DNA of 63,711 nucleotides, filler included, from Octopus bimaculoides (Eukaryota), in assembly GCF_001194135.2 (NCBI RefSeq). It is 7 parts of 6 records of this genome, joined end to end, with 100 filler letters (N's around TTAATTAATTAA, not from the genome) between each part and the next. Parts side by side here need not be neighbours in the genome. Positions count along the whole stretch, not along the records: positions 23,950 to 48,667 come from NC_068993.1; 6 more parts are not named here. One strand, written 5' to 3'. The translations under genes and the position numbers were made by a program. Every line of letters starts with the position of its first letter. The first letter of the stretch is position 1. Positions 1 to 63,711 of this stretch are shown here, in pieces. Below the pieces are notes generated by a model that worked only from the letters and a program-made list of their open reading frames with translations, was not told the DNA's origin and ran no database searches.

Positions 1-43
<43 letters not shown>

Positions 44-54
44 ATGTATGTATG

Positions 55-89
<35 letters not shown>

Positions 90-375
90 CGAGAGAGAGG
101 TAGATAGAGATACAGAGAGAGAGGAAAAAGATAGAAAGATAGATACCAGTATGCATATATATAGTGTGTATATATATGTGCGTTTATAGATATGGTATGT
201 ATGTGAAAGAGAGAGAGAATATATAAATGACATTTAGATATAAAAAGTACCGATCGCTTTACACTGCAAATCAAATTGCACCCGAGTAAGTAAATACGGT
301 AGCTATGACAACGATTGTGTGTGTGTGTGTGTGTGTGTGTGTATGCTTATATATATATACATATATATATTTGTA

Positions 376-406
<31 letters not shown>

Positions 407-445
407 TTATATTTGTATGTATTTGTATGTATATATATGTGTGTT
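1..445. repeat. Compound microsatellites (TG)n/(TATG)n/(TA)n/(GA)n with a short unique spacer
   Basis: Directly visible di- and tetranucleotide runs at 1-240 and 316-445. Confidence 0.95.
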
Positions 446-665
446 TGTTTCTTCGTGTCTGTCCCACCATCACCACTGACAACAGGTGTTGGTGTGTTTA
501 CGTTCCCATAACCTAGCGGTTCGGCAATAAAGACCGATAGAATAAGTACAATGCTTTTAAAAGTCCAGGTGGGGGGAGGAGGATTTGTTCGACTAAGACC
601 TCCCTCCCTCCAGCTGGTGCTCCAGCATGGCCGCAGTCAACTGGCAGAACCAAGTAAAGAAAATA
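445..665 (+). mobile_element. SINE family A, 3' module
   Basis: Recurrent motif chain gacaac..gttggtgtgtttacgt..taac(c/t)tagcggttcggcaa..gaccgatagaataagtac..tcgactaa..ggtgctccagcatggccgcagtc, seen more than 10 times in the window. Confidence 0.85.
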
Positions 666-1244
666 AGGGACATAGCGGCGCTCCTACGACTGAACTAAGA
701 AGCAGATGACTCGAAGAAACCCCAAACAAACCACATTTGATGAACTTGAGAAGAGATAGGAAGAGACGAAGAAGGCTAGTCCCGAGTCTAAAATACTTCA
801 AGTATTCACATGACATAAACTGACCAAATACTGACCTAAATTGACCCGATCCGGCCTTACCTCATCTGACGTGAAATGTTCCACACCAACGTATTTCCTA
901 AAATTTTGGAGGATGTTATCACATTAACAAAAATACTTCCAAATAATGTAAGAAGGGGAGGAGAGAGGTGAGGTAGTAAGAGGGAAAAGGAGTTGGTAAG
1001 ATGAAGAAGGAGTGAGCATAAGAAGAAGAAAAATAAAGAAGAAAAGGAAGAGAAAGAAAGAATAGGAAAGGAGTGAAATTCCTATTTGTTTTCAGGAGGT
1101 TATTTGAGGAAATTGCACAGGACTTCCGGTGTGACAAAGCAGATTGTTGGTCCAAATATAGATATAATAATATAGGATGTTCAAAAAGTGTCTCCGCAGT
1201 GAATCTTTTTCATCCAAGATGTATTTCAAATCGTGTGTATACGA

Positions 1245-1525
1245 GTCAATGGCTCCGTGGTTAGGGCAGCGGGTTCGCGGTTGTAGGATCACGGTTTCGA
1301 TTCCCAGACCAGGCGTTGTGAGGTTTATTGAGCGAAAACACCTAAAGCTCCACGAGGCTCCGGCAGGGGATTGTGGTGAACGCTGCTGTACTCTTTCACC
1401 ACAACTTTCTCTCTTTCTTCTTGCTTCTGTTGTGCCTGTATTTCAAAAGAGCCAGCCTTGTCACACTATGCGTCACGCTGAATCTCCCCAAGAATTACGT
1501 TATGGGTACGCGTGTCTGTGGAGTG
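1245..1525 (+). mobile_element. tRNA-derived SINE family D, runs into a gap
   Basis: A-box-like TGGCTCCGTGGTTAG (1250-1264) and B-box-like GGTTTCGATTCCC (1293-1305); body closely matches the reverse complement of 10250-10515. Confidence 0.85.
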
Positions 1526-2008
1526 NNNNNNNNNNNNNNNNNNNNNNNNNNNNNNNNNNNNNNNNNNNNNNNNNNNNNNNNNNNNNNNNNNNNNNNNNNN
1601 NNNNNNNNNNNNNNNNNNNNNNNNNNNNNNNNNNNNNNNNNNNNNNNNNNNNNNNNNNNNNNNNNNNNNNNNNNNNNNNNNNNNNNNNNNNNNNNNNNNN
1701 NNNNNNNNNNNNNNNNNNNNNNNNNNNNNNNNNNNNNNNNNNNNNNNNNNNNNNNNNNNNNNNNNNNNNNNNNNNNNNNNNNNNNNNNNNNNNNNNNNNN
1801 NNNNNNNNNNNNNNNNNNNNNNNNNNNNNNNNNNNNNNNNNNNNNNNNNNNNNNNNNNNNNNNNNNNNNNNNNNNNNNNNNNNNNNNNNNNNNNNNNNNN
1901 NNNNNNNNNNNNNNNNNNNNNNNNGAGCTGTGCAGATAATATCGGACTGACTTGGTGCTTCCACTTAAGTACCCAATCCAACTGAATTTCAATTACACAC
2001 ACACACAC

Positions 2009-2172
2009 GTGGTGTGTTTACGTCCCCGTAACTTAGCGCTTCGGGAAAAAGAAACCGATAGAGTAAGTACTAGGCTTAAAAAAAGTCCTGGAGTCGCTGT
2101 ATTCGACGAAAAACGTTTCAAAGCTGTGCTCCAGTATGACCGCAATCAAATGACTAAAACAACTAAATAGAG
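2009..2172 (+). mobile_element. SINE family A, 3' module
   Basis: Same motif chain as 445-665. Confidence 0.85.
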
Positions 2173-2449
2173 CAATAGAAAAATATATTAGTAAATAAAT
2201 GCCACAGTTGTTAAAAAAAAAAAAAGAGTATCGGATTTAATGATCGGAGAGACACGGAGATAACGTTTGTTTATGAGATTAAAATGATCTTGTTTATCGT
2301 TGAACAATGAAATAAAACAGACTTCTTTAGCTCTTTGACACGCGTTGTAATTTGTGAGAAAGAACGCTGCTGACAGAGGTGTCGTGCTGCTGTTGGTGGT
2401 GGTGGAGTTCATTTTTATCAGGCTCCTTACATCGTTCAGTATCCAGTCT

Positions 2450-2864
2450 ATGATGATGATGTAGCTTCTATGTCAGGCATGAGCAAGTTGCGGCACTCTG
2501 GCTGCATACAACTACATCTACCCTTCTGTCCTGGCCTCTACTTCACTGCTTCTGTCCCTTCCTCCTTGTTCCATTTCCTCCCTCCACCATCCTCTCTGCT
2601 CTCGTGTGACCTGTGGTCAGCTTTCTTTTCACTCCAGCCGCTGTGAAGGCAAGACGAACTACTAGCGTTCTACCTCAGATTTGCGTTTGGCCATACGGCT
2701 TTTGAATGTTGTTTTCACTATCCATTTTTTCCTGTCTTGGTTTGTGTTTGCCACCTTGGAATCCTCTGTGTAGTGGGTTGATCCACTACTCAGGAAGAGA
2801 CTATTCTAGAGTACGTCCTGTCTGGTCTTCGAAACGTCTAGATAGAATAGAGACAGCTGATGAA
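2450..2864 (-). mobile_element. Possible 3' end of a decayed RTE-like LINE with (CAT)4 tail
   Basis: Minus-strand fragments RRPDRTYSRIVSS, GGKHKPRQ and NQDRKKW loosely resemble the RTE C-terminus; ends in a short tandem tail (atgatgatgatg, 2451-2462 on +). Confidence 0.35.
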
Positions 2865-3730
2865 NNNNNNNNNNNNNNNNNNNNNNNNNNNNNNNNNNNN
2901 NNNNNNNNNNNNNNNNNNNNNNNNNNNNNNNNNNNNNNNNNNNNNNNNNNNNNNNNNNNNNNNNNNNNNNNNNNNNNNNNNNNNNNNNNNNNNNNNNNNN
3001 NNNNNNNNNNNNNNNNNNNNNNNNNNNNNNNNNNNNNNNNNNNNNNNNNNNNNNNNNNNNNNNNNNNNNNNNNNNNNNNNNNNNNNNNNNNNNNNNNNNN
3101 NNNNNNNNNNNNNNNNNNNNNNNNNNNNNNNNNNNNNNNNNNNNNNNNNNNNNNNNNNNNNNNNNNNNNNNNNNNNNNNNNNNNNNNNNNNNNNNNNNNN
3201 NNNNNNNNNNNNNNNNNNNNNNNNNNNNNNNNNNNNNNNNNNNNNNNNNNNNNNNNNNNNNNNNNNNNNNNNNNNNNNNNNNNNNNNNNNNNNNNNNNNN
3301 NNNNNNNNNNNNNNNNNNNNNNNNNNNNNNNNNNNNNNNNNNNNNNNNNNNNNNNNNNNNNNNNNNNNNNNNNNNNNNNNNNNNNNNNNNNNNNNNNNNN
3401 NNNNNNNNNNNNNNNNNNNNNNNNNNNNNNNNNNNNNNNNNNNNNNNNNNNNNNNNNNNNNNNNNNNNNNNNNNNNNNNNNNNNNNNNNNNNNNNNNNNN
3501 NNNNNNNNNNNNNNNNNNNNNNNNNNNNNNNNNNNNNNNNNTGATTTCCGTTCCGAAATTAGTATTTTCCCAAATTGATCTGTATTTGCGGTTTATTTTT
3601 CAGCATAGTCATACAAGTATAGGAAAAGGGCGGAAAACACTTGACAGACAAACAGACAGACAGACAGAACAACGACAACAGTTGCAAGCAAGCAATGTCG
3701 CTTAGAGCGTCGTAATATTCTGGCTCTTTA

Positions 3731-4240
3731 AGGCGGCGAGCTGGCAGAAACGTTAGCACGCCGGGGGAAATGCTTAGCAGTCTTTACGTTCTGGGTTCAA
3801 ATTCCGCCGAGGTCGACTTTACCTTTCATCCTTCCGGGGTCGATAAATTAAGTACCAGGTGCGAACTGGGTCGATCTAATCGACTGGCCCTCCGCCCCCA
3901 AAACTTCGGGCCTTGTGCCTAGGGTAGAAAAGAATATTCCGTCTCTTTATGTTCTGAGCTCAACTTCGTTTTTCATCCATTTGGGAGCTGATGAAATGAA
4001 ATGCCAGTCAAATACTAGGATCAATATAATCGATTAATCCCCTTTCTTTAGAATTGCTGGTCTTGAACCTAAATCAGAAGCAATAGTTTGTTCTGGGTCT
4101 TTACGTTCTGAGTTCAAATCCCGCAGAGATCAACTTTGCTGTTCATCTTTTCAGAGTCGATAAAATAAGTGGGGGTGGGGGTGCAATTGGCTTGATCCCC
4201 CACCCCACTAACTCTTCAAAATTGCTACGCTTGAGCGAAA
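3731..4240 (+). mobile_element. Three tandem copies of tRNA-derived SINE family B
   Basis: First copy: GGCGGCGAGCTGGCAGAAACGTTAGC (A box), GGGTTCAAATTCC (B box), core gtcgactttacctttcatccttccggggtcgataaattaagtaccag. Two more decayed copies start near 3936 and 4090. Confidence 0.85.
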
Positions 4241-4310
4241 ATCATAAAGAACTTTTAGTATTATTGTTGGCGAAAATGAAGCTATTATGGCTCCAAAGAA
4301 TCTTTTCAAG

Positions 4311-4660
4311 TTTAGTCAAGCAAATCGACCCCACGACTAATTATTTTTGAAACCTAGTACTTATTCTATCGGTTCCCTTTTGCCGAACCGCAAGGTTACG
4401 AGGACGTAAACACGCCACCGCCGGTTGACAAGCACAAAGAGACAAAGTGTGTGTGTGTATTTATACTCTCCCCATCACCGCTTGATGACCGGCGTTCGTT
4501 TCTTTTACGTCCCTGTAACTTAGCGATTCGGTATATGAGACGGATAACATAATTAGCAGACTTTAAAAAGTATATAGTTGTGGTCAATCTGTTCGACTAA
4601 TCCTTTCAAAGCGGTGCTCCTGTATGGCCGTAACCCACTGATCGGAACAAGTAGAAAGGA
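4311..4660. mobile_element. Inverted pair of SINE A modules (minus 4311-4459, plus 4470-4660)
   Basis: Family A motifs in opposite orientations around a short (TG)n spacer. Confidence 0.75.
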
Positions 4661-5912
4661 AAAAGAACAAAAGCAAAAGGAAACTTTGAATTAAATTTTA
4701 GAAAAGAGGTTATCTCACGGCTAGACGAAGGATATCTCACCATGAGGGTGTATGGTGTTGTTTTTGTAGACTTGTTTGGTGGAACAGGATTAAAAGACAA
4801 CTTGATACATACCTGGAAAGAGATAAAATGAATGACAGTGTTAGCTTCAATAAATCACAACACATAAAAAAAGAATGTGTGTGTGTGTGTGTGTTTAACG
4901 AGTCTTGCGTCACTTCATTTATCTGTAATTTAACAGTTCAACAAACATTTCGGAAAGGAGAAAAAGTATTGAGTTGAAATATGTATAGCTACGCAGGAAG
5001 TGTTCCAGCATTGCCGCAATCCAAAGACCGGAACCAATAAATGGACACCGCAATTGATCCAACGAGTTCAAAACATTATTGATGATGATCCCGCAAAAGT
5101 AATGAGAGACAAAGAAATTAAGGTACTACAATAGACGATAAGAACTATAATGCATGAGGACATCCGATATAAGTCGTATGTACTGAGAAGAGGCTTTCTC
5201 TTGTCTGCAAAGTAAACAGTAAAACCGCCCGATTCGTGCCAAGCGGCAGCTTAACAATGATGAAAACCGTCACGAACTTAATGGTATATAAATGGTTCTT
5301 AATGGTATATAAATTTAAATTACATTTTAATATGAAATAGATTGTTTAATCTTATTGTTTTTGATAAATAGTATATGTATTGTATATCAGTGAATATGCT
5401 GATGCATGTCATATGTGAACGTGAAGTTTATTCTGTACACTCATATATGTAAATATTAACATGCATATGTACTAAACACACATAAATGTTAAAAGGTGCG
5501 TATATAAGTATATGTACTAATATATATATAAAATGTGTGAATATATTAATATATCTATTTATTAAATGCTTGTATTAATATATATATTAAATGTATGCAG
5601 TAATATGTTTAGATATTGTGTGTGTGTTTATCTATCTATCTATATATCTATATATATATATAACGATAGATTGATAGATAGATAGATAGCGACAGAGAGA
5701 TATAGATATAGAGAGATAAAGATAGATGCAGCCTTTCTCCATACCCTAGAGGGGCCATAGACCAAAAGGTTTTAGGACCTAAACGCTTTATGGACGTGAA
5801 ACCATAAAACCCAGGGTAACGCCATAGAGCAGCCATATCTATCGTTATCTATATACTCTACTGCTCTATAACTGAAAATGCGGTTCTATTTCGGATTTAT
5901 GATTTACTGAAG

Positions 5913-5952
<40 letters not shown>

Positions 5953-6214
5953 TACACATTAGACGTGTGCAGGTATAGCTGTTTATAATTAAGTGTATGT
6001 CATAATAAGCATAAACGCGTATAAATATTATGTGTGTGGGTAGTTATATATGTAAGATTTTTCTTTTTACGTTTCACTCGGCTGTGATGCTTATTTAATG
6101 AAGCGAAGTCCGCAACTAAACTTATATCAAAGCTAATCACAGACGGCTACTCCCTTTGAGATGCCGACAAACACGTTTAAAACAACATCAGGTTCATGAA
6201 GGAATGTGCGTGTA

Positions 6215-7156
6215 TATATATATATTTATATATATATACACACACACACACACATACATACACACACACACACATACCTATATATACACATATACATACA
6301 TATATACAATTATACATACACACGTACATAAACACATACATACATACATATATATACACATATATATATATAAATATCTATATACCCATACACACATATA
6401 TAAACGTATATATATATATATAACCATATACACATACATACATATACACACACACATATGTATACACAAACACATATACACACATACATACATATATACA
6501 CATACACATATACACACATATATATGCATACACAAACATATATATACATACACACATACATACACACATACATACNNNNNNNNNNNNNNNNNNNNNNNNN
6601 NNNNNNNNNNNNNNNNNNNNNNNNNNNNNNNNNNNNNNNNNNNNNNNNNNNNNNNNNNNNNNNNNNNNNNNNNNNNNNNNNNNNNNNNNNNNNNNNNNNN
6701 NNNNNNNNNNNNNNNNNNNNNNNNNNNNNNNNNNNNNNNNNNNNNNNNNNNNNNNNNNNNNNNNNNNNNNNNNNNNNNNNNNNNNNNNNNNNNNNNNNNN
6801 NNNNNNNNNNNNNNNNNNNNNNNNNNNNNNNNNNNNNNNNNNNNNNNNNNNNNNNNNNNNNNNNNNNNNNNNNNNNNNNNNNNNNNNNNNNNNNNNNNNN
6901 NNNNNNNNNNNNNNNNNNNNNNNNNNNNNNNNNNNNNNNNNATACATACACACACATACATACACACACATACATACACACACATACATACATACATAAT
7001 TATTTATACATAAACACAATTACATATATATACTCATACCTATATATACTCATACCTATATATACACACACACACACATATATATATATGCACATATATA
7101 TATACATACATATACACATGTATATATGCACACACACATATATATACATATATACG

Positions 7157-7200
<44 letters not shown>

Positions 7201-7250
7201 GCATATATATGTACACACGCACACATATACGTGCATATGTAAATTTACAT
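6215..7250. repeat. Degenerate (TA)/(CA)/(TACA) microsatellite field spanning a gap
   Basis: Directly visible. Confidence 0.9.
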
Positions 7251-7569
7251 AATATACAAGTGGAAAAATGACATGGACAACAACACACAACACCAAAATC
7301 TTTAGCAAATATTCTTAAGCTTCCACCATTTATTTAATTTCGTTCTATATTTTTATATGTCTCTCTTGTGCTCTTTTACACATGTGGATGGCCATTGTCA
7401 ACTAAACACGTGTTGTTGAAACACCGGAAGCTGCGGTTTGTTGTCCGGGAAAAAATCCCTTTAAAGATGCAAGGTATTAAAAACCACAATATACTTCAGA
7501 GTTGGGCGAAAGGAAATCGTTCTAGTAGTTATCACGAGAGCGGAAGATACGTATTTCGCTGTTGATACG

Positions 7570-7762
7570 GTTTATCAATACCGCGCTCTTGAGTGCAATT
7601 ATGTTTGTATTATAGAGCTGCATCTATTGCATAATCTAAATTTATTCTATATGTGCATCACCATTGTAAATTAGGAAATAGTTTTTACGCTATCTGTATA
7701 TACTTCAGGCTGGAGATTCGATTTTGTTTCGGAAGTAACTCGAGTGCGCGGTATTGATAAAC
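7570..7762. mobile_element. 193-bp MITE-like element with 25-bp terminal inverted repeats
   Basis: gtttatcaataccgcgctcttgagt (7570-7594) vs actcgagtgcgcggtattgataaac (7738-7762): 23/25 complementary; AT-rich interior; TA near both ends but no clean TSD. Confidence 0.65.
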
Positions 7763-8115
7763 TACAAATACACCGAACTTCTCTACATTAAGAGCTGAAA
7801 TGTAAGACCTTCTTTACCCTGATGACGGGGGCTCGTCTCATCCAATATTAATTGCATCCATACGGCCACATATCGAGCCACCAGAAACAGCTGTTGGACT
7901 TATAACACCTTTCTTCCACGCCTCTAATTTTATGTCATTTGTACTCTGTGTAAGATGGGCCTATTATTATAAATATCTATATATTTATAGATAAAAAATC
8001 ATCATGTAAAAGTTTCCAACTTTTATTTGCTCTCGTTTTACATGTATACATATTTTGTATTTGATGTATTTAAAATATTTAATCTGTTTATCCGCATAAT
8101 CGCTTCTCTATCTGC

Positions 8116-8159
<44 letters not shown>

Positions 8160-8169
8160 GCGCGCACCG

Positions 8170-8306
8170 TGTTTCCGTCTACCAAGTTCACTCACAAGTC
8201 TTTGTTCGACTCAGAGCTACAGTAGAAGATACTTGCCCAACGTACCGCGCAGTGGGACTGAACCCGAAATCATAAAGTTGCAAAACGAGTTTCTTAACCA
8301 CATAGC
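8170..8306 (-). mobile_element. SINE family C head (tRNA-like part + CORE-like segment)
   Basis: Reverse complement reads gctatgtggttaagaaac..gggttcagtcccactgcgcggtacgttgggcaagtatcttctac..ggtagacggaaac. Confidence 0.8.
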
Positions 8307-9479
8307 TAAGATTTATTAAATGTAGTTAGATTATAGTTTGCAAAATTTACACCATGGGAAACAAACAATGAATGTGAATACATCGAATTATTTTTGCAAA
8401 CAGAAAAATAAGAAGATTGTCCCGACATGCCTCATTGTTCGTTGGTCATTCTTCAGTAGAAACGCTCCTTCAAACTTTGTCCAAGAAGCAAACTTCATAG
8501 TAATTGCTATTTAAATCAGTCACAAACTTTTAGTTGGCTGAAATGAGCTTATAAGAAACACATACGGTGATGAAACTATAACTTGCCTCATTTCAACTTG
8601 TATGCGGAGTAACTCAAAGAATATTTTGTCCATATTAATCCTCCTCAGAGTAGCATGGGCTTGATCAAGTTTTTGAAAGTATTGACGAGAGTATCATTTA
8701 GACGAAAGGGTGAAGATAAGTATATTGAAATAGTGAAACAATACAATGAATATGTGGAGAACAAATACAAATAGATAGAATAAGTTCGGAATGAATTCAG
8801 AAGAAAGAGGTAGGTATGTAGAAAAGGAAAGAAGGAGATGTGATGAGAAGGAGAGAAATAGAATAGGGGTGAGAAAGCGATGGAGAAAAATGTGAAAGAG
8901 AAAGAAAAAGAATGTGAGGGGAAAGAGAGAAAGACTGAAAGTGAAATAAAAAGAGAAAAAGAGTGAAAAAGAGAGGAAGAGAAAAGAGAGAGACAAAGAA
9001 AATAAGAACGAACTTGAAATAGAGAGTTAAAAAAAAAAAGAGAAATTCCACATACTTGACATGACAACCAGTGATATAACATTTACACCATCCCACCATT
9101 TGTAATTACCGTCATACCATTACTACAGTCTCAACAATCACCACCGCTTCTACCACCACCACCAGGATCGCAAACACTAAACTGCTGCCGTTGAAAAGTG
9201 TCGGCTGCTTCTTCCAGTTCTTCCGCCATTGCTACAACTCTTGCTGCGATTATAAGTCCAGCTTTTCTCTTCTACCGTTGCTGGCGCTGTCGTCGAAGTG
9301 GCATCTCATTGAGTCATTTCTATTAATGACATAACTGAGTAGTGGAGTACTTATAGTAAACACACATACACACACAAAAAGAAATGAAAGATTGTGAGCG
9401 GGAGAGATCGATAGATAAAGAGAGGAACAGCAAGATAGATGGAAGTGTGGTTAGAGATAAGTGTGTATATGTGTGTTTG

Positions 9480-9531
<52 letters not shown>

Positions 9532-9540
9532 CACATATAC

Positions 9541-9601
<61 letters not shown>

Positions 9602-10249
9602 CAAAGGCATTCTCAAACTGGAGATCTGGGCCGAATGATTATGGGGATAATTATAATCTTGGCTGTCATTTCATTAGCGTATCATCCTGGATTTCGGCTA
9701 CCNNNNNNNNNNNNNNNNNNNNNNNNNNNNNNNNNNNNNNNNNNNNNNNNNNNNNNNNNNNNNNNNNNNNNNNNNNNNNNNNNNNNNNNNNNNNNNNNNN
9801 NNNNNNNNNNNNNNNNNNNNNNNNNNNNNNNNNNNNNNNNNNNNNNNNNNNNNNNNNNNNNNNNNNNNNNNNNNNNNNNNNNNNNNNNNNNNNNNNNNNN
9901 NNNNNNNNNNNNNNNNNNNNNNNNNNNNNNNNNNNNNNNNNNNNNNNNNNNNNNNNNNNNNNNNNNNNNNNNNNNNNNNNNNNNNNNNNNNNNNNNNNNN
10001 NNNNNNNNNNNNNNNNNNNNNNNNNNNNNNNNNNNNNNNNNNNNNNNNNNNNNNNNNNNNNNNNNNNNNNNNNNNNNNNNNNNNNNNNNNNNNNNNNNNN
10101 NNNNNNNNNNNNNNNNNNNNNNNNNNNNNNNNNNNNNNNNNNNNNNNNNNNNNNNNNNNNNNNNNNNNNNNNNNNNNNNNNNNNNNNNNNNNNNNNNNNN
10201 NNNNNNNNNNNNNNNNNNNNNNNNNNNNNNNNNNNNNNNNNNNNNNNNN

Positions 10250-10515
10250 AGTTCTCGGGGAGATTCAGCGTGACACAGTGTGACAAGGCTGGCCCCTTTG
10301 AATTACAGACACAACAGAAACAGGAAGGTAGAGTGAGAGAAAGTTGTGGTGGAAGAGTACAGCAGGGTTCGCCACCATCCCCTGCCGGAGCCTCGTGGAG
10401 CTTTAGGTGTTTTCGCTCAATAAACACTCACAATGCCCGGTATGGGAATCGAAACCACGATCCTATGACCGCGAGTCCGCTGCCCTAACCACTAGGCCAT
10501 TGCGCCTTCACTCTG
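10250..10515 (-). mobile_element. tRNA-derived SINE family D
   Basis: Reverse complement begins gaaggcgcaatggcctagtggttagggcagcggactcgcgg..ggtttcgattccc; matches 1245-1525. Confidence 0.85.
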
Positions 10516-10570
10516 AAAGAGTTTAAAATGAAGACAATAACGGAAGTGTCATATGAACTTTTATTATTTC

Positions 10571-10810
10571 GTGAAGGCACGTGACCTCGTGATCAGATCT
10601 TTTGCAAGATCATGGGTTTGATCCTCAGATCAAGTTGTGTAGTGTGCTCTTGAGCAAAACACTTGATTTCACGTTGTCCGAGTCTATTCAGCTGTAAACG
10701 AGTATCCCTGCGACGGTCCGGCGGCGGGTTCAGAGGGAATGTTGTGATCTCGGTCACTTATGCGTCATGAAAACCGAGAAAGCAGCCCCAATGAGTTATG
10801 GGACTCAAGA
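10571..10810 (+). mobile_element. tRNA-derived SINE family E, decayed
   Basis: Head gtgaaggcacgtgacc and internal cttgagcaaaacacttgatttcacgttg..cagct shared with 42994-43320. Confidence 0.6.
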
Positions 10811-11285
10811 CAGCCAAATACTAATTCCTTAAATATGTATTAAGCTAGAAAATTTAGTGTGGTGGGGAGATCGCTAAACTCAGGGCTGGATTGGCGCATT
10901 ATTTTATCAACCCCGGAGAAATAAAACTTTGAACTTGGAATATAGAGTCGAGACCAATTCTGTAAAGAATTTTATCCAAGGTTCTATCGATTCTGCCAAT
11001 GTCTTGCATCAGTCAACTTTTCCATTTAAGGCACAGGAACAGTCAATTTCATTGACCATAGTAGTTGGATGGTGTATTATTTTACGAATCCCAGCGGGAT
11101 TTGAACTCATAACAAAATGCCAGAATGAATACCACAAGGCATTATGTCTGAAGCTCTAATGATTCTGACAATGCATCGTTCAAGCTAAATAATGACAATT
11201 CTTAGTTATTTAAAACTTGTTCGTAGGAATGACATCGTCGTGTGAAGATGTCTGACTACTAGATGGAATGTGCATAAGTTAGAAC

Positions 11286-11690
11286 ACCAAAATGAAATTG
11301 TTCGAAACTTTGTTAAAGACGGTTCTGATGTCTGGCGCTGAAGCGTGGAAAATGACGAAAGGAGAGAAGCTAAGACGTCTTCCCGGTCAGATGTCTGAGG
11401 CTATGGTGGAAAGATCACAGAGAGAAGGATCGAGAGAGCTGGGGTGAAGAGCATGAGCAGCGAAGTACGGAGACGGAAGGGGAAGTACATTGGCCACATT
11501 CTAAGGAATGACTCCAATAACGACTGTATAGCAGCCATGAGAGGGAACTCTGAAGGGAGGCGGAAGCATGGAAGACCCAAGAACACATGGAGAGAAATTG
11601 CTGAAAAAGGGAAGCCAGTCGTTGGATGGGGAATGTGGAACCAAGTGCAAACCATGACTATCGACAGAACATCATGGATGGATAGAAAGA
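11286..11690 (+). mobile_element. 3' fragment of an RTE-clade LINE ORF (decayed)
   Basis: Translations TKMKLFETLLKTVLMSGAEAWKMT and EVRRRKGKYIGHILRN..EGRRKHGRPKNTW..DRTSW match the RTE C-terminal pattern (GHILR, GRPK..W, DR..W). Confidence 0.8.
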
Positions 11691-12046
11691 AAGGAGGAGG
11701 GAGGGAGAGAGAGAAAGTTAGTGGGAGATACTTATGTATTAAATGGCAATTTGAAGGAAAAGAAAAAAAGAAAAGAAAAAGAAGCAGTGTAGGAAGAAGA
11801 AGCAGAAGAAGAAGAAGAAGGGATGGGTGTTTAAATTTGCTTTAAGGATTTCGTTCTGCTTCATTTAAAGGTTTTTAACTCTAAATTCAACTTTACGATG
11901 AAAGCAAACAAACAAAGTATTTTCTTTTTTAGAAGCGTTGAGATGTATTGTAAGAACAGGAATAAATTTATTTCTCAAATGCGTGATAATGCTATAAATA
12001 GCGTGATCAGGATAAATTATCCATTTATTGCAGAAAAATACGTTAC

Positions 12047-12119
12047 TGGCCAGCCATGAGTCTCGAACTCACATCTCTGTGATTACGCGTCAAGTGCTTT
12101 ACCATTAAACTAAACTGCC
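12047..12119 (-). pseudogene. tRNA-like cloverleaf, probably a pseudo-tRNA(Thr, CGT) or isolated SINE head
   Basis: GGCAGTT TA GTTT AATGGTA AAGC A CTTGA CGCGTAA TCACA GAGAT GTGAG TTCGAGA CTCAT GGCTGGC CA. D and T arms pair; acceptor stem 6/7 with two G-T pairs; anticodon stem only 3/5; G at position 33; a T5 run lies 8 nt downstream. Confidence 0.55.
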
Positions 12120-12667
12120 TAGCAACGAATTCTTCTACTCAGCTTCGTGGAATCGGTACGAGATTTTCAACGAGAAAGGTCAGCTGAGATGAACAGCTAT
12201 TGATAGACAGATAGATACTTCTGATTGTGAAAAGGTCAACCAATCGACTTTCATATTAGGGAGCAGAGATAAATAAACAAGTATATAAATATTTATCCTT
12301 TAAAATCCTCTTTACAGCTCTGAGATATGAAGCTTTTAGTGTAAGTCCCCCACCAAATATACATATAAACACACACATATATGTTAAAAACAAACAAAAA
12401 ACCCGAACAACCTTTATAGCACCAAACGAAAATTGGTTAGCTTTTGGAAAGGAAGCCAGGAGCTTTTGCTTAAGATATTATTCCTCTATATTTAGCATCA
12501 ATTTGATAAGTTGACGCGGAAAAGAGGAAAAACACTGTAAGGCAAAACTGAGAATATATATATATATNNNNNNNNNNNNNNNNNNNNNNNNNNNNNNNNN
12601 NNNNNNNNNNNTTAATTAATTAANNNNNNNNNNNNNNNNNNNNNNNNNNNNNNNNNNNNNNNNNNNN

Positions 12668-12845
12668 CCCCACCGCTTGACAACCAGTGTTGGTGTGTTT
12701 ACGTCCACGTAATCTAGCGGTTCGGCAAATAATACCGATAGGATAAGTACAAAACTTAAAAAGAAAATTATGTACAAGGGTCGACTAAAATTCCTCAAGA
12801 TGGTACCCCAGGATGGCCACGGTCTAATAACTGAAAGAAGAGATA
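12668..12845 (+). mobile_element. SINE family A, 3' module
   Basis: ccaccgcttgacaaccagtgttggtgtgtttacgtcc..agcggttcggcaa..ccgataggataagtac. Confidence 0.85.
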
Positions 12846-25104: not shown

Positions 25105-25939
25105 TGTATGTATGCATGTATGTACATATATACGAAAATGTAATACGTAGATCCAGTGTGATTCGCGTTGACGTCATCTTCGGAATTTCAGGATTTACCG
25201 TTAAATTTGTTACAGTTCTTCCGGCGCATTTTTGTTTGTTCTTTTAGGACACGATTTCATTTATTGCTTCTATTTCAATAATAAATGCAGTTTCCAATCG
25301 ACTTTATAAATCACATTAGTCCTATGTAGCCTGTCCACGAGTTTAAATCTTTATGGTATGCCGTTAATAAATAAGTTTTACTGTTTAGTACATTTATATT
25401 GTCAATTTATGGTTTGGAGTTAGGCTTTTAATGTTCATTACAGGACTTTTAATAATGTTCTATCTATTCCAACGCTGATATGCGCTTATTTCCCATAATA
25501 TATCGTTTTGGAGTTTGGTGGTGCTCTTGAATCGTTATTGTATTCTATATTGTTTGTGGCACACAAATTAGTTTATTCGGTTTAAAAAATTATTTAGGTG
25601 ATATTACATAACCTAAACATTTCATGATGAAGTATTTGTCGAAGAGTATAATATTAATTTTTACAAAATAATCGTCTATATGCATAATTACGTACTTTTG
25701 TAAGTTTTAGATATAACGATTGACTAGCTGTTCACAAACTAACTGCCGAATCTGTTCTCCTCTATTATAAATTCATTATTTGCTCTACCGAAAGCATGTA
25801 GTCCTTATATAGGCATATAGATATACCGATGTTGACATACACTGAGGTTAGTAAATCAAACTAACTGGAGCATTTTATACATTCATTGAGGTTACCCAGC
25901 ATTAATAACCAATAAGTGTAACTACGGCACCCACTTGGA

Positions 25940-26087
25940 TTCTGTGTGGTAAGAAGCTTCCCAACCACATGATTCTGAGTTCAGTCCCATTGCGTGGCAC
26001 CTTGGACAAGTCTTTTCTACTACAGCCTCGGGCCGACCAAAGCCCTGTAAGTGGATTTTGTAGACGGAAACTGAAAGAAACCCATCG

Positions 26088-26119
<32 letters not shown>

Positions 26120-26120
26120 C

Positions 26121-26157
<37 letters not shown>

Positions 26158-26306
26158 CGACGAGTTTCTTTCAGTTTCCGTCTACCAAATTCACTCATAA
26201 AGCTTTGGTCGGCTAGAGACTATAGTAGAAGACATCTATCTAAGTTGCCACGCAGTAAGACATCTGCCACGCAGTAGTTTCTTACCATACAGTCCTGCCT
26301 GTGCCT
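25940..26306. mobile_element. Two SINE C heads converging on a shared (TATC)n tract (plus 25940-26089, minus 26156-26306)
   Basis: tgcgtggcac..gtagacggaaactgaaagaaacccatcgta (ATCT)n tacgacgagtttctttcagtttccgtctacc..tgccacgca; arms of about 100 bp, roughly 80% complementary. Confidence 0.85.
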
Positions 26307-26627
26307 GTAGAGAAATATCCAATAGAAAAAAAGGTGGCGAGGTGATTTTAACTATAGTCTCCCTGCATTCATTTCTTGATTTTGTATGTATTGTTTTTAT
26401 TTCATCTGAATTACAAAATTATCACCATTGTTTATTTTACAACATTTTGAAATCACTACCTAAATATTTTTCGAAGGAAATGGATTGTAATTAGGTGTTT
26501 GGTAACGGGCGCTTACGCTTAATCTCCTCTTTATGTGGCGGGGTGATTCTAACGATAGACTAGCTCTATAGACGGATCCTTCCAACTTTTGACTATAGTT
26601 GCTCGACAAAACTCGGATAATATCTTA

Positions 26628-27507
26628 CTAGCAGGACCTGTGAATAATTCATGTAATTAATGGTACACATATTTGGTTATTTATTAGAACTTTATCAAAA
26701 AAAAAAAAAAAAATGAAAGCGTAGCCGGTGTTGTGTCTGTATGGAAAGATAGTCGCTCATCTGCTACTCATTGAGAAGTGAAGGAAATTGGGATATGATG
26801 ATTAGTTAATGCACTTTATATATACACTTTATATACTTTATGCACATCTTTATAGATTTAATACACAGCACACATGAAATAAACATTCACTCCTATTTTT
26901 CCATTTTCACTATAAAAAATATATTGCACTTATGCGCATGCGTTAATTGATAGGTGATATCAAAAGACAGTTCAATTTTTAGAAAAATACACTTTTCACT
27001 ATCCAGTCACCACCGCCACCTCCACTACTACCATCACCATCATTATCTCACGCCCCTCTCTCACTGCCTTTCTTTAACCTCACCATCAGAACATCACCCC
27101 TCTACTAAAATTATACATTTAACTCTCCTCCTCTATATCATTACTACCTTCAACCAACTTTTTTAACCACGTAATAAATATTACGTTACCTCTACCTAAC
27201 ATTATTGATGCTTCTTTCTCTCTCTCACTATTCTCTCTCTCATCTTTCTCTCTCTCCTCTTTCTGTCTCCCACTTTTTCACTCTTCGCCTTATCCTCTTT
27301 TTCTTTCTCCTTTTCATTTCTTCTATTTCCTTTCAAATAATCACTTGAAAGTGTTACAATTACATTTCTTTTACCCCATGTCATAGACGCTTCTCTTTCC
27401 CACTTTTTGTCTCTCCCTCTTTCTTTACTCCCTCTTTATCTTTGATCTGAAAGCGTTGCCGACAGGCTAAGTAACGGAATGACAAACCGAATTATTATAA
27501 TGTGAGA
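26628..27507 (-). mobile_element. Non-autonomous Helitron, copy 1
   Basis: Minus-strand 5' TC after host A (t27508); 3' CTAG (26628-26631) before host T (a26627); decayed subterminal hairpin; no TSD; homologous to 33877-35329. Confidence 0.8.
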
Positions 27508-27899
27508 TATTGCAGGTTTCTTAGGAGTTGTCAATGAGCATTATCCTCGGTGATTTTCAAAAGATATTGAATGTTATTCACATCGGCAGAGTAACCGGCC
27601 TCTATATCTGAAAACGTCTTTTGATTCTTGTTTCGGATAATTAGGTTTTCACTTGGTAGAGGTTTTGATGGAATTGTTTTATCACTGTCCCTTCAGCAGC
27701 ACTGAAGAATCCCTCAGCGATGTATTGTTTATATTTACCCTTGAGCTGTCTTACACGTGTTATTTTCAAAGTGACATAAACGGAATATTTCCGGCTGCAT
27801 TTGGGAAAATTAGGACTTCGTTGGCCCTACTAAATATGGCCTTCAAGATGTGTCATGATGTACGGTCATGTCCGGGAGAGGCTGCACTTCATGTTAATA

Positions 27900-28850
27900 T
27901 TTCCATTATTTTTCTTTTTGTGATACGTTATTTCTCTTCTAGTTTTTTCTGGGATAGGCGGACCTTGAGATGGTTTGGTAGGGGAGGTCATCAGGAAGTC
28001 TCATGTGATATTCTTCGGTTATTCTATCCTTATTCGCAGTAATGTTGAACATTACGTAGGTATTTGGTGCACTCAATTTGTAGAATGGGAGAGACAGAGA
28101 AGCCATTGACGCAATGATGTTGGATTCAAAGAATAGGTTTTCAACGATTATTTGTTAAATATGAACATTTATTTTGGTTAAGCTCTCAATACCATGTCAG
28201 CTGAAAATATAATTACTTCTAATTGATTTTTCGGCGTTATAAATCTTTAGATTGTCCATGAAAGCATTATGCGTAATGTTTAGTATGTCATACTGTTTCA
28301 GATCCTAGGACATACTCAGTGGACATTCGTTGTAGAAATGACAGTGGAATTAGATTCAATAATACATAAGCAGCGTGAGATTATTATTGCTATATATTCC
28401 CGTTCAAGTGTCAATAGCATCGGAGACATTCGTCCCACTGTCAGTTACAACTGTGAGGATCGTACTCCGGGGCTTCATGGCCGTTAAGATGGTAGCAAAT
28501 AAGGTAGCATTTACATTTGCCAGTCACAGTAATTTCAGTACCCATAAGTGAAAAATGGAGACAAACGCTTTTCTGTAACCACGCCTTACTTTACAAGGTT
28601 TCTGCCGTTCTCCCTCCTTCATGTCGCTCGTTTGTCAGCAGTTCGGCGCTAATCCACTTTCCTTTCTCTCCAACTCACTACTCAACACATCTGTGGATTT
28701 ACCGTAAGATTCATAATGTTGTTGTTGGAATTGTTTCAAGTAGCTTGTGTAAAGTCACGTTATAATCTTAAGGCCTGCTATGAGCCTATAATTCCCTGTT
28801 ACGACAGACTTTTCGGGTTTGAACATAATGTTTGCTCGAGCTCTAAGCAA
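27900..28850 (-). mobile_element. Heavily decayed R4/Dong-type (RLE-clade) non-LTR reverse transcriptase; may extend to ~27530
   Basis: In correct order across frameshifts: GNYRLIAGL, YRKAFVSIFHLWVLKLL, TGIY, ITHNAFMDNLKIY (cf. INHLLFMDDLKLY), FSADM..NKC, KDRITEEY. Confidence 0.7.
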
Positions 28851-31139
28851 CATCTACATCTTAACCCGGCTTCCACTAGATGTTGATATATTTGTATGTC
28901 TTCCTATAATATCTCTTCCTGGGCCGTCCCATTATGTACTACTTTCCAACATCGATCGCATAACTGTTACCTATCTACAGTTCATGTTAGTCTGTCTTAT
29001 TAAAGTTTGTTGCATTTACTTTGATTATCAAGCATCTCAGAAGGTGAAGTGAGGTGTTCAGTGTCTAGTGTTTAGAGCAACGATGCAAGCACGTTGTTAT
29101 ACAACTTACTGGTAAAGTAAAGGTGCTGTTGTTTAAAGTAGGCATTATATGTCTGTTATTTTTTAAAAGTGGAGAGCATTATCGCTACAAGAATCTGACA
29201 CACATCTGCCAAGGACATAAATCCATGCAGACCTTTCTCATCCGAATTTTACATTATAATCACGAAACTAATTTAGCTTGCATGAGGCTGATTCTGCTGA
29301 ACGTATCAATTACTTCCGATTTTCTTTCAGTGTAAGTACCACTATCTTGGATGGTACAAAAGTTTTTAAAACACAATTTATAACAAGTAATGTAGTCGTA
29401 GCTCGCTCCTGCAAGCAATATATATAATTTGAAGCGACATACATTTACTGAATTTATAACAGTTTATCATTTTCTGATTGAATGAATGGGCTTTCTCATA
29501 TGGAGCTAACAGTTCTGTTTCGATCTCTTTTTTGAGAAGGGCAATCTGCTGTAGCAAATATTACGCCACTCACATGCTAGAAATTAAAATGCTACTACAG
29601 AAACTTTTGAAATAAATGTTGTGTGCAGCAGAGATTTGAAGACGACATTAATCGAGGCAAACATCTTTAATCATACTCCCAATCTACATAAGAGTTTTGT
29701 CTTCATGTATCTTTATAGAGTTGCTGTCTTCGCCCTGGATCAGCCGAAATTCACAAGAAATTCGTGAAAAGTAATATAAAGCTGAGAAACAATGCTGAAG
29801 CAAAATCTCTATGTATGCTCCCATGGTATATAAACGCTCTCTAGTCAATGGGCTCAGGAACTTCAGGGGCGTGTAGGACACAGAAAACTGAAGTAGAAAA
29901 TGCTGCAGCATTCGATGCTGGAGTCTATGGAAATATGAACACGATTTAGACCATTTATTTGTCCAGCTCTGTTGTCTGACTGCTTACTTTGCAAGGAGTA
30001 GAAATAGGGCACGGTATGTAGAGGGGTACTGTCTACCATGACAAAAGGATCCTGCTTTGTGTGTCCAGTGCGAGTTGGTGCAAGACTTGATGAAGCTGAT
30101 TGCTAAAGCCGAAGGACTAGCAAAAGGGTCAAGTAATGCTTTGATGCTCCATAGAGATAGTTCTATTAAAGTAAAGTCATCTACAAAATGAAAATCTCTC
30201 TGAGAATTCTCTCTTACTTTGGTTCAAGCTTTGAGGCATTGCAGATTGAAAATGACGTCAACCGTCTTACACTGGATGCGTATATCTACGTCAACACCTC
30301 TGAATGCGATTCGTAACATGTAGAAGCAGATTCCAAAGACTACACGCTTGGTTGACAGTTTCTTGGTGATGTTTCCGTTATCCACCACGAAAGCCAGCAT
30401 CATACCGTTGAGGAGTATGGATAAAGTCTGAGCCACTATTCTTCCTGTACTTTCCCTGATCCGAAGTAGTAGCATCATTCTGAGACCTATTATCCGGATG
30501 AAGGATATCCCAGCGTTCCCAGGGCAGATGAAGGAACTCAGCTCCTTAGATGCTTAAGTAAGAGTAGGTAACTCCGTACAGATCCGGCATACTGAAAACT
30601 TCATTTTTCGTGACACTTCTCCCATCAGATCAATACAAGTTTGAAGGAGAAGCAGTGGGACATGCTTTGCCGAAACGAAGCATACATTAATGATGTATGT
30701 ATGTATGTATGTATGTATGTATGTATGTATGTATGTGTGTATGCATGCATGTATCTATCTATCTATCTACCGATATATACATGTGTGTTTGTGCGTATGT
30801 TTATGTATATATGCATATGTTTTTGTATATATATATATATATATATGAATATATATACAGAGAGGANNNNNNNNNNNNNNNNNNNNNNNNNNNNNNNNNN
30901 NNNNNNNNNNNNNNNNNNNNNNNNNNNNNNNNNNNNNNNNNNNNNNNNNNNNNNNNNNNNNNNNNNCAGAGAGATACAATATCGTCATATATGTGCACAC
31001 AGGCACAGGTTCAAGCTCACACAAATATTCACATATACTGTATTTTCATGTTTAAATAATATAAATGTTATGAATATATATATATACGGGCGCGCCACCA
31101 CACACAGATGCGCTCGAACACACGTATACACACACACAT

Positions 31140-31170
<31 letters not shown>

Positions 31171-33876
31171 AATATATATATAAAGATGGATGGATGCATG
31201 CATGTATTATGTATGTATGTATGTGATTGAGGTGATTTGACAAACGTAAGAAAAGAGCCCGCAGATCCTTTGACAGGAGTCATATATATAACTTAATAAG
31301 ATTTTGACTCACCTCCAAGTCACTTAATCTAAATAGGTTGGTAGAATTAACGAGAGTCAACGAGCCTACGAATCTGAAGTTGGATAAGACTGTGTTAAAC
31401 AGTTTTTAAAGCATATGTACATATACATACGTACAAATTTACATACATATATATATACATACATGCATGCATGAAAGCATACACACATATATGCACACAT
31501 ACATACATGCATATATTCATGCATGCAAGCATGCATAGATAGGGTGGTAAATAGACAAACAGACAGACAGACAGACAGATGGATAGATAGATAGATCGAT
31601 CGATCGATCGATAGATAGATAGATAGTTCATATGCATGTATGCATATGTGTGTCAGGATGTATGATTTTGGTGTTGTATAAGTGTGTTCTTAAACATTTG
31701 TATATTACCCCAACTGTATAAAATAATGAGTATTGTTATTTGGTGATATTCGAATATTATATTAACGTAACAAAGACGACTAGAACTGAGTGTGGAGGGA
31801 ATTCAGTTATGACGTGTTGTTCTTTTCTAAGTGTACAGAGACTTGAAAAGATCCTGTTAATGCAGGAGCATTTAGTAGACGACTCCGCATATCGAGAGCC
31901 AGTACATCTTGGAAAGCATCAGGAGAGTATGTAGACCGTTTAGGGGCCATTCTCTCGACGGCTTTACAGCTGATGTGGGGATCCATTTAATGCCTCGACT
32001 GATCACGAATCATTTTGAGATCATCACCTCTGTAGTCAGGTCTCGTCATTCCTTTTCAGCCATATCCGATTCTGGCATTGCAAACTTCTTAAATGTCATC
32101 TGGTCCTTCGTGTTTAAGAAAATAACTTCTGGATCCTGACTGTCAGATACTGTGAAATTTGAGACCCAAGGAAGATCAACAATATTCCCAGAAATTCAAT
32201 GAGGGCCATTGCCAATCATTTCCTTGTGTCGAAGCCAAAAGTTTGGAGCAATTTTTTAAAAATTAAAATTATGCCCAAGTATATTTCTATCCAAATATAT
32301 ACAATGCATATATTTGGGTATTTAACAGAAAACTTCTAATTTTCATACCTATGTTCCGAGTTTTTGCCTCGACACTAGGCATGTGGGGAGAGGTACAAGT
32401 CCTATGTTATCAGATGAGAGCAGTTCATGTCCGACAAAACCCGGGAAAACCATGCGATCTACTCGAAGCACTTGCTGAACATCTCAACCACCTCGAAGAA
32501 CTCGACATTCACTGGTTTTTCACAGATGAGAACTTTCCCCAGTATCGGAAATTGAACAGGAAGACTAACAGATGAATCTGCAACAGGCCTACTGAACTCC
32601 CTACTGTTAAGTAGGTATTCTTTTGTGGTCTTTGGTGGTAGACTTTGGTGGTCTTTGAGGTCGTGATCAATAAGTACCATGTCGTGTATACTCATTTTCC
32701 CAGCAAGGCTCTGCTCCCTCTCACACAACCGGCACGACCCAGGAGTAGTTGGCTGTTATGATCATGTTACCCCAAACATTTAAACTCCTAAGTGTTCTGA
32801 GTTAACCCGTCTCGCGAACTACTACATCTGAGGCGTCTTTGAGAGGGACAGCAGAAGGTATGCTCATAACGGCAAGGACTCATTGATGTCTGCTACTGGG
32901 AGCGATATGGCCAACATGAATAAGATCAACTGATCAAGGTATTTAATCACTTTAGAAGTTGTATCGAGGAAGTAATCGAAGCTGATGTAGGTTTTATTAA
33001 TTAGCTTTTCGGTCGTGTAAGATCATGCCTTCCACATTCTATATAAATATATTAATTTTTTCCAACAAATAGTTTTTGTTTTCCTTATATTAAAATTTTG
33101 TTCTGAAATAGCTGGCGCTTTGTGTGCGTGTGTGTGTGTGTGTGTGTGCGTGTGTGTGTGCGTGTGTGTGTGTGTTTGTATGCGTGTGTGTGCGTGCGTG
33201 TTTGTGTGTCTATGTGTGTATGTTTGTGTGTGTGCGTGTGTGTTGTGTGTGGATGTGCAAATATATATTCACGTAATCTTTATATGAATATATACACACA
33301 CACACACACGCACGCACTCACATACATGCACACACATACGTGTATATTATTTTAGTCGTTTCAGCCAGGCGCTGTAGTCTTGCTGGAACACAGCCGTCAA
33401 AAACTTAGAAATATTCTGGACTGACGTGACCAAGATTTGCACTTGGATTACCACAGCCACAACGTGGGGCGTTAACCTCTAGACGAATACTATATAGATT
33501 GTGGAAACACAAAGCATATTGTAGACCACAAAGTTATGTATATCATATTACAAGCAAATTAGAAAAGTGACTGAATGGTGCCGATAATTTATTAATGTAT
33601 TTATGTCGCTTTCACTTTTATATTTGATGGTATTATTTCGAGAAAACAGTAGTTGGCCTAACATTGGGGTTTGGATAACAACAACAATAATTGTTACGAA
33701 TCGAACTTTTAAGAACGTCTTTCTAACTATTACTGTTTCCCTTGGTGATAAAATATCTGTAAAGTTTCACTTGTTTCTTTCTTTGCCTGAACATTTCTAG
33801 ATTTCTCTAGATTAAGATTTAGACATATACTAACATAAACGTTTACAGTAATAATTTTACATTATTCTTATGACCA

Positions 33877-35329
33877 CTAGCGGGACCCGTGAATGTTTCA
33901 CGGAATTAATGGTAAACCTATTGGCTTATTTCTGAAGACTTTATCCAAAAGAAAACTGAGAGTGTAGCCTGTGTTGTGTCTGTATGGAAAGATAGTCGCT
34001 CATCTGCTACTCATTGAAAAGTGAAGGAAATTGGGATATGATGATTAGTTAATGTGCTTTGTATATACACTTTGTATAATTTATGCACAATTCTACGGAC
34101 TTAATACACAGAACTTATAAAATAAATATTCACTATTATTTTTCCATCTTTCCCATAAAGAAAAGAAAAACATCCTTCACATTTGGTACAAACTTTAGTT
34201 AAATTGCATTTATCGGCCACGTAAATAAGCTTGAATATTTCACGGAATTGCCCTTATGCGCATGCATTAAGTGATAGGTAATATAAAAAATTTAGTTCAA
34301 TTTAAAAACTAAATACAGTTTTCACTATCCAATCACCACCACCACCACCACCTCTCTTTCCTTATCTCCAACTTCACCTCTCCTCGTCTCTCTCCTCGTC
34401 TCTCTCCTCCTCTCTCTCCTCCTCTCTCTCCTCCTCTCTTTCCTCCTCTCTCTCCTCCTCTCTTTCCTTATCTCCGACTTCACCTCTCCTCCTCTCTCTC
34501 CTCCTCNNNNNNNNNNNNNNNNNNNNNNNNNNNNNNNNNNNNNNNNNNNNNNNNNNNNNNNNNNNNNNNNNNNNNNNNNNNNNNNNNNNNNNNNNNNNNN
34601 NNNNNNNNNNNNNNNNNNNNNNNNNNNNNNNNNNNNNNNNNNNNNNNNNNNNNNNNNNNNNNNNNNNNNNNNNNNNNNNNNNNNNNNNNNNNNNNNNNNN
34701 NNNNNNNNNNNNNNNNNNNNNNNNNNNNNNNNNNNNNNNNNNNNNNNNNNNNNNNNNNNNNNNNNNNNNNNNNNNNNNNNNNNNNNNNNNNNNNNNNNNN
34801 NNNNNNNNNNNNNTCTCTCTCCTCCTATCTCTCTCCTCCTCTCTCTCCTCCACTCTCTCCTCCCCCCTCTCTCCTCGCCCCCCTCTCTCTCCTTCTCGCT
34901 GTCTTTGCCTTTCTTTAACCTCACCATCAGAACATCACCCTTCTCCTAAAATCATATTTTAAACTCTGCTACTCTACCTTTAACTAAGTTTTTAACCACG
35001 TAATAAATATGGACGCTCCTGCCTCCCTATTTTTCTTTGTTTCGCTTTCTTTCTCTCTCTTTGCCTTATTCTCTTTTCACTCTCCTTTTCCTTTCACGTC
35101 TCTTTCCGTTCAATTAATCATGTGAACGCGTTACAATTACATTCTCTCAAACTCACCTCATGGAGTTTCTGACTCCCTCTTTTTCACCCTCCCTCTTTTT
35201 CACCCTCCCTCTCATTCACCCTCCCTCTCATTCACCCTCCCTCTCTCCCTTGTCGCTCCTTTTCTGTGATCACGTGAAAGCATTAACGACAGGCTAAGTA
35301 ACGCAACGACGAGCATAATTATTATAAGA
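33877..35329 (-). mobile_element. Non-autonomous Helitron, copy 2, with internal CT-rich tandem expansions and a gap
   Basis: 5' A|TCTTATAATAATT; 3' hairpin ccgtgaa-aca-ttcacgg, 6 nt, then CTAG|T; long shared blocks with copy 1 (gtgttgtgtctgtatggaaagatagtcgctcatctgctactcattga; acaggctaagtaacg). Confidence 0.85.
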
Positions 35330-35426
35330 TGGACGAACAATGAGGGATTATTTTCAAAGCAACGGTGTCGCTCTTTGCGAATGGTAGACAAAGTCGGCTC
35401 ACATTACACACACACACACATTTATA

Positions 35427-35464
<38 letters not shown>

Positions 35465-35474
35465 NNNNNNNNNN

Positions 35475-35510
<36 letters not shown>

Positions 35511-37508
35511 GCACACCCATACACATAAGTACACATATGTATTAATATATTATGAGATGTTATAACGTCAAGATAAGGAGTACATTTCTCTTCATATGAT
35601 AATCAAAATCCCCAAAACAAACTTGTTTTTATTGATATCATAGTTTATTTTATTCTGGTTTTTGAGTAAGTTCAAACTTTGCAGGGGGTTTGCAGTGCGA
35701 TATGATGACATATTGGAATGTCGTAACATTGTTATATTTATCTGATCACATTATTGCAACTTACACGTTACATTCATAAATATTGATTTCAAACTTTGGT
35801 TCAAGACCGTACCTTCAAGGCTTCACCTTTCATACCTAAATCGAATTCTGTACTCGAATACTACTAATTAGTTTATCGGTCTGGGAAGAATGAAACGTCA
35901 AATCGTCATTCGTCATCAGTGGCTTTCACTCAGAACATAGCGGAATGCAACTAAATAAATCATACTTTATATTCCGGCATTCGAGTGATTCTGTCATTCC
36001 CCCGTCGTTCCAGTGCATAAATATTTATATCGGATTTACTGTTATTGTAATAGGTGTGTTGTCAAATGAGCAGGAAACTCAACTGAACAACAATTTACAC
36101 ACATAATATTTATTACGAAATATATAACATGACACTTGAATTATTCATATCTGCGCCATTGTGTGGACCGATGTACGTGTTTATGTTTCGATGTGTGTGC
36201 ATTGTTGCAGGCGTGTGTGTGTATGTGTGTGTGTTTGTGTATGTATATGTGTATGTGTATTTGTGTGTGCGTGTGTAAATATGCATTTGCATGTTTGGAT
36301 TTTCAGAAATCTATCAGTGCTACTAATGATTAATAAAAATAGTAATTTTCAGTAAAATTACAAAGAAAATAACTGAAAAGTCAAAAACGTTAATTATTGT
36401 TTTATGTTATTAAATTCCATAAAATTGATAACAGCCACAAATATTCCTCTCATGAGAGTATTGCTATTTATTCAGCCGAAAAATCTGTCGCTCGCTTTCC
36501 GTCAAAGGGATGCACACATTTCAGGACAGTCCAGGTTACTGAGATGTAGGTTGCTGCCTTATAATGGTGTGTTTTCTGTTTCAGAGTGATTGCGCTACAA
36601 CATCCATATGTGTGGTTTTATTTTGTAGCGTAGAAGTAATATCAGTTAACATGACTGATTGAATAAGTAATATCAATTACCACTAATTCTGGGAATATGA
36701 ATAATTGAAACTGCTGATTATCTATTCCTATCATTTTCACTGGAAATATATTCACGAGGTTTTCCTGCTTATTTTGTGATCGGTTTTCTCTGATTACAAA
36801 CTTTATCAGCTGCTCGGAAGTCTCCTATTTACAAATTTTCAAACAATATCGTTCAGTTAGAAATACGCTTGCAGAACCTACTCTACATTGGCTCCCTCCT
36901 TTATCATATACCAGGTTCCACCATCTCAATAACGCAGCCACCATGTACGAAAAACACTTCCATTATCCAATGCATGACAATGCTCGGTCTTATTATATAC
37001 GATATCCTAACCAAACGTTTTAATATTTCTCCTGTTATATGAAATCTATTCCTATGTCAGGGAACATGCTATAAAGATAAGCTCACTACAAGTATTAAAA
37101 AAAAATATGATGCGAAAATTGAACTCTGTTCCACAATAAAGTTTCCCCACTGTAGTTTCTAAGAATATGCCTCCCGTAACATCAAGTCTCAAGTATTTTT
37201 CAGCTGCTATTGATTTGTGATCCCTCTTTGAGAAGTTGGGCGAAAGCAATGTTGCGGCAAAATATTCGATCTTTTCGCACAATGTTAAATTCCGTGATAA
37301 TTTGCTCCTTCTTAGTAATATTCTATTTATCGAATATGATATTTATTCCCATACCTCAGCTTTGCAGCATGTAGGGACGGAAGTCTCTGTTTGTCAAAGC
37401 TAAGCTAGCCTCAGATTTGTGAATATATCTCAACGTATTCTTCCTGTAACTTAAGACCTTGTTAATAGATGAAAAAATATATTCCCATGAATATAAGCAT
37501 AATACGTC

Positions 37509-37715
37509 TACGAAGGGGCGCTGAAAAGTTCCTGGTTTTAAGGGCATCGCTAAAGGCCTGGCTGGAGGCGCAACTTTCTTAGTTCTTTTGCAGGGCTTAG
37601 AAAAGCTGAAGGACAACTGTAATAAGTGCGGGAATCTGAAAGGGAAATAAGTTGAATAAAATATCCCAGCATTTTCTTTGATCCGAAGCCAGGAACTTTT
37701 CAGCATCTCCTCGTA
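37509..37715 (+). mobile_element. Internally deleted mariner (MITE) with ~28-bp TIRs and TA target dinucleotides
   Basis: tacgaaggggcgctgaaaagttcctggttt ... aagccaggaacttttcagcatctcctcgta; interior encodes QGLEKLKDNCNKCGNLKGK*VE*, a mariner transposase C-terminal remnant. Confidence 0.85.
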
Positions 37716-38337
37716 CATCTCATTATATATTGATTTTGCAGTAAGTATATAGAAATATTGCTTGTGCCTACTGTCTGTTGACCAGAAGTATGAAATCTTA
37801 TGTAGATATTCATATGTTTACGTCTAAATCTGTAGAAAAGACTCATACGAATTTCTGTAGCGTTCTGCATCAAAGGTTACACACACTTGGAACTGTTTTA
37901 GTTGAATATCATATTTTATACACGTGTCATGTTAGCAGCACGTTGCTTTGCAACGTCCAATTTCAGAGAAAAATGACGCTACGTGAGGTTATCCGCGCCA
38001 CTTCTGAAATATAAATTAACAGTGGGGCAAAATGAGTATTCTCTCCTCTTTTGCTGTTTTCTTCTTATATGTTTAAAACCATTACATTGCACGTATTACA
38101 TCATCATTTCATACTGCTGCATCAGCTTTGGGAGCAAAAGTTGCTAATCATAGTTGTTGCTGAAGTTGAAAGAATATGAGACATATTTAAGTAACAGGTA
38201 CTTTTTTTTAAGGTAGAGAACAGTTGTAAGAGATATATTTTTTTCTGAAATGCAGTATATCGTACTCATTGCGTCGTTCCCCAACTATTCTGAGAAAAGA
38301 GAGGGGGAGAAAGAAAGAAAAAAAGAAAGAAAGAAAA

Positions 38338-38369
<32 letters not shown>

Positions 38370-38894
38370 TAGTCAAACAGAGAAGACTCGCACCAATACG
38401 TACCATTATTTATTCATTGATGCAAAAAGAAATTTGAACCCAACAAATACTACCCAACAATTAAAACACTCCAGCTATCCGATGTCTTTATATATTGTTT
38501 ACTGCAAAGACATTTTCATCTTCGGCAAAGTCAGTCATTCAAAACGGAAACTGATATGGGTGTGGACGGCCAAAATATTCTAAATCAAATTTCAAACAGA
38601 CTATCGGGAAATGAAAACTCATAAGAATAACAGCTGTAAAATCTTGGTGTAAATCGTGTTTCAAGCGAGAAAATTAAGAGCTTTTCAGCTAGAGAGAGTC
38701 GAATGGCAATGCCTGCAGGGCATAAGAAGCCATAAGATAATTGTGTGTGGTAAAATGTTCGATTTTACTGTCGACAACCAATAATAGGCTCCTCCATGAA
38801 GGAGAGTGGATCAGACGTTATAAAGATTCACCATTGCTTATTTAACGAATTTATAGATTAACACAGTTGAGAATTTGTGGGCCTATCTACGTAA

Positions 38895-38939
<45 letters not shown>

Positions 38940-41540
38940 AAATATACGTATCATATACTATATAATACACTCACTCACACACATAGACATATGTAGGAAA
39001 CCTTCACTTTACGTAAGTAATGCGTTCCTGAAAATTTGAACGTGATGCAAAATTCTGTAATGAGAAGTTAGTTTTCCCATTGTTTGTCATATTACAGAGG
39101 AAGATTCTGTTCATACGGACATTTTTGAAAAAAAGAGAACGCAAAATAAACAACGAACCACAAGAAAATAATAGAACAAACAGCACAATCACCTTTATGC
39201 ATGAAAATAACTATGTCTAAAGATACACAGTACTATATAGACACGTATAAACACTAAAATATTTTACGAAGATCCTCTGTTCCAAACAAGAAATATTTCT
39301 CATTCGCCCGAAAGATTCCAAATTCTCATGACGTCAACATTATGCATGAGTGTGTGCAGGTGTGTACATGTGCATGTATGTGTGTGTGAGTTTGTGTGTG
39401 TGTGCATGTGTGCGCGCGCGAACGCGTGTAATGGACCTTCGTGCCGTAGGTTTGTTGTTGCAGAATACGCATAGAAGTTGAAAAGTCCACTGTTCCATTT
39501 GCTAGAAGGAGTTACAAAACTGCAGAGGTAGGAGAGAACTATGGCATATCTGTTATTAGAAATTCTTCAGACAGTTAGCCTAGTTAAATATAACTGGTGA
39601 GGCTGTATTGGCTACATTGTATTCATTGGTTTTGTTTTATCCATTTCGCTAAGAGGGAATAAATGTACTAGCATGAGAGATTAAAGAAGAGAATAGATGA
39701 TCACGAATAAGGGATTAGAAAACTAAAGAGTAAGATAACCTTAGAAGCAAAAAAGGAATCGTGCATTGAAAAATAGAATTGAGAAGCAAAAGAATAAATA
39801 AAAAATAAGGGAGAGTGGAGAGAAAGAGTGGATGACAAAGAGCAGATGGAGAGATTGAAGGAGAGAATAATATATAATTAAGCTTCCCTTAAGACTGACG
39901 TCCAAGGTTGGCATTATCACCGGGTTTAGGGATATAGGCAAGTAATTTTCAGTTTTCAGACTAACGTTATAGAAAAAAAGCAAATTCATCTGCTAGAATA
40001 TATGAACAATTTTATCAAAAGAAAAATGATCTACAAATCTATCCGAGTAGTGAGGTGAAACTAGCGAACAAATTCTGAGAGTTAGCATTGTAATGGGTAA
40101 TCGAAACGTAACCGTTAGGTAAACGATCGGACACCACGACCGAACCACGATAGTTTCACGTGATCGGTCTATTAAGCAGTCTGTCAGCGTGAAGCTGTCG
40201 CTTGATTAAATCTTCTATAACTTGTTCTCTTAAACGTTCGCGAGTGTTGTCATCTTTCTTCTTCACGTAGACAAGAAACATATTTTCATTTTTAAACTCA
40301 ACTAGCTACCATAACAGCAACGAAGAAACATCATAATATCACTTCTGATAGTATCTCGTGAGTGACTGAAAGTAAAAATATAGAATATAGAAGTAACCAC
40401 ATAAAGTTAGCAAAATTATGTAGAATATGTTTAACAAAAAAACATTTTAGTAAGCTTCACTTCTTGGAAGGACAATAAATTTAACATAATATAATTCAAA
40501 GAGCAAAAGCTTTTGACCAAATGTTTGAGCGGCTACTTAAAAAATTCCGAATTAACCATTAGAATAAATGCGGGACTGACCCGAGTACTTATGTGAAGAC
40601 AGGAAGGAAATATCTAGTGCCAGAATGTGTTAGTGTATTTGATACAAACATTGATTGCGACTGAAGTAGTCACAAAGATTTAGTACCAAAAAAGAAATGT
40701 ATATGTATAAAAATAATAGGTTTAACAAAGTGAAATATAATTCACTTTAAGGTAAAAATATCACCTGACAGCTATGAACTGAAAATGAATTACTATAATA
40801 ATTGTAGAAGTACACTGTCTGTTTCCGTTCTACGAAACCTTGATTTTCTGTGTCAGTCTTTAGGCATTACTATATTTTATTTGCTTCTGGTAATTATCGT
40901 TTATTTTAAATGCATTTATAAAGTTTCCTTGTAAGTCATGTTGTGAAAGAAAAAGAAGAAGTAGCAAATAAGAAAAATACAAATGTAAAAATCACATACT
41001 TAGTNNNNNNNNNNNNNNNNNNNNNNNNNNNNNNNNNNNNNNNNNNNNNNNNNNNNNNNNNNNNNNNNNNNNNNNNNNNNNNNNNNNNNNNNNNNNNNNN
41101 NNNNNNNNNNNNNNNNNNNNNNNNNNNNNNNNNNNNNNNNNNNNNNNNNNNNNNNNNNNNNNNNNNNNNNNNNNNNNNNNNNNNNNNNNNNNNNNNNNNN
41201 NNNNNNNNNNNNNNNNNNNNNNNNNNNNNNNNNNNNNNNNNNNNNNNNNNNNNNNNNNNNNNNNNNNNNNNNNNNNNNNNNNNNNNNNNNNNNNNNNNNN
41301 NNNNNNNNNNNNNNNNNNNNNNNNNNNNNNNNNNNNNNNNNNNNNNNNNNNNNNNNNNNNNNNNNNNNNNNNNNNNNNNNNNNNNNNNNNNNNNNNNNNN
41401 NNNNNNNNNNNNNNNNNNNNNNNNNNNNNNNNNNNNNNNNNNNNNNNNNNNNNNNNNNNNNNNNNTATATATATATATATATATATTCACATCAAGTATC
41501 TTGCTAACGAAATATAACAACGAATCACATATATATGTAT

Positions 41541-41820
41541 ATAGGTTGTGTGGTAAGGATTTTACTTCCCAACCACATGGTTCTGGGTTCAGTCCCGCTG
41601 TGTGGCACCGCGGGCAAGTGTCTTCTATAACCTCGAGCAGACGAAAGATTTGTGACTGGATATGATAGACAGAAACTGAAAGAAGCCTCTCGTATATACA
41701 TGCGTGCGCATATATGTATGTGTGTAAGTGTACGCGCGTGTGTGTGTGCGTATTTGTCTCCCACCACCGCTTGATAACCGGTGTTGGTGCATTCATATCC
41801 CCGTAATTTAGCAGTTCAGG
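41541..41820 (+). mobile_element. Composite SINE (C head + microsatellite + start of A module), 3'-truncated
   Basis: Same architecture as 21433-21791. Confidence 0.8.
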
Positions 41821-42993
41821 AAACATGCATATATATGAAAAAGAGAGGATAAAAGAACAGAGGTGAATAGAAATCGAAAAGTAAATAGTTAAATTAGGCA
41901 AGATGTAAAGATAAAAGCCAGTTACAGACATATAAAGAGACCAATAAGAGAGAAATATTGAATAAAACAATACAATGGTTGACACACACAGCATAGGCAG
42001 ACACACTCAACTTTACATTAAGAATCACGCAGAAACTAAAAGTGCGATTAATAGAAAACAAATGGTATATAAATAAACGCATATAGAATAGACAGATATA
42101 CGGGAGATGGTGACATCCTATGTTCCGGAGAAACAATAGTAGATTGAAATATGATTATGCTTCTCGTTACAATAAATAAGGCAAGAAGACTGAAAGAAAA
42201 TTTCCAGTATAATCACATGGCCAAAACATAGACTTGGTGTGGGAAAAAAATCTTATGAGTATACTCCATGTCCACGCCAAAATGGATAGCTTGATTTCAG
42301 AGCCGTTATTAACTGAGAGTATTACTTGTAACTTCACAGGAAATGTTTGTTGGTTCATAACTGAAAATACTGAATAGTAATACTTTAGGTGCTTTAAACA
42401 TGCATATTCTTCATTATGCAGAGTTTCTAGCTTTTGTGATACGGTTGGTGTACAGTAATAGTCATATTATATTAATGTGATCATGGACATTGCTTGAAGA
42501 GGAACTGAAGCTTAGAGAATTCATATTCTTGCGGAAACAGTACTGCTTGCGTTGTTCATTTCTGGAGTGGGCGAGGTGAAGATTTCAGCCGAGTAGAGTA
42601 AACTAGCGAAACACCTGTTACTGCTATTTATTTCCAAATGCATGAACAGAAAATTGAATGTTTTTTGGCATAGGTCAGCTGGAAATGCTCAGCGAAGTAG
42701 ATGCCATCTCGCCCAAGCTGAGTCAACGCAGAACGTTAGTCACTGATAAACACGTTGCACAAAAAACCAACTTCACTTCAGTTTATGCCAGTACATAATA
42801 TACTATAGGGTGCAAAGTCTTTGTCATATCTTTCTAAAAATCGTATTTGGTTTAGGCAAAAGGCCACACATTTGAGGGAATGGAGATAGTCTAGTCTATA
42901 CCATCGACTAAACTACTTGACTACTAATGTATTTTAGCGACTACAAAAAATGAAAGACGAATGTACCTCAATATATGTGTATGTATGCATGTA

Positions 42994-43320
42994 TGTGAAA
43001 GCACGTGGCTCAGTGGTTAGAGAGTCGGGCTTACAATTGTACACTATGGTTTCGATTTCCGGACCGGGCTGTGTGTAGGTTCTCAGCAAGACATTCATTT
43101 TCACGTTGCTCCAGTTGACTTAGCTTGTACAAATGACTTGTTACGTCAATAGTTCCAAGTTGTATCGGCCTTTGCCTTTCTCTTGGACAACATCGGTGGC
43201 ATGGAGAAGGAAAACAGCTATGCATGGGTGAGTGTTGGTCTTCCACAAACAACTTTAGCGGGACCTGTGCCTCGGAGAGAAAATTTCTGTGCAATCCCAT
43301 TGGAATTCTTGACCGAAATG
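42994..43320 (+). mobile_element. tRNA-derived SINE family E
   Basis: gtgaaagcacgtggctcagtggttagag (A box), ggtttcgatttcc (B box), agcaagacattcattttcacgttgctccag. Confidence 0.7.
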
Positions 43321-43349
43321 CACTTGTATATTTTATGTATGTATGTATG

Positions 43350-43378
<29 letters not shown>

Positions 43379-43381
<3 letters not shown>

Positions 43382-43593
43382 AAGTGTAGTATATTGCCAC
43401 TTAAGTGTGGCTGACCCCTAGGGGTGGATGTTACTGTTGCTTTTAGCCCCAGGAGGACATCTCCTCCAGCTGGTTTGACACAGTAGTGTGTCGATAAGCC
43501 AGCTGGAGGAGATGTCCTCCTGGGGCTAAAAGCAACGGTAACATCCACCCCTAGGGGTCAGCCACACTTAAGTGGCAATATACTACACTTTAT
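43379..43593. repeat. Near-perfect 215-nt palindrome/hairpin (95-bp arms, 1 mismatch)
   Basis: 43379-43473 is the reverse complement of 43499-43593 except one T/G; the 25-nt centre pairs further around a GTAG tetraloop with a 3-nt bulge. Confidence 0.97.
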
Positions 43594-43735
43594 CGTGCAG
43601 TTACTGTTAATACTTCATTTAGAGAATTAACATATATATATATATACACACATATACACGCACACGCACACACACACACACACATACATAGACACACACA
43701 CACACACATATATATATATACATATATATGGATAG

Positions 43736-44063
43736 TAATAAATGGAGCAAAACGCATGTCAATGAAATTTCCTTTAATTCCTACATATATGTTTCGAAAT
43801 AAATGATAGTACTTTCACAAAGAAGAAAGAGCTGCTGGGGTCCCTCATTTATTTCTCTTCAGGGAATTCATAATAAAACATGTAATAGCAAGACAAAACC
43901 GAAATAATGGGGTAACTTACGAGCTGAGATGTTACATGATCAGTGACCGTTAGAAGGTTTGTTTCCATATGTAATGTTTTGTGAAAGAACTATCACTTAT
44001 TTCGAAACATATATGTAGGAATTAAAGGAACTTTCATTGACATGTGTTTTTCTCCATTTATTA
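43736..44063. repeat. Inverted repeat, 86-bp arms (81/86 complementary), 156-bp spacer
   Basis: 43736-43821 vs 43978-44063. Confidence 0.95.
43776..43868 (-). ncRNA. Type I hammerhead ribozyme fold with all conserved core nucleotides
   Basis: AAUUCC CUGAAGA GAAAUAAAUGA [38-nt loop] UCAUUUAUUUC GAA ACAUAUAUGU A GGAAUU: 6-bp stem I, 11-bp stem II with G10.1-C11.1, palindromic stem III, GUA triplet; predicted cut between 43782 and 43781. Confidence 0.85.
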
Positions 44064-45310
44064 TTACCCATATCTTCTCAAAATGCATCACTTTAACTCG
44101 GTATATCAACCTGTAAAGCGGCTGGGATATCTTGTTTTTTAGTGTTATTTTGCTACCTCTGGTAACTATTAACGTATTTAAATTATCGAAAGTTTTAATA
44201 ACTGAGATAATATTGATATATACATAAACTAATACACACACACANNNNNNNNNNNNNNNNNNNNNNNNNNNNNNNNNNNNNNNNNNNNNNNNNNNNNNNN
44301 NNNNNNNNNNNNNNNNNNNNNNNNNNNNNNNNNNNNNNNNNNNNNNNNNNNNNNNNNNNNNNNNNNNNNNNNNNNNNNNNNNNNNNNNNNNNNNNNNNNN
44401 NNNNNNNNNNNNNNNNNNNNNNNNNNNNNNNNNNNNNNNNNNNNNNNNNNNNNNNNNNNNNNNNNNNNNNNNNNNNNNNNNNNNNNNNNNNNNNNNNNNN
44501 NNNNNNNNNNNNNNNNNNNNNNNNNNNNNNNNNNNNNNNNNNNNNNNNNNNNNNNNNNNNNNNNNNNNNNNNNNNNNNNNNNNNNNNNNNNNNNNNNNNN
44601 NNNNNNNNNNNNNNNNNNNNNNNNNNNNNNNNNNNNNNNNNNNNNNNNNNNNNNNNNNNNNNNNNNNNNNNNNNNNNNNNNNNNNNNNNNNNNNNNNNNN
44701 NNNNNNNNNNNNNNNNNNNNNNNNNNNNNNNNTACATATACACACCAGCTTAATTTAATTCGTCCTTAGTCGAAAGACGTGTTGTTATGTCCTTTTATCT
44801 TTATTGTGTTTGTGTAACATTGTTCGTTTTTTTCCGTCCTTGTTTTTGTATACATTCGCTGTTTCTTCCAAGGAATCTAATGCTCTTAGCTTAATTTTTC
44901 CTTGGGTCTGGTCAGATTGGATCAATATCGAGAATAACCAGCCGAAATTGCAAAGATAATCTGGATCTCGACTGAGGAAAGAAAACTGCGAATGACCTGT
45001 CCTTGTTTCCTTGTATCGTCTATCTGGATTTTTTATCCCTTTCTTGTATCACCTAACTGTCTGGATGTTTTGCGTTCTTGTCCCATCCTTTATTATTTAT
45101 TTTGTTTATTTTGTCTATTTTCATTTGTCTTGCCTGTTCATGTTCTGGTGCGCGCTGAATTTCCTCAAAGAACATTCTTTTCTTTTGTGGTTTGACCGTT
45201 GATGGTCGGTTTGTAGCGTAAAGGATGTCCACTTAGTGGTCATCCCCTCTCACATGTATGTAATATAATTTTTCTGAATTTTCTGAATTTTCTTTATGCT
45301 AGGCCACTGG

Positions 45311-45460
45311 TTTTAGATCCCCGTAATTTAGCGGTTCGGCAAAAGAGACTGATAGAATAAGTATTAGGCTTATAAAGAATAAGTCCTGGGGTCGGTTTGC
45401 TCGACTAAAGGCGGTGCTCTAGCATGGCTACAGTAAAATGACTGAAATAAGTAAAAGAGA
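45311..45460 (+). mobile_element. SINE family A, 3' module
   Basis: ccccgtaatttagcggttcggcaaaagagactgatagaataagt..gtcctggggtcggtttgctcgactaaaggcggtgctc. Confidence 0.85.
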
Positions 45461-45779
45461 GCCTTCTAGGATTTAGTCAAATTCTTATATTTCTACCGTC
45501 TACTCTAGCATTCACTCTTGCATTCAACATTCGGATGTGGATTAAACAAGCTATACGTCTTCACTCCATCTTTATGAGACTGTGTTTGGTTAAGAAGAAA
45601 TTATTGATTTTTGTAACATAAAATTCTTGTCTATACTCCGCTTGGTGACGTCCTTATCAAGTACTATCCGCTTTCCGTGGAACATTCCTAGGTGAGTACA
45701 AATGTGGTTTCATTTTGTTATCATATGGCCAAAGCACGTTTCTCGGTTATGTCTTTTGTGAGAATACAATAAAACAAAG

Positions 45780-46190
45780 CTACAAAGAGAGGGATCGAAG
45801 GAGAGTGAGAGAGAGAAAGAATGAAAGCCTGAGTAAGAGAGAGAGTGTGAGAAGGAGACGGGAAGGAAAAGAGGGAGAGAGAAGGAATGAGAGGAAGAAA
45901 GAGAGAGAGGGAGAGAGGGAGAAAAAGGCAGAAGGAGTGATAAGAAAAGAAGGGAAGTGAGAGAGAGAGAATGAGAACTTGGGGAAGAGACGGTGAGGAG
46001 ACGGAAACGGAGAGAGAGAAGGGGAGAGAATGAGAAGGAAAGACAGAGAGTGGAGAAAGAGAGTGAAGGAGACATGCAGAAAGAGAGATAAGAAGAGCAG
46101 GGAAGAGAGATAGACATAAAGAGGGAAAGATTGTGAGAGTGAGAAATAGCGAGACAGAGAGAGAAAGTAGCACGAAGCAGGAGCATTTCT
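45780..46190. repeat. GA-rich low-complexity tract (similar ones at ~8690-9060, 21040-21420, 22050-22650)
   Basis: Almost entirely purine on the + strand. Confidence 0.8.
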
Positions 46191-47783
46191 TTTATCATTT
46201 TACTAGTACTTTGTTCTTTGAGAGGATAAAACTGACATCACCTTGATTGAAATTTCGAATGCATAGATCTATTACATCAACCCCAGTGTACAACTGGTAC
46301 CTATTTTATTGACCCCAAAATGATGAAAGGCAAAATCAGCCTCTACCAGTGATATTAACCCTTATTCCAAGCAGTAAAATGTTTTAGGAGTCTCAGTGTA
46401 TGCTATGAGATGGCAGTTTTCAGCTTTCTGCATTTTAAATTCTAATAAAAGCGAGTTTTATTTACGCCTTGTCTCCTTCGCAGCGGCTGTTACAATCAGC
46501 AGCCCTCAATACTGGGTTTCATTAAACCGACTGTTCTTTCCTAAATGTGTAGCATTATGTATTTCGTTACAACAATTTAGCTACGGCAAATACTGCTGTT
46601 TTACTTTCACTTGTGTCATCATATTCTTTGTCAATGCCTATGTGGATTTTCTTGTAAACTAATCGAGGGCTGAGCTTGTAAAATCACATGTATCTTTTTG
46701 GCCAAGGATGAAGTTGACAATAAAAGAAATCCCCAGCATTCGACAGGTAACAAAACTCACATATTCATGTCTATATATACATACGCACATGTGCATGTGT
46801 GTGCATGTGTGTGTAAGTGTGTGTAAGCGTGTGTAAGTGTGCACGAATTCGTATAAGTGTGAGAGAAATTGATCAGAGATTATCAGGCGTGTACACACAC
46901 ACACACACACATACACACACACACACGCATGCACACATACACACATGCACACACACAATTACACACACAAGCACACTCACGCACACACACACACACACAT
47001 ACACAGAGAGGCAATTTGATTGAAAATGAATCAATAATTAATAGATTAAGAATACAGATATATACACGGAAAAGAAATTAGAAAAATGCGTGAAGCATAG
47101 TAGAAAGAATGTAATTGTTTGATGAAAATACAAATTCAAGAATCTATAACATGAATGATTAAACAGGGAAGTATCACTAGAAAATGCAATAAAAAATACA
47201 TATATACATATATTTATATATCATGTCTTAGAAAATCTCTTAAGAAAAAATAAGCAGTCAGACAATTTCATAAGCTTCTAGATTATTATTAGATTGCAAA
47301 TGGCTGACACAATGCTGTTTGCCTCTCACTCAACATTAAACAATTGCCCATCTCTTGTCAACAGCAGCATACAATTACGAAGCTATATCATCTCGTTAAT
47401 TGTCAGATTAAAGTGAAGGTGAAGGAGATCAAGGAGGATGTCCAAAGGCAGGACTAGTCCGTACAGCACACTTAAATGTCATAAAATTTGACATGTACAT
47501 CATGATACATGTGCATTGTAACAAAGTTGTCGGCCATACTTGAGTTCATTCAACAACCGTTGCATTTTAATACCTAATATTGCTCTTTCTAACACACCTT
47601 TCTGCACAAGCACAGATGCAGACACACACATATGCCACAACACCAAAATGCAGAACCACTTCTGTATATATATATATATATATATNNNNNNNNNNNNNNN
47701 NNNNNNNNNNNNNNNNNNNNNNNNNNNNNNNNNNNNNNNNNNNNNNNNNNNNNNNNNNNNNNNNNNNNNNNNNNNNNNNNNNN

Positions 47784-47832
<49 letters not shown>

Positions 47833-48352
47833 ATGTGTGTGTGTGTGTGTGTGTGAGTGTGTGTATGTGTGTGTGTATTTGTGTGTGTATGACAGAAGTA
47901 GATAGTTATAAAAGAACATGAATGAATCAGGAATTCAGATTCCAGTTGATGTGATGTAATTTGAAGCGGTACATTTTTTAAAAATATTTTACAGTGCGAA
48001 CGTGGGTCACTTCCTTAAGAAAACATCGGCTGATCAAGGGGAAAATGTTTAATAATGGCTAATCTCACGGTTTAATGATGGCGAATCTCACTAATATTAT
48101 GAGGATGTCAATTCGGCCCAGTGTGCCGCCATGTTGGTCTTTGACATATTGAGACTGCTTCTTGTCATTATACACTCTCCAGTGACCGTTTAGGCTCTCC
48201 GCTGCACTCCTAGAGTATCCTTAATGTATGCTGTGTTTCTTTCTTTACAAACTTCGTATATGCACCGTCTACTGTAGACTACATTCCTAATTATGCAATT
48301 AACATTGCGTTTAAACTTACAAACTATACAATTTTTTAGTGTGTGTGTATAT

Positions 48353-48391
48353 ATAATAATAATGATAATAATAATAATAATAATAATAATG

Positions 48392-48435
<44 letters not shown>
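48353..48435. repeat. (AAT)n microsatellite
   Basis: Directly visible. Confidence 0.95.
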
Positions 48436-48667
48436 TTTTTCAGACAAAAATCATGCCTCCTCATTGATATGACTGTCCCAATCGATATAAACGTATCTGT
48501 GAAGACCTACCAAAAACTGAGCAAATATAAAGATCTTGAAATAGAAATTAGCAAAATGTGGAATCTGAAGACGAAAACAATACCTATTGTCATAGGTGTC
48601 CTGGGAATGACAGCGAAACGGGCTGATTACTACCTAGCTCAGATACCAGGAAACCCCAAAATGGCTG
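48436..48667 (+). mobile_element. 5'-truncated R4/Dong-type retrotransposon, restriction-like endonuclease C-terminus
   Basis: KSCLLIDMTVPIDINVSVKTYQKLSKYKDLEIEISKMWNLKTKTIPIVIGVLG matches the RLE pattern ID..VP.D..K..KY..L..E...W....P.V.G.LG; starts directly after (AAT)n. Confidence 0.85.
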
Positions 48668-48785
48668 NNNNNNNNNNNNNNNNNNNNNNNNNNNNNNNNN
48701 NNNNNNNNNNNTTAATTAATTAANNNNNNNNNNNNNNNNNNNNNNNNNNNNNNNNNNNNNNNNNNNNCTATATTATATATATATA

Positions 48786-48902
48786 CGACGGGCGCATTTC
48801 AATTTCCGTCTACCAAATCCACTCGCAAGGCTTTGGTCAGCCCGAGGCGATAGTAAAAGTCATATGGTTGGGAAGCAAGCTTCTTACTACACTGCCACGC
48901 TT
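48786..48902 (-). mobile_element. SINE family C head, internally deleted
   Basis: tttccgtctaccaaatccactcgcaaggctttggtc..catatggttgggaagcaagcttctt..gccacgc. Confidence 0.75.
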
Positions 48903-49428
48903 CCCGAAGACATATTTCTGTAAAATGCCATTCAATGGTTGACATTTTTAGGAGGGATATGTGGAGACAATGCTGGGAAGGGGCGATGGGATGAAATTCT
49001 TACAAAATAATTACATTAAATATCATGTGCATAATCGTAATGTACACCCTGGAATACATATTTCAGTTTAATTTCTTTAAAAAAATATGGAACTCTTAGA
49101 AAGCGTCAAGGAAACGAAATTCCAGGAACGAACACCAAGCTAGATATAACACATGTGGATGTGTGTGAGTGTGTGTGCGTGTGTGTGAGTGTGTGTGTGT
49201 GTGTGTGTATGTGCGTCGGTGCGTGTTAGTGTCCACGTGCGTGCGTGTGTGTGCATGCGTACGCGTGTATACATATATATGCACATGCACATATATATAC
49301 ATGTATGTATACGTGGATATATATAAGTACGTATGTATATATGTACAGCCACACAACTCCCCTTCTCTCTTTCTTTTTTCTTCTTTGTGTGTTCTAAGAA
49401 AGCTACAAATGATTTTCCAGCATGTAAC

Positions 49429-49488
<60 letters not shown>

Positions 49489-49834
49489 CATATATACATA
49501 CAGACATACACACATATATATATATATATATATTCATACATATATACATACATATACATATACATACATATATACATATATATATATATACATATATACA
49601 TATATATATATATNNNNNNNNNNNNNNNNNNNNNNNNNNNNNNNNNNNNNNNNNNNNNNNNNNNNNNNNNNNNNNNNNNNNNNNNNNNNNNNNNNNNNNN
49701 NNNNNNNNNNNNNNNNNNNNNNNNNNNNNNNNNNNNNNNNNNNNNNNNNNNNNNNNNNNNNNNNNNNNNNNNNNNNNNNNNNNNNNNNNNNNNNNNNNNN
49801 NNNNATATATATATATATATATATATACACACGT

Positions 49835-63711: not shown

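What the first reader, a model, noticed from the sequence alone, without database searches (positions are those of the whole stretch)
43379..43593. Near-perfect 215-nt hairpin built from nested palindromes
Seen: 95-bp arms with one difference (a U-G wobble on the + strand); the centre continues pairing (CTGGTT/AGCCAG, 3-nt bulge, TGACACA/TGTGTCG) to a GTAG tetraloop. Each arm holds its own palindromes or mini-hairpins: CACTTAAGTG, ACCCCTAGGGGT, AGGAG-gacat-CTCCT, CCAGCTGG. It starts at a (TA)n tract, has no ORF and no clear TSD. Established: long, almost spacer-less palindromes are unstable (cruciforms) and, when transcribed, are strong Dicer/ADAR substrates. Inference: a recent snap-back duplication primed by the small GACAC/GTGTC hairpin, or a maintained hairpin-RNA/endo-siRNA locus, or a hairpin-ended mobile element. 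It lies only 143 bp from the hammerhead inverted repeat, which suggests a shared fold-back mechanism.
Basis: partly seen in the sequence, partly recalled or inferred. Interest (0 to 1): 0.75.

Follow-up and report, generated by a model that had tools for sequence, protein, structure and literature searches.

The report
Palindromic transposon-like hairpin in octopus DNA
The 215-base near-perfect palindrome is really in the sequence, lies in repeat-rich non-coding DNA of an octopus genome, and is most likely an ordinary miniature inverted-repeat transposon rather than a hairpin-RNA gene; its copy number and read support could not be checked.

Summary
Window 43379-43593 is a 215-nt palindrome. 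Its 95-nt arms differ at one position, and pairing continues to a GTAG tetraloop (RNA fold -211 kcal/mol, z = -33). The piece comes from Octopus bimaculoides or a very close relative. It is non-coding DNA full of SINEs and microsatellites.

The element is flanked by TA on both sides, at the last TA of a (TA)n tract. It has no protein-family match, is richer in G+C than its surroundings, and carries more short internal palindromes than chance gives. A second, unrelated TA-flanked inverted repeat lies 132 nt away.

My best reading (about 0.5) is a palindromic MITE of Tc1/mariner type. If transcribed, it would be an ADAR hyper-editing substrate. A local fold-back duplication (about 0.27) cannot be excluded, because copy number could not be measured. 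No octopus genome was searchable, and the look-up of sequencing runs and read laying were both closed.

An endo-siRNA locus is disfavoured, because molluscs are reported to lack that pathway. Rfam gives no support for a hammerhead in the neighbouring repeat, and nothing supports a shared mechanism. Interest is low.

The parts
43379..43593 (.). Whole 215-nt palindrome (maximal inverted repeat, including the flanking ATA/TAT)
43382..43590 (.). Putative element body, 209 bp, AAGTGTAGTATATTGCC...GGCAATATACTACACTT
   Evidence: Sequence reading; exact 46-nt terminal match on both strands
43380..43381 (.). Candidate left copy of a TA target-site duplication; it is the last TA of the (TA)n tract
   Evidence: Compatible but not diagnostic, because TA is itself palindromic
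43591..43592 (.). Candidate right copy of the TA target-site duplication
43379..43473 (.). Left arm, 95 nt
43499..43593 (.). Right arm, 95 nt
43474..43498 (.). Imperfect centre: T.G wobble (43474/43498), 3-nt bulge, GACACA/TGTGTC stem, GTAG loop 43483-43486. The two halves differ here by one transition and a 3-nt indel
43435..43435 (.). The only arm difference: T here against C in the equivalent position of the other arm (G43537 on the + strand). ACTGTT versus ACCGTT, that is TpG versus CpG
43398..43407 (.). Internal 10-nt palindrome CACTTAAGTG (mirror copy 43565-43574). Its half-site AAGTGT repeats the element's terminal hexamer (43382 and 43403)
43414..43425 (.). Internal 12-nt palindrome ACCCCTAGGGGT (mirror copy 43547-43558)
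43466..43473 (.). Internal 8-nt palindrome CCAGCTGG (mirror copy 43499-43506). Next to it lies the mini-hairpin GGAGGA-CATC-TCCTCC, 43452-43467
43441..43444 (+). T4 run in the left arm (mirror AAAA 43528-43531, which is T4 on the - strand). It is a potential Pol III stop on either strand
   Evidence: the termination role is inferred from general knowledge
43334..43381 (.). (TATG)n(TA)n microsatellite abutting the left end; probable insertion target

Best explanation
The palindrome is a miniature inverted-repeat transposable element (MITE) of the cut-and-paste Tc1/mariner type. It is a 209-bp non-coding element made of two inverted repeats of about 100 bp joined almost head to head. I infer that a transposase supplied in trans inserted it at the last TA of a (TA)n tract, duplicating that TA.

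Shown here: the palindromic anatomy, sharp ends, TA on both sides, no protein-family match, a composition unlike the surroundings, and internal motif structure.

Inferred: mobility, the identity of the transposase family, and membership of a multi-copy family.

It probably has no function of its own. If it lies in a transcript, either strand would fold into a duplex of about 105 bp. In octopus that duplex is expected to be hyper-edited by ADAR rather than diced into siRNAs.
For: - Exact boundaries with TA on each side, and an empty site that reconstructs as ...(TA)n|TCGTGCAG.
- Size of 209-215 bp. The one ORF that crosses it, and the nearby ORFs tested, match nothing in Pfam or the protein collection.
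- G+C is 48.8% against 36.8% for the piece.
- Short palindromes inside each arm exceed chance (0.17% of shuffles), and the terminal hexamer AAGTGT recurs 21 nt inward. This looks like protein-binding half-sites.
- No tandem sub-repeats in the arms.
- A second, unrelated inverted-repeat element, also TA-flanked, sits 132 nt away in the same TA-rich stretch (arms 96 nt at 93%, 156-nt spacer).
- The host is O. bimaculoides or a very close relative (97% identity of a neighbouring retroelement-like ORF to O. bimaculoides proteins). In O. vulgaris, among recently active insertions, Tc1-Mariner is the TIR group with most families and 65 MITE families are listed (PMC13282606).
- Self-complementary MITEs of this size are known. 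Examples are the ~200-bp palindromic Harbinger repeat of Xenopus, which is heavily edited (PMC5625713), and Made1 (PMC1784062).
- Octopus has an exceptionally high density of loci able to form near-perfect dsRNA (PMC5625713).
Against: - No second copy was found anywhere. There is none in the 24.7-kb piece and none in the metagenome, prokaryote-genome or viral collections. None of these holds an octopus genome, so copy number is simply unknown.
- The TA 'duplication' is weak evidence. TA is palindromic and the element abuts (TA)n, so a fold-back copy would show the same flanks.
- From my own knowledge, the termini (AAGTGTAG...) do not resemble the classical Tc1 or mariner ends.
- Pairing that runs down to a 4-nt loop is more than an internal deletion of an autonomous element would normally leave.
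- No matching autonomous element was identified.
Confidence: 0.5

Rival explanations
1. Local fold-back (snap-back or template-switch) duplication. A pre-existing unique sequence next to the (TA)n tract was copied in inverted orientation, primed at or near the small GACACA/TGTGTC hairpin. The result is a single-copy palindrome with no mobility.
For: - Only one copy is known.
- Pairing continues to a tetraloop through a mini-hairpin that could prime synthesis.
- The arms differ by a single transition, which suggests a recent event.
- Fold-back and template-switch formation of inverted duplications is well documented (titles and abstracts listed: PMC3907307, PMC10766183).
- The flanks are equally well explained if the copy ran 3 nt into the (TA)n tract.
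Against: - Simple extension from the hairpin predicts ...TGTGTC-AAACCAGCTGG. The observed sequence is ...TGTGTC-GATAAGCCAGCTGG, so a 3-nt insertion and a transition must have followed, while the 95-nt arms gained only one change.
- The arm is G+C-rich for this region and unusually rich in internal palindromes, which is not expected of a random local segment.
- A second TA-flanked inverted repeat next door fits an insertion hot spot better.
Confidence: 0.27
2. Assembly or library artefact. One arm is real, and the inverted copy comes from chimeric fold-back molecules or an assembler error in a gapped short-read assembly.
For: - The piece is a gapped draft with 7 runs of N.
Against: - The arms are not identical. 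They differ by one transition, and the centre is asymmetric (a 3-nt indel, a second transition, a non-palindromic loop). A technical fold-back would give identical arms.
- The element lies inside a 2.8-kb gap-free stretch (41466-44244), 650 nt from the nearest gap and not at a contig end.
- Unique sequence continues on both sides.
Confidence: 0.08
3. A maintained hairpin-RNA gene (hpRNA/endo-siRNA or miRNA-like precursor), kept by selection for its small-RNA products.
For: - The hairpin is extremely stable on both strands.
- Palindromic MITEs have given rise to miRNA genes, for example Made1 and mir-548 (PMC1784062).
- Sub-threshold Rfam matches to several miRNA-precursor models.
Against: - Molluscs, including O. 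bimaculoides, are reported to lack siRNA-type Dicer and Argonaute and endo-siRNA signatures (PMC12479628).
- All Rfam matches are far below the gathering scores (best 51 bits against 80), and they hit unrelated plant and animal families, as any long hairpin would.
- A stem of 105 bp, perfect apart from three wobbles and a 3-nt bulge, is unlike an animal miRNA precursor.
- There is a T4 run in each arm.
- No nearby promoter or gene context was recognised.
Confidence: 0.05

Closest known systems
Palindromic Harbinger-type MITE of Xenopus tropicalis (~200-221 bp; PMC5625713)
   Same: It has nearly the same length. The whole element is self-complementary with a short loop and folds alone into tight dsRNA. 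It lives in a genome with an exceptional load of near-perfect dsRNA loci.
   Different: Harbinger elements make TAA/TTA (TWA) 3-bp duplications. Here the flanks read TAA on the left and TTA on the right, which is not a direct repeat, and only TA fits. Abundance and editing are documented for the frog family and untested here.
Made1 / hsa-mir-548 (mariner-derived MITE; PMC1784062)
   Same: It is a Tc1/mariner-type MITE made almost only of two inverted repeats around a few central bases. Transcripts of either strand form a hairpin.
   Different: Made1 is 80 bp (37-bp repeats plus 6 bp), which is the size of a pre-miRNA. This element has a stem of about 105 bp, too long and too perfect for Drosha/Dicer miRNA processing. 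No parent transposon is known.
Stowaway-like MITEs born by miniaturisation of a Tc1/mariner element (Aedes aegypti; PMC3814204)
   Same: Small size, candidate TA target site, no coding capacity, and a possible origin from the ends of a longer element.
   Different: From my own knowledge, those families keep short terminal repeats and a non-palindromic interior. Here the palindrome runs to a tetraloop.
Fold-back inverted duplications and quasipalindromes (PMC3907307, PMC7999016)
   Same: Two adjacent inverted copies with a very short, imperfect centre. The cruciform or hairpin potential is expected to make the site fragile.
   Different: The described cases are mostly kilobase- to megabase-scale with unique spacers, or AT-rich palindromes. 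This one is 215 bp, 49% G+C, and ends sharply at TA.
Drosophila-type hpRNA/endo-siRNA loci
   Same: A long, near-perfect intramolecular hairpin.
   Different: The host clade is reported to lack the dedicated siRNA pathway (PMC12479628). Transcription and small RNAs are untested.

Membership tests
MITE (Tc1/mariner type) | Terminal inverted repeats | tested here: met
   95-nt arms with 1 mismatch; the inverted repeat is 98 nt at 98% by the repeat finder
MITE (Tc1/mariner type) | Small size (under about 800 bp) and no coding capacity | tested here: met
   209-215 bp. The only ORF across it (71 aa, - strand) has no homologue or record
MITE (Tc1/mariner type) | TA target-site duplication | tested here: inconclusive
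   TA 43380-81 and TA 43591-92 directly flank AAGTG...CACTT. TA is palindromic and the left flank is (TA)n, so a fold-back copy would look the same. The 3-bp (TAA vs TTA) and 8-bp alternatives fail; TTAA occurs only inside the arms, next to GTG rather than a piggyBac-type CCC end
MITE (Tc1/mariner type) | Many dispersed copies with different flanks | not testable with these tools
   No octopus genome is searchable. There are no further copies in the 24.7-kb piece and none in the collections scanned.
MITE (Tc1/mariner type) | Ends shared with an autonomous transposase-encoding element | not testable with these tools
   No transposase domain in the neighbouring ORFs tested. No repeat library was available
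hpRNA / endo-siRNA locus | Long intramolecular dsRNA hairpin | tested here: met
   -211 kcal/mol on the + strand and -202 on the - strand
hpRNA / endo-siRNA locus | Host has a dedicated siRNA Dicer/Argonaute pathway and makes endo-siRNAs | tested here: not met
   From the literature only: none detected in 32 molluscs, with O. bimaculoides small-RNA data included (PMC12479628)
hpRNA / endo-siRNA locus | Transcription, and 21-23-nt duplex reads from both arms | not testable with these tools
Curated miRNA precursor families (Rfam) | Score at or above the family's gathering threshold | tested here: not met
   Best matches are MIR904 at 51.1 bits (threshold 80) and mir-2767 at 48.8 (threshold 69). 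These are generic hairpin matches on both strands
Foldback (FB-type) elements | Long terminal inverted repeats built from tandem sub-repeats | tested here: not met
   TRF finds no tandem array inside 43382-43590, only the flanking microsatellites
ADAR hyper-editing substrate | Long, nearly perfect dsRNA formed within one transcript | tested here: met
   Met structurally on either strand. Such structures are the hyper-editing targets, and octopus ranks highest for hyper-editing (PMC5625713)
ADAR hyper-editing substrate | Transcribed, with clustered A-to-G differences in RNA reads | not testable with these tools

The most novel reading that the evidence does not exclude
The element belongs to an abundant, so far uncatalogued family of fully self-complementary MITEs in octopods. 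That family would be a major source of the exceptionally numerous near-perfect dsRNA loci and of the record ADAR hyper-editing reported for O. bimaculoides, as the palindromic Harbinger repeat is in Xenopus.
Probability: 0.12. Interest if true: 0.5.

Novelty: new member of a known kind. Interest (0 to 1): 0.2.

Why it matters
On its own this is a routine repeat annotation. It would matter only if the element belongs to a large family. Self-folding MITEs could then help explain why octopus transcripts carry so much near-perfect dsRNA and hyper-editing (PMC5625713), a point left open there because no repeat annotation was available. If it is single-copy instead, it would be a clean small example of germline palindrome formation next to a microsatellite, and a likely fragile or polymorphic site.

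Tried and rejected
**Read evidence**
I tried it once, with the two O. bimaculoides genomic runs named in bioRxiv 10.1101/2021.01.24.427974.
- So there is no check of assembly, depth, transcription, editing or small RNAs.

**Searches for further copies**
- Exact-pattern scans with three different 26-28-nt arm segments found nothing: metagenome contigs twice, genome contigs twice, viral contigs once. This was expected, because none of these holds an octopus genome.
- The 56-aa translation of the ORF crossing the palindrome had no homologue. The exact ORFs 43333-43548(-) and 43031-43300(-) are not on record. The protein collection holds O. bimaculoides only as UniRef entries, so this says nothing about copy number.
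- Contigs fetched through relatives of the neighbouring retroelement-like ORF are Tara Oceans and other ENA eukaryotic contigs, not octopus. They hold no arm match.
- The supplement of the O. vulgaris repeat paper holds no consensus library.

**Other negatives**
- Rfam gives only sub-threshold miRNA-hairpin and microsatellite matches, and no hammerhead.
- ARAGORN finds no tRNA in 41466-44244.
- Pfam finds no domain in 20 ORFs of the piece. One search failed on coordinates that contained stop codons.

**Readings rejected**
- Harbinger (TAA on the left versus TTA on the right is not a direct repeat).
- hAT (no 8-bp duplication).
- piggyBac (TTAA occurs only inside the arms, next to GTG rather than a CCC end).
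- Foldback elements (no tandem sub-repeats).
- Two independent insertions head to head (the arms end at exactly mirrored positions and are 99% alike).
- I also considered reading the CpG/TpG arm difference as methyl-cytosine decay. Octopus transposons are largely unmethylated (PMC9476566), so I use it only as evidence that the arms are distinct genomic sequences.

Full report
**What is there**

Window 43379-43593 reads as its own reverse complement except at 19 positions. All but two of these lie in the central 25 nt.

- The arms 43379-43473 and 43499-43593 (95 nt each) differ at one pair, T43435 against G43537.
- The centre keeps pairing. CTGGTT/AGCCAG includes a T.G wobble. A 3-nt bulge follows, then GACACA/TGTGTC closed by the loop GTAG.
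- The predicted hairpin is far outside chance. RNA + strand is -211 kcal/mol (z = -33), RNA - strand is -202 (z = -31), and DNA is -130 (z = -30). No shuffle of 200 came near in any case.

**Nested palindromes**

One 92-nt arm contains perfect palindromes of 12 nt (ACCCCTAGGGGT), 10 nt (CACTTAAGTG) and 8 nt (CCAGCTGG). It also holds the mini-hairpin GGAGGA-CATC-TCCTCC.

- Only 0.17% of 20,000 dinucleotide-preserving shuffles carry both a >=12-nt and a >=10-nt palindrome. Only 0.03% carry all three.
- The rest of the piece has 34 non-simple palindromes of >=10 nt in 23 kb, or about 0.14 expected per arm.
- The terminal hexamer AAGTGT (43382) recurs at 43403 as a half-site of the 10-nt palindrome.
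- A single arm does not fold unusually well on its own (z = -1.2). These are short sites, not extra structure.
- The arms contain no tandem sub-repeats.

**Where it lies**

A retroelement-like ORF at the right end of the piece (48436-48666) is 97% identical to an uncharacterised Octopus bimaculoides protein and 80-89% identical to a dozen more. The piece therefore comes from that species or a very close relative.

- The piece is 36.8% G+C and has seven runs of N. It is full of microsatellites and SINE-like repeats.
- None of 20 ORFs matches a Pfam family.
- The palindrome lies in a gap-free stretch, 41466-44244.
- To its left is a SINE-like repeat with, by my own reading, a tRNA-like head (43003-~43333). 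ARAGORN calls no tRNA there. This repeat is followed by (TATG)n(TA)n, 43334-43381.
- To its right are 37 nt of unique sequence, then (AT)n(AC)n, then a second inverted repeat. That repeat spans 43726-44073, with 96-nt arms at 93% and a 156-nt spacer.

**Ends**

The body AAGTGTAG...CTACACTT (43382-43590) is flanked by TA on both sides. Removing the body and one TA restores ...(TA)n-TCGTGCAG.

- This is what a Tc1/mariner-type insertion at the last TA of the tract would leave.
- The test is weak. TA is palindromic, and a fold-back copy running 3 nt into the (TA)n tract would give the same picture.
- The other duplications do not fit. TAA on the left and TTA on the right are not a direct repeat. 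There is no 8-bp repeat. TTAA occurs only inside the arms.

**Real or artefact?**

Reads could not be consulted. The look-up of sequencing runs and read laying were both closed. Three points in the sequence itself argue for a real structure.

- The arms are distinct. They read ACTGTT against ACCGTT, a transition at a CpG.
- The centre is asymmetric, with a 3-nt indel and a second transition.
- The element sits 650 nt from the nearest gap, not at a contig end.

Octopus transposons are largely unmethylated (PMC9476566). I therefore do not read the CpG context as proof of methyl-cytosine decay.

**Copies elsewhere**

None was found, but nothing searchable contains an octopus genome.

- The arm occurs only twice in the piece, even with blastn at word size 7.
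- Five exact-pattern scans of the metagenome, prokaryotic and viral collections were empty.
- The ORF that crosses the palindrome has no homologue and no record. The protein collection holds O. bimaculoides only as UniRef entries.

Copy number is the decisive unknown.

**Interpretation**

I put about 0.5 on a palindromic MITE of Tc1/mariner type. The reasons are:

- sharp TA-flanked ends;
- the right size, with no protein-family match;
- G+C of 48.8% in a 36.8% background;
- site-like internal palindromes that repeat the terminal motif;
- an unrelated, likewise TA-flanked inverted-repeat element 132 nt away;
- a host lineage rich in such elements. In O. vulgaris, among recently active insertions, Tc1-Mariner is the TIR group with most families, and 65 MITE families are listed (PMC13282606).

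Fully self-complementary MITEs of this size are known. The ~200-bp palindromic Harbinger repeat is the most heavily edited repeat of Xenopus. The same study found that O. bimaculoides has both the strongest hyper-editing signal and an exceptional density of loci able to form near-perfect dsRNA (PMC5625713). Made1, the source of mir-548, is a smaller mariner-derived example (PMC1784062).

The main rival (about 0.27) is a local fold-back duplication. It explains the single known copy and the pairing down to a tetraloop. It needs a later 3-nt insertion and a transition at the centre, while the arms gained only one change. It also does not account for the arm's unusual composition.

An assembly artefact gets about 0.08.

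A maintained hairpin-RNA gene gets about 0.05, for four reasons.

- Molluscs, O. bimaculoides included, show no siRNA-type Dicer or Argonaute and no endo-siRNA signature (PMC12479628).
- The Rfam matches are generic and below threshold.
- The stem is far too long and perfect for an animal miRNA precursor.
- Each arm carries a T4 run.

**How it would work**

As DNA it is a passive passenger and a potential cruciform or hairpin site. By the general rules for palindromes, that makes it a likely fragile or polymorphic site (PMC7999016).

As RNA, read-through transcripts of either strand would fold into a duplex of about 105 bp. In octopus the expected fate is ADAR hyper-editing (PMC5625713), not dicing. 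Both points are inferences, because transcription was not testable.

**The neighbouring repeat**

The proposed link to a 'hammerhead inverted repeat' is not supported. The two repeats share no sequence. No hammerhead family matches 43360-44244 even at E <= 10. Two TA-flanked elements in one TA-rich stretch fit a shared target preference better than a shared fold-back event.

**Verdict**

This is a real and striking hairpin, but most probably an ordinary member of a well-known kind of element. Interest is low unless a genome-wide search shows a large self-folding family.

Noticed in passing
window 43726-44073: Second inverted-repeat element: 96-nt arms 93% complementary with a 156-nt spacer, flanked by ATAT on both sides (compatible with a TA duplication). 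It is unrelated in sequence to the palindrome. RNA fold z = -15.8. No Rfam hammerhead or any other family matches it, even at E <= 10.
   Followed up: partly
window 43003-43381 and 42978-42996: SINE-like repeat with, by my own reading, a tRNA-like head carrying A/B-box-like motifs. It is followed by (TATG)n(TA)n. A short (TGTA)n also sits just upstream of its head, so it may have inserted into a microsatellite. ARAGORN calls no tRNA. There is no other copy in the piece.
   Followed up: partly
window 25940-26290: Two diverged SINE-like fragments in inverted orientation (arms 25984-26089 / 26156-26261, 79% complementary) around a (TATC)n microsatellite. This is another hairpin-forming arrangement, here made from two repeat copies rather than a true palindrome.
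   Followed up: no
window 41545-41820: Another SINE-like repeat (GGTTGTGTGGTAAGGATTTTACTTCCCAACCACATGG...) with an internal GT/GC-rich microsatellite. Its head resembles the fragments at 25940-26290.
   Followed up: no
window 43334-43381 versus 43632-43729: The microsatellites on the two sides of the palindrome are mirror-oriented: (TATG)n(TA)n on the left and (AT)n(AC)n on the right, 73-85% complementary. Inverted TG/CA microsatellite pairs are common in the piece and cause many sub-threshold mir-297, mir-466 and mir-3149 Rfam matches. This is probably coincidence.
   Followed up: partly
window 48436-48666: Retroelement-like ORF cut by the piece's edge; relatives of it lie beside RVT_1 genes on the contigs fetched. 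It is 97% identical to an O. bimaculoides UniRef protein. One hit at 76% identity is labelled 'hypothetical protein, Escherichia coli' (P0002), probably contamination or a mislabelled record. Relatives at about 60% identity lie on Tara Oceans eukaryotic contigs.
   Followed up: partly
window 23950-24768 (- strand): ORF fragments with a reverse-transcriptase-like YIDD motif (…LYGRYIDDCIG…), interrupted by an N gap. No Pfam family matched, so the assignment rests on my reading of the motif only.
   Followed up: partly
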